The notes below the pieces were generated by a model. That model was not told the origin of the DNA and made no database searches. It saw only the letters and a list, made by a program, of their open reading frames with translations. The position numbers and the translations under genes were made by a program. A DNA stretch of 64,000 nt, taken from IMG/VR virus record IMGVR_UViG_3300042691_019786; one strand, given 5' to 3'. Source of the DNA: a virus. Positions 1 to 64,000 of the stretch are shown one piece after another (positions within the stretch are counted from its first letter, which is position 1; each line of letters begins with the position of its first letter).

Positions 1-50
1 GCAATTGCAGACTTTTCACAAATTATAGATATTTATTAATAAAAATAAAA

Positions 51-677
51 ATGAATTATATTTACGTATTGAAAGACCCTATAACTGATGAAATTAAATA
101 TGTTGGTAAAAGTATTAACCCATATGATAGATGTAGGAAACATATTAGCGAAGCTAAAATTACTGGTGCTAATAATCATAGAATTAATTGGATAAAATCA
201 TTATTAAAACTTGGTTTAACCCCCAATATGGAAATAATGGATGAAATAGATGGTGAATGGGAATGGTTAGAACAATATTGGATAAGTCAATTTAAAACAT
301 GGGGTTTTAATTTAACAAATGGAACTTTTGGTGGTGAAAATCCTCCTTCATGGAAGGGTAGAACACATACTGATGAATATAAAGAAATTAGAAGAAAATT
401 AATGAAAGATAATAACCCAGCTAAAAATATGACAAATGAGTGGAAAGAAAATATTAGTAAAGCACATAAAAAAAACAAATACAATCCTATAGTAGCGTCT
501 GAGGTTAATAAGAAAAAAGTGTGTCAATTAACTTTAAGTGGTGATGTAATTAAAGTTTGGTCTTCAATAACAGACGCAGCGAAAGGTATTGGTCTTAAAA
601 GTAGTTATGGTATTGGTGCTGTATGTCGTGGTGAAAGAAATAAATCTGGTGGTTTTAAATGGAAATATTATGAATAA
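51..677 (+). CDS. GIY-YIG homing endonuclease with C-terminal NUMOD-type DNA-binding region
   Basis: N-terminal YIY..KYVGKS..R..H and EQYWI..NLTNG; C-terminal NUMOD1-like KKVCQ...SITDAAK...GGFKWKY. Confidence 0.85.
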   Translation: MNYIYVLKDPITDEIKYVGKSINPYDRCRKHISEAKITGANNHRINWIKSLLKLGLTPNMEIMDEIDGEWEWLEQYWISQFKTWGFNLTNGTFGGENPPSWKGRTHTDEYKEIRRKLMKDNNPAKNMTNEWKENISKAHKKNKYNPIVASEVNKKKVCQLTLSGDVIKVWSSITDAAKGIGLKSSYGIGAVCRGERNKSGGFKWKYYE

Positions 678-999
678 AGGTTTTGTATATCTATTACTAG
701 CGATAGATGAAAAAGGTGATGAAAAATATAAAATAGGTGTAACTAAACGTAGCATAGCTAAACGAATTTCTGAATTACAGACTGGGAACGCATATAAGAT
801 TCAATTACTTAAATTTTATAAGTCTGAAAACTACTTAAAAGTAGAACGTTTTTTACATAGAAAATATATGATAAAAACTGAAGCTGAAAATGAGTGGAGA
901 ACACTTACTGATGAACAAGTTATTTCATTTATTAAAGATTGCGAGGAAGCCGATAATAATATCAACTTCCTTTTAAAAAACAATCCTTTCTATAAATAA
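670..999 (+). CDS. GIY-YIG/T5orf172-family protein
   Basis: GFVYLL...KIGVTKRSIAKRISELQTGN...ERFLH...EW; ATG at 670 overlaps the end of the previous gene. Confidence 0.75.
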   Translation: MNKGFVYLLLAIDEKGDEKYKIGVTKRSIAKRISELQTGNAYKIQLLKFYKSENYLKVERFLHRKYMIKTEAENEWRTLTDEQVISFIKDCEEADNNINFLLKNNPFYK

Positions 1000-1239
1000 T
1001 TAAAGACTTCGAAATCTTTTAACAATCTCTTCATCTGACAACGGTGCATGTCTTTTGTACCATTTAAGTAATACTTTATCACCGTTAATTACCATATCAG
1101 AAATACCCCATTCTCGAATAATATCTTTATGATACCTAGTTTCTATAACGTTTATTACACTTCTTTTGTAATCTTCATCCCAGAAACCTAGTATTTCCAT
1201 ATTCTTCTGGTGTAATTCTAAAAATTCTTTTCCGTCCAT
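1000..1239 (-). CDS. hypothetical protein
   Basis: ORF tightly packed behind the nucleotidyltransferase. Confidence 0.55.
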   Translation of the reverse strand: MDGKEFLELHQKNMEILGFWDEDYKRSVINVIETRYHKDIIREWGISDMVINGDKVLLKWYKRHAPLSDEEIVKRFRSL

Positions 1240-1240
1240 A

Positions 1241-2416
1241 TTATAACTTGTAAAATTCTCTTCTTATTTTAACCAATAAAGTATTAACCAATTCTGGGTC
1301 AATCTTGTTTGGTAAGTCTGATTCGTCAAAGATTCTATCCATCTCTTTGATTTCAGCTTCTGCTGTATCAATAAGTGTATCTAAATCAACTTCACCACGT
1401 CTAATCGCTAACAATTCTTTAGCGTCTGGTCGTCTAACGATAATACCTTCACCTCTACCAATTTCTTTAGCCATTCTGATTAATCGCATACAATGCATCA
1501 TGTTTTTACCGTCAATCTTTTGACCATGTGCTTGTGTGTCAACATAACGCTGTTCATTTCTGTTAGCCAACCATTCTTCATACTCTTTGTAATCTTTACA
1601 ATGCATTGAGTAACCATCTTTGTTATAGATAATGTTACAGATAGGTTTTTCACCTTTTGGTATACTAGATAACCTTAATTGATTTGATTCAGCAGCGTTT
1701 GCACCTTCACCAGTCTTAACAAGACCTTTATATCCAAAACCCATAGGGTAACCTTCTTCTTTTCTCCAAGCTTTAGACTTTTCTCTAATATCTTCTGGAA
1801 TGTTTTCGTTAAAACAGTTATTAGCATCAACATCAAAGAAAACAGCATAAACATCTCTAGCGTTAGGTACGTTAGTTACACCGCAAAACTTTTCATCATA
1901 TGTACCGTTATTCCACACTTTCCATGGAATAGATTTTTCACCTTCAATAACATATACAAAGTCCAATACATCTTTACGAGTTACTTTATCTTTCTCCCAA
2001 TTCTGTTTTTTGTTAAGACCTCTAGCTTTTTGGATTTGCTGTACAGCATAACCAGCAAATGAGTTCTTACACCTTTTGGTAATAAAATCAGCCTTGTGGT
2101 CCAATACATATTGGAACAATGGATGTTTTGTGATGATACAATCTTCTGGTGTGTTAAGCAACTCTAAAACTGTAGGATTTGAGCTTCCCATTAGTTCTAA
2201 GAACCTTTTTAACTCCCAACCAGTATAGTCAGCATTAACATTCAACTGTTCAACATATCCAGTACCCAAGATATTATCAATAGGTAACATGTAAACGAAT
2301 TTTCGGTCTTCGTCAGACGTTGGTGTCTGAGTACCATAGGCTTGACTACCAATAATGCATTCAAAAAGAATCAATCCATTCTCTTTAAGGTAATCGTATG
2401 TAATTTTCTGTGTCAT
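1241..2416 (-). CDS. Pol-beta-superfamily nucleotidyltransferase (phage NrdC.11/YcgL-like)
   Basis: GSQAYGTQTPTSDED motif; NPTVLELL; C-terminal DGKNMMHCMRL...LLAIRRGE...LP; TACCTTTG promoter box at 2432-2439. Confidence 0.8.
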   Translation of the reverse strand: MTQKITYDYLKENGLILFECIIGSQAYGTQTPTSDEDRKFVYMLPIDNILGTGYVEQLNVNADYTGWELKRFLELMGSSNPTVLELLNTPEDCIITKHPLFQYVLDHKADFITKRCKNSFAGYAVQQIQKARGLNKKQNWEKDKVTRKDVLDFVYVIEGEKSIPWKVWNNGTYDEKFCGVTNVPNARDVYAVFFDVDANNCFNENIPEDIREKSKAWRKEEGYPMGFGYKGLVKTGEGANAAESNQLRLSSIPKGEKPICNIIYNKDGYSMHCKDYKEYEEWLANRNEQRYVDTQAHGQKIDGKNMMHCMRLIRMAKEIGRGEGIIVRRPDAKELLAIRRGEVDLDTLIDTAEAEIKEMDRIFDESDLPNKIDPELVNTLLVKIRREFYKL

Positions 2417-2516
2417 ATTCTTAATTTTTAACAAAGGTATGTATAATTTATTAATCTACCAAACATTAACCTATTTATTTTTTAAAATATTCTACTTATA
2501 TTTAAAATAAAACATT

Positions 2517-2660
2517 ATGACTGATATTAAAAAAATTAGTGTGGCATTGTCACCAGAGATTCTTAAACAATTAGAAGAAGGTAATTATAATAAATCCAAA
2601 TTAATCGATTCACTTCTAACTGAACACTTTAAGAAAGAAAACGAAAAAAAGATTAAATAA
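2517..2660 (+). CDS. small ribbon-helix-helix-like protein (not in ORF track)
   Basis: MTDIKKISVALSPEILKQLEEGNYNKSKLIDSLLTEHFKKENEKKIK; strand-helix-NKS-helix pattern. Confidence 0.6.
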   Translation: MTDIKKISVALSPEILKQLEEGNYNKSKLIDSLLTEHFKKENEKKIK

Positions 2661-2723
2661 AATTCGTACTAGTACGACTTTTTTAATATTTCTAGATATT
2701 TATAGATATAAACAATAAATATT

Positions 2724-2885
2724 ATGGGAAGAAAAGCAAAAACAACAGAAGAAAAGAAAGGTAAATTATCTATTACCATATCATCAGAAAACTATGACCA
2801 ACTTGTTAAAGATGGGATGAATAAGTCACAACTAATCAATTGGTTGTTAGAGCAGCATTTTAACAGTCTTAACAATGGAAAGTAA
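2724..2885 (+). CDS. small ribbon-helix-helix-like protein (not in ORF track)
   Basis: MGRKAKTTEEKKGKLSITISSENYDQLVKDGMNKSQLINWLLEQHF...; paralogue of 2517..2660; overlaps the HNH start. Confidence 0.6.
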   Translation: MGRKAKTTEEKKGKLSITISSENYDQLVKDGMNKSQLINWLLEQHFNSLNNGK

Positions 2886-3513
2886 GGTTTGCACCAACTG
2901 TGGTGAAGAAAAAGCATTGTGTGACTTCTATAAACGTTTAAATCAAACAACAGCACAGTGTAAAGAATGTATTAAATCAAACATGAGGGATAAATATAAA
3001 GAAAACCCATCTAAAGATATTGAATACAGTAGAAACTACCGAAAAGCTAACCCATTAAAAGGTCGTGAAGACGCTAAGAAATGGCGTGAGGCTAATCCAG
3101 ATAGAGATAAAGAAAATAAGGCTAAATGGTTAGCTAAGAATCCAGATTACGAGAAAGAAAGAAGTAAACGTAGACGTAAAGAAACACCACACATATTTGC
3201 ATGGCGTGATATGTTAAAAGACTCATTAAAAAGGCTAGGAAAGAAAAAAGAAGGTCATACAATAGACCTTCTTGGATATTCTGCTCTGGAATTAAAAGAA
3301 CACATAGAATCTTTATTCACCGAAGGTATGACTTGGGATAACCATGGTGAATGGCACATAGACCATATAAAACCAGTAATTACTTTCGACCCAGCAACAC
3401 CTTCTAGTGTCGTAAATGCTTTGAGTAATCTACAACCATTATGGTCTACTACAAGAGAGATAGATGGTGTTGTTTACTTAGGGAACTTAAACAAAGGAAA
3501 ATATCAATTTTAA
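2875..3513 (+). CDS. HNH endonuclease (probable homing endonuclease)
   Basis: CxxC..CKEC N-terminus; GMTWDNHGEWHIDHIKP...NLQPLW...NLNKG. Confidence 0.85.
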   Translation: MESKVCTNCGEEKALCDFYKRLNQTTAQCKECIKSNMRDKYKENPSKDIEYSRNYRKANPLKGREDAKKWREANPDRDKENKAKWLAKNPDYEKERSKRRRKETPHIFAWRDMLKDSLKRLGKKKEGHTIDLLGYSALELKEHIESLFTEGMTWDNHGEWHIDHIKPVITFDPATPSSVVNALSNLQPLWSTTREIDGVVYLGNLNKGKYQF

Positions 3514-3812
3514 TTTTTATTGGGTTTAACACCAATTGTCGGTCTTGAACGAAAACGAATAGCTAATAAATCATCTTTTGATTTTCTTAGGTGCTCATTA
3601 AAGAAATCTCGATACTCTTCTTGTTTTTCTTTTGATAATTTTTTAATCCCATATTCTTCTTCACATAATTCCATGCGTTTTAACCAAATAATATCATCAT
3701 ATGTTCTATATGGGTTAGAACTACGTCTATTTCTACGTATTTCTTCTCGTTCTTTTTCAAATGTTTTAACAATATTTAACGCATTTTGATAATCAGTCCA
3801 AGTAAAAGTCAT
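3510..3812 (-). CDS. hypothetical protein
   Basis: ORF on the dominant strand. Confidence 0.5.
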   Translation of the reverse strand: MTFTWTDYQNALNIVKTFEKEREEIRRNRRSSNPYRTYDDIIWLKRMELCEEEYGIKKLSKEKQEEYRDFFNEHLRKSKDDLLAIRFRSRPTIGVKPNKN

Positions 3813-3855
3813 AATATGTGAATTGGTTTAATAAAAATTACTATAAGCGTTCTAC

Positions 3856-4089
3856 TTATTTTTTAAAAAGTATAAAAAATACTGTATGACCATCCTCAAA
3901 ATTTTCAATTATTTCAAAATCTGTATATTCATCTGAATATTCATCAATTACTTTTTCTATTTTTTTAAACAACTCACTACCTATATTGTAGTCAAGTAGT
4001 ACAATATCATCTAATTTTACTTTAACAACTTTATCTTTTTTAAGTTGTTCTAGTTTAAGTTTCAATACGTTTTTAAATATTTGTTTCAT
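3856..4089 (-). CDS. hypothetical protein
   Basis: ORF with a TAnnTTTG box upstream. Confidence 0.5.
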   Translation of the reverse strand: MKQIFKNVLKLKLEQLKKDKVVKVKLDDIVLLDYNIGSELFKKIEKVIDEYSDEYTDFEIIENFEDGHTVFFILFKK

Positions 4090-4159
4090 TTTATTTAAGT
4101 TTTAAATTTATAAGACAAAGATACTAATATTATTTCAATTTGTCAAGCTTTTATTATTT

Positions 4160-4366
4160 TTAATTCATTAAACCAACGTAATCTTTGTTAACGTTTAATT
4201 GTTCAATATAACCAGTCCCTAAGATGTAATCTTGTGGTAGGATATATACAAACTTTTTGTCAACGTCAGACGTTGGTGTTTGGGTTCCGTATGCTTGAGA
4301 GCCGATAATACATTCAAATAAAATCAACCCATTCTTTTCTAAAAATTCGTGTGTAATCTTTTCCAT
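4160..4366 (-). pseudogene. truncated N-terminal copy of the nucleotidyltransferase at 1241..2416
   Basis: NGLILFECIIGSQAYGTQTPTSD is identical in both copies; the fragment stops shortly after ...EQLNVNKDYVG. Confidence 0.85.
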
Positions 4367-4367
4367 T

Positions 4368-4562
4368 TTATTTTCTACCTAAAGTTAAATTTTTCTCAAC
4401 TCGTATTTCACTATTCTTCAATGTCCAAATCTCACCGTTATCCATAGCACATGTAAACATCAAATCATGTTCTTGTGAATAATCTATAACCAAAAAAGCA
4501 TAACCTTTCATGTTATCTGATACCCTTATAATCGGTATTGTTGGATTTAATTGTAACATCAT
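4368..4562 (-). CDS. hypothetical protein
   Basis: packed ORF. Confidence 0.55.
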   Translation of the reverse strand: MMLQLNPTIPIIRVSDNMKGYAFLVIDYSQEHDLMFTCAMDNGEIWTLKNSEIRVEKNLTLGRK

Positions 4563-4563
4563 A

Positions 4564-5193
4564 CTAGTCCCACCATTTTCTAATATTGTCAGCTAAAATC
4601 TTAAACAATAATCTATGACATCTTTCTTGATTCTCATGTGCAATCTCCATTGCATAGATTTGTTTATTTTTAGCTTCATCATCGTATCTAGTAAATCTAG
4701 ATAATTCACCACTGACAGCTTTTTTATATTGTCTTGGGTATTTCTTAAAGAACTCATCGAAATTCTCTGATAATTCATCGCTTTTCCATTCGTATGTTTT
4801 TTCACCAGCAAATTCTTTATCGCTTTCAACAAAATAATGTTTACTCTTATGGTAATCCATATATTCCATGTTGTAAGTTTCATCTTGTTCTAATTCAATT
4901 AGTCTAGCGACAAGATTCATAATTTCAGCATCACGTTTTGCACTAGTATGGAAATCTCTTTCAGCAATATATTTTGCTTGTCTTTTGATTTTAAATTTTA
5001 AAACCTCAAAGATATAATGGTCGTCCCAATCTCTGTCTTTCCATATAATTGGAAACCACGATATCAAATTTTTAACGCTAATCACAAAGTTACGTGGGTA
5101 ATATCTAAGGTCTTGTAACCACCATCTTATTTTATCAAACATTGTTGATTTGTAATCATCAAAATCAATAATTTCTTTTACTTTATCTTCCAT
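4564..5193 (-). CDS. phage hypothetical protein
   Basis: WFPIIWKDRDWD...WWD; ends in TAG. Confidence 0.6.
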   Translation of the reverse strand: MEDKVKEIIDFDDYKSTMFDKIRWWLQDLRYYPRNFVISVKNLISWFPIIWKDRDWDDHYIFEVLKFKIKRQAKYIAERDFHTSAKRDAEIMNLVARLIELEQDETYNMEYMDYHKSKHYFVESDKEFAGEKTYEWKSDELSENFDEFFKKYPRQYKKAVSGELSRFTRYDDEAKNKQIYAMEIAHENQERCHRLLFKILADNIRKWWD

Positions 5194-5194
5194 A

Positions 5195-6091
5195 TTAATT
5201 TTCACTTATTTCGATATATATTTCACTAATTTGTTTAAACTCTTTCATTATATCACGTTTCATTTCTTCAACAGTGTCTTCAACGTTATATACTTTCATA
5301 AAGTCATCACCATTTATTGATATCAATAACAAATAGTTATTTTTACCCATCGTCATTGTTTTTATTCTATTTACATGTGTTACCAACTCAAAATCGCTAA
5401 TTATTTCTTTGATACGCACTCTATCTTTTCTAGGCATACTTTCACCAATAATCAACTTACGTAATTCATTCACTAACGAGTATGAAACATAACACAACGT
5501 CATACCTACCATTATACTACCTATACCATCAAATATTGGTAACCAAATAGCTAAACACGTACAAATAAACGCTATTGCTAAACCAATCAATGCCGCTGCA
5601 TCTTCCAATAGTATCACTATTAAGTTAATATCAACTGATTTCTTTATTGCTTTAAAAAATGACGCTTTGGATGTTTTACGCAATTCTTTTAATGCAACAT
5701 AAAAAGATTTAGCTTCAATTATTAATGATATACCTAATACAGCTAACGCCCATGTAACATGTTGTACTGGTTCTGGATTACCAATTTTATGAATCCCTTC
5801 ATAAAATGAATATGCAGCACCACCAAAAAACAATAATATTGCAACCATAAACCCCCAAAAATACTCTTCACGACCATAACCAAACGGGTGTAACTCATCG
5901 TTTTCTTTTTTGGTTCTTTTATTACCAATCAATAAAAATATTTGGTTTAAACAATCTGCACTAGAGTGGATAGCTTCAGCCATCATTGACGCACTTTTAG
6001 TGAAAAACGCTGCAATAAATTTTAAGATAGTAATTAAACCGTTACCAGTTAAAGCAACCATCACCGCTTTTGTTGAATTTGAACTACTCAT
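5195..6091 (-). CDS. cation diffusion facilitator (CDF) transporter
   Basis: SASMMAEAIHSSADCLNQ, HPFGYGREEY, EDAAAL; about 6 hydrophobic segments plus a cytoplasmic C-terminal domain. Confidence 0.9.
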   Translation of the reverse strand: MSSSNSTKAVMVALTGNGLITILKFIAAFFTKSASMMAEAIHSSADCLNQIFLLIGNKRTKKENDELHPFGYGREEYFWGFMVAILLFFGGAAYSFYEGIHKIGNPEPVQHVTWALAVLGISLIIEAKSFYVALKELRKTSKASFFKAIKKSVDINLIVILLEDAAALIGLAIAFICTCLAIWLPIFDGIGSIMVGMTLCYVSYSLVNELRKLIIGESMPRKDRVRIKEIISDFELVTHVNRIKTMTMGKNNYLLLISINGDDFMKVYNVEDTVEEMKRDIMKEFKQISEIYIEISEN

Positions 6092-6138
6092 TATTTAATT
6101 TTTAAATTTATAATACAAATGTATAAATCATTTTTGAC

Positions 6139-6681
6139 TTATGCAAATTTTATGAAACCTTTTTTAATTAAATCGTGAATATATGATGAATGGTGAATGT
6201 TTTTCTCATTTGCATACCCAATTGACATGTGCATTCCGAAATATGGTCTACCCAAACCTAATTCATCTCTAATTGATTGGAGTTGTTCTCTTTCTTCATG
6301 TGGAATGTTTAACCACCAATGTTCTGAGTTGGTTCTAGGGTCTAAGTCTAAGACTATATCAATTTTTTTACCATCCCATTTTTTCTTAACTTCTTCCCAT
6401 TTAGCTTCAACTTCTTCTGCTGACAACACACCGTTTTGTGATAAATCTTTCATACTATCGTTGATAAATGAAATGTGAGCACCACGTAGCGGTTTGTTTA
6501 ATATAAGATTGTATCTTTTCTTGATGAACCATGCATAATATTCAGCAACGTCACCATCAAAAAATACCATAGCAATCTTCTTCCAAGAAGATTGGTTAGA
6601 ATGTTTCTTAGTTCGGTCCTCTGGCTCGAACCCAATAGTTCCAGATAATGTTATTCTTCCTTGCATTTTCTCTTCGTTCAT
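6139..6681 (-). CDS. 2H phosphoesterase-family protein
   Basis: two HxS motifs (AHISFI, MHMSIG) with typical spacing. Confidence 0.7.
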   Translation of the reverse strand: MNEEKMQGRITLSGTIGFEPEDRTKKHSNQSSWKKIAMVFFDGDVAEYYAWFIKKRYNLILNKPLRGAHISFINDSMKDLSQNGVLSAEEVEAKWEEVKKKWDGKKIDIVLDLDPRTNSEHWWLNIPHEEREQLQSIRDELGLGRPYFGMHMSIGYANEKNIHHSSYIHDLIKKGFIKFA

Positions 6682-7180
6682 AACTTGTGGTTATAAATCC
6701 TTTTTGTGGTGAAAAATTCATTGGATTATAGATTGTTTGTGTTGGTTCCAAACCAACACATTCCAATAACTCAAAAAATTCATCTTTCTTTTTAATTTGA
6801 CCTCTTAAATCTTTAAGTATTTGTGCATCAATCTCTTTAGCTATCTCATCACTTAATAATTTGATAAGTTCAGCTTCGGCATCCATGATACCATATCGTT
6901 GTAAATCAGTTATTCTTTCTTCTGACCATACAGCATTTATCCTTTTAGTTCCAAGTGATAGCTTATATGCGTTTTCATCATAACCTTTTGAAAAATACCA
7001 TTTTTTGATTACTTCTTGAGTAAAGTCTACTTCATGGTTAAATATTTTAACTAGATATTGTAATAAATTAAAACCCCATTCTTGAGTGTCATCATATTTG
7101 ATTATAAAGACACCTTCTTTTACGTGATAATATTTATCTAAATACCTAGTAATTTCTTGTTCTTTCTCAAAATCTTCCAT
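6608..7180 (-). CDS. hypothetical protein containing a gp23 major-capsid-like segment
   Basis: KRINAVWSEE..DLQ.YG..DAEAELIKLLSDEIAKEIDAQILKDLR resembles the T4-type capsid spine helix. Confidence 0.55.
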   Translation of the reverse strand: MEDFEKEQEITRYLDKYYHVKEGVFIIKYDDTQEWGFNLLQYLVKIFNHEVDFTQEVIKKWYFSKGYDENAYKLSLGTKRINAVWSEERITDLQRYGIMDAEAELIKLLSDEIAKEIDAQILKDLRGQIKKKDEFFELLECVGLEPTQTIYNPMNFSPQKGFITTSYERRENARKNNIIWNYWVRARGPN

Positions 7181-7220
7181 GTTTAATTATAAAGAAGATT
7201 TTGAGAAAAATCAATAGTTT

Positions 7221-7700
7221 TTAGTTAATAATCTCTGTTTCATGTTTTATACCATACTCATCATAATAGTATAAATCAACACCTTCAAAAACCAAGAACG
7301 AATATTCAGTAACAGACATTACACATTCAGAAAAATAACCACTATATTTTTTATACTCGTTTTCTTCTTCAGTGTTATCATTTTCTTCTTCATCGTCTTC
7401 ATCATAATAGTCATCAAACATAACCGTAGTTAAAAATTTATAATCATCTTCAGTGATTTGTCCTTCTTCAAAATGTTTATAAATTCTATCATCTTCTAAC
7501 ATAACACCCCAGTGACCTTTTGTTGGTGTAAGTTTGTTTATTAATGTTACAAAACGCTCAACAATATCTGCATCTTCTATTGATGCCGTCATTTCTTCTT
7601 CAGTGTGACCTCTACCATCACCAATCATGTAACTAAACTCCAATAAATAACATGGATTTTGTTTTTTCTTCTTTTTCTTTTTTTCTACTACTTTTATCAT
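7221..7700 (-). CDS. acidic hypothetical protein
   Basis: ORF. Confidence 0.55.
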   Translation of the reverse strand: MIKVVEKKKKKKKQNPCYLLEFSYMIGDGRGHTEEEMTASIEDADIVERFVTLINKLTPTKGHWGVMLEDDRIYKHFEEGQITEDDYKFLTTVMFDDYYDEDDEEENDNTEEENEYKKYSGYFSECVMSVTEYSFLVFEGVDLYYYDEYGIKHETEIIN

Positions 7701-7712
7701 ATACTTTAAAAA

Positions 7713-8426
7713 TTAAGCTAATTTCAATGGTCTTAAATATTCTCTTAGGAACGCATTAACTGGTCCACCAATTTTTTCTTCCCATTGTTTATAATTCTTA
7801 GCATTTTTCTCTTCCAATTGAGATAAAGCTTTCTCTGATGGCTTGTGTCTACTCCATGGTAACGTTTCTGGTACAAAGTCTGGATATAACGTTCTGTTAA
7901 ACACCCTTTCATCAACTAAGAAAACAAACGCTGTTAATTGGTCACCCAAATCTGGTTCATGAAACTCTTGCAACAACACACCAGCTTCACGCATAGTTTG
8001 CATGTGTCTATTCAAAGTTCCCAATCTTTCTGGGTTGTTGTTTGTTGTACCACCGTTAAGAATAATAAATGTTTTATCTTTATCAGCCCATTTGTTATAT
8101 ATTTGTTGATGTGGTTTTAACCCTTCAACAGTTCTACCATAATCAACGACAGCGTGACCAAATTGGATTCCTTGTTGAATCGGGGACATGTTATACGGAA
8201 CCAACCCATACATTCTACGTTCTAAGTACATTTCACTCTTACGTGGTGTTGAATCAGCTTTAACTTTACATAACCCTAAACGTCTGTAAAACTCTTGCAC
8301 ATCAATTTTTTCTTCATAATACGATTCTTCGTAAAATGCCATAGATGTGTCCCATGATGAAATGTCTAATATTCTAACATTTGCATCTAAACACCATTCA
8401 TATCCAGTTTTTAATATCTTTTCCAT
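7713..8426 (-). CDS. Pth2-like peptidyl-tRNA hydrolase domain protein
   Basis: MYGLV..MSPIQQGIQFGHA...KTFIIL...FHEPDLGDQLTA. Confidence 0.6.
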   Translation of the reverse strand: MEKILKTGYEWCLDANVRILDISSWDTSMAFYEESYYEEKIDVQEFYRRLGLCKVKADSTPRKSEMYLERRMYGLVPYNMSPIQQGIQFGHAVVDYGRTVEGLKPHQQIYNKWADKDKTFIILNGGTTNNNPERLGTLNRHMQTMREAGVLLQEFHEPDLGDQLTAFVFLVDERVFNRTLYPDFVPETLPWSRHKPSEKALSQLEEKNAKNYKQWEEKIGGPVNAFLREYLRPLKLA

Positions 8427-9733
8427 TAATTTCCTATTTCAATTAAATGTGATACAGTACATTGTGCTGAGTTATATACTATATATTCGTTATTTCTTAG
8501 GTCAGCGCCACCTTTTGCAAACACACTATCAAATCCTTCATTATCTAACACTTTCTTAGATAACTTATAACAGCTTGAGTCATGGTGCAATATTTCTTTT
8601 TGTTTACCCAAATGCACATCAAACAATGCCAAAAACGCTTTGTTATCACCACCATGAGCCCAATAAGAACCTCTTAACGATGTGTAACCAATAGATTTTT
8701 GTGCTTTGTCAGCAAAGTAGATACCATCACCAAACATTGACCCAGTATGTACCGCACCAGATGGTCTGATAAGTAACCCAGTTTGTAAAATGTTAAACCA
8801 GTTCTCATTTCTTGACCCATGCCAGTATAGTCTACGTTTCTTAACTTCAACTTTATCCATGTGTTTATCAAATATTTTTTGTGTTTTGTTGTTAACAACC
8901 TTGAACACACGTTTCATTTGATTCACATTTGGACCCATCAATTTTTTGATAAGTTCAAGCGTTTCAGTATCATTTTCAACCTCAATAGATAATCCCATTT
9001 GGTCTAAGATAGTAACTTCAGATACTTCTTCTTTTTTACCTTCAGCTTCAGCCTCAGCAGCTTTCTTAGCAGCTTCTCTTTGTTGTTTAATCAACTCAAC
9101 TTGACCAGCCATTGTATCCAACGCTGATTGTTCGTTATCAATCAATCTTTGTGCGTTAGTCAAACTAACATCATTACTAATCTCTCTAAACAAATGGTCT
9201 TTTACGTTATCCATTCTTCTAGGGATAATTGTATAAAGTTTCAATAACATATCATTGATATGTTTGATATCTACACCAATAGCAATCAATCCACTAATGT
9301 TAGTGATAATCTCTTGTGCAGCGGTAACTTGTTGTTCCGATACAGCTTCTTGCGTTACCTTATAGTTACGTTGGATTGATTTGTTGGCAAATGACATCAA
9401 TTCATCAACCAATTTACGCACAATCTCATCTTTGATATTTGCAACTTTATTATCAACTGGTTTTGATTCATCCACAACTGGTTCAGCCAACAAATCAGTT
9501 ACATCTGTATAACCTTTTGTTTTTGATAGTTTTTGTTTCAACACACTATCCCATTTTGAACTAGGTTTATATTCAGTTGTTAAAGACTTGCCAACACGAC
9601 CATATTCACATTTGATACGGCCATCTGATAATTCTTCCATAATATAAACTTTATTACTTTGGCTGGTCAAACCATTATCAACTGATACATGTATCAGTTT
9701 TGCGTATCTTAAACCGTTCTCTTTTACTATCAT
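8426..9733 (-). CDS. WGR-domain PARP-like ADP-ribosyltransferase
   Basis: NKVY...YGRVG (WGR); LYTIIP regulatory domain; catalytic H-Y-E triad in WHGSR, GIYFA..KSIGY, NNEYIVY. Confidence 0.9.
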   Translation of the reverse strand: MIVKENGLRYAKLIHVSVDNGLTSQSNKVYIMEELSDGRIKCEYGRVGKSLTTEYKPSSKWDSVLKQKLSKTKGYTDVTDLLAEPVVDESKPVDNKVANIKDEIVRKLVDELMSFANKSIQRNYKVTQEAVSEQQVTAAQEIITNISGLIAIGVDIKHINDMLLKLYTIIPRRMDNVKDHLFREISNDVSLTNAQRLIDNEQSALDTMAGQVELIKQQREAAKKAAEAEAEGKKEEVSEVTILDQMGLSIEVENDTETLELIKKLMGPNVNQMKRVFKVVNNKTQKIFDKHMDKVEVKKRRLYWHGSRNENWFNILQTGLLIRPSGAVHTGSMFGDGIYFADKAQKSIGYTSLRGSYWAHGGDNKAFLALFDVHLGKQKEILHHDSSCYKLSKKVLDNEGFDSVFAKGGADLRNNEYIVYNSAQCTVSHLIEIGN

Positions 9734-9762
9734 ACTTCAATATTTTATACAAATTTACTAAT

Positions 9763-10254
9763 TTAAAAATTATCTTCCAAATGTTTTGGTATATAATCAG
9801 CAATATTTCTTTTCCACCAATTTTTAAACTTACGTTTTATTCTTTCTTTAAAAAAATAGAATCGCATATCTAAATTAGCAACTTTTTCACCCAACCATGT
9901 GTAATCTGTGAAACCATCTTCATCATATTCATACTCATTACATGGATATGGTCTACCACGTTCATCAATATACTGCCAATAACCATCTTCTTCTTTGGTT
10001 ATTTTATCAGTATATTCATCACCTTCGTATTCAACCCATCGCCAATCTTTACTTTCAATACCTTCTGGTTCATCTGTTGGTAATCCTTCTTGTGGTAAAC
10101 CATAATGCCAGTTGCATGAACAACCAATATCATCTGGTGTACCAATACAATCATCACAGATATATGGGTTATCATTATTGGCATAACCTGGCATGTATAA
10201 CCATACAGCTACATTACCACAATCACATTTCTTTTTACCACGTTCTAGTATCAT
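9763..10254 (-). CDS. Cys-rich hypothetical protein
   Basis: CDCG...CDDC...GCSC...GRPYPC. Confidence 0.55.
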   Translation of the reverse strand: MILERGKKKCDCGNVAVWLYMPGYANNDNPYICDDCIGTPDDIGCSCNWHYGLPQEGLPTDEPEGIESKDWRWVEYEGDEYTDKITKEEDGYWQYIDERGRPYPCNEYEYDEDGFTDYTWLGEKVANLDMRFYFFKERIKRKFKNWWKRNIADYIPKHLEDNF

Positions 10255-10435
10255 CTACAAACAAATTTTTGTTGTTATCAATGAATTTAACAAATAATTG
10301 TTGCATTTCGAAGGGTAATGGGAAACCACCCATGTAGACAACTCCCATTACCACTTCTAATTCTTGTCCAGCTTTAAGGTCCATACCTTTAGCGACAGTT
10401 ACATCTTGTTTTAATCTATAAACAGTTCCGTTCAT
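10235..10435 (-). CDS. hypothetical protein
   Basis: packed ORF. Confidence 0.55.
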   Translation of the reverse strand: MNGTVYRLKQDVTVAKGMDLKAGQELEVVMGVVYMGGFPLPFEMQQLFVKFIDNNKNLFVDDTRTW

Positions 10436-10436
10436 A

Positions 10437-11273
10437 TTAAGCCATTTTAAAGAACATTTCTCTTACTTTAGATGAAATGTATTTATTTATTTCTTTTGGT
10501 TCCAATTGGTTCTCTACCATTGTATCCATTTCTTCTTTGATAACGTCATTAACAACCCATCTGATAACGTCACCCATTTTCTTAACATCAATAGGTTCGT
10601 TGTTTGGGAAAATGTTTTCTAACGCTTGGTTAAAACGACTTTCAGATACTGCATAATCAACAAATTCTTTAATAGAATTTAATTTCTCAACATCAACAGC
10701 TGCAAGTGTTTTTACTTTAGAACTAGAGTGGCGTTCGCCCTTTACCTTGAAACGATGAACAACACCTTTAAAATCAGCAGTCCATACAATACCTTCACCA
10801 ATTCCAGAGTAACCAAAAGCTTTTGCTACTGGACATTCTTCTTCAACTTTGATAGTCAACTCAGACAACTGATTTTGTACCAATTGTGGCATGTTAAAAT
10901 CAATATCGATTGAATATGTAGGGTAATCGTCAATATTGTAAATATTCTGCTCTGGTGCTCTTAAATAAGAGTAATCAACCCAATATGCTGGATTAGCTTT
11001 TAACTCTTCTTCAGTTTCAGTATGTGGTGTGATTTTAACACCAAAGATAAAGAAAGATTTAGGTAAATTGCAAACACCAACACCTTTTTGAATATTACCA
11101 CCAGCCCATTCACCGTAGATTGTTACAGTATTTTTATCACCGTCTAAACCATTGTTTAACAACACAGCATTAATCATAGCTTCAAAAATTTCTTTATGTG
11201 AATGCACAAAAAATGCAAATCCAGCGTTATCAGATGTTTTAATTTCTCTAATATTTTTTATTTTCTTTTCCAT
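10437..11273 (-). CDS. Rnl2-family RNA ligase, C-terminal half
   Basis: DNAGFAFF; motifs III (IYGEWAG), IIIa (FFIFGV), IV (GEGIVW) and V (FKVKG); lacks motif I. Confidence 0.8.
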   Translation of the reverse strand: MEKKIKNIREIKTSDNAGFAFFVHSHKEIFEAMINAVLLNNGLDGDKNTVTIYGEWAGGNIQKGVGVCNLPKSFFIFGVKITPHTETEEELKANPAYWVDYSYLRAPEQNIYNIDDYPTYSIDIDFNMPQLVQNQLSELTIKVEEECPVAKAFGYSGIGEGIVWTADFKGVVHRFKVKGERHSSSKVKTLAAVDVEKLNSIKEFVDYAVSESRFNQALENIFPNNEPIDVKKMGDVIRWVVNDVIKEEMDTMVENQLEPKEINKYISSKVREMFFKMA

Positions 11274-11281
11274 TTTTATGT

Positions 11282-11542
11282 TTATATTTTTTTATTTTTT
11301 TCAAACCATTCATCTAAAGTGAATACGTATTCATCTACATTTTTGACGTAATCTTCTTCAAATATAGTTTTTTCCACTATTTGCCATACATATACGGATG
11401 TTATACCTAGTTCATCTAAAATCATAGGATTCTCTAAAACATCAAGTATGAATTTCTCTTTAGATTCATATTCAAATGGTATATTCCACTCCCAACACTC
11501 TGGTTCGGAACAATATGTATAATCAAAAACTAACTTTTCCAT
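11282..11542 (-). CDS. hypothetical protein inserted between the ligase halves
   Basis: ORF with a TACATTTG box at 11556-11563. Confidence 0.55.
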   Translation of the reverse strand: MEKLVFDYTYCSEPECWEWNIPFEYESKEKFILDVLENPMILDELGITSVYVWQIVEKTIFEEDYVKNVDEYVFTLDEWFEKNKKI

Positions 11543-11625
11543 TTTTTATTTTTTACAAATGTACGACATTTTTTTAACTTTTCCAAATTTTATAGATATT
11601 TATTAAAAAACGATAAACCAGCATT

Positions 11626-12456
11626 ATGAAAAAACAAAATTACCATTATGTTTATAGAATTACTAATAAACTAAATAAAAAACATTACTATGGTTCTAGA
11701 ACATCAAAAATAGAACCTAAATATGATTTAGGTGTGAGTTATTTTAGTTCTAGCTCTGACAAAGAATTTATTAACGACCAAAAATTAAATACACACAATT
11801 ACAAATATGTTATAGTTAGAGTTTTTAATTCTAGAAATGAAGCTTTATTATTTGAGTCGCATTTACATGCTAAATTCAATGTTGCTAAAAATGATAAATT
11901 TTATAATAAATCAAACGTAACAACAACTGGTTTTATTTACGGTTTTCTTGGTAAAAAACACAACCCAGAATCACGCAAAAATGCAATAACAAAAAAAGTT
12001 AATACTATGAAAACAACTATTAACAATAATGGTCAAAATCTATATAATTTAGCCGCTAGAAAAGGTGATGAGACAAAAAGAAACACTATCACATCTGATG
12101 GGTTAAATATCCATCAATTAGCAGCTAAAAAATATAAAGAACGTTTGGACGTTATTAAAGATGGTGAAACAATGTCTACTAGAGACAAATTAAAACAACC
12201 TAAAAAAGATAAAACAAATTACCAAAAAGAGGCTGAAATTATCCACATATATAACAACAACAATGAATTAATTTATGTAGTAACAATAAATTTAAGAAAA
12301 TTTTGTAAGGAACATAAATTACCATATACTGAATTATATAATTCAAAAAGAAACAACATCAAACTTTATGAAAATATTACTGATAAACGAATTATTACTA
12401 TATTAACCAATAAAGATTTTTACAAATATAAAAATTGGTATGCTATAAAACAATAA
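11626..12456 (+). CDS. GIY-YIG (Seg-like) homing endonuclease
   Basis: YVYRITN...HYYGSR...YFSSS...FYNKS; antisense within the split ligase locus. Confidence 0.85.
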   Translation: MKKQNYHYVYRITNKLNKKHYYGSRTSKIEPKYDLGVSYFSSSSDKEFINDQKLNTHNYKYVIVRVFNSRNEALLFESHLHAKFNVAKNDKFYNKSNVTTTGFIYGFLGKKHNPESRKNAITKKVNTMKTTINNNGQNLYNLAARKGDETKRNTITSDGLNIHQLAAKKYKERLDVIKDGETMSTRDKLKQPKKDKTNYQKEAEIIHIYNNNNELIYVVTINLRKFCKEHKLPYTELYNSKRNNIKLYENITDKRIITILTNKDFYKYKNWYAIKQ

Positions 12457-12814
12457 TCTCACCTATTTTATAATCATTAATTACTTTACCATTAATAATC
12501 GCATTTTCATCAAATAATTGTTTTGAACCATCTTCAAACTCAATTTCTATTAATTTTGAAGGTGCTGGTGTGATAATATTCTCACGAGATTGAGCCCACA
12601 TACCGCTTAGTGCGTTAAAAGACACACCAGCATTGGTACCATGTATTTTTACAGTACCTTTGAATGTGATAGTTGGTTTTGGTAATGTTGGGTCATAAAT
12701 CGCCTCACCATTTTCATCCAAACCAACAAAGTTGAAATGTCTGTTGACATTAGAAACAACTGTTCTAAATTGTTCAATAGACGGGAACTTGATTAATCGT
12801 TTATTTTTATTCAT
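12443..12814 (-). CDS. Rnl2-family RNA ligase, N-terminal half with a 40-aa C-terminal tag
   Basis: KFPSIEQF; motif I KIHGTNAGV; QSRENIITP followed by non-ligase sequence. Confidence 0.8.
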   Translation of the reverse strand: MNKNKRLIKFPSIEQFRTVVSNVNRHFNFVGLDENGEAIYDPTLPKPTITFKGTVKIHGTNAGVSFNALSGMWAQSRENIITPAPSKLIEIEFEDGSKQLFDENAIINGKVINDYKIGEIIVL

Positions 12815-12829
12815 GTTATTCTTTTTTTT

Positions 12830-13288
12830 TTAAAAATTGTAACTAATACTTGGTGTTACGTAATCGACACCATCCCAGTTTGTGTAAGACACGCCATATC
12901 CTATCTTATTATGTGTATATGATACACCTAATCCGTATTCAATAAAATTATGTTTAGTATCAATGTAACTACCGACACCCAATATGATATTACCATATAC
13001 TTTACCAATAGGGAATGATGGTGCTACTTTAACTTCATAGAAATAGTTTCTAATATCATCATTCTTAAAAATACCATCTAAACTACCTCTACCTAACGCT
13101 AACCCAAAAGCTACATCGTTACACACAACACCAAATTCTAATGAACTATATGAACCAGTGTTAAAATCTGAATTGTTTGATAATGAAACACCCCATGATA
13201 CATACTTTCCAACATTACATTTTGTTGAATCTTGTGCGAAAGTGCTAACCGCCCACATACACATTACTAATAATACTAATTTTCTCAT
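12830..13288 (-). CDS. putative outer-membrane beta-barrel protein
   Basis: signal peptide, alternating beta-strand pattern, C-terminal SYNF. Confidence 0.55.
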   Translation of the reverse strand: MRKLVLLVMCMWAVSTFAQDSTKCNVGKYVSWGVSLSNNSDFNTGSYSSLEFGVVCNDVAFGLALGRGSLDGIFKNDDIRNYFYEVKVAPSFPIGKVYGNIILGVGSYIDTKHNFIEYGLGVSYTHNKIGYGVSYTNWDGVDYVTPSISYNF

Positions 13289-13481
13289 TTTTTATCTACT
13301 TTATTTTTAACATACTTTACAGCTTCTGGACCATGTTCAACAATTACTTGTTTTACACTATCAATTACCGTGTCTTCTACTCTATTTTTTAATTTATTTA
13401 CTTTATAAACAACAAATAATATGGCAAATGCTATTACTACCAATAAAATACCCAATGCTACTACTAATACTGCTACCATAC

Positions 13482-14876
13482 TTATACTGTTAAACCTATT
13501 GCTGCATTTTGTATTTCTATACACTCGTCAAGTGAGTTAGCCTCTGATTTGTCATCTCTAAAGTGTTTAAACGCTGGATATAACAATGAGTATGCACCAG
13601 TGTGGTCAAAAGATAACCCAGAACACTTAACTTCGATGATAGTACCTAACAAATTGTCTTGATTCTCTGTAATTTCAGCCATCAAAGACTCTGTTAACCC
13701 TTGTGGTCTTGTTTTTAATTTACCACATGATGTCTCAGCATTGAATGAACTGATTACATTTTCGTTTTTGGTACCTTTTGTACCATAGTTAAACCCAGTG
13801 ATAACCAAATCCAACGTTAATTCCAACTTCATTTTGATTTGATGTGTTGGTTTACCATCTTTCCAACTACCATCATATGCTTTAAGAATAGTACCTTCTT
13901 CACCTCTACCTAATATTTCTTGGAAGTGTTTAATCGCATCTTCATATGTTTCAACAATTACTGATTCAACAACTGAAATCATTGTTGCATTAGCCACAGA
14001 TACATAACTAGCAGCAAATTCAAGTCTTTCATTATATGGTGTTTTAGAACCTTTCTCGAAATATTCATCAATTGATATAGTATCCCAAACTGTGTAACGA
14101 ATTTTATCTAACGCTTCTTGTAATTCACCGTGTTTTTCTTCAAAAGCAGCAATTTTCTTTTCATTTTCTTTTTCAGAACGACTTTCTTTCTTACCACAAA
14201 TATCAATCAATGATGCAATAATACCGTTAGATTCATAACGTGGAATCCCATCCATTGTTAATTCACCATTTAACACACAATCTTCAAAATTACTTAGTTC
14301 TGAAAGAAATTTAGCACCAGTAAGAATAGTTGCTTCACCTTGTCGGCTTTCTAGTTCAACTTCACCATTACGAATAACTGCGTTACAATAACGACCATCC
14401 ATTTTAACTTGTGAATAACCTCTTCCACCTTTCTCAAAAATTTTACGTGCTTTCTTTTCGTCAAATGATACAGCACCCATATATGGCGTATCTTCGATTA
14501 AGTCTTTGAAAACTTTATTGATAAAAGTTGTACCCATACCAATCTTACAATCTTTATCGATAATACGTTCAATAATGTAAGCATCGTCAGCTGATACGTT
14601 TTCTAACCAAATAGTTAGTTTATCAATAGCTAGTTGACCAGTGAAGTCACGGTTTGCGATTTGCATCAACATACCCAACGCTTGTTCTAACGTCCAATCA
14701 ACTTGGTTGTGAGTGTATTCTGGTACACGTTTAATATAAAACTTAACTCGTTTAGAGTTAGCCATATATAACACTCTTCTCAATAACTCATTGTCTGAGT
14801 ATTTTTTAAGGATTTCAATCTTAGCGTTGTTACCACTAGTTGATGCAATCTCGTCAAAAATCTGTTTAATAGTCAT
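13482..14876 (-). CDS. ATP-dependent DNA ligase
   Basis: KMDGRY (motif I), LNGEL, EEGTILK, IKMK; C-terminal OB fold. Confidence 0.92.
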   Translation of the reverse strand: MTIKQIFDEIASTSGNNAKIEILKKYSDNELLRRVLYMANSKRVKFYIKRVPEYTHNQVDWTLEQALGMLMQIANRDFTGQLAIDKLTIWLENVSADDAYIIERIIDKDCKIGMGTTFINKVFKDLIEDTPYMGAVSFDEKKARKIFEKGGRGYSQVKMDGRYCNAVIRNGEVELESRQGEATILTGAKFLSELSNFEDCVLNGELTMDGIPRYESNGIIASLIDICGKKESRSEKENEKKIAAFEEKHGELQEALDKIRYTVWDTISIDEYFEKGSKTPYNERLEFAASYVSVANATMISVVESVIVETYEDAIKHFQEILGRGEEGTILKAYDGSWKDGKPTHQIKMKLELTLDLVITGFNYGTKGTKNENVISSFNAETSCGKLKTRPQGLTESLMAEITENQDNLLGTIIEVKCSGLSFDHTGAYSLLYPAFKHFRDDKSEANSLDECIEIQNAAIGLTV

Positions 14877-14942
14877 ATTTTTTTCTTTTGTTTTACAAAT
14901 GTACGAATTTAAATTGAATCCACCAAATCTAATTTAAAATTT

Positions 14943-15308
14943 TTAATCAATTCCTTTTTCAGCAGCATGTTTATCACACAAACTTTTTATCCAATCCAAC
15001 TTTCTAGGATAGCCATGGTCACCACAAACTTCACATATTTCATATGATAACTTTTCATATGTTAATATTATGTCATGCATCTCTGGTGTTGGGTCTTTTA
15101 CGTAGAAATTAAGCCCACCAAACTTCTCTTTTGATTGAATCATAGTTCTATCCCAACCTAACGATAAAAGTTCGTCTATGAGGTTCTTTAACAACTGAAA
15201 CCAACCTTCACCAACACCAAACATAGATGGGTTGGTAAGGTTAGCACCTTTCCAATTATAAACACCACCAATGGAAATAAGATATTGTTCAAATTCTTCT
15301 CTACTCAT
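14943..15308 (-). CDS. phage hypothetical protein
   Basis: GWFQL...QSKEKFGGLNFY...CEVCG...LCDKH. Confidence 0.6.
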   Translation of the reverse strand: MSREEFEQYLISIGGVYNWKGANLTNPSMFGVGEGWFQLLKNLIDELLSLGWDRTMIQSKEKFGGLNFYVKDPTPEMHDIILTYEKLSYEICEVCGDHGYPRKLDWIKSLCDKHAAEKGID

Positions 15309-15485
15309 GTTTATTTTTTAATTCGATTAAACCATTCAATAACTTCAGAATCGCTAGTGTAGTCATATAACTCTGAACCACCAAATCTATCTTTACAAGC
15401 TATTAATAATTCGATAACATCCCTTTCTGTATAAACTTTAGGTTTGTTTTCCTCTTCAATACGAGAATCATTTTGTATACTATCT

Positions 15486-15770
15486 TTACTCATGTTTATT
15501 CATTTCTTTTTTAATACCCCAATAAGTACCTAACGTACCACCAATTAAAAATGCTAATATTGGTAAGAACTCACCATGCATTATTGAATTACCACCGATA
15601 GATATCGATACTAACCATGCTAACCCAATCCCATTACCACTTATGATTGCTGGAACCATTTTACGTTCAGCAGTATAAATAACATTTATTGTTCTCAAAT
15701 AAATGAAAATGATTTGACTAATCAACACAACAAATGCTGATAAATACGGATTTGCTAATATTTCTTTCAT
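15486..15770 (-). CDS. small membrane protein
   Basis: three hydrophobic segments. Confidence 0.55.
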   Translation of the reverse strand: MKEILANPYLSAFVVLISQIIFIYLRTINVIYTAERKMVPAIISGNGIGLAWLVSISIGGNSIMHGEFLPILAFLIGGTLGTYWGIKKEMNKHE

Positions 15771-16529
15771 ATTTTATTTTATTAATTCATCGATAGCCAA
15801 CTCCATAAGTGTTGCTGCCAATTCTAAATTTCTATATTGAGACCTATGAGCTTGCATTCTGATTTCAATATCAAATTCTTCACAATACAAACTGACACCT
15901 CTTGGCACACCACAATGTTGACCACCTTTTTCTAGTTCTGGGTAAGATTTTTTAACAACCTTACCCATCACTTCTTTCTTTAACGCTTCTCTATCCACGA
16001 TATCTATTTTTTTCTAATTTAATAATAGTTGATGCTTCATGCAACATACTTTCACCACCTTGTAAATGATGACTCTTCGTCCCATCAGTAACAAAGAACA
16101 TTCGACCTTCAAATGATTTAGTAAATGATTCTAAACCTTGATGTGTGCCAGTAACTAATGTCATCTTATGTTTCTTAATTAGTTCAGCTAATTCTGTGTA
16201 AAACTCTCTAGTCATATTACCAAGATATTGTTGTATAACTACCATCACGTTGGTCGCTATATTTGTTTACTATAAAACCTCTGTTTTCTAACTCTTTTTT
16301 GGTTAAATCATCAACATATATAGCAATAGTAGTGCTTAATTTATTCTGTTCTACAGCTTTTTTAACCCCATTTAAGCAAACATCAACTTCTTTTCGCACT
16401 TTTTCACCTAAAATAGATTGGGCTGTTTTTCTAGCCCAATCCGCTGTTATTTCGTTATTTTCCATTTTTTCTTTTTTTGTTTCACTTCTAAACCATTGAA
16501 ACCCTTCTGGTCCTCCATCAATTAACATA

Positions 16530-17654
16530 TTACAACATTTTATATAACGTTTTATCGTCATAGTTAAACATATATTCTTCAACTGATGCTATTTTGTAAT
16601 CTTTCAACCCAAAATACAACCCAGTAAAGTTTTTTAAATCATATTTCTCACAAACTTCAAACACAGCAGCAGCAAACTTTTTTTGTTCTGGTTTTGTTAC
16701 GTTTTTTGGTTTACGCAACTTTAATTCATCCCATACAACATTCAATTTTGCAACCAACGCATCGTAAGACTCTTTAAGACGATTTAATTCTTCTGTTCTT
16801 TCTGGGAAAGTAGCAGCAAATTCTTCTATCTCGTTAGTTTTTACAATAGTTAATATGTTGTGTTCAGCAGTTTTACCTTTCAAGTGGTGTACCGCAACAT
16901 ATGCTGGATTTTTCACTTTAACACGATTGTCATTACCATCACGTACAACATAACCTTCTTCAGACCATGGCATACCTTCAAATGTTTTCAACAAGTGACC
17001 AACATTTTTTGCGTTTAAATCAAAAGATTTTACCAATGGTATATCCAATGATACCGCAGTCATTTCCAAGTCTCTCCCAGACAACTCAACAAGTGTTTTT
17101 CTGTTTCTAACAGCCAACAAAGTCGCTGATGATTCACCATGTGGTTTTACTACTATGTTATATGGTGTAGTTAACTCAAACACATAGATATAATCATAAT
17201 TTAACAAACATGCATTGAATGTGTATTTGTTGTTAACAGTATCCCAAAACAATTCGTTAAATTTAGTACCATTTTTGTTGTTAACTTCACCTTCACCGTT
17301 TGCAGTACCAGTAGTACCAGCATACCATGTCATGTCGTGCCAATCATAATACACTTGTATCATAGTACCATCCAATTTTTCAAGTACTTGTGCAGTATTC
17401 CAATCTATTTTAGCAGCGTTACCTTCTTCAGAGTTGAAGAATTTTCTAAACGCCAAAGACATTACGTTCCAAGTACCTTTTTCAAGGATGATTCCACGAC
17501 AATCTTGCATCTCTGGCAATGACATAAGTGTTGGTGACACTAATTGGTCATACTTCAAGAGTATTTTGTGTTCATACTCTCTAGTTTTTAAAGAAAAGTC
17601 TTTGATTGTTTTTTCTAAACCGTGTGTTCTTAAATATTTTTGTATAGCTAACAT
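16530..17654 (-). CDS. T4 Rnl1-like RNA ligase
   Basis: CRGIIL, KFFN, EKLDGT (motif I), FELTTPYNIVV, EEGYVV, RVKVK. Confidence 0.85.
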   Translation of the reverse strand: MLAIQKYLRTHGLEKTIKDFSLKTREYEHKILLKYDQLVSPTLMSLPEMQDCRGIILEKGTWNVMSLAFRKFFNSEEGNAAKIDWNTAQVLEKLDGTMIQVYYDWHDMTWYAGTTGTANGEGEVNNKNGTKFNELFWDTVNNKYTFNACLLNYDYIYVFELTTPYNIVVKPHGESSATLLAVRNRKTLVELSGRDLEMTAVSLDIPLVKSFDLNAKNVGHLLKTFEGMPWSEEGYVVRDGNDNRVKVKNPAYVAVHHLKGKTAEHNILTIVKTNEIEEFAATFPERTEELNRLKESYDALVAKLNVVWDELKLRKPKNVTKPEQKKFAAAVFEVCEKYDLKNFTGLYFGLKDYKIASVEEYMFNYDDKTLYKML

Positions 17655-17719
17655 GCGTTAATTTTTTAATGTTAGACAAATGTAGGTATAAATTTTTAAT
17701 AAAACAAATAAAACGATGA

Positions 17720-18073
17720 TTAATTTATTTCATCATCGTTTTTACCATTGTTTTTATCTCTTAGGCTATTTATTTTTTTGATAAACTCATCATAAGTTTT
17801 ATCATCCAATTTATTGTTAAATAAATCAGCAATAGGGTTTTCATCTTGCATAGCGTCTAATATCTTCTTTGATGAAAACATTGAGCATAAGTCAGAAAAT
17901 TTAAATATATCATCATCACCACCTATGAGTAAACCACTCATAAAAACCATAATTGTACCAAATTGAGCTAAAGCTATATCACCTTCTTCTTTACCTTCAG
18001 TAATAAGAGATTGGCCCATTTTCATAAATTTGGTACTTAAATCCAATCTTCTGTCGATTTCTTTTCTGTTCAT
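17720..18073 (-). CDS. hypothetical protein
   Basis: ORF; likely start MNRKE. Confidence 0.5.
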   Translation of the reverse strand: MNRKEIDRRLDLSTKFMKMGQSLITEGKEEGDIALAQFGTIMVFMSGLLIGGDDDIFKFSDLCSMFSSKKILDAMQDENPIADLFNNKLDDKTYDEFIKKINSLRDKNNGKNDDEIN

Positions 18074-18108
18074 AAAACTATTTTTAACTAATATACTAAA
18101 TAAAACAA

Positions 18109-18756
18109 TTACTTGCAATAATAACTTGAATCAATTCTGATAGTAACACCATATTTCCTAGATAACGCATCAAATCTAGCGTCTAACTTCTTGTCAAAAC
18201 CAAAACTTTCTTCCAACTCGCCCTTTTCATCAACAAAATAAACAATGTATGAATTATCATTCCATGATTTTCTAATAAACTCAACTTTTAACTCACCTTT
18301 AAAGTATTCATCAATAACTCTAGAAACATCTTCTTTGATTGCTTTAGCGTCAACGTTATATTTGTATTGAATACCCATATCATTCATTGATTCCGATACT
18401 AGTTTGTTGTATTTACCAAATCTACCATTAACCAATACTTCCATTGGTTGCCATTTAACAACATGTGGTTCGTTATGTTCTATATTACCAGAATAATCAG
18501 CTAGATATGTGAAACCCATGAACCCATCTTTATGGATAGCAAAAATAAGTCTTAGATTAGTGACATCTAATCCAGTTTCTTCTTTTGTTTCACGTATCGC
18601 TGTGGTTTTAGGGTCACCATTGTCTTCTGGGTCCATTTTTCCTCCAGGTAATCCGAAATCATTATGGTCATCTTTTCTAGAAACACCTAAAATGTAACCT
18701 TCTGGATTAATTAGCACAACTTGTGCTGAAACTTTAATATCCTTATCAATCTTCAT
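18109..18756 (-). CDS. Nudix hydrolase
   Basis: Nudix box PGGK...TAIRETKEETGL. Confidence 0.9.
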   Translation of the reverse strand: MKIDKDIKVSAQVVLINPEGYILGVSRKDDHNDFGLPGGKMDPEDNGDPKTTAIRETKEETGLDVTNLRLIFAIHKDGFMGFTYLADYSGNIEHNEPHVVKWQPMEVLVNGRFGKYNKLVSESMNDMGIQYKYNVDAKAIKEDVSRVIDEYFKGELKVEFIRKSWNDNSYIVYFVDEKGELEESFGFDKKLDARFDALSRKYGVTIRIDSSYYCK

Positions 18757-18951
18757 ATTTTGTTATCTTTAAATTTTTGTCAATAAAAATATCATTTATG
18801 TTTAATATTTCTTTGACGTGAAATACTTCAGTTCTCATATCTGCCAATAAATTATCTTCTGGCACAAATTTTATTTTGTAAAGGGGTCCTTCTATCCATA
18901 GAATTTCTGAATATACAAAACCCCACCCTTTTAAATTTAATTTAACTTCGC

Positions 18952-19848
18952 TCATTGTTTTTTTATTTCAGTGACAATACCACTTATCATAAATGATTTA
19001 ATGTCTTGCCATTTTGTTATTTGATTGCTCATAACTGGTTTACCACCATCTGGGTTAATCGCAATAGTTATATGTGGAATTTCATTTTTTGATGGATAAC
19101 CGCTAACTCTTACAGCCATAGCTTTATCTGAAAGACCTAACGCTTCAACTGTCAATGTAACTTCTTTACCTAAATCAGTTTTATCTTTAAGTTCACCCAA
19201 ATTTATTGTCATATGATGTGTTATCACAGTCCAATCTTTTGGTATCCATATACCAAGTTTATCCAATAACGTACCTTTGGATTGTCCATCCAACAAAACA
19301 CAAGAATATAACACATCTGATTGTTTATACATATCTTTAGATTCAACTATTTTTTTAACAGTCAATGGCCCAACAGATTTATGTGAATCCATCATCATTT
19401 TTATTTTATCTAATGGAACTCCATGTGTATTTGACTCAGCTAATTGCTCAGCAGTCAAGTTACGAGTGCCAACATCATGTATTTGTATGTTGTTATCATC
19501 AAATCCCATTTCCAACGCTGCAACAACATATGCTTTAGCCTCATTGGCTTTGATATTCGTGTTATCTATTACAACTGGACTAATACCATCTTTCATAGAT
19601 TTGATTGCGTTAGATAAGTTCTTAGAGTGCATTCTAGACAAATCTTTAAAGTCTCCAGACTCTATCATTTTAGCAAAGAAACCTCTGTAGTCACCAGTAG
19701 CTTCAATTAAATCATCTGTTGAATGAATTATCCCTTCACCCATTAGTGATTTCGCCATTGTTGATTTTCCAGCCCCAGGAATACCACGCATCACAAACAA
19801 TTTTTGTGATGGTCTAGTTATTTCGATATTTAAAACATTTTTTTTCAT
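18952..19848 (-). CDS. P-loop polynucleotide kinase fused to a 2H cyclic phosphodiesterase (RNA end-healing)
   Basis: MRGIPGAGKST, VIDNTN, HGVP; C-terminal HHMTI and PHITIA. Confidence 0.8.
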   Translation of the reverse strand: MKKNVLNIEITRPSQKLFVMRGIPGAGKSTMAKSLMGEGIIHSTDDLIEATGDYRGFFAKMIESGDFKDLSRMHSKNLSNAIKSMKDGISPVVIDNTNIKANEAKAYVVAALEMGFDDNNIQIHDVGTRNLTAEQLAESNTHGVPLDKIKMMMDSHKSVGPLTVKKIVESKDMYKQSDVLYSCVLLDGQSKGTLLDKLGIWIPKDWTVITHHMTINLGELKDKTDLGKEVTLTVEALGLSDKAMAVRVSGYPSKNEIPHITIAINPDGGKPVMSNQITKWQDIKSFMISGIVTEIKKQ

Positions 19849-19904
19849 ATTGGCAAATGTACAGAATTAATTTTTATTAACCAAATTTATTGATAAATAT
19901 CTTA

Positions 19905-20840
19905 TTAATGTTGGTTATTTACTTTCATAACGCTACCATCACTATAACGGTAAATTATTAATCCATTATAATCAGCGTTAACTGTTTGCCCTAATATGTT
20001 AATTATATTGACTAGTTTTGCTTTATCACCTTTATCATTTCTATTATCTATTGATATTATATCACTAACGTCTTTTTTACCATCGTAATCAGTTTGTTTT
20101 AAACGATAGTATGTTATAAATGGTTGTAAATTATAATCATGATACTCATAATACAATTGATGTGTTGAATAGCCAGCACCTTCAATATTGTCAATAACAT
20201 GAAAATTATAACCATCATAACTTTTTTCAATCGTGAAATAATCATTATTTATTTCAGTCGCTGTTGACCAAAATAAAAGATTATAGTCGTTAACATTTTT
20301 ACCTTTAAAATATATCAATTCTATTGGTAATGGCGTTGGGTCCATTTCAACAATTTTAACGTCCTCAATATATAAAGTAGTCGAAAAGTAAGTTGAATTA
20401 ACCAATATTTGAAAATATACAGTTCCATCATAGTTTGATGAATAAACATCAGTCCATTGATACCAATTTGTCCAATTTGACGAACAATCTGGATTTGTTG
20501 ATGAATAACTTTGAATTAATGTTGTTTGATTGGCTGTTTCGTTGACGTTAACTGTTAAACTACAAACCCTTTTTGTCCAAAATGTTATAATATAATTTTT
20601 ATTTGATTGTACTGTAACTGGAAAATAAACATATTTTGGTGAACTAGCTGACCAACTAGTTAATCTTAACGCCCATGTGCCAGATAATGCATTACCAGAA
20701 CCATAGTTGTTTAACATCCACCCAGATGGTGTTGATGACCAACCAGAAGTTGTTGGTGGAGAAAAATCTTCATCAACCAAAGTTGTTTGTGATAATAACA
20801 ATGTTGGTAAAAATAGGATTAAAAATAGTATTGTTTTCAT
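19905..20840 (-). CDS. secreted Bacteroidota-like protein
   Basis: signal peptide; PLPIELIYF...WSTATEINNDYFTIEKSYDG...YYRLKQTDYDG Ig-like module typical of Bacteroidota secreted proteins. Confidence 0.7.
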   Translation of the reverse strand: MKTILFLILFLPTLLLSQTTLVDEDFSPPTTSGWSSTPSGWMLNNYGSGNALSGTWALRLTSWSASSPKYVYFPVTVQSNKNYIITFWTKRVCSLTVNVNETANQTTLIQSYSSTNPDCSSNWTNWYQWTDVYSSNYDGTVYFQILVNSTYFSTTLYIEDVKIVEMDPTPLPIELIYFKGKNVNDYNLLFWSTATEINNDYFTIEKSYDGYNFHVIDNIEGAGYSTHQLYYEYHDYNLQPFITYYRLKQTDYDGKKDVSDIISIDNRNDKGDKAKLVNIINILGQTVNADYNGLIIYRYSDGSVMKVNNQH

Positions 20841-20896
20841 AGTTAAGTTTTACATTAATAAATATATAAAACTATACTAATAAAGATAACATTTTG

Positions 20897-20981
20897 CGGA
20901 GAGCAGAGGAATCGAACCTCATACCAAAAAGGTACGTCACGATTAGCAGTCGGACCCTATCGCCATCAAGGATTACTCTCC
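20897..20981 (-). tRNA. tRNA-Ser(GCT)
   Basis: GGAGAG/CTCTCC acceptor, loop CT-GCT-AA, long variable arm, GGTTCGATTCC; no encoded CCA. Confidence 0.85.
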
Positions 20982-20987
20982 ATTTTG

Positions 20988-21060
20988 TACCCCCACAGAG
21001 ATTCGAACTCCGATACTGGCCTTAGAAGGGCCATGTCCTATCCAGTTGAACGATAGGGGC
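20988..21060 (-). tRNA. tRNA-Arg(TCT)
   Basis: TGGCC-CT-TCT-AA-GGCCA anticodon arm; full cloverleaf. Confidence 0.9.
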
Positions 21061-21069
21061 AGATTGTTG

Positions 21070-21142
21070 TACACCTACAGAGATTCGAACTCCGATTTAT
21101 CGCTTCGTAGGCGATTGTCCTATCCAGTTGAACGATAAGTGC
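21070..21142 (-). tRNA. tRNA-Arg(ACG)
   Basis: ATCGC-CT-ACG-AA-GCGAT; D and T arms nearly identical to Arg(TCT). Confidence 0.9.
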
Positions 21143-21148
21143 ATGTTG

Positions 21149-21218
21149 TACCGACTGTGAGGTTCGAACTCACTTAACCATCCATATGAGGGACGGTCCT
21201 TTTCCACTAAGTGTCGGC
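21149..21218 (-). tRNA. atypical tRNA with CAT anticodon (Met or Ile2)
   Basis: CGTCC-CT-CAT-AT-GGATG; good T arm; shortened D region; 70 nt. Confidence 0.65.
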
Positions 21219-21224
21219 ATTTTG

Positions 21225-21326
21225 CTCACCCACTAGGATTCGAACCTAGGACCTAACGGTTAACACTCCTTGTATGAACTTACTTATCATACCTAGCCGT
21301 TTGCTCTACCACTGAGCTATGGGTGA
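21225..21326 (-). tRNA. tRNA-Asn(GTT) with a 30-nt insertion in the anticodon loop
   Basis: AACGG-CT-[30 nt]-GTT-AA-CCGTT; all other arms canonical. Confidence 0.85.
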
Positions 21327-21336
21327 ATATTTGTTG

Positions 21337-21410
21337 CTCTCCCTCTAGGATTCGAACCTAGGACCCACGCATTAACAGTGCGTTGCTCTAACCTACTGAG
21401 CTAAAGGAGA
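21337..21410 (-). tRNA. tRNA-Asn(GTT)
   Basis: ACGCA-CT-GTT-AA-TGCGT; full cloverleaf. Confidence 0.92.
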
Positions 21411-21420
21411 ATATATTTTG

Positions 21421-21497
21421 TACAGAAGGTGAGATTCGAACTCACATGTGACCAACTACCCTTTCTACAAGATATAAGCTTGAGGGGATACATCTGC
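21421..21497 (-). tRNA. non-canonical tRNA-like RNA with TAT anticodon (Ile), no normal D arm
   Basis: acceptor GCAGATG/CTTCTGT; T arm GTGAG-TTCGAAT-CTCAC; CAAG-CT-TAT-AT-CTTG hairpin. Confidence 0.55.
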
Positions 21498-21503
21498 ATC
21501 TTG

Positions 21504-21575
21504 TTGTCTAACCCAGACTCGAACTGGAAATACTGCCGTATCAGAGCAGCGTGATAACCATTTCACCATTAGACA
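21504..21575 (-). tRNA. tRNA-Ile(GAT), unusual body (U1-A72)
   Basis: CTGCT-CT-GAT-AC-GGCAG; acceptor TGTCTAA/TTAGACA. Confidence 0.75.
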
Positions 21576-21586
21576 AAATTGTGGAA

Positions 21587-21775
21587 TTACTTCCACTGTG
21601 TTTTTCGGTAGTGTTTCCAAGTTTTATACATTCTAACTTGATAACTCATTTTGTTTCCATAGAAACGAATACCTTCATCCCAATAAATTGGGTAGAAATC
21701 ATTGATTAACATGATTCGGTATTGTCTACCATTTTGTGCTTTGTTCAGTTTTGCTCTGTTTACGTTTTTACTCAT
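21587..21775 (-). CDS. small basic protein within the tRNA array
   Basis: MSKNVNRAKL...WKHYRKTQWK. Confidence 0.55.
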   Translation of the reverse strand: MSKNVNRAKLNKAQNGRQYRIMLINDFYPIYWDEGIRFYGNKMSYQVRMYKTWKHYRKTQWK

Positions 21776-21845
21776 AATGTTGTGAGTCTGTGAATAGCAG
21801 ACCTTACAACATATCAAATTCTTTTTTCATAAAATTAAATTTTAG

Positions 21846-21932
21846 CGGAGAGGGTGGGACTCGAACCCACACACCTCTAGGGCCTACCGCTTTCAAGGCG
21901 GTTGCAGTTAGGCCAACTCTGCTTACCTCTCC
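21846..21932 (-). tRNA. tRNA-Ser(TGA)
   Basis: ACCGC-CT-TGA-AA-GCGGT; long variable arm. Confidence 0.9.
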
Positions 21933-21964
21933 GTATTTATAATTAACTAATATTCAGTTAATTG

Positions 21965-22035
21965 CACAAGTAGAGAGACTCGAACTCCCGTCAACGGTTT
22001 TGGAGACCGCTATTCTACCACTGAACTATACTTGT
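21965..22035 (-). tRNA. tRNA-Trp(CCA)
   Basis: GCGGT-CT-CCA-AA-ACCGT; full cloverleaf. Confidence 0.9.
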
Positions 22036-22050
22036 GTATTAATTTACCAA

Positions 22051-22063
22051 CATGTCAAAGAAC
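22051..22063 (-). promoter_or_regulatory. boxA-like antitermination element
   Basis: GTTCTTTGACATG; similar GTTCTTTA at 31811-31820 and 33171-33178, each ahead of stable-RNA genes. Confidence 0.5.
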
Positions 22064-22075
22064 TTACAGTTCAAG

Positions 22076-22148
22076 GGTGATTAACCAGAATCGAACTGGT
22101 ATCAATAGAATCACAATCTATCATGTTAACCGTTACACCATAACCACC
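22076..22148 (-). tRNA. tRNA-His(GTG)
   Basis: G-1:C73 pair; ATAGA-TT-GTG-AT-TCTAT. Confidence 0.9.
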
Positions 22149-22150
22149 AT

Positions 22151-22729
22151 TTATTTATTCTTACCAGCGTATGTTTCAGTTTGTGAATGACAATTAGGAC
22201 ATAAAAAACGTAAATTTTCTATTCTATTATCATTATTTATACCGTTAATATGGTCTATTTGTAATATTAGTTTACCACCCATCCATTCACCAGTATTACC
22301 ACAACTTACACATTTATACTCTAATAAATTACTTCTTAACACTCTATTCTTTAAATGACCAGAATTATATTGTGAATTTTCACAAAATATTTCAGAATCA
22401 CTATATTTTACCTTAGTAACGTTTCTTCTAGGGTTACCTTTATATAAATCATTATCTATTCCATATAAATCAAAATACCTTTTTAACGTTCTATAATTAC
22501 CAGCTTTTAGTGTTAAACCCATTTTTTCTAACACTTCAGCTTTAGAATTTGAAGATTCTATTAAAGGTTTTAATTCTTCAAAACTCCATTTATGATAATA
22601 TTTTTTAGGTTTAAGACCATATTTATCTGCCCAATATCTTATAGTCGTTAATGATTTATTAGTTTTTTTACTTATTTGTCTTAAAGATAAACCTTCTTTA
22701 AGAAGTTTTTCTAATTCTATTTTTTCCAT
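22151..22729 (-). CDS. HNH homing endonuclease
   Basis: N-terminal HTH; CVSCG...LQIDHINGINNDNRIENLRFLCPNCHSQT. Confidence 0.9.
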   Translation of the reverse strand: MEKIELEKLLKEGLSLRQISKKTNKSLTTIRYWADKYGLKPKKYYHKWSFEELKPLIESSNSKAEVLEKMGLTLKAGNYRTLKRYFDLYGIDNDLYKGNPRRNVTKVKYSDSEIFCENSQYNSGHLKNRVLRSNLLEYKCVSCGNTGEWMGGKLILQIDHINGINNDNRIENLRFLCPNCHSQTETYAGKNK

Positions 22730-22786
22730 ATTTATGTTTTTATATAAATATAGAATAATAGTTCAAAAAGTAAATATCACTTTAAA

Positions 22787-22821
22787 AATCTAGCACTCTA
22801 ACCAACTGAGCTAACGCCACC
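22787..22821 (-). pseudogene. 5' half of a tRNA (His-like), truncated after U33
   Basis: GGTGGCGT-TAGCTCAGTTGGTTAGAGT-G-CTAGA-TT then unrelated sequence; lies just upstream of the HNH. Confidence 0.75.
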
Positions 22822-23001
22822 GTCTATTGTAACAAATATTATTATGTTACCGTTTTCTTTTTTAAATCTTAGGTCACCGTTGTAACCCATTTGTTTTGCT
22901 TTTTCTTTATACTCGTCAACTATTTCATCAAAGTTTTCGTTAAACTTTTTTACTTTTACTTTTCCGAGTGGTCTTACTAATTCTTCCATAGTTATAAGCA
23001 T

Positions 23002-23034
23002 AAAAAAAGCCTTGATTTGTGGTCAAGGCTTTTT
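23002..23034 (-). terminator. intrinsic terminator of the putative attenuator
   Basis: AGCCTTGA-CCACAAA-TCAAGGCT followed by a T run. Confidence 0.8.
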
Positions 23035-23059
23035 GTTGATTACTTCATAAAATGTTTTA

Positions 23060-23155
23060 CTATTCTATGATGTTATTTAACATACCTTGACCGTTATGGA
23101 AACTATTGCGTCTCCAATTATTAATCGAAATCATATGTATGTTAATTGTTCTCAT
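23060..23155 (-). CDS. putative attenuator leader peptide (31 aa, not in ORF track)
   Basis: MRTINIHMISINNWRRNSFHNGQGMLNNIIE; lies between a promoter and the terminator; contains GGTCAAGGT, complementary to the terminator 5' arm. Confidence 0.75.
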   Translation of the reverse strand: MRTINIHMISINNWRRNSFHNGQGMLNNIIE

Positions 23156-23203
23156 TTTTATATTAAATATATCGTTTTTTCTAAAAAGTTTAAATTTATA
23201 CTA

Positions 23204-23235
23204 CAAATGTACAAACTTTTTTTCTATTTGTCAAG
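23204..23235 (-). promoter_or_regulatory. Bacteroidota-type sigma70 promoter for the leader and tRNA array
   Basis: TTG (-33-like) and TACATTTG (-7 box, TAnnTTTG). Confidence 0.7.
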
Positions 23236-23265
23236 TGTTTTTGTAATTATTTTTTTAATTTTTTC

Positions 23266-23748
23266 TTAATAACCTTGATTAAAGTCGTTTGGGTCAAAAT
23301 CTTGATATGCATTTTTATTTTGTTGAGCTCTAGATTCTTTTTCCCAATCTTCAGCGTTATTAGCGTTAACACCATCTTCATTAGATAATTCAAAATCATC
23401 TGTAAAATAATTTCCATCCATTTGCCCTCCAACTAATTCTAAATTACGAGGGTCTTTTAACCACTCTATTCTTAACATGTCTCTTGACGCTTCAATAACT
23501 TTTGCTTTAGCACCATATCTTACTGAATAATCATTATTCCATCTTGATTTTTTTGGGCTCCAAATGACGATATCCCCAACTTTAAATTTACTGATTTCAT
23601 TCTCATCAATACCCATAATAGGAACTTCATTCTCATCAATACGTTTGATTTTGTTAAACGTTTTTGCAAACGATTCTAGGATTGCTTTTTCTTTATCAGC
23701 AATGATTGCTTTTCTTTTAGTTTCAGTTAAAAATTCTTTCTTTTTCAT
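23266..23748 (-). CDS. hypothetical protein
   Basis: ORF with an ATATTTAT motif upstream. Confidence 0.6.
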   Translation of the reverse strand: MKKKEFLTETKRKAIIADKEKAILESFAKTFNKIKRIDENEVPIMGIDENEISKFKVGDIVIWSPKKSRWNNDYSVRYGAKAKVIEASRDMLRIEWLKDPRNLELVGGQMDGNYFTDDFELSNEDGVNANNAEDWEKESRAQQNKNAYQDFDPNDFNQGY

Positions 23749-23782
23749 ATAATAAAGTTTAACTATAAATATATAGAAAACA

Positions 23783-24226
23783 TTAAAAAATCTGTGCTGT
23801 TATATAGATGTTATCAGTTTCAGTTATTAACTCTCTTCGCTTCAACCAATCTTGCAAATTATTCAACCCTTTGAATTGTTGCCCCCATATATAATCATAT
23901 CCTAATTCTTTGGACATGTCTTTTAACTTATTACCCCAACCATCACCTCTATGTTTTTCTTCTATGAATAATAAGATACCTTCAACGCCATGTAATCCTT
24001 TGAACTTATCTGTGTTTTTGAAATAATCGGTTATTTGATTTTCAGAAAACAAATAAGCACCTACAACTTTGTCATCGTCATCCAATAACATTAATGAGTT
24101 TTCAAAGTTTACTGTCCATGATATGTAATATTTAAAATATTCTTTATCCATTACATGTTCAAAATGAATACCCCAATCTAATATTGGGTCGATGTATTCA
24201 TCTGTAACTCCTTTAATTATTTTCAT
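23783..24226 (-). CDS. GNAT-like acetyltransferase
   Basis: LFIEEKHRGDGWGNKL acetyl-CoA-binding motif. Confidence 0.6.
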   Translation of the reverse strand: MKIIKGVTDEYIDPILDWGIHFEHVMDKEYFKYYISWTVNFENSLMLLDDDDKVVGAYLFSENQITDYFKNTDKFKGLHGVEGILLFIEEKHRGDGWGNKLKDMSKELGYDYIWGQQFKGLNNLQDWLKRRELITETDNIYITAQIF

Positions 24227-24700
24227 TCATTAAAATTTCAAAAAATTGATACTGTCTAACTTCCCATATATAATCTAAATCAGATTGATTATATTTAATT
24301 TCACCTAACCATGGGTCTTTAATGTGAAAAAAGTTATCATCATAACCATTAACTATTATCCAATGTGGAATACCTTGCGTTATCGTTCTAATTATTGGTA
24401 AGTTTCCGTTATCAATAATTGTTTTTAATAAATCAAAAGGGTGTGGTGATGATATGTATTCAACATATTTTAAATTTAACATGTTTAAACCGTTTGCTAA
24501 TCTTTCTGGCGGTGTGCCTACAACCCAATCAGTACCACATAACTTTGCAATGTCTTCAATACTATATTTCATATCAATATCGAATTGAATCATATTGTCT
24601 TTGTTTACTGAATGATACCAAGCCATGTAAATACATGCTGGACCACATGTGTTACCGCTTGTCTGTTTAAAATATTTAACGTCAATAGTTTTCATCGTAC
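24213..24700 (-). CDS. C39-like cysteine peptidase (start approximate)
   Basis: QTSGNTCGPAC...HWIIV...DPW. Confidence 0.7.
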
Positions 24701-25077
24701 TCATCGTCATCGTAAAAATTAGTACCATACCCATCATAACCATCGTCATCAAATTCATCATCAGAATCTAAATCATCTTCTTCGTCAACGATTGTTTCTA
24801 AATAATCTAAATCAATGAAAAATCCAAACTTATTGTTAAAGACTTTTTTTAAAGATTTGGAATCGTCAAACGTTAGTTCTTTAAATTCTATTTTAGATAA
24901 TAAATCTTCACCATCTGAAAACTCTAATTCGTAATCACCAATTTTGTAAGTGAATGGCCATGTAATGCTGTAAGCTAATTCTTCATATTCATCAACTTCT
25001 TTATCTGTCATTACAGAAAAACCATTCACTTCTACATCACTAATGGTATCATTAAAAATCGCTATAAATTTTGCCAT
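24682..25077 (-). CDS. acidic hypothetical protein
   Basis: ORF with an acidic tail. Confidence 0.55.
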   Translation of the reverse strand: MAKFIAIFNDTISDVEVNGFSVMTDKEVDEYEELAYSITWPFTYKIGDYELEFSDGEDLLSKIEFKELTFDDSKSLKKVFNNKFGFFIDLDYLETIVDEEDDLDSDDEFDDDGYDGYGTNFYDDDEYDENY

Positions 25078-25112
25078 ATTAATTAATAAAAAATAAATAT
25101 AATATTATAATA

Positions 25113-26243
25113 TCAAAAAATAAATATATCTAGATAAAGTTTTTTAAAATTATCAGTTTCTAGTCTTTGTATTTCTTTACCTAATTCTGGTCCTTGTTTT
25201 AACCCCATCTTTGTCATTAGGTCTGAACCATTAACCGTTAATTTAAATAATAAAAATGTATCTATAATCTTTACATCAATACCACTTAATTGAGCAAATC
25301 TAGTTATTTGTTCTGCTGTTACACCAGATGTCTTTTCAGCTTTTTTAAGCGTTACAGCTGTATCAATCGACAAATTCAATAGACTAATCAAAAATGTAAT
25401 AGCTCTTATTTCATCAATTGAGTATTTTAATTTGTTCAATTGTTTTGTTAATAAATCAACTTTATTATTCTTTAACAACATTGCTAAAACAATAATTATA
25501 TCATTATCTTCAATGAAATTTTTATTAACATTAACATCTTTAAAAACCCAATCAAATAAATTGTATTTGTCAATCATTTTTAAAAACGATTTTACAGATT
25601 TTGCTGATTTGATACCTTTCAAAAACTCATCTCTGATTCTTTCACCAGATATACCTTCCAAACTAGCATCTTTTTGCAATGCAGCGTCAACTGATGGGTC
25701 TAATTCACTACCAAATCTACCAGCAAATCTAATTGCTCTTAATATACGTAATCTATCTTCACCAAATCTATCTTCAGCTGCACCTACAGTCCTTACAACA
25801 CTGTTTTTAAGGTCTTCTATACCATCAACCAAATCAACAACTTCTGACGTGTCTATATCGTAAAATAATGCGTTGATTGTTAAGTCACGTCTTTTAACGT
25901 CACCTACTATATCTGTAAAACTAACACCATCTGGTCTTCTACCGCTAGATAAGTCTTCCCTAAAAGTTGCGATTTCGTATTCACCCATATCAGTAAAGAC
26001 GTTGATAACACCAAATGCTTTACCAGTTGGTAAAGTTCTAAAACCACCTTTAGCCATTATGTCTTCCACTTGGTCTGGGATAGCATCGGTTGCCAAATCG
26101 TAATCTTTAGGTGTTTTACCTAACAACGCATCACGCACTGCACCACCTACAACATATAGGTTAAAACCATTTTGCTTAAAAACATCTTTTATTTGTAAAA
26201 TGTCTTTTGGTATTGGCATATCAAATATAATTCTCTTTTCCAT
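25113..26243 (-). CDS. cca: CCA-adding tRNA nucleotidyltransferase
   Basis: VGGAVRD..KDYDLAT, RRDLTINA, EDRLRILRAIRF, ERIRDE; the tRNAs here lack encoded CCA. Confidence 0.85.
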   Translation of the reverse strand: MEKRIIFDMPIPKDILQIKDVFKQNGFNLYVVGGAVRDALLGKTPKDYDLATDAIPDQVEDIMAKGGFRTLPTGKAFGVINVFTDMGEYEIATFREDLSSGRRPDGVSFTDIVGDVKRRDLTINALFYDIDTSEVVDLVDGIEDLKNSVVRTVGAAEDRFGEDRLRILRAIRFAGRFGSELDPSVDAALQKDASLEGISGERIRDEFLKGIKSAKSVKSFLKMIDKYNLFDWVFKDVNVNKNFIEDNDIIIVLAMLLKNNKVDLLTKQLNKLKYSIDEIRAITFLISLLNLSIDTAVTLKKAEKTSGVTAEQITRFAQLSGIDVKIIDTFLLFKLTVNGSDLMTKMGLKQGPELGKEIQRLETDNFKKLYLDIFIF

Positions 26244-26280
26244 AGTACAAATGTAATAATAAAATTTTAATAAAACAAAA

Positions 26281-26306
26281 AAACCCAGACGTAAATCTGG
26301 GTTTTA
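26281..26306. terminator. intrinsic terminator
   Basis: AAACCCAGA-CGTAAA-TCTGGGTTT flanked by A/T tracts. Confidence 0.7.
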
Positions 26307-26324
26307 TATTTTTATTTTTTTTAA

Positions 26325-26741
26325 TTAAGCTATTTCAACTACTTCTAAATCGAAGATTAAGTCTTTACCAGCTAAAGGGTGATTAGCATCTAACACAACA
26401 GTTTCTTCTTTAACTTCAGCAACTGTTACAACCATTTGCCCTTTTGGCCCTTCTGAAACCAATTGTTGACCAACTTGAACACCTTCTGGAACAAATGTTC
26501 TTTCGATTTCTTGCGTCATTTCTGGTCTAATTGGACCATAAGCTTGTTCAGCTGGAATTGTGATAGTTTTTTTATCACCTACTTTCATTCCGTGTAATCC
26601 TTGTTCAAATCCAGGGATTAACATACCTTTACCTAATTCAGCAGATAGAGGTTCTCTGTCAGCAGAAGAATCAAAAACTGTGTTATCATCTAATCTACCA
26701 GTGTAATGTACTTTTACAGTACTGTTTTCTGTAATTACCAT
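26325..26741 (-). CDS. FKBP-type peptidyl-prolyl isomerase (SlyD-like)
   Basis: VHYTG..FDSS..LIPGFE..AYG..LDANHPLAGKDLIF. Confidence 0.9.
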   Translation of the reverse strand: MVITENSTVKVHYTGRLDDNTVFDSSADREPLSAELGKGMLIPGFEQGLHGMKVGDKKTITIPAEQAYGPIRPEMTQEIERTFVPEGVQVGQQLVSEGPKGQMVVTVAEVKEETVVLDANHPLAGKDLIFDLEVVEIA

Positions 26742-26781
26742 ATTTTATGTTTAAATTTAAATTATTTTTACTAATATACTA

Positions 26782-27201
26782 TTAATTATTCGTTTTGTCA
26801 ACAAAATTTAAAATTAATTTATAAGCGTCAATAATTTTATTCATATATTCAACATTTTTAACATCATCTATCGTCAAATTACCATGTAAAAGACCAAAAA
26901 ATTTATTTATAGTTTTAAAGTGTTTTATTGCAATAACATTTTCTTTTTCATAAATTGATGAAGGAAAGAATATGTATTTCCAAACACTTTTTAAATCATA
27001 ATATTCATTTCTAAATACTTTTCTTACTTTTGATTCAACAGTGTTATCACTTTTTATAGTTATTTTAGTAACATATAATTCACCATCAACTTCAAATGGT
27101 ATTATTTTGAATAATTCACTTTTTTTATTTTTGAATAAGTGTAATTCTGTTTTAGTTAAATAATTTTTAACTTCTAATTGTTTTTGCTCTACTGTTTTCA
27201 T
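26782..27201 (-). CDS. hypothetical protein
   Basis: ORF. Confidence 0.5.
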   Translation of the reverse strand: MKTVEQKQLEVKNYLTKTELHLFKNKKSELFKIIPFEVDGELYVTKITIKSDNTVESKVRKVFRNEYYDLKSVWKYIFFPSSIYEKENVIAIKHFKTINKFFGLLHGNLTIDDVKNVEYMNKIIDAYKLILNFVDKTNN

Positions 27202-27279
27202 ATTAAATTTATTTTATTTTTAGTTATTATTTTTATACATAGACACTGTGTCTATGTTATTGTCTATGTTAAAATAAAT

Positions 27280-27309
27280 TTAAGGTGGAGCTCTGTATAT
27301 CTACATCAT
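27280..27309 (-). other. minigene M-M-(TAG)-I-Y-R-A-P-P-stop
   Basis: ATG ATG TAG ATA TAC AGA GCT CCA CCT TAA, 11 nt after the Pth2 stop. Confidence 0.6.
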
Positions 27310-27320
27310 AGTATTAAAAT

Positions 27321-27671
27321 TTAAACGTTGTTATTTATCTCCCTTCCCAATAATGGAAAAGAACTAGTTAGTCTTCTGCTAGAATCAGAAGGTTCAAATG
27401 CTATTGCTGTTATTTCATTGTTGATGTTTGGCTCTCTAAATATTGTGTACTTGATTCCTCTAGAATCAGCTTTCTCTGATAGTCTAACTAATTCTTCTTC
27501 GTTAGCGACTGTCAATAATGCCAGATAATTTGATTTTGATTGCCATTCTGTCGCTTCTATAGGATGAGCGTGTTGGAAATCTATGGCAGCATGTGCCGAT
27601 TGTACCGCTTGTGTCGGTAATGATAAGTCGCGTCTTGTGACAACTCTTAATTTTTCGTTAACCTATTTCAT
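27321..27671 (-). CDS. Pth2-like peptidyl-tRNA hydrolase with an in-frame TAG at codon 3
   Basis: ATG AAA TAG GTT AAC GAA AAA TTA...; readthrough gives MK*VNEKLRVVTRRDLSLPTQAVQSAHAAIDF...FREPNINNEITAIA (116 aa); the ORF track shows only the 3' part. Confidence 0.8.
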
Positions 27672-27723
27672 AACTTTTTTTTAATAAATATATCAATAAT
27701 AATGCCAAAGTAAACATTATTTG

Positions 27724-27794
27724 TGGTCTTAGAGGGAATCGAACCCTCACTATCGGTTTTAGAGACCGTTACGCTGCCGTTACATCATAAGACC
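27724..27794 (-). tRNA. amber suppressor tRNA (anticodon CTA)
   Basis: GGTCTTA/TAAGACC acceptor; ACGGT-CT-CTA-AA-ACCGA; GAGGG-TTCGATT-CCCTC; own TACATTTG box at 27808-27815. Confidence 0.88.
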
Positions 27795-27830
27795 AAATCT
27801 TATAGTACAAATGTACAAAAGATTTTTTAA

Positions 27831-29450
27831 TTATGCAAATTTATTCTTTAATAATTTTTTTATTAATTTTTTATTCTCAGTAACATTATGTTTTGATTTT
27901 CTTCTAACAAATTCATCGTATTCGCTTTGTGTGATAAGACCATTTTTAAGGTTTTGTGCCAAATTTTCTAAATCTATGTTTTTATCCCTTTCTTCTCGTT
28001 CTCTTTCCTTTTCTTCGAACTCATCTAAATCAGTATCCAACACCCATACGTCACCGTAATCATTCGTATTTACTTTTGTTGCGTCATTTGGGTGTGCAAA
28101 CATTGCCTCACCATAATGTGCTCTGTATAATTCAACAGCGTCAGATTTTAATATTGTTTTTTCATCATATGTTTCTACAGTATCATCACTAAAAGCATAT
28201 GGTATTTCATAAATGTCGTCATCTAACGTTACATAGTCGTCATCAGTTGTTATATATTGATTTTCACCATAGTAATTTGGTTCTAATTCTATGGTATCAT
28301 CTAATTTAGCATATTCGCCTTCGTATCTACCATAGGTTAATTCTACGTGTACTGAATCATCATCATATTTATATATCCATTCATGGTCATATGTTTTAAT
28401 ACAGTCATCAATTAAGTATACACCACCATCTATTGATACTATATCATCTTGGTGTGCGTAACCTTCTACATACCCATTTGGTGTTCTATATGATAAATAA
28501 AACGCTTCATCTTCATCTACAGTCTCACCTTCATGGTCACCATATTCAATATAAACCCCAGCCTCTGAATGACCACCATGAGAGTCTTGTAATCGAATCC
28601 AACCTTGTTCTCCACTAGTCGCTAATGTGCTAGTTTCTGGATTATAATACTCAAATGTATCCATAAATGGGTATGTGTCATATTCACCACCATTCTCAAG
28701 CGTTACTGTCGAATTAGCTCTATTACTAAAACCATGTTCTTCAGCATAATTGTTGAAGAATGTGTTAAATTCTTTATTTGTTGTATAAATCCTATCCATA
28801 AAGTACTGGTCGTTATCCATATGCCAAATAAGCGCTCTACCTCTAACTTTTTTTGTTTCTGGATTTAATAATACAAGACATTTAACTTCATTAGGGTTAT
28901 CAGTATAAATTTTAAGATATTCTTGCGCTCTACTAAATCTCATACATGAACCCATAGTTTCACCATCTTCATAATTACCACAGTGATATGCTTTTAGAAT
29001 ATCATCACCTTCAACCATTTTTAATTGTGATGTATCAGCTGTTTTAAGATGACCAATAAGGTCTTCTATTTCATAGTCTTTAATATCTTTTATGTTACTA
29101 CCTAGATAATTGAGAAGTTTATTAATCTTAAACAATCTTTCTTTAGTATTACCATTAATATCAGTATATCCTAAAGTGATTAATTTTTCATTTTTTTTGT
29201 CATAATCAACATATTCGACATTAGCGTCATCTTTTATTTTATCACTATTTAAAAACGCTAATAATTTTTTAGATAAAGGTGTGTTAATGATATTTAATTT
29301 TTTAGTTAAATTATCACCAACTTTGATTTCTTTTTCCAATATTAAAAATAATTTATTTAAATTAACAATTTTTTGCCTTTCAATTATTAATTTATCATTT
29401 TTTATATTTTTTATAGATTCTTTAAATAATTTTTTAATTAACTGTTTCAT
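27831..29450 (-). CDS. large hypothetical protein
   Basis: GSCMR...GRALIW...MDRIY...PFMDTF core followed by acidic repeats. Confidence 0.65.
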   Translation of the reverse strand: MKQLIKKLFKESIKNIKNDKLIIERQKIVNLNKLFLILEKEIKVGDNLTKKLNIINTPLSKKLLAFLNSDKIKDDANVEYVDYDKKNEKLITLGYTDINGNTKERLFKINKLLNYLGSNIKDIKDYEIEDLIGHLKTADTSQLKMVEGDDILKAYHCGNYEDGETMGSCMRFSRAQEYLKIYTDNPNEVKCLVLLNPETKKVRGRALIWHMDNDQYFMDRIYTTNKEFNTFFNNYAEEHGFSNRANSTVTLENGGEYDTYPFMDTFEYYNPETSTLATSGEQGWIRLQDSHGGHSEAGVYIEYGDHEGETVDEDEAFYLSYRTPNGYVEGYAHQDDIVSIDGGVYLIDDCIKTYDHEWIYKYDDDSVHVELTYGRYEGEYAKLDDTIELEPNYYGENQYITTDDDYVTLDDDIYEIPYAFSDDTVETYDEKTILKSDAVELYRAHYGEAMFAHPNDATKVNTNDYGDVWVLDTDLDEFEEKEREREERDKNIDLENLAQNLKNGLITQSEYDEFVRRKSKHNVTENKKLIKKLLKNKFA

Positions 29451-29537
29451 ATAAATAAATATCTAATGAAAATAAAAAAAAGCATAGATAATGTCTATGC
29501 TTTTTTTTTTATAATATTTATTTTATCCCTATATTTT

Positions 29538-30104
29538 TTATTTGAATAAAATTTTTCCTAATCTTAACGCACTTGCTTTAAATTGCTCATAAGTACCATT
29601 GTTTTCAATAACAATGTCTGCACATGTTCTATCAATGTTGAATGAACTAGCGTCTTCGTTTGGTAGTCTTTCAGATGCATCCACCCAAATAACCAAATCA
29701 AAAATACCTTGTCTTAAACATTCTTCAATTTCATCTCTGTCACGCATTCCTACATAACAATCTGAACGTTGTAAGATACCTTTAGCTAATTTAGCTCTAT
29801 CATCTTTGTTATAATCACAAATAGCTTCATACCATTCTTGTCTGTGGTTAACTCTATCTTCAAAACATTCTTCTGGTGTTGAATAACCATATTTGTCTTT
29901 TAATAAGTCATACAAAAAGATATTTGCTGCTGATTGAGATGATGATTCAAACGTATAACCAAATTCTTCATTGAAGATTTCAGCTAATGTATCTTTCCCA
30001 TGTCTCATGTTACCTATGATTAGTAACTTAGGTTTTCTTGTTTTACCAGTTAGTCTTTCTAACATTTTTGTTTCTGCATCCATATAATTTATATTTAATC
30101 CCAT
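29538..30104 (-). CDS. deoxynucleoside monophosphate kinase-like protein
   Basis: P-loop GNMRHGKDT; GMRD..E; DIVIENNGT. Confidence 0.7.
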   Translation of the reverse strand: MGLNINYMDAETKMLERLTGKTRKPKLLIIGNMRHGKDTLAEIFNEEFGYTFESSSQSAANIFLYDLLKDKYGYSTPEECFEDRVNHRQEWYEAICDYNKDDRAKLAKGILQRSDCYVGMRDRDEIEECLRQGIFDLVIWVDASERLPNEDASSFNIDRTCADIVIENNGTYEQFKASALRLGKILFK

Positions 30105-30355
30105 TCTAAAATATTTTGGTCACGGTCTTCAATAACACAACGTAACCCTTTTTCAACGTCACAATGATAAGTGATAAAATCACCACCAATATTCATACAT
30201 GTGTTAACACCTAACGCTTCATAAAACTTATCTTTATCGATTTTGTATTTTTCTAATATGGTCACGATTTCATAACCAGTAAAACCTTCTTTATGTTTGG
30301 TTTTATAAGTGTCGATAAATAACTCTAAATTTTCGCTAGTTAATTTTTTTACCAT
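30095..30355 (-). CDS. hypothetical protein
   Basis: ORF. Confidence 0.55.
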   Translation of the reverse strand: MVKKLTSENLELFIDTYKTKHKEGFTGYEIVTILEKYKIDKDKFYEALGVNTCMNIGGDFITYHCDVEKGLRCVIEDRDQNILEWD

Positions 30356-30508
30356 TTTCTTCTATTTTTAATTTTACCTTTTGCGGAAAATAAAATAACT
30401 AATAAAAACACAATAATTGCTAATACCGTCATCTTTTACAAATTTACTAAATATTATTCATATATGCAAATAAAAAAAGCCATCATTTAGATGGCTTCTT
30501 AATAAGTT

Positions 30509-30589
30509 CAGAATAGTCTTTGTGGAATTGAACCACTAATCGAATTTTGCAAATTTAATTTTCATCCAGAAGATTGCTGAAACTATTCT
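30509..30589 (-). ncRNA. TTCWGCAA-stem ncRNA, copy A (contains tRNA-like arms)
   Basis: AGAATAG-T-TTCAGCAA...CTATTCT-G; internal TT-GCA-AA loop and GTGG-TTCAATT-CCAC hairpin. Confidence 0.6.
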
Positions 30590-30595
30590 TTTTAG

Positions 30596-30665
30596 TAGCG
30601 AACTCGGAATCGAACCACCCTTCAAGGTTATGAGCCTCGTGTGCAACCTCTTACACCATAACGCA
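30596..30665 (-). pseudogene. degenerate initiator-type tRNA-Met(CAT)
   Basis: CGAGG-CT-CAT-AA-CCTTG is intact, but the acceptor and T stems are largely unpaired. Confidence 0.55.
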
Positions 30666-30670
30666 ATATA

Positions 30671-31177
30671 TTATTTGGTGGATTCTAGTGACTTTTTTAG
30701 TATAAATGAGATTGTCCCTTTAGAAGATATCCCATGTTTAGCCATTATTTCACTAAAACTTAAACCATTCTTTTTATCATTGATAATAGCTTCATGGTTA
30801 TATTTTAAGTTAGCTTTACTAGATAACTTAATTCTTTTTTCTTTAGGTACGTCTAAAGAATTTTCACTATATGTACCAATCCCTATATTATCATACGAAT
30901 TATCCGTTGATATTCCGTTTAAATGTCTGACAACAATACCAGTTTCAAAAATTTTATCACCAAATTTTTGATAAGCTTGTAATCTGTGAACAAAAGACCT
31001 AGTTGGGTTTGAACCCTTTTCTACTCTAATGTTAAAAGATAAATAACCTTTTTTAGATTTTCCAATTGAGATTTCTTGACCATCTTTATTAAAGACTTTA
31101 CCATCTTTATCAACTGAATAACCTTTATCAACACTTAATTTGGTTATTAACTCTTGTTTGCTTACTTCAATACTCAT
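30671..31177 (-). CDS. HNH homing endonuclease
   Basis: VHRLQAY..FG...VVRHLNG...DN...N...GT..EN; likely start MSIEV. Confidence 0.85.
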   Translation of the reverse strand: MSIEVSKQELITKLSVDKGYSVDKDGKVFNKDGQEISIGKSKKGYLSFNIRVEKGSNPTRSFVHRLQAYQKFGDKIFETGIVVRHLNGISTDNSYDNIGIGTYSENSLDVPKEKRIKLSSKANLKYNHEAIINDKKNGLSFSEIMAKHGISSKGTISFILKKSLESTK

Positions 31178-31264
31178 ACAAATACTTTTAAAATTTATTA
31201 ACTTCTTAGTCACCATTTAGGTGTGCAATAACCACTACGTGCAAGTGAGTTAATTTCGGTTATC

Positions 31265-31336
31265 TAGCGGAGGAAGGAATCGAACCCCCGACCTCAAGGT
31301 TATGAGCCTTGCGAGCTACCTCTGCTCTACTCCGCA
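31265..31336 (-). tRNA. initiator tRNA-fMet(CAT)
   Basis: 1:72 mismatch; CAAGG-CT-CAT-AA-CCTTG; full cloverleaf. Confidence 0.85.
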
Positions 31337-31341
31337 ATGTG

Positions 31342-31419
31342 TGCCCTAGACTGGCTACGAACCAGTTATCCCATAGATATCTTTCGATACCCATCTGATA
31401 AAGTCTAAACTTCTAGAGC
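31342..31419 (-). ncRNA. tRNA-like RNA without an anticodon
   Basis: acceptor GCTCTAG/CTAGGGC-A; T arm ACTGG-TTCGTAG-CCAGT; hairpin ATGGGTATC-GAAA-GATATCTAT. Confidence 0.55.
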
Positions 31420-31428
31420 ATAGTTGGC

Positions 31429-31489
31429 CAGAATCTGTTTTTTTTACTTTGCTTAGAATATAGTATAGTTAAATTGCTGAATAGATTCT
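31429..31489 (-). ncRNA. TTCWGCAA-stem ncRNA, copy B
   Basis: AGAATCT-A-TTCAGCAA...AGATTCT-G. Confidence 0.6.
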
Positions 31490-31509
31490 TTCTGCCAATA
31501 AGTTTATCT

Positions 31510-31790
31510 CAAGATGGTTTTTTGTGTTTTTTCATCCCAGCGGATTAACCCTTTTTACGTCTTCGGCTACGCTTTGGCGAGAGTCTACTGTTATTCGACT
31601 ACATCCTACTTGCACCTATTGGGGTGGTTGTGACGTGGTTTTTGTTTTAATTGGAAACCTAACCAATTTTGTTTAATTCCGTTGCAGTAAAAACCATCCG
31701 AGTCCTTCTTTCAAAGGTCATATTGTCTTTCTGGCATACCAACTAAACTCTCATAGTAATTGTATCTGTTTTGGTTGCAGAACCCATCTT
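31510..31790 (-). ncRNA. TTCWGCAA-stem ncRNA, copy C (long)
   Basis: AAGATGG-G-TTCTGCAA...CCATCTT-G; a nested second arm GGATGGTTTTTACTGCAA near 31682-31702; several GC-rich hairpins. Confidence 0.55.
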
Positions 31791-31893
31791 TTTAGATAAT
31801 ATTTTTAATATGTAAAGAACGTTGTTTTTAATTATATTACAAATGTACTAATAAATATGTGGTTTGTCAAGTAAAATCAAAAATATTTTTAAT

Positions 31894-32124
31894 TTATTTT
31901 TTTGTACCACCCATTTCATTCTGTTTATCGTTTGTAAGTTCCTCTAAAACAACTAAAACGTTATGTTTAGTCGTTAAATCATGAATCACATTAACAACAT
32001 GATAATATCTATCAATATAATAGATATATTCATTTTTTCTAGGTATAACGTTAAATTTAACGTTATTTTTTATTGGATTCCATTTACTATCCAATAATGT
32101 CGCATTATATTTAGTCGAAAACAT
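31894..32124 (-). CDS. hypothetical protein
   Basis: ORF. Confidence 0.5.
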   Translation of the reverse strand: MFSTKYNATLLDSKWNPIKNNVKFNVIPRKNEYIYYIDRYYHVVNVIHDLTTKHNVLVVLEELTNDKQNEMGGTKK

Positions 32125-32201
32125 ATTTAAATATATGATTATTTTTCTTTATAGTCAATATTTATTATTATAAAATAACAATTAATTAAATCTTAGAAAC
32201 T

Positions 32202-32276
32202 ATGGGTTGCGGATGCGGAAAACCAAGAACAGTAGAAACTACTACTCCACCACCAGTTACACCAACTAGTAAATAA
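32202..32276 (+). CDS. 24-aa MGCGCG microprotein (not in ORF track)
   Basis: MGCGCGKPRTVETTTPPPVTPTSK; ATATTTAT upstream, terminator downstream. Confidence 0.5.
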   Translation: MGCGCGKPRTVETTTPPPVTPTSK

Positions 32277-32322
32277 TATGGTGGTTATAAAAAATAAAGG
32301 ACTCTAATTTAGAGTCCTTTTT

Positions 32323-32688
32323 TTATTCTACTGGGTCTGGTCCAGTTGGCATATCTACTGATTGGGTTTGCGTATCACCAGTAGATACTGTTTGTGTTTG
32401 AGTACCTCCACTTGTTGGTGTTTGAGGTTGTGGTGGTTGCGGTTCACCACCTAAATTATTACTTCCAAATCTTCTTGTCAAAGGGTCTAATAGTACAGTA
32501 CCCATACCTATTTCAACTATCCATTCCATTGATTTAAACATGTGTTCTTCAACTTTTAACCCAAAATATAAATTGCTTATAAAACCAATTGACATCATTG
32601 TAAACGCTAAAAATGAAATTAATCTTTTACTAGATACATCACTTTTTGAACTTAAAGCTTTTAATAAAAATTGTTTTATTTTTTCCAT
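32323..32688 (-). CDS. two-TM membrane protein (holin-like)
   Basis: SSKRLISF, two hydrophobic segments, low-complexity tail. Confidence 0.5.
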   Translation of the reverse strand: MEKIKQFLLKALSSKSDVSSKRLISFLAFTMMSIGFISNLYFGLKVEEHMFKSMEWIVEIGMGTVLLDPLTRRFGSNNLGGEPQPPQPQTPTSGGTQTQTVSTGDTQTQSVDMPTGPDPVE

Positions 32689-32804
32689 AGTTTTGTTTTT
32701 AATATAAATATGCTAAAAAATAAAAAACCCCCAGTAAAGCGACTTACTGAGGGTAATAATTTCATTACTCACGGATATTTGTTTGAGAATGAATCTGTTA
32801 AGAG

Positions 32805-33164
32805 TGGAGTATACGGGAATCGAACCCGTGTGTTGAATATTCTTCAATGCTTTCTACATGTTTAGGACATAGTTTTCAAACTATCCGAAATTTCGCTACC
32901 TCTTTTTACCGTGTAATTTAAGCTTCACACCAGATGGATTACCATTATCTTAGTGGATTACCACCATCGGTAGGTTACTACCATATGCAATATTAGGCTA
33001 CTGCAAGCTCTCCGTTAGAAACGAATGTCGCTTCATCAAGGAAATTTTCTGATACGATTAAATCGTTGTCAATTCTTGTTCTAATAGACAGTTTAAAGTG
33101 CTTCCAATCTAGCACTACATGCTTACTACCTACGACTATACCCAGTCAATACCTTAAATACCCC
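32805..33164 (-). ncRNA. ssrA: tmRNA
   Basis: GGGGTAT/ATACTCC-A acceptor with G3.U70; TTGAC; T arm; tag ORF DNDLIVSENFLDEATFVSNGELAVA* at 32993-33070. Confidence 0.9.
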
Positions 33165-33421
33165 ATAAATTAAAGAACGTGTATTATTTTACTAAATAAT
33201 AAATTTCACCATTAAGTTTAATAAAATAATTAAAAATTTTTGATGACTTAGAAAATTCTAAAGTTTCGTTTTCATATATTAAGAAAACTGAATTGTTAAT
33301 TATTTTTATTGTATTCATAATGTGTTTTATAAATATGTGGGTTTCTGTTAAAAAACCCACTTATTTATTTTCTTATTACAAATGTACAAACATTTTTTAA
33401 ATAATGCAAGTAATTTTGCAA

Positions 33422-34147
33422 TTATTTTTTCTTTTTAGCTGTAATAATGTTATCAACGATTCCATAAGCTAAAGCTTCATCAGCATTTAACCATAAATCA
33501 CGACTTGCATCTTCCATTACTTGTTTTGGGTCTTTATCAGTATATTGACCTAACAAACCAAATAAAATGTCATTATACTTTTCACCTTCAGCAATTGAAC
33601 GTCTAATGTCTTGGATGTTACCTTGAGCTCCAGTCGAAACTTGGTGTAGCATTACTCTACTGAAACGTAATGTATAACGTTTACCTTTTGTGCCAGCACC
33701 CAATAAGATACTTCCCATACTTGCAGCCATACCAGTGTTAATTGTTACGCAATCAGATGTGATATAATCCATTACGTCAACGATTGATAAACCAGATTTT
33801 ACTGAACCACCTGGAGAATCGACATGTAAAGTAATATCTTTTGTTTCTAAGTTATCCAAAAACATAAGTTGTGCTTGTACAACTGTGCTCATTCTGTCGT
33901 TAACTGGGCCAGCTAACCAAATGATTCTATCCATCATCATTCTTGAAAAGATATCCATTTGTGTTGCTCTTAATTCTCTTTCTTCAAGAATGTAAGGCGT
34001 TAATGATGCTGATGGCACCATTAATGACGCTTGAGAACCATAAAGCTTTTCTTGCATTTGTTCCCATTGGTGAAACTCTAAAGATGAAACACCCATATGC
34101 TTAATAGCATAATCTCTAAATTCATTAGTTAAATTCATATTATTCAT
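33422..34147 (-). CDS. clpP: ATP-dependent Clp protease proteolytic subunit
   Basis: MDIFSR..DRII, SPGGSV, AASMG, MLHQ, RDLWL. Confidence 0.95.
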   Translation of the reverse strand: MNNMNLTNEFRDYAIKHMGVSSLEFHQWEQMQEKLYGSQASLMVPSASLTPYILEERELRATQMDIFSRMMMDRIIWLAGPVNDRMSTVVQAQLMFLDNLETKDITLHVDSPGGSVKSGLSIVDVMDYITSDCVTINTGMAASMGSILLGAGTKGKRYTLRFSRVMLHQVSTGAQGNIQDIRRSIAEGEKYNDILFGLLGQYTDKDPKQVMEDASRDLWLNADEALAYGIVDNIITAKKKK

Positions 34148-34448
34148 AAAATTTTGTCGTTATAATAATTGGTGTGTTTTCACCCATCCATGTTGATTTT
34201 ACGTTGTAGTAATAGTATTCTAAAGCCATTTCTAAACAAACTTCATCTTTGGTTCTATCAACTAAATCTTCTGGTGATGCTTCCATTTGATGGAATAGAA
34301 TCTCAATTATTTTTTCTTCATCGTAAGCTACTATAGGACCAAAATTAGGTCTTTCAGCTATACCTATTATAGCATCGTCAAACCCATCCATGAATAACGC
34401 TTCTGGGTTTGACTCAGCCAATAGTTCTTCTACTTCTTCTCTACTCAT
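34140..34448 (-). CDS. phage hypothetical protein
   Basis: DGFDDAIIG...GENTP. Confidence 0.6.
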   Translation of the reverse strand: MSREEVEELLAESNPEALFMDGFDDAIIGIAERPNFGPIVAYDEEKIIEILFHQMEASPEDLVDRTKDEVCLEMALEYYYYNVKSTWMGENTPIIITTKFYE

Positions 34449-34900
34449 TAGTATGCTTTTGCTTTTTTACTAGTAGCATTAGCAGCCTCATCTTCAGCTT
34501 GTTTTTCAGCTTCGTATAAAGATTTAATAGACTCACGTAATGTATTCCATTTATCAAACGTATGTTTAGATAATACACCACTAAATGTTACAACATCTGG
34601 TTTGCTGATAATTAATTTATCATTTTCCATATCATAATGGATACTAGATAAAGATTCCTCAACAACAATTCTGCGTTGTTCATCAGTTAATTGTTCAAAA
34701 ATTCTTTCATTGATAACGATGATTATGTCGTCACCAGTTTTGTATTTTAACAATTCATTTGCTTTGTTAACTTTAAACAATTCTTTAGATTTGTTGTTAA
34801 CCAATACACTGATATTAACATATTGGTCTAAACCAACATTTTTAATTACTTCGTTGTATAAATCCAACGTGTCTTCAAATGGTTCTTCAAATTTTGCCAT
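34448..34900 (-). CDS. hypothetical protein
   Basis: ORF. Confidence 0.6.
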   Translation of the reverse strand: MAKFEEPFEDTLDLYNEVIKNVGLDQYVNISVLVNNKSKELFKVNKANELLKYKTGDDIIIVINERIFEQLTDEQRRIVVEESLSSIHYDMENDKLIISKPDVVTFSGVLSKHTFDKWNTLRESIKSLYEAEKQAEDEAANATSKKAKAY

Positions 34901-34970
34901 AATTTACTTTTTTATTTATTTTACTTTATTTTTCCTAATATACAATTTTATTATATGAATTACAAGCAAA

Positions 34971-35993
34971 TTAAGAATTTTGTGTTGCAAGTAATTTTTC
35001 TTTTAAATCAATGATAACAGATTTTGTTTCATCATCAATCTCTTTAGGTATGTCAACAGATAGGTTAACAAAAATATCACCTCTACCATCATCACCATAC
35101 ACTTTAATACCTTTGAATGGAATTCTTAACGTTTGTCCTACTTCACTATGTTCTGGGATAGTTATTCTAATGTTGTTACCTTCAATTGTAGGTATTTCCA
35201 TCTTACCACCTAAAACCATTGTTGGAAAAGGTACTTTTAACGTTAATTTTAAATCTTTACCGTTTCTAGTGAATAATTTATGTGGTAATTCTAAAATCTT
35301 TATTATTAAATCACCTTCCTCACCATTTTTAACACAATGACCTTTACCTTCCATAACAAATGACATACCATCAATAACACCAGATGGAACTTCAACTTCA
35401 ACCATTTCTTCTTTATCAACAACACCATTTCCTTTACACTTCCCACATTCTTTTGTGTATGTTTTACCAGTGCCAGAACAATGATTACAAGCAGTCATTT
35501 GCTGAATTATACCCATAGGTGTCTTCATAACGTGAACCATTTGACCAGAACCACCACAAACGTGACAATCTACAGTGTTTTCACCACCATGACCATCACA
35601 CGTACCACATTTGGCTTTTCTAGTGTATTTATAGCTCTTATTAACACCATTAAAAATATCTTCTAACGTTAGTTTAACGACTAACGAAATATTTGAACCA
35701 TATCTAGGTTGGTCAAACCCACCAAATGGGTTTCTTCCACCAAACGGATTTCTAAATCCACCGAATGGGTCGAAACCTTGTCTACCACTAGAATGACCAA
35801 ATTGGTCATAATTAGCCTTTTTGCTGCTATCTGACAATGTTTCGTATGCTTCTGATATCTCTTTGAATCTTTGTTCGTCACCGCCTTTGTCTGGGTGATG
35901 TTCTTTTGCTAGTTTTCTATACGCTTTTTTAATTTCATCAGCACTAGCACCTTTTTTAACACCTAATACTTCGTAATAATCTCTTTTACTCAT
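34971..35993 (-). CDS. dnaJ: DnaJ chaperone
   Basis: J domain with HPD, G/F region, four CxxCxGxG repeats. Confidence 0.95.
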
Positions 35994-36047
35994 GTTAATC
36001 TTTATTTTTTGTCTAAACTACATATTTTTATATAAAAAAGCAAGTAT

Positions 36048-36701
36048 ATGAGTTATAGAATTGTGTTATTATCAAATGGAAAATATAAAAAAACGTTATA
36101 TAAATGTAAAACCAAACAAAACGCTTTTCTTAAATTTCACAAAATGAAAGAAGAAAATAATGTCCTTTATCCAAAAAGATTTTTAAACACAAACGGAATT
36201 AAAAAAGTTAAATATGAAATTTGTGTTACTAAACCTACTGAAGAAGATGATACTTTTAGATTGTTAAGGGATGATTATGGCAAATTATACACTGAACAAC
36301 CTTTGGGCGATTGGACAATATTAGTTTCTGATGAATATAATATTGAAGAAACGTTTTATATCTATGGTTATGAAGGTGATGAACGACCAACAATAAGAGA
36401 AGTTGTTAAACGACTTATGTTAGGTGCTCACGCTAAAAAAATGGTTAAACAAGTATTGGTTGTTTATAATAAACTTGTAATTTATAATGAAGACCAGTTT
36501 GATATGATTATTTGTAAAAATTTAGAGGACGCTCAAAGATTACATCATACGCTGGCAAAAATTGTTAAAAAACAAAAAATTAAAAGTTTATTATTTATGG
36601 GTACAGCGCAACCAGCACAGATTGGTCGAATGTATGATATCATACATGAAGAAACTGGTTGGCCATACACCAAAATAAGAAGGACTAGTACTAGACCTTA
36701 A
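36048..36701 (+). CDS. hypothetical protein
   Basis: 217-aa ORF with typical composition. Confidence 0.6.
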   Translation: MSYRIVLLSNGKYKKTLYKCKTKQNAFLKFHKMKEENNVLYPKRFLNTNGIKKVKYEICVTKPTEEDDTFRLLRDDYGKLYTEQPLGDWTILVSDEYNIEETFYIYGYEGDERPTIREVVKRLMLGAHAKKMVKQVLVVYNKLVIYNEDQFDMIICKNLEDAQRLHHTLAKIVKKQKIKSLLFMGTAQPAQIGRMYDIIHEETGWPYTKIRRTSTRP

Positions 36702-36881
36702 TCAATATACAGTCTTTCTAAGTTTTTAACTAGAACTTCTATTCTAGCGTTATTCCTATCTATAATTTCTTGTTTATCTGTAGGAATCTCAAATACGTAT
36801 TCAGATTTTATTTTAGATATTTCTCTTTGTAATATATCACTTTCTCTTACGTATTCATCGTATAATCTAGCTTTGTCTTCT

Positions 36882-47650: not shown

Positions 47651-48293
47651 ACAAATACTTAAACGTAGTATCATTCTTTCTAAAGCCATTTAATTTATTA
47701 ACTAAAGTACTATAACTTATATTAGTATCTTTAGCACATTCTTTAATTGAATCCCAAATTTTACCGTTTTCAATACAAATAATTTTTTTAGCATTACAAT
47801 GTTTACCACCACTAATTGAATTTGAATGTTTTATTTTAGTTTCAATACTTTTAGTTTTACCTTTTTGTGATGGTGGTACAAAACCTTTTTCTTTCGCATT
47901 TTTTGATAATTTGGATTTAGTTTCATCAGACATTACCTTACCTTTCATTCTATCTGAAATTTTTCTCCTACCTTCAATAGTTTTAGAATAGTTCTTATCA
48001 CCTAACATCAATGGTGGATTTTCACCACCATCAGTTAAATTAACTAAAGTGCCAGTACCTAAATCTTTTCTACCATATTCGTAAATTAATTTTTTTTCCA
48101 TCTCACAAGCTTCTTCCCATGATAAATCTTCAGCTAATATTTCAACTTTATAATTAGTTTTATTTATAATGTTTAACCAAAAAATTGAACGTTTTGTTTT
48201 ACTTTTTTGGTAAGCCCTAGCTATAGTTTTACCAATACCAACATAAAAAACTTCGTTAGTATCTAAACGTACATGTCTATAAACAACCGCCAT
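47628..48293 (-). CDS. GIY-YIG homing endonuclease (NUMOD3)
   Basis: MAVVYRH...FYVGIG..RA...E..LI..YGR...LVNLTDGG. Confidence 0.85.
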   Translation of the reverse strand: MAVVYRHVRLDTNEVFYVGIGKTIARAYQKSKTKRSIFWLNIINKTNYKVEILAEDLSWEEACEMEKKLIYEYGRKDLGTGTLVNLTDGGENPPLMLGDKNYSKTIEGRRKISDRMKGKVMSDETKSKLSKNAKEKGFVPPSQKGKTKSIETKIKHSNSISGGKHCNAKKIICIENGKIWDSIKECAKDTNISYSTLVNKLNGFRKNDTTFKYLSNIERFS

Positions 48294-48294
48294 T

Positions 48295-48756
48295 TCAATC
48301 CTTTTTAAAATATAAATCAGCTTCCGCTTGTCGTCTAACAACTAGACCTTTTAATACTTTATTTGAAGCTTTTGTCCATTTCATAAATTCTGCTCTGATT
48401 GTTTCATCGTTAGGGTTTTTATTAACTTTTTTTAATAATGTTGACGCTTTTAAATTTGCTGGTCCTAAATTATAACAAAAAGACACCAACGCATCGAACT
48501 GATTTTGTGTTATTTTGTCTATACAGTATGAATCAACATATTGTTCAAATTTTATTAACATAGATTTTAACAATTCAACACCTTCAGCTTCTGTTACAGC
48601 TTTGTCAGCCATAGTAACTTTCTTACCATTAGGGTAAAAAGTTGCGCCATATCCGATAGTACAAATTTTTGCTGGACATAAATAAGGCTTACTAGAAAAG
48701 CCTTCAAAACTTTTTATTAAGTTTATACCATTTTCACTAATTTTAGTTATTTTCAT
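48295..48756 (-). CDS. lysozyme (GH24 endolysin)
   Basis: FEG...TIGYG...QFDALVSFCYNLG...GLVVRRQAE. Confidence 0.92.
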   Translation of the reverse strand: MKITKISENGINLIKSFEGFSSKPYLCPAKICTIGYGATFYPNGKKVTMADKAVTEAEGVELLKSMLIKFEQYVDSYCIDKITQNQFDALVSFCYNLGPANLKASTLLKKVNKNPNDETIRAEFMKWTKASNKVLKGLVVRRQAEADLYFKKD

Positions 48757-49441
48757 ATTCTTTAATTATTCTATTTATTATGTTTCTAGATAAATTATAT
48801 TTCTTATGTAATTGTAATTTATTTATACCATTATTATAATCTATAATTATATCATTTTTTATATTTTCTTCTATTATTTTAAAATTATGTGGTTTGTTAT
48901 TCTCATAATATTTTTTAAGCCCTTTTGAAGTCTTTTCTTTCGTTTCTTCACTTAATTTAATACCCTTCTTTTTTGACTCTTTACCTTTAGTTCCAATAAC
49001 ACCTAACTTGTTTAGTTCGTAAGTTTGTTTACTTTTAAGTTCTTTTAATTTAGGGTCCGACCAAGTTTTTTTTGAAGTTTCACTTCGTTTTTTCTTTGTT
49101 TCTTCAGATTGTTTCTTACCAGTTAGTTTTTCTGAGATTATATTTTTTTGTTCTTGACTCATACCTTTATTACCATCACCACCATTGGTCATGTTAACTA
49201 AACTACCTAAACCTAAATCACGTCTACCATATGTTTCTATTAATAATATTTCAAGTTCTTTTGCTGATTCATAATCAATATCTTTAACTATTATCTCAAC
49301 TTTATATTCAGTTTTATTAACTATATTTTCCCATAATTTATTTCTAGAACGTTTTTCATATGCTCTTTTTTCTTTTACACCAATACCAATATAAAAAATT
49401 TCATTAGTATCTAATCGTCTATGTCTATATACTACCGCCAT
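48743..49441 (-). CDS. GIY-YIG homing endonuclease (NUMOD3)
   Basis: paralogue of 47628..48293. Confidence 0.85.
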   Translation of the reverse strand: MAVVYRHRRLDTNEIFYIGIGVKEKRAYEKRSRNKLWENIVNKTEYKVEIIVKDIDYESAKELEILLIETYGRRDLGLGSLVNMTNGGDGNKGMSQEQKNIISEKLTGKKQSEETKKKRSETSKKTWSDPKLKELKSKQTYELNKLGVIGTKGKESKKKGIKLSEETKEKTSKGLKKYYENNKPHNFKIIEENIKNDIIIDYNNGINKLQLHKKYNLSRNIINRIIKEYENN

Positions 49442-49444
49442 TAA

Positions 49445-49558
49445 TTAATTAGCTATTGTTGGTACACCAGCTGGACATTTATAAGGTTTTGCACTGAAAC
49501 CTTCAAATTTCTTGATTAGTTCGATACCTTTTGTACCAGTTTTTGTAATCTTTTCCAT
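49445..49558 (-). pseudogene. orphan lysozyme N-terminal fragment
   Basis: MEKITKTGTKGIELIKKFEGFSAKPYKCPAGVPTIAN*. Confidence 0.85.
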
Positions 49559-49638
49559 AACTTTTATTCATAAATATTGTATCAATAAAAAAAGGTACCC
49601 ATATGAGTACCTTTTTTATATTTTAATTAATTAAATAT

Positions 49639-51375
49639 TTAGTATTCTTCATTCATACCTTCACCCATCGCCATATTAGTATCAGCACCCATATTTTGTT
49701 GTGCGTCTGGTTGTTTAGCGTTCATATCACTAACAACCATATCAAATTTATCTAAAAGTGTACCTAATTTACCAGTATCTTGATTACCTGGATTATCAAA
49801 TACTGAAATTAATTTATCAAATATATTGTATAAAGTAACTCTTTCGTTTGCAGCTATTTTACCAAAAACACTTCTTAATTTATTATTAATCATATCTCTG
49901 AAATCATTAAAACCTATTTTAAGACCTTCAGCTTCGTACATACCTTCTTCATACATACCTTCTTCATACATACCTTCACCCATCCATGATTCGTTGATTG
50001 GTTCAAATTTAATTCCACCAATTACAACACCTTCAGATAAACCTTCTTCGTTTTCTTTAGCTTCAGTTTCAACTTTTGCAGTTGATTCTTTACCCATGTG
50101 AATGTGTTTTTTAGCGTCAGCAGCGTGAGGAACTTTGATTTCATCCCAGTTACCTTCTTTAGCTGTCACATCTTCGATATTTTTACCACCTTTAGATGCT
50201 GTTTCTGTTGATTTAGTAGTTTCTTCTTTTACTTCTTCTTCTTCTTTAACAACTTCTTCTTCTTCAACAGATTCTTTCATTGTTACATGTTTAGTAGCTT
50301 CAGCTGCATGTTTTTTAATTTTTTCAAATTCACCAGTTTTTGGATTTGGCGCTTCAGTTTTCTTTTCAGATGCTACAGAACCTTCAACATGTTTTTTTGC
50401 ATCAGCAGCATGAGGAACTTTGATTTCATCCCAGTTACCTTCTTTAGCATCAGCATCTTCGATGTCTTCCATCTCCATTAACATTTTTGTTTTTTTCCAA
50501 ATATCGTTAAACGTTGAGTTTTCATCTAATCTAGCTCTACCTTTTACAGTTCCTAATGTTTCTTGAGATTTGTACCCCATTAGGTGTTTCATTTTTTGCA
50601 TGTCTTCATTAACCATGTTTTTGTCAGCTGCCATAAGAACAACTGCTTTACCTTCAGTTAATGAACCTTCCCAACGGATTTTATAGTTTTCAACACCATC
50701 AGTCATTTCAAATACTTTTTTATCTACTTTGTAAGATTCTGGTATCATTTTAAGTGCATTTCCAACACCGTTAAACTCTTTTTTGAATTTAAGTCTTTTC
50801 ATTCCTTCTTTTATTTGTGGTTTATTGTTATCTTTATTCTCAAATGCATAAGCCTTATGACTTTTATCTGGCGTAACTTCCCAGTCATCACCAAACATTT
50901 TTGTTGTTGGTGTTTCTTTAGCTCTAATTTCTTGTGACTTTTCAATTGACGCTGCTAGATTTTTTCCAAAATCTGGACCAGTAAATCCTTGTTGTGCTGG
51001 AATAACATTAGCCCATTCTGGATTGTTACCCATTCTACTAGAACCAACAATAGCTTCTTTAGCTCTATCACTAAATTCTTTATTTGGATTTCTATCATAT
51101 TGAATCATCTCTTGACCATTCATGATTTCCATTTGGTCATGATATTCTTTTTCTTCGTTACTGTTATAATTAAATTTGTTGTTAACATCAGTAACTTCCA
51201 TACCTTTGTTCAAATTTTTATCATAACCGTTTAAATCTTTATCAACATCTTTTATTGCTTGTTTGTTAATTTTTTCAGAAGCTTTTTGAGCTGCTGCTGT
51301 AACTGCAATACCTGGAGTTTCAGCCTCATTAACAAATTTGTTTACTAGATGTTTTTTAATTATATTTTTATCCAT
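49639..51375 (-). CDS. large charged protein, probably virion-internal
   Basis: internal repeats; ATATTTAT motif upstream. Confidence 0.55.
   Translation of the reverse strand: MDKNIIKKHLVNKFVNEAETPGIAVTAAAQKASEKINKQAIKDVDKDLNGYDKNLNKGMEVTDVNNKFNYNSNEEKEYHDQMEIMNGQEMIQYDRNPNKEFSDRAKEAIVGSSRMGNNPEWANVIPAQQGFTGPDFGKNLAASIEKSQEIRAKETPTTKMFGDDWEVTPDKSHKAYAFENKDNNKPQIKEGMKRLKFKKEFNGVGNALKMIPESYKVDKKVFEMTDGVENYKIRWEGSLTEGKAVVLMAADKNMVNEDMQKMKHLMGYKSQETLGTVKGRARLDENSTFNDIWKKTKMLMEMEDIEDADAKEGNWDEIKVPHAADAKKHVEGSVASEKKTEAPNPKTGEFEKIKKHAAEATKHVTMKESVEEEEVVKEEEEVKEETTKSTETASKGGKNIEDVTAKEGNWDEIKVPHAADAKKHIHMGKESTAKVETEAKENEEGLSEGVVIGGIKFEPINESWMGEGMYEEGMYEEGMYEAEGLKIGFNDFRDMINNKLRSVFGKIAANERVTLYNIFDKLISVFDNPGNQDTGKLGTLLDKFDMVVSDMNAKQPDAQQNMGADTNMAMGEGMNEEY
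49937..49977. repeat. 15-nt coding tandem repeat (EGMYE, about 3 copies)
   Basis: tacataccttcttca units. Confidence 0.7.
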
Positions 51376-51421
51376 TTTAAATTGATTTAATTATAAATAT
51401 CTTAGTTTTTAATAAAGTTTA

Positions 51422-52918
51422 TTACTTATTGTTTTTTGATTCAATTATTCTTTTAACTTCATCGATTGTTTTACCAGTCTTTTTAGCTATCGTTTCATAA
51501 ATCTTGTTTTCACCTAATGAAGGTGCGTTTACACTTCCTTTAGCTTTTTTTAGTTTAACAACACCATCTACAGCACCAGTACTACAACCAGAACCAGCTG
51601 GTTTATTATTAAGTTTTGTACAATCGTTAAATTCAACAAATGCACCTCCAGCATATTGTGGTGTTTTCTCAGCCTTTGTTTTACCAACATTTTTAAATTC
51701 ACCATTTCTACCGATTGGTAGTGCGTTTGCATCGTATGCGCCTATCGACCCTTCACCTTGTGTAGTTTCTTTTATCCCTTCTTTAAAAGTTTTTTTAAGT
51801 GGTTCATTATATTTACCAACTGGCATATTTAATCTCTCACCAGACTTACCACCACCAAAAACACTAACACCACCACCAACACCACCAAGTGACATTGTTT
51901 CATCAAAAGGTAGTCTAGTTTGTGTAGAAGGAGGGTTTTTAGATTGTGGTTGAACTTTAGGTAAAACTTTTTTATTTTTATTTAAATAATTACCACCAAA
52001 ACCACCAGTTTCATGGTCACCAGTAATATTTTTTCTAGCGTCTAATGCCGCTTTCATTTCTTCTGGTGTTTTATCACTTTTTCTATGTGTTTGTGGAAAT
52101 TGTTTAGCTAATTGGTTTTTAGCCGTTTCGTTATCTATTTCATTTAATTCTTCTTCTTCACCATTTAACGCTTTTATCAATTTTTCATCATGTGAATAAA
52201 AATCTAACAAATCATTTTTAACTTCATCGGTAATAGATTTTAATTTATCAGAGTTTGATTCAATGTAGTTTTTTAATACTTGTTTGCTTTGTTCATCATT
52301 GTTAGTCCAATAACCATCCTTGTTATCGTCAGCATAACCTAGTTCAGTAGCAATACTACTCAACTCAGATTCATCACCACTAACAGCTTTCATGAATTCA
52401 CTATTATAATCGTCTAAATCAAATAATAATTGTTCATCCCCAGATGATACTATAGCTATTTCACCATTGTTATATTTAATATCAATATCGCTTTCTTGCG
52501 CTGTTGGTCTTGGGAATTTATTAGGTTCTTGGTTAATTGGATTGTCTGGGTGATTATCAAACCAATCACCTTCAGTTATTCCACCAACAATTTCATTTAA
52601 TCTTTCTTCGTATATTTTTAATGCATCTTGTGGTGAACCTAATTTTTTTGACAATTTATAACCGTCTTTTTCTTTTACTAAGATATCTTTTAAACCTTCT
52701 AGAATTGATTCATAATTAACGCTGCATTCATTCCAAAATTCTGATAGGTTTTTACTTTTACCATATAGGTATTCTAATAGGTTTTTGTATTCTTCTTTTA
52801 AGTTATATTTTTTAGCCATATCATCAACTCTATCTAACCCTCCTTTAACTATAGGTTCTTGGTTTAGAGATTCTAATAATGTTTTATATTGGTTTTTGGT
52901 TAAAATTAGTTTTCTCAT
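51422..52918 (-). CDS. large hypothetical protein, probably virion-associated
   Basis: N-terminus MRKLILTKNQYKTLLE. Confidence 0.55.
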   Translation of the reverse strand: MRKLILTKNQYKTLLESLNQEPIVKGGLDRVDDMAKKYNLKEEYKNLLEYLYGKSKNLSEFWNECSVNYESILEGLKDILVKEKDGYKLSKKLGSPQDALKIYEERLNEIVGGITEGDWFDNHPDNPINQEPNKFPRPTAQESDIDIKYNNGEIAIVSSGDEQLLFDLDDYNSEFMKAVSGDESELSSIATELGYADDNKDGYWTNNDEQSKQVLKNYIESNSDKLKSITDEVKNDLLDFYSHDEKLIKALNGEEEELNEIDNETAKNQLAKQFPQTHRKSDKTPEEMKAALDARKNITGDHETGGFGGNYLNKNKKVLPKVQPQSKNPPSTQTRLPFDETMSLGGVGGGVSVFGGGKSGERLNMPVGKYNEPLKKTFKEGIKETTQGEGSIGAYDANALPIGRNGEFKNVGKTKAEKTPQYAGGAFVEFNDCTKLNNKPAGSGCSTGAVDGVVKLKKAKGSVNAPSLGENKIYETIAKKTGKTIDEVKRIIESKNNK

Positions 52919-53242
52919 TATTAATTATTTTTATTTGAAAGGTTATCAATCCATGTATTTCTTTTTAGCCAAAGAGTTTTGTAAAGTTGTGTCAAAACAT
53001 TTTTAGTTATTTCAACAACTTTATCTTCTAATTCTTTTTCGTTTTTTAATTTTTCTTTAACTATCTTTTCTATTTTATTTTTGAACTCAGCACCATCAAT
53101 ATAACCTTTAATTTGTTTATTGACATCTGTTTTTGATAGCTCTTCTTTAATTATATCCCTCATTTAGACTTTTAATTATAAATATGGTAAATAAACAAAA
53201 AAAGCCCTAAACTTAGGGCTTTATTTATTAATTCTATAAATA

Positions 53243-53959
53243 TTATTTAATCATATAATCACCACATGAAATAACCACCTCACATTCTGATAATGAACTA
53301 TTTGAATAGTCAAAAGTTCCTAAATCAACAGATTTGATTTGACAACCAGTCATTAACCATGTTTCAAAAACAACACCAGTTGGGTCTAACATTTCGATTT
53401 TCATACCAAAATATTTTTGATTATAACCCATATCAAATAGTTTCTTGTTAATATTGTTAGTTATCGTTGGTTTAAATCTCAAAACAATATCTTCAATAAC
53501 ATATTTTTTTATATGTGTATTTATACCCAACACTTTAACATTTTCAAAAATAACTTTTGGTCCACTTATAGATGAAACAAAGAAAGGTTCAATACCCAAT
53601 TCTTTTGGTAATATTACTAAAAATCTGTTGTTTCTAACAAATTCTGGCGCTACTACTTCTTTACCGTATTTAAGTGTTGGTACTCTATGGTTAGTACCAT
53701 TTTTAGTGTCAGATAAAGCGTCTTTTGGTTTTTCTAACAATGGATTCTTTTTACCAGTTAATTCCTCATAATATGGGTTAGCTTCACCAGTGAAAGGGTC
53801 ATACATAGGAATCTCATTTTTCTTTTGTTCTACATACTCTTTTGGTAAAGGTTTAGATATAATCGCTTTTGGTGGTTGCGCTTTTCTCCTAGTTCTAGGT
53901 TTATAATTCTTTTTGTTTGATTTTGTTGTTCCTTCTTGAATTGGTTTAGGTTCGCTCAT
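53243..53959 (-). CDS. protein with a C-terminal gp19-like tail-tube domain
   Basis: NRFLV..P..GI...MLDPTGVVFETW...G...DYS. Confidence 0.55.
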   Translation of the reverse strand: MSEPKPIQEGTTKSNKKNYKPRTRRKAQPPKAIISKPLPKEYVEQKKNEIPMYDPFTGEANPYYEELTGKKNPLLEKPKDALSDTKNGTNHRVPTLKYGKEVVAPEFVRNNRFLVILPKELGIEPFFVSSISGPKVIFENVKVLGINTHIKKYVIEDIVLRFKPTITNNINKKLFDMGYNQKYFGMKIEMLDPTGVVFETWLMTGCQIKSVDLGTFDYSNSSLSECEVVISCGDYMIK

Positions 53960-53964
53960 TAAAA

Positions 53965-54531
53965 CTATTCTTTAATCTTTATGTTATTTATGACGCTCAT
54001 AGTGTCCTTCATGCATTCACTATAAACTTTGGCATTATAATATGGTTTGAATTTTAACAATCCCCATAAATATTTCTTATGCCAATCTTTATATAAAAAA
54101 GTAGTTAACTTATCATTAACTTCTTTTTTTGTAAATGATATAGAGTCTTTCTTAATGTAACCAGAAAGACTATAACATTTTTCAGTTAAGTTAAAATAAC
54201 TTTTTTCTGAAACGCTATCTTTTTTTAAAACTGTAACAGATAACGTTGAATCTTTGAATCTATATTTTGTGTCAACAATATTTGTTATGTATTTTGTTTT
54301 TATATTTAAAACTTTTGCAATTGAATCATACTTTGGGTATAAGTCTTTTAATTCTCTAAAAGTTAATTCTTGTTGCATAGATTTATTTTTGATTAAAGCA
54401 ACCATGTTGTTGCTAAATCTAGTTCTTTCTTCTTTTTCATTTTTATATAACTTAAATAAAAAAGCTAATGATGTAAATAAAAACATCACTAATAAAACTA
54501 ATCCAATTAATATTTTATTTTTTAACATCAT
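53965..54531 (-). CDS. spanin-like membrane-anchored protein
   Basis: N-terminal TM then coiled-coil/beta region; near an amidase-like gene. Confidence 0.45.
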   Translation of the reverse strand: MMLKNKILIGLVLLVMFLFTSLAFLFKLYKNEKEERTRFSNNMVALIKNKSMQQELTFRELKDLYPKYDSIAKVLNIKTKYITNIVDTKYRFKDSTLSVTVLKKDSVSEKSYFNLTEKCYSLSGYIKKDSISFTKKEVNDKLTTFLYKDWHKKYLWGLLKFKPYYNAKVYSECMKDTMSVINNIKIKE

Positions 54532-55045
54532 AAAAATACTCTTCTTCTACTTTAGGTTCATTTTGTAGATTAACTAAATAACCCTTTAACCCATTTTTTA
54601 TTTCTTCTTCATTTAATTTATCATCACTAGTCGAGTTAAATTTAGAACCTTGTGTAAATGATAAAGAAAATTCAATTTTATTTTCATCATCAACTATTTT
54701 TTCACCAGTAATAATGATATCACCGTTAAAATCTTCTGTTTTTGGTTTAACGTAAACACTAGTAACTCTAATACCTAATTTTATACCACCTATAGCTGTA
54801 GATATTTTTTCAAGCCTTTCATCGGGTTTTTCTAATTTTTTATAACCTTCAATTGGGAATAAAGGTGTTGGACCATCTTTTGGTAATTCAGTATTTTCTG
54901 TATCTGGTAAATCATCCCCTTTTTCAAATTTAGGAACTGACGCAGTTACTGGTGCATCATCTTCTTTTATTAATTGTTGTTTAAACCCTCTAATTACAGA
55001 CATCATTTTTTTTGTCATGTCGTGTTCGTTGATGTTTTCTTTCAT
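54515..55045 (-). CDS. hypothetical protein
   Basis: ORF. Confidence 0.55.
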   Translation of the reverse strand: MKENINEHDMTKKMMSVIRGFKQQLIKEDDAPVTASVPKFEKGDDLPDTENTELPKDGPTPLFPIEGYKKLEKPDERLEKISTAIGGIKLGIRVTSVYVKPKTEDFNGDIIITGEKIVDDENKIEFSLSFTQGSKFNSTSDDKLNEEEIKNGLKGYLVNLQNEPKVEEEYFYDVKK

Positions 55046-55049
55046 TTGT

Positions 55050-55658
55050 TTAGTTTTTACTTTCTAGTTTATTTTTAAATTCTTCACAGTTCCATGCTGG
55101 TGATACATCAAAATAGTGTTTATTCAAATTACTTTTGTATAATACACCATTAAAACTACTAGTATCATCCAATTTTGTGTTGTGGCTCATAGCTATCTTT
55201 GGTATAAAGAATTCTTCACATAAATCGTTAACTAGTTCAACACAAGCGTCCATTTGTTCTTGTGTATAAACAGCCCATTTATTGTGACCTTTCCAATTTC
55301 TACCTAAGACTATACCATTATAAATATTACCTTTCCAATCATAAAATCGTTCATCTGGTAAATTTCTAGTTAACCACCCTTCATTTTCCAATAAAATAAC
55401 AATCGATTTTGTGTTTTGCTCTAACTTTGGAAAATACTTTGATAAATACGAAGGTTCAAAATGTTTATGTATTACACCAGATTTATCTATGGTAAACGCA
55501 GCAGTCTTTTTGTTATTCCCATTTAACCTAGTTTTCCAACCTATAACATGGTTCATATTGTTACTATAAGTATTACCAATAACTATTTGTTTTTTTATAC
55601 ATTCTATAGGTATGTAATGTTTTTCTTCTAATGAATATTTTTTATCTTCTATTACCAT
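55050..55658 (-). CDS. N-acetylmuramoyl-L-alanine amidase-like protein (possibly inactive)
   Basis: Amidase_2-like layout (KQIVI, FTIDKSG, SIVILLEN, YTQEQ, DVSPAW) without the usual His ligands. Confidence 0.55.
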   Translation of the reverse strand: MVIEDKKYSLEEKHYIPIECIKKQIVIGNTYSNNMNHVIGWKTRLNGNNKKTAAFTIDKSGVIHKHFEPSYLSKYFPKLEQNTKSIVILLENEGWLTRNLPDERFYDWKGNIYNGIVLGRNWKGHNKWAVYTQEQMDACVELVNDLCEEFFIPKIAMSHNTKLDDTSSFNGVLYKSNLNKHYFDVSPAWNCEEFKNKLESKN

Positions 55659-56980
55659 TAACCACGTTTATAAAATATTTTGTTATCATCACCATTTTTG
55701 ATTATTTTATTTGAACCTATTCTTTCTATCGTGTTGCTAGTTTTAGGTTTTGGAACGTCAACAGAAAACCCTCTACCTTCTTTAATTTCTCTTATGTCTT
55801 CTAAATTAACTTTACCAGTTGGTATTACTGGTTGTTTTTTATAAACTGGTACTTCAATATTTTTTTCACTAACAGTTGTTGATGGTTCTACTTGAGTTAC
55901 AGCATCAGTTATTTGGTCATTTACAGCCTCAATTACAGTGTCATTTACAGTGTCATCATGTTCTTCTTCAATTGGTATAATGATATCTTCTATTTCCAAA
56001 TCTTCAACCATCTGATTCATAACTTCACTTAACGCATGGTCTTCATCAAAATTTACACCCTCATTTACACCCTCATTTACACCCTCAGTTATTCCCTCAT
56101 CGTTACTTTTTTCTTTAATCATTTCGATAATAGTTGTTGGTGTTTCACCAGATGGTACGTGATTTATTTTAGGTTCTAATGGTGTTTGTTTACCTTCCAA
56201 TTCAAACACTTTATTTGTTGCTAACACTAACGCAATTGCCAATGGGTCAAATACGAATATAAGTAACAAAATAAGATAGTTAACAACATTAGCCATAGGA
56301 ATGCCAGTCAACTCTGATATGTATTTAAGAGGACCAACTTCACCAGCAATTTCACTTCCAGATTTTAATTCAATAGCTTTAACGTTATAAGCGTTAACTG
56401 AATCTGACAAAACAATATTCTTAGCGTTGATAGCGTCTATCTCAGCGTTCAATAGTTGAATTTGTTTATCTGAACTCTCAATATCACGTCTAGCGTTTCT
56501 TTGATTTCTATTATCAGTTGAGTTGTCTAAACGAGTTTCTTGGTTACCTCTAAGGTTGTTTAATTGGTCAACACGTTTAGTTTTAGTTTCAATGATTTTT
56601 GTATTATCAGCAATAGTCTTTTCAAACGTTTGTTTTTTCGCTTCTAACACACCTAATTGACCTTCATGTATCTCTAACTTATTTGCTGTCGATTGATAAG
56701 CGTTAGATAAGAAACCGTAAATACCTACAGACGTTATAACCATAAGAATCGCAACACTAATTGTTAAATAAAACTTTAACCCTTTGGCTAGTTTATGCCA
56801 ATATGTGTGTAACGCAGTTGTCGTAACCACTTTACCAACTTCTAATGTTGTGGCCATTATAATTACAGCTGTGCTAGCGCCAGCAAATAACTGACTTAAA
56901 CCCCACACAGAAAAATAAGCAGCACAACCAGCAACGGTTAGTGCTAAAATTAACATTATGTAACTAAATTTTACTTTCAT
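55658..56980 (-). CDS. multi-TM coiled-coil protein
   Basis: 3 N-terminal TM, coiled coil, EVGPLKY...IFVFDPLA. Confidence 0.65.
   Translation of the reverse strand: MKVKFSYIMLILALTVAGCAAYFSVWGLSQLFAGASTAVIIMATTLEVGKVVTTTALHTYWHKLAKGLKFYLTISVAILMVITSVGIYGFLSNAYQSTANKLEIHEGQLGVLEAKKQTFEKTIADNTKIIETKTKRVDQLNNLRGNQETRLDNSTDNRNQRNARRDIESSDKQIQLLNAEIDAINAKNIVLSDSVNAYNVKAIELKSGSEIAGEVGPLKYISELTGIPMANVVNYLILLLIFVFDPLAIALVLATNKVFELEGKQTPLEPKINHVPSGETPTTIIEMIKEKSNDEGITEGVNEGVNEGVNFDEDHALSEVMNQMVEDLEIEDIIIPIEEEHDDTVNDTVIEAVNDQITDAVTQVEPSTTVSEKNIEVPVYKKQPVIPTGKVNLEDIREIKEGRGFSVDVPKPKTSNTIERIGSNKIIKNGDDNKIFYKRG
56051..56086. repeat. 12-nt coding tandem repeat (EGVN x3)
   Basis: atttacaccctc x3. Confidence 0.75.
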
Positions 56981-57034
56981 ATACTTTTATTTTATAAATA
57001 CTAAAAACTAAAAAAAGGGTCATAGACCCTTAGT

Positions 57035-57856
57035 TTATTCATTTATTAAATCAAATAAATCATGAGCATTATGTCTTAATTTTCTAATAGCTTTTTCTTT
57101 TATTTGTCTAATTCTTTCTTTTGTTAAACCGTATCTATCACCAATCGCTTCTAAAGTCATAGCTTCGCAATTTGTATCGATACCAAAATAACATTTTATA
57201 ATTTCTTTTTCTCTTTCACTTAAAATAGATAACGTTATATCTATTTGATTTTTGATTCTTTCGTCAATGATTAATTTGTCTTCATCACCATTATCAAAAG
57301 GTATTAGTTCTATTAACTCGTCACCTTCTTCATTGATGTGTTCATTAAGTGATGTACATTTTGGGTAATTAATTAAGTTTAAATCAAAGTTATCAATATC
57401 ATTAACTGTGAAATCAGCATCGTCTAATAATTCAATTTTTGATATTTCTTTATTTAACTTAGAAATCTTATTAATAACATTTGAAGGTAATCTTACCATT
57501 CTAGCGTTATCATTTAGACTTTGAATAATAGATTGTCTTATCCACCATACTGCATAAGAGATGAATCTGAAACCTTTTTTGTAATCAAATCTTGTTGCTG
57601 CTTTAACTAATCCGTAATTACCTTCATTTATTAAATCTTGCAATTGCAAACCTTGCCCTTGATATTCTTTAGCTACTGACACAACAAATTTTAAATTTGC
57701 TTTAACCAAAGTCTCAATCGCTTTTGTGTCGCCTTTTTTAATTCTTTTCGCTAAACTTATTTCTTCGTTTTTAGTTAAAACTACTGATTTTCTTACTTCC
57801 TTAAAATATTTTGATATGCTGTCGTTGTTTTCAAAATTTACAAACTTTTTATTCAT
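57035..57856 (-). CDS. RNA polymerase sigma70-family factor
   Basis: ANLKFVVSVAK, DLINEGN, RFISYAVWWIRQ, region 4 TLEAIG...TKERIRQI. Confidence 0.93.
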   Translation of the reverse strand: MNKKFVNFENNDSISKYFKEVRKSVVLTKNEEISLAKRIKKGDTKAIETLVKANLKFVVSVAKEYQGQGLQLQDLINEGNYGLVKAATRFDYKKGFRFISYAVWWIRQSIIQSLNDNARMVRLPSNVINKISKLNKEISKIELLDDADFTVNDIDNFDLNLINYPKCTSLNEHINEEGDELIELIPFDNGDEDKLIIDERIKNQIDITLSILSEREKEIIKCYFGIDTNCEAMTLEAIGDRYGLTKERIRQIKEKAIRKLRHNAHDLFDLINE

Positions 57857-57932
57857 TAATACTATTGTTACTCTTCATGTTATTCTTTTTAAATATAAGG
57901 ATATTTTCTTAAAAGTCAATACTTTATATCCT

Positions 57933-58466
57933 TTATTTAGCCAAAAGGGTCAACATTTTTTTATCATAATCTGTTAATTTTTCAACCCCAGAATCTATGA
58001 TTTTATTCATCGCTTCTTGTTTTTCTTTAAGAGTCATATTTTCAATTTCTTCTTCAGTTAACCTTCTTGGTCTTATACTACCTTTAACTTCTTTAACTTC
58101 TAATTTTATTTTTTTACTATTTTCTTTGATGATTTTAGCGTCTTCAATAGCATCTAATAAATCATTCATTCTTTTAGTTAAGATAGAATCAGATTCTTTT
58201 AAAAAACCAAATAACCCTTCATGGATTTCTTCTTTTGCAATGTGATATCCAGAAGATTTAGGATTTAAATCAAAAACAAAAAAACTTCTGTTTTGTAATT
58301 TAAACCACTCGTTTATTTCGCCAACCGTTAACGCTGATGATAGTGTAGCAATAATGATACCTTTGGCATCCAATATATTGGGTTTATTATCGCTGATTTT
58401 TTCTATCTCAGCGATAACATTTTTAGTATCACCCATTATTATTACACAATAATTTTTAAATTCCAT
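57933..58466 (-). CDS. hypothetical protein
   Basis: ORF. Confidence 0.55.
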   Translation of the reverse strand: MEFKNYCVIIMGDTKNVIAEIEKISDNKPNILDAKGIIIATLSSALTVGEINEWFKLQNRSFFVFDLNPKSSGYHIAKEEIHEGLFGFLKESDSILTKRMNDLLDAIEDAKIIKENSKKIKLEVKEVKGSIRPRRLTEEEIENMTLKEKQEAMNKIIDSGVEKLTDYDKKMLTLLAK

Positions 58467-58513
58467 ACCCCCTTTTTTTTAACTAATGTACAATTTTAAT
58501 ATTAAATATGCAA

Positions 58514-60883
58514 TTATTTAATAGTTATTTTTGATATGTTATCTTTTTTGATTACTGTAACTACATTGTCACCCCAATCTTTAACAATATCATTGTGTGT
58601 TATAAAGAACACTATTTCATACATTTCTTTTATTTTATCAAATAACGTTTTTAACTTCTCAATGTTGTCTTGTGCTACTTTACCTAAAACTTCATCAAAC
58701 GTTATAAAATTTGGCATTGGTAGAGTTGATAGTTTACCTAACACAGCTCTTAACGCTAAACTAGCCGCTGTTTTCTCTAAACCAGAACCAGATTTTAATA
58801 ATTTTGACACACCGTCTTTAACTAATAAAAACTGAACATCATTCTTATCATTAATAAATATCTCAACATCGAAATCTACAACTTCATCTAACAATCTTTG
58901 TATTTCAGAATTTATAATTGGTAACACAGAACGCAACACTAATTTGCTAATTCCTTTTTTACCAACCAAATCAATATAGATTTTAAAAATCTTATCTATT
59001 TCTTCTTCTTTTTTAATAGTCTCAATCAATTTGGTTTTAGTTTCAACACCAAGTTTGTGGTTTTTAATTTCAGTTTTAACACGTTCTATTTTAGCGATAA
59101 TATCATCTTTAGAAAATTCCAACACAGAAATATCTGTTTTAATTTTAGATAGTTCACTATCAATTTTCTTGTTTAATTCAATAGCATCTAAATTAAGTTT
59201 GTATTTTTTCAAATCATTACGTTTAGCGACAATATCATTTTTTAATGAACCAATCTGAACTTCTAATCTATCTCTATTTAATTCATATTTGTTTTTGTCA
59301 TCAATAAGTTCTTTGGTCTTATTTAACGTTTCTAATTCTTTATTTATATTCTTGATACTAGCATCTAGTTTAGTAACTTCTTTTTTGATTTTTTCAATAT
59401 CTGATTCATGTTTAGCAATGTGTTCAGAGTTATCAACATCATCTAATTTTCTGTTACATGATTGACAGATACCTCCAGCAATTAAGTCGGTAACAACTTT
59501 TTCAAGTCTAGTTATTTCAGCTTCTTTAACAGCCTTTGAAGATGTTTGTGATGATAACTCTTTTGTTAACTCATGATGATGGTCTTCATCAAAAGATACC
59601 TCACCAATCTCATTTATTTTAACAACATATTCATCAACACTTTCTTTTAGTTTAACACCTTTTTCAATCAAATCAGCAATTTCTTTTTCTAAGTTAGATG
59701 GGTTTAATTCAGAAATAGTAACATCTATTTTTTCTTTGCTGTTTATTAATTTATCATTTTCAGCGTTTAAATCAGCAATATCTGTTTTAGCTTTTTCTAA
59801 CTTCTCATTTAAACTAATTTCTAATTCAGCAGCCAATTGACCCTTTTCATTATGGTCATCTATTTCTTCAGTAAGTGTAATAACATCATATTCATTAGAT
59901 TTTTTCTTTCTAGCGAATTCGTTATACATTTCTCTAACAGCTTTTTCTTTAAGTTCTAATATTTCTAAACCAATAAGTCTAGTCAATACTTTACCAGATT
60001 CAGTTGTTGTTAAACCAATCAAATCATCTAGATTATTTTCAGTTGCCAATACAAGCATCTCAAAGTCTTTTTCACTACCAATACTTTCTTTTATCTTTTT
60101 GGTTGTTCTAGTAGCGTCTTCTTCATTTAATTGTTTTTCTTCACCATCTGGTAATAACTCATAATAATTAACTTTGTTAACAATAGTCCAACCACCACCT
60201 TTCTTAGCAGTTCTTTTCATCTTACGTTCAATGATGATTTCTTCACCTTCGATTTCAATCATACCACGAACAGTCAATTCATTTTTGTCACTATATTGAT
60301 TAAATACTTGTTCATTAGTATCTGTTTTTGTCGTATTACCATGTAACAAAAACTTCATAGCGTCAATAGTCATTGTAGTTTTACCACCTTGGTTAGATGG
60401 GATTGAATTTACTATGTTCAACCCTCTTAATTTTGTAAATGGAATATAGTTATCTTCACCAAATGATAATAGGTTATTAATCATTAACCATTTAACACTC
60501 CAACTTCTATGTTGTGTTTCATTAACATCAACGTTTAATTCACCGTTAACTTTGTCATCTAACGCAAGTATTCTATTAAAGTCAACATTCTTACCATCTC
60601 TATCAATTAACTCCTTCATAAGGGCTCTTTGATAGTTAACATCCATTATGTTTTCAATACCAGCGCCAGTGATTTCAATAAGGTCACCATTGGCAGTCTT
60701 TTTAACTGGACGATATATTACGTTTATGTTGTTTTTGTTAACACCATATTTAGTAGCAAAGTAATTTCTAATTTTGTTTTTAGCTTCTCTGCTGTAATTA
60801 TGTGGTTGGTCATCCCAATAAACTTTTATCTTCGCATAAGGTGATATCGCTTTGATATCTGATACTACAATACTATTCTCCAT
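58514..60883 (-). CDS. Rad50/SbcC (gp46-like) ATPase
   Basis: NQGGKTT, coiled coil, CQSC hook, SGLEK, FDEV, ITH. Confidence 0.9.
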   Translation of the reverse strand: MENSIVVSDIKAISPYAKIKVYWDDQPHNYSREAKNKIRNYFATKYGVNKNNINVIYRPVKKTANGDLIEITGAGIENIMDVNYQRALMKELIDRDGKNVDFNRILALDDKVNGELNVDVNETQHRSWSVKWLMINNLLSFGEDNYIPFTKLRGLNIVNSIPSNQGGKTTMTIDAMKFLLHGNTTKTDTNEQVFNQYSDKNELTVRGMIEIEGEEIIIERKMKRTAKKGGGWTIVNKVNYYELLPDGEEKQLNEEDATRTTKKIKESIGSEKDFEMLVLATENNLDDLIGLTTTESGKVLTRLIGLEILELKEKAVREMYNEFARKKKSNEYDVITLTEEIDDHNEKGQLAAELEISLNEKLEKAKTDIADLNAENDKLINSKEKIDVTISELNPSNLEKEIADLIEKGVKLKESVDEYVVKINEIGEVSFDEDHHHELTKELSSQTSSKAVKEAEITRLEKVVTDLIAGGICQSCNRKLDDVDNSEHIAKHESDIEKIKKEVTKLDASIKNINKELETLNKTKELIDDKNKYELNRDRLEVQIGSLKNDIVAKRNDLKKYKLNLDAIELNKKIDSELSKIKTDISVLEFSKDDIIAKIERVKTEIKNHKLGVETKTKLIETIKKEEEIDKIFKIYIDLVGKKGISKLVLRSVLPIINSEIQRLLDEVVDFDVEIFINDKNDVQFLLVKDGVSKLLKSGSGLEKTAASLALRAVLGKLSTLPMPNFITFDEVLGKVAQDNIEKLKTLFDKIKEMYEIVFFITHNDIVKDWGDNVVTVIKKDNISKITIK

Positions 60884-61286
60884 ATAAATCTCTTTTGTTT
60901 TTCTTTTTTAACTCTTCTCTTAATTTTTCTAAAGTATCGTTCCATTTTTGTTCAAAGTCTTTAGACTCTTCTTTGTATTTGTTACGTTCAGCTTCTAGGT
61001 CTTTTATTTTGTTCGCTAATTCTTCGTTATTAGAATTATCAGTTATATAAACTTCCTTTTCAACTGGAACTTCAACTTTTACTTCCACTATTTTTTCAAC
61101 AATCTTTTCAACTGGAACTTCGACTACCTTTTCAACCACTTTCTCTACAGTTTGTGGTGTAGCGCCAAATTTCTCAACGGTAAATCCTTGTCTAAGAATT
61201 TTCATTGTGAATTCGTCAATATTGGTTATATTATTGGCTCTGCAATAATCCCAAATCTCATCTTTTAATTGTTTAGATATCTCCAA
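60873..61286 (-). CDS. hypothetical protein with VEKIVEVP repeats
   Basis: ORF. Confidence 0.6.
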   Translation of the reverse strand: MEISKQLKDEIWDYCRANNITNIDEFTMKILRQGFTVEKFGATPQTVEKVVEKVVEVPVEKIVEKIVEVKVEVPVEKEVYITDNSNNEELANKIKDLEAERNKYKEESKDFEQKWNDTLEKLREELKKKNKRDLYGE

Positions 61287-61503
61287 GGTCCACTTTTGTT
61301 AAATCTTCACGTGTTTGATGTAGCAACACAACTTCATGGTCTTTCTCATCAACATTTATTGCTAATACTGGTTTATCAACTCTATAGATAAATCCTTCTT
61401 CGTTTTCTGGGTCTACAAACCCATATTCACCATTAACAACGGTGAAATCATTCATTTCTTCTGGTAGAGAGTTAATAAACTCTTTTAATTCGCTTAGTTT
61501 CAT
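61273..61503 (-). CDS. hypothetical protein
   Basis: packed ORF. Confidence 0.55.
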   Translation of the reverse strand: MKLSELKEFINSLPEEMNDFTVVNGEYGFVDPENEEGFIYRVDKPVLAINVDEKDHEVVLLHQTREDLTKVDLGDI

Positions 61504-62312
61504 AAATTAGTTAGTTTTTCTTCACCATTTTCAATATCTTCCAATGATGTTATTTTAAATTGATAGAATGGATATTTGTTATCAACATCATGTTCAGTAT
61601 ATGTTTTAGTTTCGACATCCCATAATAAGAAACCATGTTTACTAACATTCTCACCAAAATTTTGTTGAATCAGTGATGATGGGTAAGCTATCATAATACC
61701 TTTATGGTTAAATATTTGTCGTTTATGTATATCACCTAACATTGCAATATCACAACCTTCAAATATATCTAATTCAGCACCATGGTCGATTTCATAACCA
61801 ATATCAGTTTTAGCGTTGATTATTGGCGCATGAAACAAACCGATATATGTTTTGTCATCTCCAAATTCAATTCTAGCACCTTCAATGTCTGGTCTAGCGT
61901 TTTCTTCAAAAATAGAATACGCACACCAAACAATATTGTCATCTAAATAACATTTAGATTCTTTGAAATAGTTTATTTCTTTATCACCCAAGAATTGTAC
62001 CATAGGTGAAATACTATCCATACGATTAGCGTTATTTTCTAATAAATCATGGTTACCAGCAATTATAATAACTGGTGCTATCTCTTCTAACTTTCTTAGG
62101 AACCATGTACCTAAAATTAACATCTCATTAGAAATAACAATCTTTTGGTGAACCAAATCACCAGCAATAACTATTCTAATTTCTTCTCTGCTATAATCAG
62201 CTAATAATTCTCTCAAATCACCCAATAATGTTTTGAACACATCTTTGTATTCATCATGCATTCTAAGTGTTCTGATATGTATATCAGCTAAGTGTACTAC
62301 TTTTTTTATCAT
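61500..62312 (-). CDS. Mre11/SbcD (gp47-like) nuclease
   Basis: ADIH, AGD, GNHD, FH, GDIH metallophosphoesterase motifs. Confidence 0.88.
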   Translation of the reverse strand: MIKKVVHLADIHIRTLRMHDEYKDVFKTLLGDLRELLADYSREEIRIVIAGDLVHQKIVISNEMLILGTWFLRKLEEIAPVIIIAGNHDLLENNANRMDSISPMVQFLGDKEINYFKESKCYLDDNIVWCAYSIFEENARPDIEGARIEFGDDKTYIGLFHAPIINAKTDIGYEIDHGAELDIFEGCDIAMLGDIHKRQIFNHKGIMIAYPSSLIQQNFGENVSKHGFLLWDVETKTYTEHDVDNKYPFYQFKITSLEDIENGEEKLTNL

Positions 62313-62318
62313 TTATAA

Positions 62319-62678
62319 TTATTTTTTTTGTATTTTTTCAATCTCTAATTCTTTACCATCTAAAAAACTTTCTAATAATATTTCATTTATTATTATTCTT
62401 TTATTTTTACCAATATTTCTAAAACCATTATAACCATAGTGTTTTATATGGCTATAACCAGCTACATCACCACCACTTTTAAAAAATTTCTTAGCATTTA
62501 ATGATTTTGTAACTTTTGATAAATGATATTTGGTTAATTCTAATTCTTCAATTAATTCCTCATTAGTTACGACACATTCACCCATTATAAATTGTCTACC
62601 CAAAACAAATAAAATTAATTTCTTTTCATTTTCTGTTAGTAAATCACTTTCAATTATCTTATCTTTATTCTTTATCAT
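62319..62678 (-). CDS. hypothetical protein, possible winged helix
   Basis: ORF. Confidence 0.5.
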   Translation of the reverse strand: MIKNKDKIIESDLLTENEKKLILFVLGRQFIMGECVVTNEELIEELELTKYHLSKVTKSLNAKKFFKSGGDVAGYSHIKHYGYNGFRNIGKNKRIIINEILLESFLDGKELEIEKIQKK

Positions 62679-62679
62679 A

Positions 62680-63462
62680 TTATGCGTTTTTCATTAAGTT
62701 ATAGTAATGCATTTCAACTAACTTCTTAGCTTCGTTTTTCATATACATTATTTGTATCTTTTCAAATGACATTTTTTCTTTATCCCAATATCCAATTCTA
62801 ATTTGTCTACATTTTCTTTTAGGGAACTCTAATTCGTACATATAAGCGTATACAGACAACTGTAATGTATAAACTGACCATTGACATGCTTGCATGTGGT
62901 CAAATGGCTTAAAAAGCGTTTTAAAACCAAATGGGTCAAAGAAATTAAACTCTCGGTTTGTCTTCCAGTCCCAAACATCAAAATATACATCATCAATATC
63001 AATAATAAGGTCAGACATACCAGCTAACTCATATTGTTCAGCAAATAATATTCTTTCTGGCCATATGGCAACACCTTCATCAATTTTTAACGCTTCATAC
63101 CCATCAATAACTTTTTGTTCAAATTGACCGTCTTCAGTGTCATCTGGGAAATACCATTTGTTTGCTAATAAATATCTTTCAACGATGTCGTGAACTTTAG
63201 AACCGTAAATGTTCGCTTCATCATTTAACATTTGCCAATATTCTAATATTTGTTGTTGAGACATACCGATATATTTCTCTTGTTTAACATTATCAGCTTG
63301 ATTGACAATAGCCATAGAAACCGCTTCTGAATCAAAATGTGGTTCTATAGATGTCAAAGTAGTAGTAACTGATTTATATATTTTACCAGTTACTCTATGA
63401 TGATATTTATGTTCAATAGGTTCTAGATATACTGGACCTTCCCATAATCTTGCTTTACTCAT
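62680..63462 (-). CDS. PD-(D/E)XK exonuclease
   Basis: SVTT, GSKVH, E, AGMSD, DWKT, YTLQLSVY. Confidence 0.85.
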   Translation of the reverse strand: MSKARLWEGPVYLEPIEHKYHHRVTGKIYKSVTTTLTSIEPHFDSEAVSMAIVNQADNVKQEKYIGMSQQQILEYWQMLNDEANIYGSKVHDIVERYLLANKWYFPDDTEDGQFEQKVIDGYEALKIDEGVAIWPERILFAEQYELAGMSDLIIDIDDVYFDVWDWKTNREFNFFDPFGFKTLFKPFDHMQACQWSVYTLQLSVYAYMYELEFPKRKCRQIRIGYWDKEKMSFEKIQIMYMKNEAKKLVEMHYYNLMKNA

Positions 63463-63534
63463 TTTATTTTATTTTAATGCAAATATACTATATTTTTAAT
63501 CACTTTGCAACTATTTATCAATAAACTTTATTTA

Positions 63535-64000
63535 ATGAAAACATTTATTAAAAAATTATTAAAAGAGATGTTAGATGATAAATCATTTGAGTTACCTAAA
63601 CACATAGATATTGATTCTGAGTTATTAACTAAAATATCAACAATAGGTTTAAACGATTTTGAAATTTTAGAAAATGGTGATGACGGTAACGATAAAATGT
63701 ATTTAAAAATTAAATTTAACGACCCAAGTTTAGAAATATTATCTGATTCAATTCAATTTTATGTTCAAATAATAAAAGATTTTATATATCATCCCCATAT
63801 TTTCTTAAATAAAAATTTAGAAAATAAAAAAATAGGTTCTAAGATACTTAAAAAATTTATTTATGAATTTGGTCATGCATATTTAAGCAAAGGTAGAACA
63901 ATCAACCCTAATTTATTTGGTATGTTTAATAAGTTCTGTAAAACTGATTCTAAATTAGAATGTATTGAATCTAGTAAAGGTATTTTAGTCACTTTAATTG
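63535..64000 (+). CDS. hypothetical protein, runs off the window end
   Basis: open frame MKTFIKKLLKEMLDDK... Confidence 0.55.
   Translation, partial: MKTFIKKLLKEMLDDKSFELPKHIDIDSELLTKISTIGLNDFEILENGDDGNDKMYLKIKFNDPSLEILSDSIQFYVQIIKDFIYHPHIFLNKNLENKKIGSKILKKFIYEFGHAYLSKGRTINPNLFGMFNKFCKTDSKLECIESSKGILVTLI

Follow-up and report, generated by a model that had tools for sequence, protein, structure and literature searches.

Among the closest described systems are the fractured genes, in which split inteins flank a free-standing GIY-YIG or Vsr-like endonuclease gene; the list of eight host enzymes in which they were found does not include RNA ligase (Dassa et al. 2009, PMC2677866). The two halves of a split intein associate through oppositely charged strands, negative in the N part and positive in the C part (PMC2677866; PMC11766414). 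'Capture and collapse' is how naturally split inteins come together (Shah et al. 2013, summarised in PMC11766414), the second half of IntN being the acidic, initially disordered 'capture' segment (PMC11766414). In Aeromonas phage Aeh1, nrdA-a is separated from nrdA-b by the free-standing endonuclease gene mobE, and their products are reassembled via tails derived from the insertion (Friedrich 2007; Crona et al. 2011, PMC3045599). These tails are essential for activity and for dimerisation of the heterodimers, not for heterodimer formation; the authors speculated that they are remnants of a degenerate split intein (PMC3045599). Aeh1 NrdA is the sole experimentally established case of a mobile endonuclease that breaks a gene and provides a peptide 'antidote' by which the product is reassembled.

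We analysed 64,000 nucleotides of viral DNA, called the window below (IMG/VR record IMGVR_UViG_3300042691_019786). It contains an Rnl2-type RNA ligase gene split at ITP/EK/DNAGF by a cassette of 1333 bp, with the following elements.

12443-12814, minus strand: RNA ligase N half, 123 aa, with K56 in motif I (KIHGTN)
12566..12814, minus strand: RNA ligase N fragment proper (residues 1-83), comprising the N-terminal region, motif I with Lys56 (KIHGTN) and motif Ia (SRENII)
12446..12565, minus strand: acidic tail of 40 aa (N-half residues 84-123), cassette-borne, predicted to be a β module resembling half of a Hint domain
11626..12456, plus strand: gene of a putative GIY-YIG homing endonuclease, free-standing and antisense to the ligase
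11556..11563, minus strand: promoter-like TAnnTTTG box (TACATTTG), within the cassette, upstream of ORF86 and of the C half
11282..11542, minus strand: ORF86, acidic, 86 aa, in the intergenic region of the cassette, a lineage-specific passenger
10437-11273, minus strand: RNA ligase C half, 278 aa, with motifs III-V
11232..11273, minus strand: basic tag of 14 aa (MEKKIKNIREIKTS), cassette-borne, at the N terminus of the C half
10437..11231, minus strand: RNA ligase C fragment proper, from DNAGF, with motifs III, IIIa, IV and V and the Rnl2-type C-terminal domain
11232-12564, no strand: the whole mobile cassette, 1333 bp, which replaces GAAAAA (Glu-Lys) of the intact gene

A first-pass annotation, made from the letters of this DNA, had put motif I in the first of these genes and motifs III-V in the C half, with an antisense GIY-YIG gene, a small ORF and a promoter box between them. 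All are found where it placed them, the box on the minus strand. It had also located the break between NIITP and DNAGFAFF, and intact relatives are indeed continuous there except for two residues: they read ...ENIITP-EK-DNAGFAFF..., so that just EK is replaced by the cassette. The N half matches positions 4-66 of the phrog_548 (RNA ligase) profile and the C half positions 65-330 (E=1e-44); the two halves therefore abut without loss. The 3' end of the endonuclease gene overlaps that of the N half by 14 nt. The identical three-gene layout, with the identical 14-nt overlap, recurs in at least seven diverged phage contigs, and thus the split arrangement is not a product of chance.

By sequence, the enzyme is an ATP-dependent RNA ligase of the Rnl2 type (Pfam PF09414, PHROG 548), with motifs I, III, IIIa, IV and V and the C-terminal domain all present. 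Its closest solved relative by profile search is T4 RNA ligase 2 (PDB 2HVQ/1S68, E=1e-7); a profile was needed, as a PDB search with a single intact-ligase sequence gave no match. The ligase profile aligns to residues 36-299 of 2HVQ, including YGEW, FIFG, EGIVW and KVKGEKH. In the profile alignment with 2HVQ, K56 of motif I falls on K35 of T4 Rnl2; the motif is invariant in 23-29 homologues. The N half aligns with intact ligases up to residue 83, and the C half is 40-46% identical to more than 150 phage 'RNA ligase 2' genes, starting at its residue 14/15. The extra sequence already noticed on both halves is real: neither the tail nor the tag is present in these 150+ intact phage ligases.

The borders of the cassette are fixed by near-isogenic filled and empty alleles, L040 versus L015 and the window versus L003 (also L006), from blastn breakpoints. 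Homology to L003 and L015 stops exactly at the start of the tail (blastn), and homology to intact alleles restarts exactly at the codon GAT after the tag (filled/empty DNA alignment); the empty-site region of the L003 and L015 alleles includes ATCACACCAGAAAAAGATAACGCTGG. The tail and the tag lie wholly inside the cassette and are inherited with the endonuclease insertion. On the ligase tree, split alleles are scattered among intact ones, so the cassette is mobile; it has spread through many lineages in a family of giant freshwater phages. Its patchy distribution is consistent with homing by the putative GIY-YIG endonuclease. The first-pass annotation is supported in naming a homing endonuclease as the cause of the split. 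A profile of the tail, compared with a six-frame translation of the window and of all loci, matched solely the split-83 alleles and L041/L042, and hence the window has no second gene broken up by a cassette of this kind.

The endonuclease matches PHROG 314 (phrog_314, 'homing endonuclease', E=6.6e-16). Its Pfam matches to GIY-YIG, SegE and NUMOD3 are weak, the first two below the cut-off, and Y-V-Y...Y-Y-G-S-R is visible at its N terminus. Five other split loci keep the gene intact, with purifying selection acting on it; in L001 it is largely deleted, yet both ligase halves, the tail and the tag are kept. Each of the seven split lineages keeps a TAnnTTTG box 14-25 nt upstream of its C-half ATG, and this positional conservation makes it a putative promoter, although DNA so rich in AT has many copies of the motif as such (70 on the same strand). 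ORF86 has no Pfam or PHROG match and is found only in the window phage, with a C-terminal remnant in L001; 50-110 nt take its place in the other split lineages. It is a lineage-specific passenger that the split arrangement does not require. As 40, 86 and 14 residues add up to roughly the size of a mini-intein, ORF86 was also considered as a third intein piece. This was rejected because it lies in another frame, has no His/TxxH and no family match, and is absent from 5 of the 6 other split lineages examined.

The tail and the tag are under purifying selection in seven diverged phages. The tail is conserved in 17 or more diverged sequences, with its consensus kept down to 57% overall identity, and its pN/pS is 0.17-0.32; that of the N fragment is 0.18-0.39 among split lineages; the tag is nearly invariant in seven lineages (pN/pS 0-0.3 at pS 0.3-0.7). 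The exception is L039, whose tail is shortened and fast-evolving (pN/pS ~1.2) while its tag is kept. In seven lineages the tail has a net charge of -4 to -6 (pI 4.1-4.4) and the tag one of +3/+4 (pI 9.8-10.2), the same polarity as in the genuine IntN and IntC of L029. An AlphaFold2 model of the tail reaches a pLDDT of 87 alone and of about 82 in the context of the N half, and we regard the tail as a selected module predicted to fold autonomously. A search for longer proteins containing it, as fused forms or in other hosts, found none, which is weak evidence. We also considered whether the tail might be a diverged copy of the stretch of ligase that follows the break, since tblastn matches of the N half to intact ligases ran on to residues 101-117, in the frame of the C half. 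This was dropped because tail identity there is at chance level (~4/20).

The first-pass annotation had likened the tail to the end of a split-intein N fragment and the tag to the start of a C fragment (MxKIxxI). For the tail the likeness is partly supported, by predicted shape. With the tail-only AlphaFold2 model, 21 of 30 VIA matches (exhaustive PDB comparison) are inteins, Hedgehog, BIL or Hint domains. These superpose on all 41 residues with Z 2.2-4.5 and rmsd 1.6-2.6 Å, low scores (Z at most 4.5) obtained with a predicted 41-residue model, and all cover intein residues ~45-100, the second half of the N-intein. The model of the whole N half, serving as a negative control, gave unrelated folds only, over residues 6-86. 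Neighbours in the ESM Atlas are intein-bearing phage proteins whose rows carry Hint/Intein_splicing; a feature search there with the tail was uninformative, with RNA-ligase clusters only (scores <0.9). Foldseek found nothing in the PDB at E<=0.001 with either the N-half or the tail model.

By sequence the likeness to the end of IntN was not supported: in hhalign the score against the local IntN was reached by 8 of 120 and 11 of 100 shuffles and is not significant, and the tail profile has no match in the Pfam Hint clan at E<=10. Against the first pseudo-repeat of the local ligase intein, a profile-profile comparison gave P ~3e-5, and none of 420 shuffles in four runs reached the score. The sequence match is thus to the start of the intein, but the structure superposes on the end of the N-intein; Hint pseudo-symmetry can reconcile the two, which is not proof. 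The resemblance of the tag to the start of IntC is not above composition, 37% of shuffles reaching it because the tag is rich in K, I and E; the charge polarity of the tag does agree with IntC.

The annotation was right that Cys1, TxxH and the terminal His-Asn are missing. The first residue of the cassette is not conserved and varies between lineages (Ala, Ser, Thr, Met or Tyr), with no conserved Cys or Ser after ITP to serve as the position-1 nucleophile. The window tail has no histidine, and the stretch equivalent to block B TxxH reads F-D-E-N; no Asn occurs at the downstream junction in 7/7 lineages, where a terminal His-Asn with +1 Cys/Ser/Thr would be expected and the tag ends ...IKTS before Asp. 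Protein splicing is excluded because all these residues are absent and because tail and tag, 54 aa against ~130 aa for a complete Hint fold, cannot form a Hint domain.

As to ancestry, we tentatively read the cassette, at somewhat less than an even chance, as a 'capture-only' half-Hint: an endonuclease gene travelling with an acidic second IntN half and a basic first IntC strand, which fragments its target and supplies a non-catalytic clasp that makes the split harmless. A generic small β-hairpin module of SH3/Tudor-like type, whose Hint likeness would be convergence on a hairpin and a 'GD.V' motif, is an unlikely though serious competitor. The strongest matches of the tail outside its own family are of this kind, namely the KDM4A hybrid Tudor domain (E=3e-7) and Tudor/SH3-like FEDG repeat proteins scoring for Tudor_2/3/5 or DUF7141, and among the matches in 1.84 billion (1.84e9) representative proteins not one is an intein; Foldseek is uninformative. 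The FEDG matches, however, span just tail positions ~3-29, and in the structural comparison Tudor ranks 28th (Z 2.0) behind 21 Hint domains aligned over all 41 residues. The ESM Atlas neighbours carry inteins, the module lies on either side of an endonuclease gene in the way that IntN and IntC do, and the same ligase gene hosts a real split intein in sister phages. In these (L028-L030), the ligase carries a fractured gene, a bona fide split intein with endonuclease, 24 residues upstream of the present site, and the L029 intein has C1, TEDH and VHN/S, in contrast to the tail and tag of the window.

Altogether, we consider it somewhat probable that a mobile GIY-YIG cassette splits the ligase and supplies a clasp of tail and tag for its non-covalent reassembly. 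The site-specific cassette, built round the free-standing endonuclease gene, has entered the nucleotidyltransferase domain at a surface loop that follows motif Ia and precedes the DNAGF segment, corresponding to ILP/AE/DFFGY of T4 Rnl2. Of the cassette, 120 nt join the upstream fragment in frame and give it the acidic, β-rich tail of 40 residues, whose predicted shape is like one Hint pseudo-repeat. A promoter-like box and a start codon of its own would drive the downstream fragment, on which another 42 nt encode the basic tag of 14 residues. The two polypeptides, of 123 and 278 aa, would be made separately, with neither RNA nor protein splicing. Tail and tag may then pair electrostatically, probably as neighbouring antiparallel strands, as in the 'capture' step of split inteins, and hold motif I beside motifs III-V so that the active site is rebuilt non-covalently. 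The most economical origin would be an escape of the endonuclease gene, through illegitimate recombination, from a split-intein ('fractured gene') locus, with just the endonuclease-proximal intein flanks carried along.

Tail and tag could also be needed without clasping each other, each stabilising its own fragment (folding, solubility, protection from proteolysis), repairing the loop or active site, or serving another assembly step. The Aeh1 NrdA tails, dispensable for heterodimer formation itself (PMC3045599), offer a precedent; moreover, the tail is confidently predicted to fold alone, exists as a stand-alone homologue of 43 aa (P0073), and in L039 has diverged beside a kept tag. We think such a role rather improbable, for the opposite charges are conserved in 7/7 lineages and tail and tag are always found and moved together. 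In addition, strand propensity is high in the last 9 residues of the tail, yet nothing pairs with them in the isolated model, which is what the lack of a partner strand would lead one to expect.

That the ligase is inactivated, its halves, tail and tag being decaying remnants or functionless read-through, is very improbable. A split inside the nucleotidyltransferase domain is normally disruptive and RNA ligase is an accessory gene, but at least seven lineages, differing by pS 0.4-0.8, keep the two halves intact with every catalytic motif (pN/pS 0.2-0.5). Conservation of the tail consensus at such divergence, and retention of halves, tail and tag in L001 after loss of the endonuclease gene, also argue against decay. 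The halves are kept under purifying selection and may retain ligase activity. Removal of the interruption by RNA splicing (group I/II intron or trans-splicing) or by non-canonical protein splicing, giving a contiguous ligase, is scarcely credible: in 9500-14000 Rfam gives no match to an intron at a threshold as loose as E<=10, the endonuclease gene lies in antisense, the evolution of tail and tag is that of proteins (pN/pS well below 1), a conserved start and a promoter-like box belong to the C half itself, and the residues and length for a Hint active site are lacking.

The cassette probably represents a variant form of a seldom documented means of making gene fragmentation harmless, in which tail and tag hold the halves together without splicing. 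What is new is population-level proof that both are integral to a mobile cassette, together with evidence that the tail is a selected module, autonomously folding by prediction. New, too, is a predicted structural connection between a tail of this sort and the Hint fold, of which limited literature searches gave no earlier description; the gene concerned also hosts a true split intein in sister phages. Should the clasp hold true, it would show how a parasitic element may give up protein splicing and retain fragment association alone, which would explain why some endonuclease-split genes remain functional and would provide a compact natural split-protein association tag. If the half-Hint reading is also true, the cassette is an as yet undescribed evolutionary end-point, a mechanistic and historical link from split inteins to the tail-mediated reassembly of Aeh1 NrdA, and a natural non-splicing heterodimerisation pair of 40+14 residues. 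For annotation, where a phage genome has a 'hypothetical protein + RNA ligase' gene pair, the two may together make a single functional enzyme.

Set beside T4 RNA ligase 2, the phage enzyme is alignable from motif I through the C-terminal domain. It differs in coming as two pieces instead of one polypeptide and in having ~20 extra N-terminal residues, which place the motif I lysine at residue 56 instead of 35.

The locus shares with fractured genes (Dassa et al. 2009) the order of a first fragment with its extension, an endonuclease gene, and an extension with the second fragment. Likewise, a free-standing homing endonuclease gene, here a putative one, stands between adjacent gene halves, the N part is acidic and the C part basic where they meet at the endonuclease, and the setting is the same: phage genes of DNA and RNA metabolism in aquatic metagenomes. 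Contrary to fractured genes, the extensions total 54 aa against ~130 and include no functional split intein. Since Cys1, block B TxxH, blocks F/G and the terminal Asn are all missing, trans-splicing is impossible and the product stays in two pieces.

As for naturally split inteins (structures of gp41-1 and Npu DnaE), the predicted tail superposes on the second half of IntN, the tag is basic as IntC is, and the proposed first contact is electrostatic. Only capture-side elements are present here, unlike in split inteins; neither IntN's pre-folded first half nor the C-terminal two thirds of IntC is there, so that no collapse into a catalytic Hint fold can follow.

With Aeh1 the resemblance lies in an enzyme gene cut within its catalytic domain by a free-standing homing endonuclease gene, in fragments translated separately with nothing spliced (here read from sequence), and in a C-terminal tail on fragment 1 and an N-terminal tail on fragment 2, both insertion-derived, oppositely charged and not in intact homologues. 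Aeh1 is the single case with experimental proof of function; the ligase is known from sequences and predicted models. Here the enzyme is an Rnl2-type RNA ligase instead of NrdA, and the endonuclease is of the GIY-YIG type and antisense, whereas that of Aeh1 is HNH. The charge polarity is reversed relative to Aeh1, with an acidic tail and a basic tag as in split inteins. Unlike in Aeh1, the tail is a conserved module with a predicted Hint-like shape, and near-isogenic filled and empty alleles show tail and tag to lie within a cassette that has spread through many lineages.

The ligase locus lies in AT-rich phage DNA (~30% G+C in the window), and all elements named in the first-pass annotation are present in the ORF listing, at these window coordinates:

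10437-11273, minus strand: C half of the Rnl2-type RNA ligase, 278 aa; PHROG family 548 (RNA ligase) profile positions 65-330, E=1e-44
11282-11542, minus strand: ORF86, 86 aa, from the ORF listing
11626-12456, strand opposite to the ligase halves: antisense ORF, 276 aa; homing-endonuclease family 314, E=6.6e-16
12443-12814, minus strand: N half of the ligase, 123 aa; PHROG family 548 profile positions 4-66

GIY-YIG, SegE and NUMOD3 Pfam signals in the antisense ORF are weak. The locus carries no Rfam intron signal, and no terminator-like site was found. The split ligase is flanked by genes for a PARP-catalytic-domain protein (PF00644, E=1e-26; 8426-9733) and an ATP-dependent DNA ligase (phrog_114, E=3e-107; 13482-14876), an order of PARP protein, RNA ligase and DNA ligase that is kept in relatives.

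In alignments to over 150 phage 'RNA ligase 2' genes, the C half is alignable from residue 14/15 and the N half up to residue 82/83 only. These intact ligases have no counterpart of the acidic 40-aa tail that ends the N half (residues 84-123) or of the basic 14-aa tag that starts the C half. Close relatives without the interruption read ...ENIITP-EK-DNAGFAFF... across the break site, so the interruption is precise and replaces two residues. The closest solved structure, by a profile of intact relatives, is T4 Rnl2 (2HVQ), where profile alignment places the break at ILP/AE/DFFGY, within the nucleotidyltransferase domain. One fragment keeps motifs I and Ia; the other has motifs III-V and the C-terminal domain. 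The acidic ORF86 is a passenger of this lineage only, with a remnant at the related locus L001. Its start region (ATAAAAAATGGAAAAG) is a near-repeat of the C-half start region (ATAAAAATGGAAAAG; window 11282-11542 and 11271-11290), which suggests entry by duplication of the tag's start.

The comparison set comprised 34 related viral contigs and loci recovered via protein look-ups. Many of the related loci hold intact alleles. At least seven diverged lineages are broken behind residue 83 and share both the antisense endonuclease gene and the 14-nt overlap, and further alleles are broken near C-half residue 100 or residue 156: the RNA ligase gene is an invasion hotspot in these contigs. A split and an intact locus (L040 and L015) are 95-98% identical on both flanks; their homology ends at codon 1 of the tail and restarts at codon 1 past the tag. 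Comparing the window with loci L003 and L006 gives identical borders, at 11232-12564. Since these near-isogenic breakpoints coincide with the start of the tail and the end of the tag, the tail, endonuclease gene, intergenic control region and tag form one 1.1-1.3-kb cassette, which replaces six bases of the intact gene. Split alleles are interspersed with intact ones on the ligase tree, as expected for homing. At L001 the endonuclease gene is mostly deleted, with both ligase halves, tail and tag retained. Altogether, the split arrangement is real, conserved and mobile.

The tail consensus (strand, FEDG, strand, ING, G-D/E-x-I-x-L) is clear in 17-23 diverged N halves, and the tag is nearly invariant among split lineages. 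By codon analysis, the tail evolves at pN/pS 0.17-0.32 and the tag at 0-0.3 (pS 0.3-0.7), in line with the ligase core (0.18-0.55) and the endonuclease (0.14-0.54); locus L039 departs from this, with a shortened, fast-evolving tail. An acidic tail (net -4 to -6, pI ~4.2) is paired with a basic tag (+3/+4, pI ~10) in 7/7 lineages, the same polarity as in the genuine split-intein fragments IntN (-12) and IntC (+3) of locus L029. A TAnnTTTG box and an A-rich leader precede the C-half start, inside the cassette, in all lineages; the box matches the Bacteroidota -7 promoter consensus. TAnnTTTG is frequent in this DNA, and only its positional conservation was counted as evidence.

The first-pass annotation had likened the tail to the end of IntN and the tag to the start of IntC. 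By sequence, neither likeness held: the tail alignment is not significant (score 10.5-11.3, reached by 8/120 and 11/100 column shuffles), and that of the tag is equalled by 37% of shuffled tags and 4/89 real N-termini of this phage. The tail has no match to the Pfam Hint clan (intein-type fold) at E<=10, and no inteins are among the matches of its profile against 1.84 billion representatives. The profile retrieves its own family, a short protein (P0073), and proteins with repeated Y.V.FEDG units scoring as Tudor/DUF7141; a PDB sequence search matched the tail to the KDM4A Tudor domain. The sequence tests thus read as mostly negative, with one outstanding signal: the tail matches the local ligase intein at residues 2-27 (hhalign score ~24.5, P ~3e-5, reached by 0/420 shuffles in four runs).

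The repeat proteins (P0068-P0078; 340-810 aa) hold 3-7 tandem ~60-aa units centred on Y.V.FEDG and score as Tudor_2/3/5, DUF7141 and DUF2442, some with a Cys-rich end motif. P0073 (L041:46-535, also L042) is a 43-aa stand-alone ORF with ~43% identity to the whole tail and a stop codon upstream; an Endonuclease VII gene in a different frame overlaps it by 14 nt. Its L041 contig is only 723 bp long, at low coverage. P0073 may represent a further copy of the tail module associated with an endonuclease. Endonuclease genes that lie antisense or out of frame within phage inteins have been described (bioRxiv 10.1101/2025.01.02.630785), and the pairing of P0073 with Endonuclease VII resembles that arrangement.

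Predicted structures change the balance relative to these sequence tests. The tail is the most confident region of the N-half model; modelled alone (mean pLDDT 87), it folds into two hairpins, the second one small, and a helical turn, and its final nine residues stay unpaired. The 41-residue model was aligned exhaustively to 48,161 PDB representatives, and 30 chains were reported at Z>=2, 21 of them inteins, Hedgehog or bacterial intein-like domains. Ranks 1-13 are all Hint-type (Cat, gp41-1, PolII, MchDnaB-1, Npu DnaE, DnaX, KlbA, NrdJ-1 and others), and Tudor first appears at rank 28. The Hint-type matches cover 41/41 residues at ~2 Å rmsd and fall on the same region, residues ~45-100, which run from block B up to where the N fragment ends. 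As a control, the whole N-half model gave an incoherent mix of folds in the same search. A shape search of the ESM Atlas independently returned phage proteins from clusters with Hint, Intein_splicing or intein-endonuclease domains (TM 0.74-0.82, 41/41 residues). The likeness to the IntN end therefore survives in shape, through the predicted model and the 21/30 structural matches, and fails in sequence alignment. The Hint fold is described for gp41-1 as pseudo-two-fold symmetric (bioRxiv 10.1101/546465). Owing to this symmetry, the tail could be one Hint half-unit and match the first pseudo-repeat in sequence but the second in structure. With small Z values and a model that is itself a prediction, we lean modestly towards Hint ancestry of the tail.

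The first ESM Atlas match, closest to the tail in shape (TM 0.82), is a cluster of 194-aa viral proteins, 40% of whose members have an Rnl1-type domain (PF09511); Rnl1-type ligases may carry intein-like or tail-like extensions too.

Other interruptions occur in these ligase genes. In sister phages (loci L028-L030) the same RNA ligase is interrupted at motif I as a textbook fractured gene, with a type of N fragment that forms at least 15 clusters:

L029:5998-8335: fractured ligase; ligase N-terminus to motif I (KIHG), IntN (Cys1, TEDH), DUF559/MTES_1575-type (Vsr-like) endonuclease gene, 34-aa IntC ending VHN/S

RNA ligase is absent from the hosts listed for fractured genes (Dassa et al. 2009, PMC2677866). 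A second split site lies at motif IV (GFS/IGEGIVW; L002:7262-9387, L010:6001-8288), with a different, 335-aa endonuclease-like gene in sense orientation and its own 56-aa tail and 30-aa tag, each rich in beta-strand-like segments; the L002 ligase is in three pieces, with both cassettes present. At the third, near C-half residue 100 (L017:6001-7977, L018), the endonuclease-like gene is in sense orientation and hardly any tail is added to the N piece. In L037/L038:1944-4485 a NUMOD3-repeat endonuclease gene (303 aa) seemingly splits the adjoining ATP-dependent DNA ligase too, into pieces of 243 and 282 aa; a Cas12f1/TnpB-like gene is located immediately upstream.

How, then, could the two halves function? 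Protein splicing is excluded on first principles, because, as the first-pass annotation had noted, the position-1 nucleophile, TxxH and terminal Asn are all absent, and tail and tag together supply just 54 residues. The C half is without the motif I lysine, the N half without the rest of the enzyme, and both are under purifying selection; the halves must therefore work together, and we propose that they reassemble non-covalently. In this model, tail and tag, acidic and basic respectively, would pair like the endonuclease-flanking strands of split inteins, whose N part is negative and C part positive on two long antiparallel strands (Dassa et al., PMC2677866); the 'capture' step is summarised in PMC11766414. 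This clasp would restore ligase activity, our central functional proposal. A role of tail and tag other than mutual clasping is a live rival: in Aeh1 NrdA, a phage enzyme split by mobE, the tails are dispensable for heterodimer formation (PMC3045599). As for the origin of the proposed clasp, an endonuclease gene may have moved ectopically from a fractured-gene locus with the adjacent intein flanks only, which we infer to be the parsimonious route.

In the literature searched, neither a comparable split RNA ligase nor a truncated, non-catalytic split-intein remnant acting as an assembly module was described. The Aeh1 NrdA tails arose with the mobE insertion and are essential for activity, and their authors raised a degenerate split-intein origin (PMC3045599); they provide the experimental precedent for the reassembly proposed for the ligase halves. 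Together with fractured genes, they are the closest relatives of the split ligase.

Follow-up and report, generated by a model that had tools for sequence, protein, structure and literature searches.

Among enterobacteria, the attenuators of thr, ilvGMEDA and ilvBN are multivalent, and further examples are found at trp, his, leu and pheA. The phage locus described here resembles them in its short, putatively translated leader with regulatory codons, in its predicted protector (segments 1:2), antiterminator (2:3) and terminator (3:4) helices, and in its use of rare codons and its footprint geometry. It differs in that the target would be tRNA genes, not biosynthetic enzymes, with up to seven amino acids represented in one leader, and in that parallel modules within a phage span the whole code. 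No Rfam leader family (Trp, His, Thr, Leu or Phe leader) reaches its cut-off in this leader region, with Phe_leader at 21 and Thr_leader at 20 bits compared with a cut-off of 55, and these scores cover the terminator part only. The Escherichia coli pheST attenuator (pheM leader) is chromosomal, responds to one amino acid and has a synthetase as its target; like it, the phage locus would tie attenuation of a gene that supplies translation to the amount of the corresponding aminoacyl-tRNA, the genes in the phage being those of the tRNAs themselves. T-box riboswitches also report the state of a tRNA by codon-specific antitermination, binding the uncharged tRNA directly and without translation, so that destruction of the tRNA would not set them off, whereas the phage leader is proposed to act via translation. 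No Rfam match to a T-box is present at this locus.

The Anabaena trn operon/L-arrays are controlled by the repressor TrcR at promoter repeats, which is a global and not a codon-specific control (PMC8421152, PMC10272220). Points of likeness are a silent tRNA array induced under translation stress, a nearby HNH gene and a co-regulated RNA ligase, whereas control in the phage would be codon-specific and leader-based (PMC8421152, PMC10272220); the words "attenuat" and "leader" do not occur in PMC8421152. Phage tRNAs and repair enzymes are described in parts of four papers as replacing or mending cleaved host tRNA, as with T4 Rnl/Pnk against PrrC, and T5 tRNAs as counter-defense against PARIS and retrons (PMC10264068, PMC11464382, PMC11555353, PMC7824862). 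On-demand codon-specific control is not seen in those parts, in which "leader" and "attenuat" are absent from PMC7824862 and "promoter" is absent from PMC10264068. The whiB7/wblC uORF attenuator, induced after tRNA cleavage by VapC5, likewise links tRNA cleavage, ribosome stalling on the cognate codon and uORF attenuation, unlike the phage locus serving as a general stalling sensor for a transcription factor and not being matched to tRNA genes (PMC10287673). Leader-peptide attenuation of tRNA genes was not found described in the literature searched, which takes in a minority of subscription journals. The phage of the present locus is a lake-water jumbo phage.

Architecture of the leader and the tRNA block

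The window analyzed is 64,000 nucleotides of virus DNA from a genome of 30% G+C, and the leader, the tRNA block and the neighboring genes given below are on its minus strand. A Bacteroidota-type promoter is predicted from its motif (TTG, 20 nt, TAnnTTTG; 23204-23234), with TACATTTG forming the TAnnTTTG box at 23211-23204, where the sequence-only reading had placed it, and the TTG located 20 nt upstream. The full pattern TTG-N19-21-TAnnTTTG, here starting at 23234, occurs 22 times on the coding strand and five times on the other, and 43 of the 44 related leaders have a TAnnTTTG box upstream. Closer to the leader is an ATATTTA(T/A) motif (23163-23170), a probable phage promoter element judged by its occurrence ahead of 17 ORFs on the minus strand, where 2.3 would be expected, and in front of 38 of the 44 leaders; the start context 3' of it is A-rich and has no Shine-Dalgarno sequence. 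The leader ORF has the 31 codons originally claimed (23155-23060), ends with TAG followed by TAA and contains a putative sensing zone at codons 2-18.

The intrinsic terminator with its T-run (segments 3:4, 22996-23034) lies 30 nt 3' of the stop codon. It had been claimed at 23002-23034, and its hairpin of 12 pairs (-13.5 kcal/mol) is placed at 23034-23004. Segment 2 (23084-23092, codons 22-24) forms the proposed 9-bp antiterminator with the 5' arm of the terminator (eight Watson-Crick pairs and one G-U, -14.2). The partner of segment 1 (23137-23145) is segment 2 together with its 3' flank, at about 23085-23077, and there is moderate support from comparison of relatives for segment 1 acting as a protector: the 5-bp core is nearly invariant with partly compensatory flanks, the 1:2 helix scores -11.5 for own compared with -9.4 for swapped partners, and 67.5% of the helix is paired on the alignment, where controls are mixed. 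A functional role for a small hairpin spanning codons 14-20 was rejected for lack of conservation. Because the leader RNA is itself folded, part of the codon choice may reflect structure rather than regulation. When folded without a ribosome, the nascent RNA holds the antiterminator at 0.99 before the 3' arm exists and the full-length RNA at equilibrium favors termination at 0.99; with a stalled ribosome the equilibrium antiterminator share ranges from 0.04 to 0.82, and the outcome of the switch therefore depends on kinetics, which lie beyond this model. A lake metatranscriptome yielded one 164-nt contig matching perfectly across the terminator, which may be DNA, the RNA runs having been covered as contigs and in small shares.

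The order of leader, terminator and tRNA array was correctly anticipated, but the array does not follow directly. A 63-codon ORF (22798-22989), conserved in relatives and with no Pfam or NCBIfam match, lies directly 3' of the terminator, followed by a His tRNA gene of which the 5' half is present, broken off in the anticodon loop (22787-22822), and an HNH endonuclease gene inserted into the block (22151-22729), so that the first tRNA starts 862 nt past the terminator; in most relatives this distance is within about 250 nt. The block (20896-22147) carries the claimed His, Trp, Ser, Ile, Asn, Met and Arg set in the order His(GTG), Trp(CCA), Ser(TGA), Ile(GAT), an atypical TAT gene (21410-21492), Asn(GTT), a second Asn gene with a 30-nt insert in the anticodon loop, an atypical putative CAT gene that would be Met or Ile2 (21146-21218), Arg(ACG), Arg(TCT) and Ser(GCT). 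Neither atypical gene is called by ARAGORN or Rfam, a regular-expression search for the TAT gene gave no match, and Ser(GCT) is called only at a relaxed threshold.

Correspondence between leader codons and tRNA blocks

The 21 leader codons had been listed correctly, and 19 of them match amino acids of the block when the start codon is counted (18/20 for codons 2-21). Within the sensing zone 16 of 17 codons fall in W, S, H, I, N, M and R, and all seven are represented. The background frequency of this amino-acid set is 0.29, giving a binomial probability of 2.6e-8 for 18/20, and no shuffled version of the leader, out of 200,000 made from its own bases, reaches the observed match. Among 1036 ATG-started open frames of 18 codons the leader ranks first, the runner-up having 15/17 and five amino acids. 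One chance 18/20 stretch does occur elsewhere in the window (+31962, antisense to a gene), and the single-window statistic alone is therefore not proof. At the AT-rich N-terminal codons non-cognate leaders match as well, which restricts the discriminating core to approximately codons 7-18 (12/12). Coverage of every array anticodon, as first proposed, holds at the level of amino acids and codon boxes, whereas an exact anticodon match is only partly supported, some rare leader codons (e.g. GCC, GAG) having no exact anticodon in their block.

The strongest evidence for an attenuator, drawn from comparison across genomes, is the match of each leader to the block behind it. In related phages the full set of 20 amino acids is distributed over four blocks (WSHINMR, CVL, FEDA and PQYTGK), each behind its own matching leader, in a comparison that rests on close relatives (the neighbor protein of G003 is 98% identical). 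Two genomes with four blocks each, G001 and G008, give diagonal matches of 17, 10, 13, 17 and 16, 10, 11, 17 of 17, compared with 0-5 of 17 off the diagonal within a genome. In each of the 44 leaders no amino acid of the cognate block is missing, if Met is taken as supplied by the start codon. A distant phage of 635 kb, LR745206.1, is arranged differently, with seven blocks (HFWK, RS, EY, IGAM, NRLVITM, PD and Q), and the true assignment of its leaders to blocks ranks 1 of 5040. Leader and array content thus covary in two independent sets of groupings, and the codon match is better than chance and specific to the leader's own block. The leader system is not universal: in LR756508.1 (484 kb), two of the regions read contain tRNAs and no such leader, and a third offers a single doubtful short ORF. 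Among cultured phages a leader match above chance was not found, and one narrow pattern run on bacterial genome contigs, which does not imply absence there, gave two unrelated chance matches lacking terminator and block; with the first DNA pattern 8 of 10 matches were chance, as were most with a 14-mer.

Both the leader ORF and the antiterminator are conserved, the latter with compensatory change. The 24 distinct WSHINMR leaders keep frame, a length of 31-33 and the gap to the terminator, their indels being whole codons, and the stop-to-terminator gap is 23-36 nt in all 44 leaders. Over 22 pairs, the antiterminator scores -13.7 kcal/mol with its own arm compared with -9.2 when swapped (permutation p<1e-5). 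Variant residues in the sensing zone stay inside the alphabet in 21 of 22 cases; further downstream the figure is 19 of 58 (Fisher 4e-7), and single-base changes would be expected to give 41%. These p-values overstate independence, because the relatives share ancestry and some were found via leader motifs; the number of leader-block pairs that are independent is about 11. The variants retain codons that phage genes seldom use (TCG 3%, CGC 1%). By position the match stands at 0.95-1.0 from 8 down to 4 codons 5' of the antiterminator and drops to 0.38 at -1 and 0.21 at 0; in a model with a ribosome footprint of 6-12 nt, the end of the matched run is offset from the last stall leaving segment 2 free by a median of 0 (IQR -1 to +1, n=44).

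Proposed switch and alternative explanations

Conservation, covariation, block-specific codons and a stall geometry that frees the antiterminator all support the attenuator of the sequence-only reading, and the locus is very probably a ribosome-stalling attenuator that turns on tRNA supply in response to slow decoding of the cognate codons. Transcription would start approximately 45 nt 5' of the leader with a ribosome following the polymerase. With ample W, S, H, I, N, M and R-tRNA the ribosome would cross segment 2 and reach the stop codon, and segment 2, covered or paired back to segment 1, would leave the terminator to form and the block off. If any of these aminoacyl-tRNAs were scarce, the ribosome would halt at a hungry codon somewhere in positions 2-18, segment 2 would pair with the emerging 5' arm of the terminator, and the polymerase would enter the tRNA genes, the new tRNA ending the stall as negative feedback. 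The trigger would be loss of usable tRNA, most plausibly via host anticodon nucleases or the demand of the phage, and host tRNA cleavage as the natural trigger has about an even chance.

The same switch could instead, as in trp, his and ilv, report amino-acid starvation through uncharged tRNA, with the tRNA genes induced along with it. Attenuators of this kind are known to respond to that signal, the match is cleanest at the amino-acid level, and for some leader codons the block has no exactly matching anticodon. Starvation is nevertheless unlikely as the selective trigger; extra tRNA supplies no extra amino acid, and the two Arg boxes, the two Ser boxes, ATY and ATA are each present in 20 of 20 leader variants, so that each split codon box is sampled. 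The neighboring genes are also those of RNA repair and not biosynthesis: a T4 Rnl1-like RNA ligase (16530-17654, Pfam PF09511 above cut-off), a Pnk-like end-healing enzyme with kinase and cyclic phosphodiesterase domains (18952-19848; AAA_33, tRNA_lig_CPD), a CCA-adding-type nucleotidyltransferase (25113-26243) and a Pth2 gene near the block. The switch itself cannot distinguish missing from uncharged tRNA, and the two explanations overlap except in the selective trigger.

A generic sensor of translation stress, such as antibiotics or slow elongation, with an amino-acid content that is incidental or derived from AT-rich sequence, would account for the N-terminal codons common to the leader types and for the chance stretch at +31962, and the Anabaena array does respond to general translation stress (PMC8421152). 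It is highly improbable given that the leaders of one genome are unlike each other and match no block but their own, and that leader content tracks the regrouping in LR745206.1. It is very improbable as well that there is no switching, or switching in the opposite direction, with the terminator ending a small RNA or peptide gene and the tRNAs made from internal promoters or by constitutive antitermination. The terminator does dominate full-length folding, and a promoter-like ATATTTAT at 22751, downstream of the terminator and before the HNH gene, may let tRNA transcription bypass the switch in this strain. Against this, the antiterminator covaries, a motif search found no second full Bacteroidota promoter between 23234 and 19884, the first tRNA is 36-69 nt past the terminator in several relatives, and the codon match would be left unexplained. 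Chance features of an AT-rich intergenic region, where short ORFs and hairpins are common at this G+C content, have next to no probability and are refuted by conservation, covariation and the cross-block tests in the related phages and LR745206.1.

Implications for phage tRNA arrays

The purpose of phage tRNA arrays has long been an open question, with codon compensation set against replacement of destroyed host tRNA. A block-specific switch responding to slow decoding speaks for replacement on demand and brings the question within reach of experiment, and it would extend attenuation from amino-acid synthesis to tRNA supply, each leader taking as many as seven inputs. The leaders could in addition serve as ready-made reporters of the tRNAs cleaved by a defense system. 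The WSHINMR unit would be one of four modules that jointly cover all 20 amino acids. It is an evenly balanced proposition that jumbo phages possess a modular whole-code feedback with codon-box sensing, in which each block is induced when its tRNAs are cut by host anticodon nucleases. If so, the leaders would constitute a defense-agnostic alarm, and leader and block would co-evolve as tRNA genes regroup.

Anatomy and setting of the leader unit

The promoter motif (TTG at 23234 and TACATTTG at 23211–23204), a 31-codon ORF with an A-rich start context (23155–23060), a terminator of 12 pairs and a T-run (23034–23004) and the tRNA gene block (22147 to 20896) are all present on the minus strand of the window, together with the 9-bp antiterminator proposed in the sequence-only reading between codons 22–24 (segment 2) and the terminator 5′ arm. 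Folding of the leader transcript lacking the terminator 3′ arm gives the antiterminator helix and folding of the full transcript gives the terminator; modeled without a ribosome the outcome is ambiguous. The tRNA array does follow the terminator, but only after an interval of 862 nt that is occupied by a 63-codon ORF, half of a His tRNA gene and a gene for an HNH endonuclease. This HNH-type gap is absent in most relatives.

Codons 2–21 encode Trp, Ser, His, Ile, Asn, Met or Arg at 18 of 20 positions compared with 29% in the long ORFs of the window, and none of 200,000 shuffles reached this count, supporting the earlier claim that the leader mirrors the tRNA block behind it (termed WSHINMR from the one-letter codes of its tRNAs). 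One chance stretch elsewhere in the window likewise reaches 18/20, and for this reason the single-window count is not relied on alone.

The window has a G+C content of 30% and carries genes for tmRNA, a sigma factor, ClpP, Pth2, a CCA-type enzyme, an Rnl1-like ligase and a kinase-phosphodiesterase. The related sequences are viral contigs from IMG/VR, reaching 306 kb and in one case estimated as 86% complete, and the DNA occurs in lake and freshwater metagenomes; we infer a jumbo phage as the source. The host is probably a member of the Bacteroidota, given the TAnnTTTG promoter and the A-rich start regions lacking a Shine-Dalgarno sequence, both described in Flavobacterium (PMC6847099). A second motif, ATATTTA(T/A), is found in the 60 nt preceding 17 ORFs compared with 2.3 expected (minus-strand positions 23170, 22751, 23772, 20865 and others) and is probably a phage promoter element, a candidate for recognition by the phage sigma factor encoded at 57856–57035. 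Because this motif precedes the HNH gene as well as the leader, the switch may be bypassed in the strain of the window.

Conservation and block specificity among relatives

The leader-terminator unit also precedes the WSHINMR block at loci reached through neighboring proteins, a route with no bias for the leader, the other loci having been reached through DNA motifs. The leader ORF and antiterminator are conserved, with frame and length (31–33 codons) kept in 24 distinct leaders, indels comprising whole codons, and covariation of the antiterminator with the terminator arm (mean of −13.7 kcal/mol for own pairs compared with −9.2 kcal/mol for swapped pairs, permutation p<1e-5). Variant residues fall inside the W/S/H/I/N/M/R alphabet in 21 of 22 cases in the sensing zone (codons 2–18) compared with 19 of 58 downstream. 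Locus L013 carries two tandem WSHINMR leader-terminator units (5014–5159 and 6574–6720) with unlike antiterminator sequences. A 10-codon ORF ahead of a terminator recurs in three relatives (L011 2340, L015 1875 and L029 5478) and may be a chance occurrence where a conserved gene ends.

Upstream sequences were also read for all tRNA clusters located with Rfam in longer relatives. Two of these genomes (G001 and G008) each contain four blocks (CVL, FEDA, PQYTGK and WSHINMR) jointly covering the 20 amino acids once, with a separate leader and terminator for every block. Scoring leaders against blocks gives diagonal matrices, with 17, 10, 13 and 17 of 17 codons in G001 and 16, 10, 11 and 17 in G008 against off-diagonal values of 0–5, and every amino acid of the own block is present in 44/44 leaders (Met beyond the start codon uncounted). 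In LR745206.1, a distant public 635-kb phage, the tRNA groupings differ (HFWK, RS, EY, IGAM, NRLVITM, PD and Q) and the seven leaders track them, the true assignment being the best of 5040. Cluster-head leaders in LR745206.1 also hold codons of the next block (Gln before PD then Q, Ser before HFWK then RS), which would fit serial gates in one transcript. Three of its seven leader-gated blocks (L182–L186) would be internal serial gates, and a Gln-only block has a poly-Gln leader. No leaders of this kind were seen in the tRNA regions read in LR756508.1.

Both Arg boxes, both Ser boxes, ATY and ATA are represented in 20/20 sensing-zone variants, third positions vary within a codon box and codons rare in phage genes are favored, which suggests that individual tRNA species are sensed. 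RNA structure may, however, dictate part of this codon choice, and in the other families certain leader codons lack an exactly matching anticodon in their own block.

Atypical tRNA genes

Two anticodons listed for the array, TAT and CAT, belong to atypical genes uncalled by ARAGORN and Rfam. The TAT gene (21410–21492, minus) lacks a D arm at the usual position, the anticodon arm being reached through an extended helix and followed by a D-loop-like TTGG motif. This layout is kept with compensatory changes in four relatives (L013, L018, L149 and L159) with anticodon TAT or CAT, and is possibly a rearranged tRNA fold reading ATA. The CAT tRNA (21146–21218, minus), which may be a Met or an Ile2 tRNA, has a shortened D arm and counterparts in L016, L019 and L156. 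A second tRNA-Asn (21224–21326, minus), also called in L011, has a 30-nt hairpin inserted into its anticodon loop. In the interval 22822–22075 (minus), the HNH gene is preceded by a His tRNA gene of which only the 5′ half remains and followed by an intact His tRNA gene that differs from it, an arrangement resembling invasion of a tRNA gene by a homing endonuclease that supplied its replacement.

A tRNA with a CTA (amber) anticodon (27723–27794, minus) lies just upstream of the Pth2 gene (Pfam PF01981, 27671–27321, minus), whose third codon is TAG. The relatives L029, L015 and L163 retain an in-frame stop at codon 3 or 4 although TAG terminates other genes, and for this reason an amber suppressor may gate Pth2. 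No leader was seen ahead of the phage tmRNA (32804–33164) and two further CAT tRNAs (31264–31337 and 30593–30667; all minus), and the long non-coding stretch at about 31850–31340 has no Rfam match.

Probable direction of switching, possible trigger and known attenuators

Across leaders, the match to the own block is 0.95–1.0 at codon positions −8 to −4 relative to the antiterminator, falling to 0.38 at −1 and 0.21 at 0. Ribosome footprint masking of the window's leader leaves the antiterminator free for stalls at codons 2–18 and blocks it from codon 20–21, and in the median leader the matched run ends at the last stall position leaving it free (offset 0, IQR −1 to +1; a footprint of 6 or 12 nt shifts the offset by one codon). 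With a stop-to-terminator gap of 23–36 nt in all four leader families, this geometry makes it likely that a stall on cognate codons gives read-through. The proposal that stalling frees the antiterminator agrees with the geometry; leader translation, the switching itself and its trigger we infer.

Cleavage of a tRNA stalls ribosomes at its codon (PMC10287673), and such attacks are countered by phage tRNAs and repair enzymes, making defense-caused tRNA depletion a plausible trigger, to which we give roughly even weight. The leader would, however, respond alike to starvation or to a high demand for tRNA by the phage.

The multivalent thr and ilv attenuators share the working principle of the leader unit, and five of six structural features of attenuators testable by computation were found; the sixth, a putative protector helix of codons 4–7 with the 3′ flank of segment 2, is moderately supported. 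In Rfam comparisons the unit belongs to no leader family and is not a T-box. The inducible tRNA array of Anabaena is controlled by a repressor, unlike the attenuator proposed here, and no account of an attenuator on tRNA genes was found in the literature searched, which was incompletely covered. The leader unit, its anatomy, conservation, covariation, block specificity and geometry being evident from sequence comparison, is real and conserved and very probably functional. We hold with good confidence that it is a trp-type attenuator with tRNA as its output, a known attenuation mechanism for which tRNA genes are a new target.

Follow-up and report, generated by a model that had tools for sequence, protein, structure and literature searches.

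The stretch of DNA analysed here, 64,000 nt in length and called the window (W where it is set beside other loci), comes from the genome of a very large phage; CheckV puts a relative of 64 kb at 18% completeness. It carries a tmRNA and a CUA suppressor tRNA as well as a dense tRNA array, and because the phage carries a tmRNA, its host is taken to be bacterial. Within the array lies a tRNA-Asn(GUU) gene whose anticodon loop is interrupted by a short hairpin-bearing insert, and an uninterrupted tRNA-Asn(GUU) gene stands 9 nt upstream of it; several genes of RNA repair and tRNA metabolism are found in the same window (Table 1). The tRNA genes of this array encode no CCA, and a CCA-adding enzyme is present in the window.

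Table 1. Features of the interrupted tRNA-Asn gene and of its surroundings, in window coordinates
Feature	Position	Strand	Size or evidence
RlaP nucleotidyltransferase	1241-2434		
Rnl2-like ligase, apparently split	10437-11273 and 12443-12814		
Rnl1-type (T4 RnlA family) RNA ligase, candidate sealing enzyme	16530..17654	minus	Pfam RNA_lig_T4_1 (PF09511) 5.5e-14
Polynucleotide kinase fused to 2H cyclic phosphodiesterase, candidate healing enzyme	18952..19848	minus	AAA_33 1.2e-8, tRNA_lig_CPD 8e-6
Interrupted tRNA-Asn(GUU) gene	21225..21326	minus	102 nt, 72 nt without insert; Rfam RF00005
3' exon: G34-U35-U36-A37-A38, anticodon stem 3' strand, variable loop, T arm, acceptor 3' strand, discriminator G	21225..21264	minus	
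30-nt insert between U33 and G34	21265..21294	minus	Empty versus filled orthologous alleles; conserved in 11 genes
Same insert, alternative register between C32 and U33	21266-21295	minus	
Insert hairpin, 6-bp stem GUAUGA/UCAUAC, 9-nt loop	21272..21292	minus	RNA folding
5' exon: acceptor 5' strand, D arm, anticodon stem 5' strand, C32-U33	21295..21326	minus	Covariation, 10-11 homologues
Uninterrupted tRNA-Asn(GUU) paralogue, second backbone type	21336..21410	minus	ARAGORN; Rfam 70 bits
HNH endonuclease, head of tRNA array	22151..22729	minus	Pfam HNH 4.6e-7; 94% identical copy in L002/L007
CCA-adding enzyme	25113..26243	minus	Pfam PolyA_pol 2.6e-34 and tRNA nucleotidyltransferase domains
TROVE-like DUF2828 protein	37843-39282		

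The interrupted gene reads as a complete cloverleaf, with a 7-bp acceptor stem that opens on U1-A72, a 4-bp D arm with a 7-nt loop, a 5-bp anticodon stem and a discriminator G (G73), and its 3' end lacks an encoded CCA. U1-A72 and G73 are features of bacterial tRNA-Asn. The Rfam tRNA model RF00005 matches the gene at 58.4 bits (E ~1e-10, gathering score 29) over positions 1-71 of 71, and the alignment contains a single insertion, of 35 nt, in the anticodon loop. ARAGORN misses the gene under default settings and calls an intron-containing tRNA-Asn when introns are allowed. Removal of the insert in silico leaves a gene of 72 nt with a 7-nt anticodon loop, CU-GUU-AA, and with 89-90% identity to phage tRNA-Asn genes that lack an insert. 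The register of the insert is ambiguous by one U because a U stands before both junctions, and no further copy of the hairpin was found in the 64-kb window. An earlier, sequence-only reading of this DNA had described a tRNA-Asn with a 30-nt insert at 32/33 or 33/34, uncertain by 1 nt, together with an internal hairpin GTATGA/TCATAC, otherwise intact arms and an adjacent uninterrupted Asn(GTT), and this anatomy holds in every part: the full-length Rfam match and our parse agree on the gene, its register and its arms, folding returns the hairpin, and ARAGORN finds the neighbour.

Comparing homologous inserts, as that reading had suggested, yields a set of 11 distinct tRNA-Asn genes, spread over about 10 contigs of environmental phages within one lineage of giant uncultured phages, each with an insert of 30-32 nt at the same site; we call such genes filled, and their uninterrupted counterparts empty. 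They fall on two different tRNA-Asn backbones. Ten came from scans for the insert arrangement, run as patterns over IMG/VR and the JGI metagenome collection, and the eleventh, at L016 820-925, was found independently by the Rfam tRNA model. The pattern that retrieved 10 of the 11 filled genes demanded an intact D arm, the sequence CU...GUUAA and a variable loop, and left the acceptor and T arms free; conservation of the demanded parts is therefore no evidence, and copies decayed in those parts would be missed. Across the family, the insert is invariant in its first base (A), its hairpin stem, several loop bases and its last four bases (GAGU), and differences in length are confined to the A-rich stretch between hairpin and GAGU. 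W, L013 and L002 have an identical 30-nt insert in different exons. The recurrence of the insert at one site far exceeds chance.

The searches beyond these contigs were negative. The 50,697 phage records of GenBank gave ordinary tRNA matches only, none of them spanning the insert, and the insert was not found in the prokaryote genome collection, where L017 and L018 are chance matches. L003-L006 are likewise chance matches, and L019-L036, which are related through a 76-aa ORF of the array, have no insert and differ in the order of their arrays. ARAGORN with introns allowed, run on 120 loci, returned mostly false fusions of adjacent tRNAs and was set aside. Full-text searches of the literature did not turn up any account of a short hairpin insert in a phage tRNA.

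The filled genes differ little from ordinary ones: with the insert removed in silico, their identity to phage tRNA-Asn genes without an insert is 82-93%, and empty and filled orthologous alleles place the insert boundaries precisely. In L109, which shares synteny with the window, the gene is empty at the place where W and L007 have it filled. L153, from a 247-kb phage contig, shares with L016 the same three-gene tRNA-Asn array, in which the first two genes are both uninterrupted in L153 and both interrupted in L016, the exons of the first gene differing by one base. In L016, the orthologue of the backbone that is uninterrupted in the window (21336..21410) also carries the insert; the two L016 inserts thus occupy different tRNA-Asn backbones, share a tail variant that is unique to them and differ from each other only in a compensatory hairpin pair. 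The inserts of W and L002 are identical although about 20 positions distinguish their exons. Empty and filled alleles at syntenic positions, together with a private variant present in two paralogues, lead us to conclude that the insert is mobile.

Signs of how it moves lie in the flanking exons. The anticodon stem reads A[A/U]CGN in 10 of 10 filled genes of type A, the main backbone, versus 10 of 100 empty ones, a bias that looks like co-conversion of flanking exon sequence. Taken together, these features give the insert the hallmarks of a homing-type element, though one without coding capacity, and it has spread into empty orthologous and paralogous tRNA-Asn genes, probably via double-strand-break repair or gene conversion. 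It has no ORF inside; a small reading frame that was considered (AUG and 14 codons) is not conserved, L001 being one example, and a Shine-Dalgarno-like AAGGAG in the tail occurs only in W, L013 and L002, the other copies having AAAGAG.

GIY-YIG and HNH genes crowd these tRNA arrays, and such homing endonucleases may help the insert to spread. The HNH endonuclease at the head of the window's array is of a different family from the one that immediately adjoins the interrupted gene in relatives. The latter, a 113-aa HNH family (L007 976-1317), stands directly upstream of the interrupted gene in 3 of ~10 filled loci; L002/L007 have it intact, and L001/L008/L012 and L014 retain remnants. The family could plausibly mobilise the insert but is not tied to it, and it also adjoins uninterrupted tRNA-Asn genes (L153, L020, L088). 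The sequence-only reading had named a homing-endonuclease scar as its alternative, and a link of this kind finds real support in the presence/absence polymorphism, the copying between paralogues and the nearby HNH family.

Mobility of this sort invites the reading that the insert is never removed from RNA, being a selfish or protective DNA insertion (a small mobile insert, or an immunity scar that would destroy a homing endonuclease's target in the DNA of the anticodon loop) that inactivates a redundant tRNA-Asn and leaves the phage to rely on its uninterrupted copy. Its movement is demonstrated and partly recent, as the 1-nt exon difference between L016 and L153 attests; the HNH family sits directly upstream, intact or as remnants, in arrays crowded with endonuclease genes; and no splicing enzyme was recognised among about 80 ORFs of the window. 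An uninterrupted tRNA-Asn(GUU) is, moreover, present in every locus long enough to contain one, so the phage has no need of the interrupted copy. The protective variant meets a difficulty at once, since the same HNH family beside uninterrupted tRNA-Asn genes implies that the insert is not needed for immunity. We judge a never-spliced insertion to be unlikely, and the evidence that weighs against it further is the manner in which the filled genes have changed.

In an alignment of 10 filled genes, 96% of stem positions are paired and 14 of 29 pairs have changed on both sides, among them all seven of the acceptor stem, four of five in the T stem and two of five in the anticodon stem; shuffled alignments reached these pairing and covariation values in 0 of 500 trials, and RNAalifold agrees. 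Given the mobility of the insert, much of the covariation seen among interrupted genes may be older than the insertion, and the comparison was therefore made within lineages that share both backbone and insert. Between W and L013, the exons differ by one compensatory pair and one change from G-C to G.U, with no pair broken; among L010, L014 and L015, they differ by two compensatory acceptor changes and nothing else, with 2-3 differences between their inserts. Within clades that carry the insert, then, every change in an exon stem preserves structure while the insert gathers substitutions, a pattern most readily explained by purifying selection on the cloverleaf once the insert had been gained. 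The odd T arms of many filled copies (U53.U61, an A54/U58 swap) are not decay, as the same arms are frequent in a set of over 100 phage tRNA-Asn genes without an insert. Decay of the tRNA body in homologues, which the sequence-only reading had set against its own proposal, was looked for and found in none of the 11 copies. The hairpin is maintained as well: one of its pairs is A-U in 6-7 genes and G-C in 4, both of its bases having changed, and this compensatory change, which separates even the two inserts of L016, points to a role as RNA or as a single strand.

If the insert is removed from RNA, the hairpin is far too small for self-splicing, and proteins would therefore have to excise it and rejoin the exons. 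The sequence-only reading had held it too short for a group I intron, and this stands: its 30-32 nt compare with a core (P3-P9) of roughly 200 nt or more, and the rule for group I splice sites (U before the 5' site, G as last base) is answered by U and U at 33/34 and by C and G at 32/33. No Rfam intron or ribozyme family matched the 761 nt around the insert at E up to 10, and Intron_gpI and the other ribozyme families gave no match at gathering score in the whole window. A related reading, in which the insert and the tRNA scaffold cleave themselves at one or both junctions and RtcB or Rnl1 finishes the reaction, can draw on the strong conservation of the hairpin and the single-stranded bases, and the cyclic-phosphate ends it would produce would suit the kinase/2H healing enzyme. 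We give it next to no credence, given that 30 nt is less than every known self-cleaving motif, that the Rfam search just described returned no ribozyme and that two separate cuts would be required.

The insert does not fit the bulge-helix-bulge motif either. With the anticodon stem as outer helix, the geometry fits, since each junction would follow the second base of a 3-nt bulge; however, the 4-bp central helix, insert bases 2-5 (GGUA) against U35-A38 (UUAA), makes one pair of four and is absent from predicted folds, in keeping with the sequence-only reading, which had seen no clear bulge-helix-bulge. In the predicted folds, C32-U33 instead pairs with an AG in the tail, or else U33-A-G pairs with U35-U36-A37. 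Covariation supports neither of these pairings between insert and loop, and the second insert base is G, C or A against a fixed U35. A further pairing from a single-sequence fold, between the 5' stem strand and UGUU, is lost in genes with an AUCGG stem.

These folds bear on the idea that the gene yields an unspliced, non-decoding look-alike of a tRNA, an RNA of 102 nt with a long anticodon arm and UGUUAA in a bulge, which might serve as decoy against a tRNA-Asn-directed nuclease or modifying enzyme, or bind as partner RNA to the phage's Ro/TROVE-like protein. Body and insert are both conserved, the anticodon could be masked by the insert (U33-A37, A-U36, G.U35) or C32-U33 be paired, and a TROVE-like DUF2828 protein is encoded in the window. 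Still, the masking pairings are those that lack covariation support, precise insertion into an ordinary tRNA-Asn on two backbones would be an odd route to a new RNA, and the split halves of the anticodon loop are exactly canonical, which is partly an ascertainment effect. We regard this look-alike as quite unlikely.

The reading that we favour, at somewhat less than an even chance, is that the insert is a mini-intron spliced by proteins and resealed at 33|34 by the phage Rnl1-type ligase with the kinase/2H enzyme. In T4, Rnl1 reseals the 33|34 junction of tRNA-Lys after cleavage by PrrC. As the insert sits at this very junction, an Rnl1-type ligase and a kinase/2H enzyme are natural candidates, and both are encoded 1.4-4 kb from the interrupted tRNA. 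The ligase scores 2.3e-15 with TIGR02308, below the equivalog cut-off, and has a KxDG motif (EKLDGT); the kinase/2H protein has a P-loop (GIPGAGKST) and two HxT motifs (HHMT and HITI). With these motifs and the Pfam matches of Table 1, the sequence-only reading was right to list a phage kinase/2H enzyme and RNA ligases, and repair kits of such composition are known in jumbo phages (PMC7824862). PDB sequence searches with the kinase/2H protein and the ligases gave no matches.

We infer the following course of events. The insert would be transcribed inside a polycistronic tRNA precursor, where the conserved hairpin and the single-stranded ends (A first, GAGU last) may mark it for a protein endonuclease. 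This endonuclease would cut 3' of U33 and 3' of the insert's final U, and the two exon halves would stay together through the cloverleaf. The ends would then be healed and sealed at 33|34 by the candidate kinase/2H protein and the Rnl1-type ligase to give a normal CU-GUU-AA anticodon loop. A pathway of the 2H/Trl1 type would leave a 2'-phosphate for Tpt1 to remove, and the scanned ORFs of the window gave no match to Tpt1/KptA (PF01885).

The cutting enzyme was sought among the about 80 ORFs of the window, and no RNA endonuclease was recognised there; the EndA/Sen family, in particular, had no Pfam match in these ORFs, which cover 64 kb of a genome of probably 350 kb. Two candidates were set aside. 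A 311-aa ORF between the kinase/2H gene and the array has a hydrophobic, signal-peptide-like N-terminus and no family match, and a 789-aa Rad50-hook protein, considered as an RloC-like nuclease, is more likely SbcC/Rad50 because it lies beside an Mre11-type phosphoesterase. Two insert-bearing relatives conserve the kinase/2H and Rnl1 genes, and so, to the same degree, does the insert-less, syntenic L109; the two genes thus belong to a repair kit of general use, which is available for sealing without being dedicated to splicing.

The last observation also weighs on the mechanism that the sequence-only reading had preferred, a nuclease-activated reserve tRNA, in which a host anticodon nuclease cuts both U|R junctions and phage enzymes join the exons, so that the tRNA would mature only under attack by the host. 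Several features are in its favour: both junctions come after a U, the anticodon loop is divided so that each half remains with the stem strand of its exon, 33|34 is the established site of PrrC breakage and Rnl1 repair in T4, a full repair kit is encoded and a normal Asn copy adjoins. We nevertheless consider it very unlikely. It leaves the conserved hairpin and GAGU tail without a role and the mobility of the insert without explanation, and the repair genes occur just as well in a relative that has no insert. The scanned ORFs of the window contain no Asn-specific nuclease of this kind, nor was any anticodon nuclease cutting 5' of position 34 found there, and we know of none that is specific for tRNA-Asn and cuts 5' of the wobble base. 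Nothing in our results points to a host anticodon nuclease or to a reserve role, and this part of the earlier proposal is not supported.

Splicing of the kind that we favour, by an endonuclease and a ligase, has partial parallels in several known systems. The T4 PrrC/Pnkp/Rnl1 repair system shares the joint at 33|34 and a combination of Rnl1-family ligase and polynucleotide kinase, encoded nearby in our case. It differs in that T4 cuts and reseals one phosphodiester bond, whereas 30 nt need two cuts, and in that the T4 healing enzyme joins kinase and phosphatase, whereas the one here joins kinase and 2H phosphodiesterase, as in Trl1. Fungal and plant Trl1 combines kinase, 2H phosphodiesterase and Rnl1-type ligase, activities that lie here on separate proteins. 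Archaeal and eukaryal tRNA introns are cut by EndA or TSEN and then joined by RtcB or by Trl1 with Tpt1. Bulge-helix-bulge introns of that kind resemble the insert in being short, in lacking a ribozyme, in lying in the anticodon loop and in being able to pair with the anticodon, but the insert is at 33/34 and not 37/38, its host is bacterial, and it has no bulge-helix-bulge and no EndA-like or Tpt1 gene in the window.

Homing systems offer other parallels. In collaborative homing, the ORF-less psbA intron of cyanophages is accompanied by an adjacent free-standing endonuclease, F-CphI, the intron being a self-splicing group I ribozyme. Here, too, an ORF-less insert in a conserved gene has empty and filled alleles, signs of co-conversion and, in several relatives, free-standing HNH or GIY-YIG genes directly beside it; unlike that system, the HNH family here is also next to uninterrupted tRNA-Asn genes. 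To our knowledge, the tRNA introns of bacteria and phages are, in the textbook view, self-splicing group I introns, protein-dependent tRNA splicing belonging to archaea and eukaryotes, and we know of no demonstration of the latter in bacteria or their viruses. Group I introns lie in the anticodon loops of bacterial tRNA-Leu, fMet, Ile and Arg (10.1101/2020.01.27.920355). They share with our insert the anticodon-loop position and mobility with empty and filled alleles, but they are ribozymes of the 200-nt class with a catalytic core, as against 30 nt here.

The closest phage precedent may be the Lak megaphages, whose tRNA genes contain conserved 'enigmatic' introns of no assigned mechanism, tRNA introns being previously unreported in phages according to the same paper (Devoto et al. 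2019, PMC6784885). The Lak introns are named in Tyr, Thr, Phe and Gly tRNAs, the Tyr example (Table S6) being 93 nt long, and the tRNA-Thr intron may itself encode a tRNA (PMC6784885). The Lak introns and the present insert have in common an anticodon-loop location, a very large phage, near-identity across samples, presence and absence at the same gene and no ribozyme class; the insert differs in being a single hairpin of 30-32 nt at 33/34 of tRNA-Asn, with no acceptor-like or T-arm-like module.

Set against these systems, the insert stands out in that it is minimal in size, lies at the junction repaired by Rnl1 and comes with unusually clean empty and filled alleles. A wider proposal, which we find possible though rather doubtful, is that giant bacteriophages may own a protein-catalysed form of tRNA splicing that grew out of the anticodon-loop repair kit, with an endonuclease that reads the hairpin and GAGU, a split Trl1-like set of enzymes and spread aided by HNH endonucleases. 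If this were true, the insert would be the smallest mobile intron known, and its removal would be the first tRNA splicing without a ribozyme in the bacterial world. If the insert is not spliced, it would exemplify a mobile insert of minimal size by which redundant tRNA genes are disabled. The family is a convenient test case for these readings, being tiny and having an unambiguous exon junction, natural empty and filled alleles and candidate enzymes nearby. If the insert is spliced, phages would have a heal-and-seal splicing route of their own; the widespread RNA-repair genes of phages, and perhaps the orphan Tpt1/KptA of bacteria, would gain a housekeeping substrate; and the 'enigmatic' introns found in Lak megaphages in 2019 would gain an explanation.

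The tRNA-Asn paralogues carried by these phages are mosaics, as is evident when the tRNA-Asn genes of L109, a locus on another environmental phage contig, are aligned with the pair in the window. One L109 tRNA-Asn has acceptor and T arms that match those of the window's uninterrupted tRNA-Asn, while its D loop and anticodon arm are of the interrupted type; such mosaicism indicates that the paralogues recombine often. A non-canonical T arm, in which U53.U61 replaces G-C and the T loop reads AUCGUAA with positions 54 and 58 swapped (A54, U58), defines a widespread type of phage tRNA-Asn, found in L010, L014, L015, and L016 and in more than 20 IMG/VR loci (e.g., L081, L151, and L093). Because many uninterrupted tRNA-Asn genes also have the U53.U61/A54/U58 arm, it is a stable design rather than a sign of decay.

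Other tRNAs of these phages depart from the usual form. Many from isotypes in which a short variable arm is the norm (His, Ile, Asn, Met, Arg, Thr, Val, Cys, and Trp) are 84-92 nt long, with a variable arm able to form a hairpin, and often adjoin an isoacceptor of normal length. Two aberrant tRNA-like genes share the window's array with the interrupted tRNA-Asn: one, with a CAU anticodon, no 8-9 linker, and a weak D arm, reaches 26.8 bits, under the gathering score, and has a similar gene in L001; the second resembles tRNA-Ser(GCU), and the tRNA-Sec model alone gives it a score (36.8 bits). In L020, a tRNA-like gene of 125 nt (Rfam tRNA, 45 bits) has an "anticodon loop" of 4 nt and an extra arm of ~55 nt, and the ARAGORN calls in L020 and L023-L025 include tRNAs whose anticodons are 2 nt and 4 nt long. 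The window's array further includes a 76-aa ORF of unassigned family, whose ~40 homologues all lie inside tRNA arrays of related phage contigs, in differing gene orders.

Elsewhere in the window, the Rnl2-like RNA ligase gene appears split into two pieces, with a homing-endonuclease ORF and an 86-aa ORF in the intervening ~1.2 kb; the split region gave no group I intron matches in Rfam at E up to 1.

Coordinates of features in the window and in loci on other phage contigs (L-numbers)
Feature	Locus	Position	Strand
tRNA-Asn pair	window	21215-21420	-
tRNA-Asn genes	L109	12698-12888	-
Long-armed tRNAs	L008	1151-2035; 3386-4052	
Long-armed tRNAs	L014	1634-1722	
Long-armed tRNAs	L015	3392-3480; 5214-6184	
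Long-armed tRNAs	L020	7810-8890	
Aberrant tRNA-like genes	window	21149-21218; 20897-20982	-
125-nt tRNA-like gene	L020	6502-6626	
76-aa ORF	window	21587-21817	-
Rnl2-like ligase, whole region	window	10437-12814	
Ligase, N-terminal piece	window	12443-12814	-
Ligase, C-terminal piece	window	10437-11273	-
Homing-endonuclease ORF	window	11626-12456	+
HNH member	L007	976-1317	
HNH member	L153	1843-2070	
HNH member	L020	8534-8755	
HNH member	L088	3012-3233	
HNH remnant	L008	3140-3268	
HNH remnant	L014	1515-1622	

A small HNH endonuclease family, represented by four members and two remnants in the table, lies recurrently and directly upstream of tRNA-Asn genes, both interrupted and uninterrupted. This recurrent placement suggests that the family is a homing endonuclease with its target in or near tRNA-Asn.

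Follow-up and report, generated by a model that had tools for sequence, protein, structure and literature searches.

A conserved amber-gated minigene with an arrest-like end probably links stop-codon suppression to translation of the following gene in large phages

Introduction

An in-frame stop codon can be used as a sensor of translation: prfB, coding for RF2, carries an in-frame UGA which is passed by +1 frameshifting, and this autoregulation senses the efficiency of termination. In other genes, stalling inside a leader peptide is put to use. RAPP-like arrest leaders include ApdA, ApdP, ApcA, SecM, the RQH family and CruR (PMC10951233, PMC10987492), and by the SecM-secA logic a stall exposes the start of the next gene (PMC10951233). 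The list of RAPP-like motifs includes RAPT, RAP-stop, RGPT and RGSP; most RAPP-like sequences drawn from two proteomes arrested poorly when tested (PMC10987492), and residues upstream of RAPP influence the arrest (PMC10951233).

Bacteriophages also carry suppressor tRNAs. In recoded phages (Lak, crAss-like) such a tRNA permits genes with in-frame stops, and a role in timing has been proposed (10.1101/2021.08.26.457843, PMC8346664). A UUA tRNA is present in 51 of 51 Lak genomes without other sign of TAA recoding (PMC8346664). Orphan suppressor tRNAs have been reported from jumbo phages of standard code, namely XacN1 (PMC5852040), Atu_ph07 (PMC6102473) and RsoM2USA (PMC8504454), with no target named; for the CUA tRNAs of XacN1 no target was found (PMC5852040), and the only suppressor tRNA of Atu_ph07 has the anticodon UCA (PMC6102473). 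PTH2 proteins of jumbo phages have been noted as ribosome-rescue enzymes (PMC7824862).

The present study concerns 64,000 nucleotides of viral DNA, IMG/VR record IMGVR_UViG_3300042691_019786 (the window), in which a suppressor tRNA, a Pth2-like gene and a minigene with an arrest-like end are neighbours. The parts are individually known; no description of a circuit made of such a leader and a suppressor tRNA was found in the literature open without subscription.

Results

The minigene and its surroundings

The features of the locus, in the order in which the minus strand is read, are as follows.

27808..27815, minus strand: TAnnTTTG box, putative promoter element upstream of the suppressor tRNA
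27723..27794, minus strand: tRNA with anticodon CUA, amber suppressor (ARAGORN; Rfam RF00005, 60.1 bits)
27321..27671, minus strand: Pth2-like gene, 116 codons, TAG at codon 3 (27665-27663); PF01981, 38.1 bits against a cut-off of 23
27280..27309, minus strand: amber-gated leader M-M-(UAG)-I-Y-R-A-P-P-stop; TAG at 27303-27301, RAPP codons at 27294-27283
27270..27283, minus strand: 5' arm of the proposed masking helix, made up of the final base of the Pro codon, the TAA and the next 10 nt; 14 bp, fold z -3.2
27237..27269, minus strand: inner hairpin in which ACATAGACA, a conserved motif within the masking helix, occurs twice in direct and once in inverted orientation
27203..27216, minus strand: 3' arm of the masking helix, from -15 to -2 relative to the downstream ATG, an A-rich initiation region
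26782..27201, minus strand: gene for a 139-aa protein, predicted to be controlled by the leader; its family is mostly basic and has no counterpart in Pfam or NCBIfam

The minigene that the original prediction had placed at 27280-27309 is real and its letters were confirmed; the strand, which had not been given, is the minus strand. From 27309 to 27280 it reads ATG ATG TAG ATA TAC AGA GCT CCA CCT TAA, with the amber at codon 3 as claimed when counted from the first ATG, and it follows the stop codon of the pth2-like gene (TAA, 27321) at a distance of 11 nt. Its C-terminus is RAPP-stop, an R-x-P-P-like motif. When all six frames were scanned, R[AG][PG]P occurred once in the window, at the leader. 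A relaxed leader pattern was likewise found once, at the same site, where a first-order Markov model of both strands gives 0.13 expected per 64 kb. Short contigs from RNA libraries cover parts of pth2 and of nearby genes and not the leader, the shares being small. A narrow search of species genomes of bacteria and archaea with a single pattern gave no relative.

The window uses code 11. Coding cover is 0.80 under code 11 and 0.83 under code 15, and long ORFs terminate at TAG; of the marks of a code-15 recoded phage, the CUA tRNA is present, and widespread in-frame TAG and a strong rise in coding density are absent. In the light of this module, a CUA tRNA alone is no evidence of recoding. Besides the pth2-like gene and the leader, the 64 kb yielded no gene with a credible early amber. 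With its tRNA arrays, a tmRNA and a tRNA nucleotidyltransferase-type gene, the window has the look of a piece of a very large phage, and the host is probably a member of the Bacteroidota, as judged from TAnnTTTG boxes and A-rich starts without Shine-Dalgarno sites. The phage tmRNA (32804-33164, minus strand) has a long acidic tag ending in ELAVA and could act on ribosomes stalled at the leader. Elsewhere in the window a leader of 31 codons (23060-23155) is followed by a terminator-like hairpin (23002-23034, minus strand) before a tRNA array. This arrangement looks like an attenuator, which suggests that the phage has more than one means of monitoring its tRNA supply.

Conservation of the leader

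Searches with the Pth2-like protein gave 119 distinct loci, nearly all with an early stop in pth2 and most with a CUA tRNA in the examined stretch and with a leader. Among the first 45 loci, all 44 pth2 genes with an intact 5' end have an early TAG, and CUA tRNA and leader are present in nearly all. The leader minigene is therefore conserved across related phages. In 74 distinct leaders the amber lies at codon 3 (54), 4 (8), 5 (9) or 6 (3), and the base after it is a purine in every case. At a distance of 4-8 codons past the amber, 69 of the 74 carry [R/K]-x-P, followed by Pro, Thr, Asn or stop; the five leaders that lack it count against the reading preferred below. The RAPP motif of the original prediction holds for the window, where RAPP-stop is found, but exact RAPP occurs in only 8 of the 74, RGPT (17) and RPP-stop (15) being more frequent, and the conserved element is the wider one just given. 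Variants RAPT, RAP-stop, RGPT and RGSP were all found among the homologues. Six Arg codons and four Pro codons are in use across the 74 leaders, so selection acts on the peptide, and the motif is conserved at the peptide level.

It should be noted here that the automatic classifier of gates erred at four loci (L212, L112, L130 and L184), that five upstream leaders it had missed were read by hand, and that it retained TAA and TGA leaders only with a matching tRNA or gate. In the unfiltered list, L113 and one spurious case were the sole TAA or TGA additions. In phage NCTB (L185:1893-1938) an RGPP frame upstream of a family-1 gene is one base off the ATG frame, which meets TGA at codon 5. This is possibly a +1 frameshift variant; no tRNA was found in the examined NCTB stretch.

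Matching of the stop codon to the suppressor tRNA

A CUA tRNA and a gene with the Pfam PTH2 domain were confirmed near the leader, and pth2 itself has a TAG at codon 3. Aligned with 88 homologues and with the tRNA-Trp of the window, the CUA tRNA has a Trp-like anticodon arm, discriminator A73 and no encoded CCA end. Without an encoded CCA it needs a tRNA nucleotidyltransferase-type enzyme; a gene of this type lies two genes downstream (25113-26243, minus strand). The TAnnTTTG box upstream of the tRNA corresponds to the Bacteroidota-type -7 promoter consensus; among 88 homologous CUA tRNAs, 30 have such a box in the 60 nt upstream, against a background of 5.7%. The discriminator is A in 62 of 86 parsed homologues and G2-U71 is common. 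The tRNA bodies vary widely and do not point to a charging synthetase. An importance of the pair U11-G24 was considered and rejected, the pair not being conserved.

The putative gating stop follows the anticodon of the local tRNA. A TAG leader accompanies a CUA tRNA at 85 loci and a TAA leader a UUA tRNA at 3, two of which are TAG-recoded Lak phages. At L230 the UUA tRNA goes with TAA in both pth2 and leader, and L113 also has TAA in both. In Lak-A1 and Lak-B5, where TAG is sense, a TAA leader ending in RGSP or RGP-stop comes after the UUA tRNA, together with a helix, and a pth2-like gene lies farther on. Among cultured phages, pth2 of Atu_ph07 has an in-frame TGA at codon 7 and pth2 of Phosso a TAG at codon 4. 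In XacN1, ORF364 is preceded by a Shine-Dalgarno site and by ATG AAG TAG in frame, seven codons before the annotated start, and its true start is probably amber-gated; this ORF (L184:976-1815) has a Pth2-like domain fused behind an HD-like domain. In the cultured Rhizobium phage RHph_I1_18 there are a CUA tRNA, an amber-gated and unannotated copy of a gene for 81-87 residues which recurs at these loci, and a leader, ML-amber-FKPP-stop, that precedes an ORF with its start in a stem; no pth2 was found within its examined stretch. In the cluster C mycobacteriophages Myrna (L047:1477-1485) and Catera (L048:1983-1991) the pth2-like genes start (G/A)TG TAG GTG, and the GTG past the amber could be the start instead. 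Their CUA tRNA, labelled Ser or Arg in GenBank, lies 460-610 nt downstream.

The leader is linked to the gene behind it

Spacing was analysed in 82 distinct leader units from related phages. The spacer from the leader to the next ORF has a median of 82 nt (IQR 75-89), and the distance from leader to pth2 ranges from 5 to 2140 nt, being at most 30 nt in 23 of the 82 and more than 200 nt in 48. The leader is tied to the gene behind it and not to pth2. Thus the expectation that the minigene would be conserved beside suppressor-tRNA/Pth2 loci was borne out for the leader but not for its adjacency to pth2. For a toxin-antitoxin pair the same units give a conserved neighbourhood without conserved adjacency. 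What stands behind the leader is an ORF from one of four families of small, mostly basic proteins, with no detectable homology between the families, or, at L051, pth2 itself.

For the downstream proteins no clear match came from Pfam, PHROGs, NCBIfam, the ESM Atlas or fold searches; a single uncharacterised marine phage protein matches the family of the window. The fold searches used two good models (pLDDT 87.6 and 85.9) with best Z of 5.0 and 7.2; the lack of a clear match does not show a new fold.

The stop region of the leader and the start region of the downstream gene are predicted to form a covarying helix. In the window it has 14 bp without a mismatch, between 27283-27270 and the stretch from -15 to -2 before the ATG at 27201. 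The native helix has 10.4 bp on average, against 7.2 bp when the 3' arm is taken from other loci of the same family, and exceeds the foreign-arm helix in 55 of 58 loci. The helix is A/U-rich, and as the loci are related these counts are not independent. Other genes of the window give 5.3 bp at the same geometry. Little or no helix is present at five loci (L021, L026, L050, L161 and L182).

When ribosome footprints of an assumed size were imposed on the RNA fold, the start region was unpaired at 0.46 in free RNA; placing a ribosome at the amber gave 0.48, and placing one at the motif gave 0.79. The corresponding values of the window are 0.33, 0.32 and 0.68. In this model a ribosome at [R/K]-x-P opens the start by more than 0.15 at 67 of the 79 loci, and one at the amber does so at none. 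Computationally, therefore, the predicted stall site lies on a stem that hides the next start.

The motif class of the inner hairpin occurs at 16.7 per kb in the spacers and 0.6 per kb in the window. Repeats of the TTGGACA/TAGACA type make alternative small hairpins inside the masking helix; at least two copies are present in 40 of the 82 spacers, and a copy stands immediately before the ATG in L001-L003 and L014. The repeated motif is possibly a putative protein-binding site. No terminator-like site was found between leader and gene on the minus strand, and one was found on the plus strand (27237-27257). Transcription attenuation was rejected for the leader, as its strand has no terminator.

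The Pth2-like gene and its neighbours

The GK and DAG-T motifs of Pth2 hold the catalytic Lys, Asp and Thr. The window protein has the PF01981 domain, but these motifs are absent from it and from all 17 aligned close homologues. In alignments to solved archaeal Pth2 (1rzw, 2zv3, 24bt), GK falls on a gap or TQ and DAG-T on EP(D/N)I, and the protein stays below the NCBIfam Pth2 cut-offs (NF003314, TIGR00283). It is a putative Pth2-like protein homologous to archaeal Pth2. The versions of Phosso and Atu_ph07 retain GK.

An early stop of its own is present in 100 of 103 pth2 genes that precede a leader; among those behind a leader about 12 are open and 2 gated, figures obtained in part by reading loci by hand. 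It thus appears that all genes of the unit are under the tRNA, directly or via the leader. An ORF of 81-87 residues and a tRNA-Cys often lie between pth2 and leader. This ORF, with an HFNK...IPMW motif and no family match found, overlaps the pth2 stop and is followed by the tRNA-Cys (L003:2829-3074 and many loci; L255:~1769); its counterpart in Atu_ph07 and Phosso forms the C-terminus of a longer protein. The module can contain endonuclease-like inserts, HNH-type or other (L015:1675-2475, L113, L230, L232, L240), and the insert of L015 took over the amber-containing 5' end of pth2.

Discussion

Our data indicate that the minigene is probably a cis-acting, SecM-like arrest leader, with the next gene translated only when the phage suppressor tRNA works. 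This is grounded in what was observed of its sequence, its conservation, the constraint on its peptide, the covariation of the helix, the matching of stop to anticodon and the linkage to the downstream ORF. Without suppression, a ribosome would stop at the UAG at codon 3, some 18 nt before the helix; the start region of the 139-aa ORF would stay paired and the gene would be off. With suppression, the ribosome would reach R-A-P/P-stop and pause there, covering the 5' arm of the helix, and the start region would be freed and the gene turned on, an opening so far modelled. The pth2-like gene would be gated by the same CUA tRNA through its own early UAG. Two proposals made from the sequence at the outset gain by this. 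The idea that suppression leads to readthrough into an arrest-like motif agrees with the conserved amber, the conserved [R/K]-x-P and the stop/anticodon match, and the last of the options that had been named, control of the downstream gene 26782..27201, is favoured by the tight spacing and the covarying helix. Against the arrest-leader reading stand the leaders without [R/K]-x-P, the few loci with little or no helix, tRNA bodies so varied that they point to no synthetase, the division of the downstream proteins among four unrelated families, and the poor arrest of most RAPP-like sequences from two proteomes.

The same switch might work without a true RAPP-type arrest if slow termination at a Pro-stop atop the helix opened it by translational coupling. 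The stop directly follows R/K-x-P in 28 of 69 leaders, endings in KPP, LPP or VPP without Arg also occur, and NSP-stop and NAP-stop leaders are known to arrest with a stop in the A site (PMC10987492). However, an Arg two residues before the Pro is found in 58 of 74 leaders in six different codons, it is kept even where the frame continues past the motif (RGPT..., RGSP...), and such a kept Arg fits the stacking of the RAPP Arg (PMC10951233); we regard slow termination as an unlikely substitute. It had also been proposed that the leader, the suppressor and Pth2 form a toxin/antidote or feedback circuit, in which readthrough yields stalled ribosomes or dropped peptidyl-tRNA that the adjacent Pth2 clears. 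Short peptidyl-tRNAs do dissociate readily, and Pth is loaded by two-codon minigenes, lambda bar being an example. Of 48 distinct loci found via the family-1 downstream gene, 46 have a pth2-like gene no more than 2.5 kb away, and in the window the gap to pth2 is the 11 nt given above. Against this stand the poorly conserved adjacency (at most 30 nt in fewer than a third of the units), the covarying helix over the start of the next gene, which such a circuit leaves unexplained, and a protein that lacks GK and DAG-T and falls below the Pth2 cut-offs. Moreover, leader and pth2 need the same tRNA, so the antidote would not be independent and loss of the tRNA would remove both. As the main function of the locus a toxin/antidote pair with Pth2 is not supported, and we hold the circuit to be quite improbable, though the Pth2-like protein itself may act in feedback.

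Least likely is that the leader arose as a random ORF or was left behind by an ancestor with amber recoding. Phages that recode TAG and carry CUA tRNAs are common (10.1101/2021.08.26.457843), but a credible early amber is found in only two genes of 64 kb, its position is fixed at codons 3-6, and the recoded Lak phages instead use TAA with a UUA tRNA. The chance expectation of 0.13 per window speaks against a random ORF, and both ideas are contradicted by the conservation and by the stop/anticodon matching; they are hardly credible.

As to purpose, small basic proteins and the Pth2-like protein would be made only when readthrough is on. The purpose that we favour, though we think it somewhat doubtful, is a feedback or check that reports the level of suppression, that is, mature charged tRNA against release factor, and perhaps limits or uses readthrough. 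A role as a timer would fit equally well, as would one in reporting that the host interferes with tRNAs or release factors. In a wider sense it is conceivable, with the balance tilting slightly against it, that many unrelated large phages keep a private, swappable pair of stop and tRNA (UAG, UAA, UGA) for regulation alone, as a channel through which they sense how translation is running in the infected cell. The leader would then turn suppression into translation of an effector and of the Pth2-like protein as a self-contained circuit, its inputs being tRNA maturation, charging, damage by host defence or release-factor activity. If true, such phages would possess a natural translational sensor of a new class, and their orphan suppressor tRNAs would be explained, the UUA tRNA of Lak megaphages among them. 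The module gives such tRNAs concrete candidate targets at 5' ends with a matching stop codon, and the question becomes testable in the cultured phages RHph_I1_18, Atu_ph07, Phosso and XacN1. Gene callers truncate or overlook amber-gated genes, and a natural nine-codon switch that reports stop-codon suppression may exist.

Comparison with known systems

Like the RAPP-like arrest leaders, the phage minigene is an upstream ORF ending in an R-x-P-P-like motif, where a predicted stall unmasks a next start held in a stem. Unlike them, it has only nine codons, with no N-terminal localisation or metal-sensing part; its input would be the passing of a stop codon and not a pulling force or ligand, it does not stand before sec or yidC genes, and its stalling is predicted. 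It thus falls outside the strict description of ApdA, ApdP, ApcA and RQH as longer ORFs with an N-terminal localisation signal before secA, secDF or yidC. With the recoded phages it shares a phage-encoded suppressor tRNA, whereas the window uses code 11 and has two neighbouring short-range gates, one of which is a regulatory leader and not a coding region; in Lak phages the module, with TAA and a UUA tRNA, comes on top of TAG recoding. The standard-code phages with orphan suppressor tRNAs resemble it in having such a tRNA where that stop otherwise stays a stop. Unlike in those reports, candidate targets can be named here, and these are 5' gates (XacN1 ORF364, Atu_ph07 pth2, the Lak TAA leader). 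The window protein shares the Pfam match of the Pth2/PTH2 family (PF01981), but with GK and DAG-T replaced or deleted and with an early stop codon in its gene. The likeness to prfB lies in an in-frame stop used as a sensor of termination efficiency; in prfB the stop is bypassed by a +1 frameshift with no tRNA or leader, whereas in the phages a suppressor tRNA would read the stop and a leader would pass the signal to the next gene.

What the first reader, a model, noticed from the sequence alone, without database searches (positions are those of the whole stretch)
27321..27815. Amber-suppressor tRNA directly upstream of a Pth2 gene gated by a TAG at codon 3
Seen in sequence: a well-formed tRNA with a CTA anticodon (27724-27794) and its own promoter box. 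It is followed 52 nt later by ATG AAA TAG and then 113 open codons with Pth2-like motifs (KLRVVTRRDL, QAVQSAHA, FREP...TAIA). The rest of the window is not amber-recoded, and TAG is a real stop elsewhere. Established: two-codon minigenes cause peptidyl-tRNA drop-off that Pth must recycle. Inference: this is a self-contained genetic-code switch. The hydrolase is made only when the suppressor outcompetes RF1; otherwise the mRNA is an MK minigene. It could sense release-factor or tRNA status, or time gene expression.
Basis: partly seen in the sequence, partly recalled or inferred. Interest (0 to 1): 0.9.

Follow-up and report, generated by a model that had tools for sequence, protein, structure and literature searches.

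The report
Amber-gated phage Pth2 with suppressor tRNA
A large lake-water phage that uses the normal genetic code has a small tRNA-hydrolase-like gene whose third codon is the stop codon UAG, right behind its own UAG-reading tRNA. About 90 related phage loci, some from lab-grown phages, keep the same layout, so the enzyme is probably made only when that tRNA overrides the stop.

Summary
On the minus strand, a tRNA(CUA) lies at 27723-27794. It is followed 51 nt later by ATG AAA TAG GTT and 112 more codons of a PTH2-fold protein.

- **No other start.** No ATG, GTG or TTG occurs before codon 53. The conserved residues and the first fold elements lie upstream of that codon.
- **Standard code.** The window, and a complete 368-kb relative, use the standard code. 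TAG ends ordinary genes in both.
- **Conservation.** In 89 related loci (71 distinct sequences, down to 30% identity) a short ATG leader of 1-7 codons ends in an invariant TAG, and a purine follows the TAG in 70 of 71. These include Acinetobacter phage ME3 and Tenacibaculum phage pT24.
- **Linked tRNA.** A same-strand tRNA(CUA) lies within 3 kb in 58 of 69 loci with full flanks.
- **Not an assembly error.** Independent lake assemblies keep the TAG.

The dependence on amber suppression is therefore well supported by comparison, but nothing is experimental. The inserted residue, the enzyme's activity and the purpose of the gate are unknown.

I found no paper that describes this. This scan has already noted the same cassette on other DNA, in at least 97 genomes.

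The parts
27808..27839 (-). Bacteroidota-type promoter motif TTTG-N20-TACATTTG, ending 13 nt before the tRNA
   Evidence: Pattern search: 15 matches in the window against 3.25 expected, 13 of them on the coding strand. A sigma-70 scan finds nothing here. It is a consensus match only.
27723..27794 (-). Elongator-type amber-suppressor tRNA, anticodon CUA, G1-C72, discriminator A73, no encoded CCA
   Evidence: ARAGORN and Rfam RF00005 at 60.1 bits. In 62 distinct homologues all 20 predicted cloverleaf pairs show compensatory changes, and the anticodon (CTA) is invariant within a near-invariant loop, consensus CTCTAAA.
27672..27722 (-). 51-nt spacer with a small hairpin just after the tRNA 3' end and an A-rich tract before the ATG; no Shine-Dalgarno motif
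   Evidence: Sequence. The fold is not better than shuffles, z -0.89. Its length varies between strains through indels at 27677-27689.
27666..27671 (-). Leader: ATG AAA (Met-Lys)
   Evidence: Relatives have leaders of 1-7 sense codons, always opening with ATG.
27663..27665 (-). In-frame UAG gate at codon 3, followed by GTT
   Evidence: The TAG is invariant in 89 related loci (71 distinct), with a purine next in 70 of 71. It is unchanged in independent assemblies.
27324..27662 (-). PTH2-fold protein, 113 residues after the gate; stop TAA at 27321-27323
   Evidence: PF01981 at 38.1 bits. AlphaFold model with pLDDT 93. The best PDB matches are all Pth2, with TM 0.72-0.79 for the top solved crystal structures. 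Invariant residues Q18, Q21, H24, F29, W40 and S44-L47 lie upstream of the first canonical start.
27280..27309 (-). Second amber-gated mini-ORF ATG ATG TAG ATA TAC AGA GCT CCA CCT TAA (MM*IYRAPP*), 11 nt after the Pth2 stop
   Evidence: Sequence. Mini-ORFs of the same type (MN*IKAPP*, MK*IIKVPP*, MEH*IIRPP*, MK*IYRPP* and others) follow Pth2 in many relatives. It was studied by another agent of this scan.
26782..27201 (-). 139-aa ORF of unknown function, next gene on the same strand and probably in the same transcription unit
   Evidence: ORF list, no Pfam match. The next promoter motif on this strand is at 26248-26279. Co-transcription is inferred.
25113..26243 (-). CCA-adding enzyme (tRNA nucleotidyltransferase). 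This is context: the tRNA(CUA) gene encodes no CCA end.
   Evidence: PF01743, PF12627 and PF13735. tRNA 3' end.

Best explanation
This is a two-part cassette kept by many large phages that use the standard code: a phage amber-suppressor tRNA and a Pth2-fold gene that opens with a very short leader ending in UAG.

Ribosomes start at the leader AUG. At codon 3 either RF1 releases a dipeptide, or the phage tRNA(CUA) inserts an as yet unknown residue and the 116-residue protein is made. Output of the enzyme is therefore tied to how well the phage's own suppressor is made, matured (CCA added), charged, and able to compete with RF1.

Shown by sequence and comparison: the gate, the lack of any other start, the linked tRNA, and the standard code elsewhere.

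Inferred:
- The protein hydrolyses peptidyl- or N-blocked aminoacyl-tRNA.
- The coupling matches its amount to suppressor activity, for example to recycle tRNAs (including the suppressor itself) that drop off as short peptidyl-tRNAs from early-UAG leaders.
- The purine-U context after UAG favours suppression.
For: 1. Only the ATG at 27671 can give a whole PTH2 domain. The domain starts at residue 7, and the next canonical start is codon 53. Invariant residues and strand 1 plus helices 1-2 lie before that start.
2. Of 99 loci surveyed, 89 (71 distinct sequences, 30-87% identity) have an ATG leader, then TAG, with no canonical start before the domain. The stop is always TAG, although TAA is about 80% of stops in these genomes.
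3. A tRNA(CUA) lies on the same strand within the flanks in 58 of 69 fully flanked gated loci. It accounts for 86 of the 221 tRNAs found near these genes.
4. These are real tRNAs: all 20 predicted pairs show compensatory changes.
5. The code is standard. A complete 368.5-kb relative has coding density 0.843 under code 11, against 0.867 with TAG as sense and 0.869 with TGA as sense (the control). TAG ends 37 of 475 ORFs. It has one tRNA(CUA) among 62 tRNAs, and Pth2 is the only convincing long gated ORF.
6. In the seven gated loci that carry a Shine-Dalgarno motif, it sits 5-8 nt before the leader ATG and 14-20 nt from the codon after the TAG.
7. Cultured phages share the layout. ME3 has ATG ACT TAG ATT, with an annotated tRNA of anticodon CTA 0.4 kb upstream. 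pT24 has ATG AAA TAG ATA, with an annotated tRNA-Sup 2.5 kb upstream.
8. Independent strains keep the TAG.
9. The fold is Pth2.
Against: - Nothing is experimental. Expression, charging and identity of the tRNA are unknown, and its G1-C72/A73 does not fit the E. coli Gln identity set (from memory).
- A suppressor would also read the phage's and the host's genuine TAG stops, though in the complete relative read-through adds a median of 4 codons.
- In Bxz1- and Myrna-like mycobacteriophages the codon after the TAG is GTG, with a Shine-Dalgarno motif spaced for it. There the gene may simply start after the TAG.
- Some relatives have an ordinary ATG start yet still keep a suppressor tRNA next door (L097, L098, L127, Lak phages). 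The enzyme-tRNA link is therefore wider than the gate, and the gate alone does not explain it.
- The lysine of the archaeal GKGK motif is not conserved.
Confidence: 0.72

Rival explanations
1. Stop-restart. The leader is translated and terminated at UAG, and the ribosome reinitiates on the adjacent codon (AUU, AUA, GUG, GUU or GUA). Pth2 is then made without suppression, and the tRNA(CUA) lies nearby for another reason.
For: The codons after the TAG are one-step neighbours of ATG or GTG: ATT 50, GTA 10, GTT 6, ATA 2. AUU and AUA are known weak starts (from memory). In mycobacteriophages the codon is GTG, is annotated as the start, and has a well-spaced Shine-Dalgarno motif. Ungated relatives start about where the gated ones have this codon.
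Against: GTT, GTA, CTT and GGC are not start codons. Exclusive use of TAG, never TAA or TGA, in genomes where TAA is about 80% of stops is unexplained without the tRNA(CUA). The same TAG-AT(T/A) context occurs in the unrelated PP* mini-ORFs.
Confidence: 0.12
2. The enzyme and the suppressor tRNA are primarily an enzyme-substrate or enzyme-client pair. For example, the hydrolase acts on acylated or peptidyl-tRNA(CUA), perhaps as a brake on suppression. The early UAG is a secondary feedback feature added in some lineages.
For: Ungated homologues still sit beside a suppressor tRNA. In L127 the tRNA(CUA) overlaps the gene's 3' end. It lies 87 nt away in L098 and 374 nt away in L097. Lak phages have tRNA(UUA) about 0.5-0.6 kb upstream. 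The active-site region differs from archaeal Pth2.
Against: There is no direct evidence on substrate. Pth enzymes as known do not deacylate free aminoacyl-tRNA (from memory). This reading is compatible with the best explanation rather than exclusive of it.
Confidence: 0.1
3. The phage is partly amber-recoded (code 15) in late genes outside this window, and the Pth2 TAG is just one of many recoded codons.
For: Recoded phages with suppressor tRNAs are known (10.1101/2021.08.26.457843). The 735-kb relative LR756501 has a second in-frame TAG inside its Pth2 gene. The window holds no structural genes.
Against: A complete relative with the same gate shows no code-15 signal, uses TAG as a stop in 37 ORFs, and has an open terminase frame. 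No other long ORF in the 64-kb window needs TAG read-through. Cultured carriers are annotated in code 11 with intact structural genes.
Confidence: 0.03
4. The gene is broken, or the TAG is an assembly error.
For: None beyond the stop itself.
Against: The TAG is kept in 71 distinct sequences and in independent assemblies. The protein sequence downstream is under strong constraint.
Confidence: 0.01

Closest known systems
Stop-codon-recoded phages with phage-encoded suppressor tRNAs (TAG read as Gln, 'code 15': crAss-like, Lak and others; Borges et al. preprint 10.1101/2021.08.26.457843; PMC9523058)
   Same: A phage-encoded tRNA(CUA) decodes in-frame UAG in phage genes inside a standard-code host. 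Suppression is proposed to control when genes are translated.
   Different: Here the genome is standard code and TAG is an ordinary stop. Only one long gene, plus a mini-ORF, carries a programmed UAG. The UAG is always within the first 2-8 codons, and its target is a translation-related enzyme beside the tRNA. Neither the Borges preprint nor the jumbo-phage survey I read mentions a hydrolase.
prfB (RF2) autoregulation through an early in-frame UGA
   Same: An early in-frame stop codon in a translation-factor gene makes output depend on the competition between termination and recoding.
   Different: prfB uses a +1 frameshift, and the stop is read by its own product. Here the frame is unchanged, the recoding agent is a dedicated tRNA, and the product is not a release factor.
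Lambda bar minigenes and other two- to eight-codon minigenes that cause peptidyl-tRNA drop-off needing Pth (PMC2490762, PMC10192219)
   Same: A very short ORF (AUG plus 0-6 sense codons, then a stop) at the 5' end of a phage transcript. The pathway involved is peptidyl-tRNA recycling.
   Different: The leader continues in frame into a conserved gene. Its length and last codon vary, so no specific tRNA is sequestered. Toxicity or drop-off has not been shown.
Archaeal and eukaryotic Pth2 (PDB 2zv3, 3erj, 1xty, 1q7s)
   Same: The same fold (TM 0.72-0.79) and the shared Q..HA helix motif.
   Different: 19-28% identity. The lysine of the archaeal GKGK motif before that helix is absent. The phage clade has its own invariant set: Q18, Q21, H24, E77, P78, N82, T85.

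Membership tests
Pfam PF01981 PTH2 (peptidyl-tRNA hydrolase type 2) | Profile score above the curated cut-off | tested here: met
   38.1 bits against 23, E 1.9e-9, residues 7-98 on profile positions 2-103 of 115.
Pfam PF01981 PTH2 | Pth2 alpha/beta fold | tested here: met
   Model pLDDT 93, pTM 0.86. The 14 best PDB matches are all Pth2 proteins, with TM 0.72-0.79 for the top crystal structures and E down to 5.5e-8.
Pfam PF01981 PTH2 | Active-site residues of archaeal Pth2: the Lys before the AQ..HA helix and the acidic residue of the D-A-G loop (residue roles recalled from memory) | tested here: inconclusive
   Alignments to 1rzw and 2zv3 put T19 or a gap opposite the GKGK lysines, and that column varies in the phage clade (T, A, Y, I, S, Q). 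E77 aligns with the acidic residue and is invariant. Q21 and H24 are kept.
Pfam PF01981 PTH2 | Hydrolysis of peptidyl-tRNA | not testable with these tools
   Needs an enzyme assay.
Elongator amber-suppressor tRNA | Cloverleaf with anticodon CUA, U33 and a purine at position 37 | tested here: met
   The loop is CUCUAAA; the anticodon is invariant and the rest of the loop near-invariant across 62 homologues.
Elongator amber-suppressor tRNA | Stems kept by compensatory change across relatives | tested here: met
   20 of 20 predicted pairs have double changes.
Elongator amber-suppressor tRNA | Not an initiator (no 1:72 mismatch, no three G-C pairs closing the anticodon stem) | tested here: met
   G1-C72; the anticodon stem is C-G, G-C, G-C, U-A with an A-A mismatch at 27:43.
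Elongator amber-suppressor tRNA | Made, CCA-tailed and aminoacylated; decodes UAG in vivo | not testable with these tools
   Only one 225-nt contig from an RNA library, inside the Pth2 gene. This is weak and could be DNA.
Code-15 (TAG-reassigned) phage | Many genes with internal TAG; coding density rises when TAG is read as sense; TAG not used as a stop | tested here: not met
   Window: TAG ends 9 of 73 long ORFs and no other long ORF needs TAG. Complete relative: density 0.843 against 0.867, against the TGA control at 0.869, and 37 TAG stops.
Pyrrolysine system (the ARAGORN label 'tRNA-Pyl') | tRNA-Pyl architecture: very small D loop, 3-nt variable loop, no GG or T-psi-C motifs (from memory) | tested here: not met
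   The tRNA has GG in the D loop, a TTCGATT T loop and a 4-5 nt variable loop. The label only reflects the anticodon. pylS and pylBCD were not searched.
prfB-type autoregulatory recoding | Early in-frame stop bypassed by a +1 frameshift and read by the gene's own product | tested here: not met
   ATG and the downstream ORF are in the same frame, and the product is not a release factor. It resembles prfB only in its logic.

The most novel reading that the evidence does not exclude
The Pth2-like enzyme and the suppressor tRNA form a co-inherited functional pair with feedback. The early UAG makes enzyme output report suppressor activity, and the enzyme in turn acts on the suppressor, either recycling peptidyl-tRNA(CUA) or limiting its acylated form. 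This would set a controlled level of UAG read-through in infected cells. That read-through would also drive amber-gated arrest leaders such as MM*IYRAPP*. Such a cassette would give the 'orphan' suppressor tRNAs of standard-code jumbo phages a job, and could be the seed from which full TAG reassignment evolved.
Probability: 0.25. Interest if true: 0.9.

Novelty: new variant of a known kind. Interest (0 to 1): 0.8.

Why it matters
- **A natural target for phage suppressor tRNAs.** In standard-code genomes these tRNAs have had no known target. Here the target is one conserved gene beside the tRNA.
- **A compact translational switch.** It would be built from a tRNA and a stop codon, and it is widespread. 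It occurs in lake, soil and marine jumbo phages and in cultured phages of Acinetobacter and Tenacibaculum, with a related layout in mycobacteriophages. This makes it directly testable.
- **Annotation errors.** ME3_195 and BPT24_235 start too far downstream. The tRNA(CUA) of Catera is labelled Arg and that of Myrna is labelled Ser. Gene callers either truncate the gene or read the TAG as Gln.
- **A possible intermediate state.** It could sit between the standard code and TAG reassignment in phages.

Tried and rejected
- **Megablast of the locus against the phage collection:** no match.
- **Whole genome for the window:** none is held, so the code test used a complete relative.
- **RNA structure around the gate:** no better than shuffles, z -0.89. 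There is no evidence for a read-through stimulator.
- **Sigma-70 promoter before the tRNA:** none found.
- **Identity of the tRNA from similarity to the 61 other tRNAs of the complete relative:** the best match is 72%, to unrelated acceptors, so this is uninformative.
- **Do genuine TAG stops avoid the purine-T context?** 0 of 9 in the window carry it. In the complete relative it is 4 of 37, the same as for TAA and TGA stops, so there is no specific avoidance.
- **Ochre version of the gate in Lak phages:** Lak-B has ATG AAT ATC TAA ATA, but Lak-A and Lak-C start at a plain ATG. Stop type changing with the anticodon was not confirmed here.
- **Other long amber-gated genes:** none recurs in the flanks or in the complete relative.
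- **RF-1-domain ORF seen near the cassette in relatives:** absent from this window.
- **Short contigs of ungated relatives:** mostly too short to judge.
- **RNA evidence:** one small contig from one lake RNA library inside the gene. It does not show transcription, start or strand.
- **Literature searches for Pth2 with amber, suppressor and phage, and for Bxz1 with suppressor tRNA:** no paper found.

Full report
**What is in the window**

The feature lies on the minus strand. ARAGORN and Rfam both call a tRNA with anticodon CUA at 27723-27794 (60.1 bits against 29). It is an ordinary elongator cloverleaf with G1-C72, A73, loop CUCUAAA, a TTCGATT T loop and no encoded CCA.

Fifty-one bases downstream the sequence reads ATG AAA TAG GTT AAC GAA AAA TTA. 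It stays open for 113 codons to TAA at 27323-27321.

The product matches Pfam PTH2 above the curated cut-off, and the domain begins at residue 7. A model built with 15 relatives has pLDDT 93. Its 14 best PDB matches are all archaeal or human Pth2, with TM 0.72-0.79 for the top crystal structures.

No ATG, GTG or TTG occurs in frame until codon 53. The family's invariant residues Q18, Q21, H24, F29, W40 and S44-L47 lie before that point, as do strand 1 and helices 1-2. Only the ATG at 27671 can therefore give a whole protein, and only if the UAG is decoded.

**Surroundings and genetic code**

The window has 30% G+C and almost all genes are on the minus strand.
- Among 73 long minus-strand ORFs the stops are TAA 58, TAG 9 and TGA 6. 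No other long ORF needs TAG read-through.
- A Bacteroidota-type promoter motif (TTTG-N20-TACATTTG) ends 13 nt before the tRNA. Fifteen such motifs occur in the window against 3.25 expected, mostly just upstream of genes. This suggests a Bacteroidota host and fits the absence of a Shine-Dalgarno motif.
- The next motif on this strand is at 26248-26279. The tRNA, the Pth2-like gene, a nine-codon mini-ORF (MM*IYRAPP*, 27309-27280), a 139-aa ORF and an FKBP gene may therefore form one transcription unit. This is inferred.
- A CCA-adding enzyme follows at 25113-26243.

**Related sequences**

Two scans of IMG/VR, one scan of genome contigs, and tblastn in the phage collection gave 98 further loci. 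A script walked upstream from the Pth2 match in each locus.
- In 89 loci (71 distinct sequences, 30-87% identity) the first in-frame stop is TAG. It is preceded by an ATG leader of 1-7 sense codons (M, MK, MT, MN, MS, MTH, MKN, MKDT, MKET, MKKPFYY and others). No canonical start lies between the TAG and the domain.
- The codon before the TAG varies widely.
- The codon after it is ATT (50), GTA (10), GTT (6), ATA (2), ATC, CTT or GGC. That is a purine in 70 of 71 sequences.
- The distance from this Ile/Val codon to the conserved K-L of the domain varies from 1 to 13 codons. The codon is therefore tied to the TAG rather than to the fold.
- The same TAG-AT(T/A) context occurs in the unrelated PP* mini-ORFs that follow Pth2 in many loci.
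- Database proteins that show Q at this place are code-15 gene calls of a TAG.

**The tRNA link**

A tRNA(CUA) lies on the same strand within the flanks in 58 of 69 gated loci that have at least 2.4 kb on both sides. It is directly upstream (46-200 nt) or 0.2-2.9 kb downstream. CUA is the commonest anticodon among all 221 tRNAs near these genes, with 86.

The 62 distinct tRNA(CUA) sequences keep the anticodon invariant within a near-invariant loop, while all 20 predicted stem pairs show compensatory changes. Some loci carry two different tRNA(CUA) genes, one of them with U1-A72 and G73, which is Gln-like by E. coli rules recalled from memory. The window's tRNA (G1-C72, A73) does not fit that set, so the inserted residue is open.

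**Cultured carriers**

- Acinetobacter phage ME3 has ATG ACT TAG ATT, with an annotated 'tRNA-OTHER anticodon CTA' 0.4 kb upstream. Its CDS ME3_195 is annotated from an internal GTG.
- Tenacibaculum phage pT24 has ATG AAA TAG ATA, with an annotated tRNA-Sup 2.5 kb upstream.
- Huge-phage records LR756500, LR756501, LR745206 and LR756511 also carry the gate.
- Mycobacteriophages are ambiguous. Bixzunavirus members read GAAGGC ATG TAG GTG and Myrnavirus members read GGAGGC GTG TAG GTG. In both, a tRNA(CUA) lies 0.15-0.35 kb downstream. However, the Shine-Dalgarno motif is spaced for the GTG after the TAG, which is the annotated start.

**Is the phage recoded?**

No whole genome is held for the window. 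I therefore took the complete 368.5-kb relative that carries MK*I (66% identity).
- Coding density is 0.843 under code 11. It is 0.867 with TAG as sense and 0.869 with TGA as sense, the control.
- TAG ends 37 of 475 ORFs, and the terminase frame is open.
- It has 62 tRNAs, of which one is tRNA(CUA), beside Pth2.
- Pth2 is the only convincing long ORF with an early TAG gate.
- Read-through of its genuine TAG stops would add a median of 4 codons.

**Where translation starts**

Seven gated loci carry a Shine-Dalgarno motif. In all of them it sits 5-8 nt before the leader ATG and 14-20 nt from the codon after the TAG. Ribosomes are therefore directed to the leader.

**Raw data**

The stretch occurs in lake, freshwater and river metagenomes from 14 studies. 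Contigs from three independent runs keep CTA at 27663-27665 on the plus strand amid many other differences. One variant has 27662 C>T, which gives TAG ATT. The tRNA-ATG spacer has indels. One small contig from an RNA library lies inside the gene, which is weak evidence.

**Interpretation**

The best reading is programmed amber suppression. The enzyme is made only when the phage's own tRNA(CUA) reads the early UAG in competition with RF1.

The purpose is inferred. Three observations bear on it.
- The leader is not a conserved MK minigene.
- Ungated relatives still keep a suppressor tRNA next door: L097, L098 and L127 with CUA, and Lak phages with UUA. The enzyme-tRNA partnership is therefore wider than the gate.
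- The lysine of the archaeal GKGK motif is missing, so the substrate may differ from that of classical Pth2.

A plausible model has two steps. Early-UAG leaders generate short peptidyl-tRNAs, including peptidyl-tRNA(CUA), that drop off the ribosome. Early drop-off is documented in E. coli (PMC10192219, PMC2490762). The enzyme would recycle them, and the gate would scale its amount to suppressor activity.

The main rival is stop-restart on the codon after the TAG. It fits the mycobacteriophage layout, and it fits the fact that these codons are one-step neighbours of ATG or GTG. It does not explain why the stop is always TAG, or the linked tRNA.

**Novelty**

I found no paper that links a phage Pth2 gene, an early amber codon and a suppressor tRNA. 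The library searched is limited to open-access papers and preprints.

This scan has already reported the same cassette on other DNA: 156 notes in at least 97 genomes. Those notes are not independent evidence.

This report adds the following:
- the context tied to the TAG;
- the Shine-Dalgarno placement;
- the ungated but tRNA-linked relatives;
- the Bacteroidota-type promoter;
- the code test on a complete relative;
- the strain-level check of the TAG.

Noticed in passing
window 21225-21326 (-): Rfam calls a 102-nt tRNA (58.4 bits) that ARAGORN does not list. It is probably a tRNA with an insertion, next to an intact tRNA-Asn.
   Followed up: no
window 32802-33164 (-): Phage-encoded tmRNA (Rfam 61.1 bits; ARAGORN tag peptide ending ...GELAVA) in the same tRNA-rich region.
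   Followed up: no
window, 15 sites such as 6116-6147, 11556-11587, 14896-14927, 26248-26279, 40407-40438 (-): The Bacteroidota-type promoter consensus TTTG-N19-21-TAnnTTTG is strongly enriched: 15 against 3.25 expected, 13 on the coding strand. This points to a Bacteroidota host.
   Followed up: partly
L015:2184, L042 (- strand), L063:1715, L075:2253, L077:2230: In several relatives the Pth2 reading frame breaks off after the conserved QAVQ and runs into an HNH-endonuclease-like ORF (...IYYENHHILPKS...). This is either an intron or homing-endonuclease insertion, or a duplicated N-terminal fragment. These fragments also carry the early TAG.
   Followed up: no
L001:1142-1663; G002:225660-225980; LR756501:358528-358854: A 173-184-aa ORF with only the RF-1 (GGQ) domain lies 1.4-3 kb from the tRNA(CUA)/Pth2 cassette in close relatives, and is also present elsewhere in LR756501. 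It looks like an ArfB-like or truncated release factor. There is no counterpart in this window.
   Followed up: partly
L054, L130, L131, L132 (Prevotella phages Lak-B5, A2, B7, C1): All carry a tRNA with anticodon UUA about 0.5-0.6 kb upstream of an ungated Pth2 homologue.
   Followed up: partly
L055 (ME3), L050/L126 (pT24), L103 (Catera), L049 (Myrna): Annotation problems in public records. ME3_195 and BPT24_235 start downstream of the true N-terminus. The tRNA(CUA) is labelled tRNA-Arg in Catera and tRNA-Ser in Myrna.
   Followed up: yes
L053:1937-1963 (Xanthomonas phage Xoo-sp13): TAGGAG, then 8 nt, then ATG AAG AAG TAG AAC lies just before the annotated ATG of the long fusion protein whose C-terminus is the Pth2 domain. 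This may be a gate in front of a fused form.
   Followed up: no
window 8426-9733, 45738-47501, 16530-17654, 1241-2434 (-): The window also encodes a PARP-domain protein, a GAF-PAS-HATPase sensor-kinase-like protein, a T4-type RNA ligase 1 and an RlaP-type nucleotidyltransferase.
   Followed up: no
G002:269749-269823 and 284848-284920: In the complete relative, tRNAs with Leu anticodons (UAA, CAA) are only 73-75 nt long and lack the long variable arm expected of bacterial tRNA-Leu.
   Followed up: no
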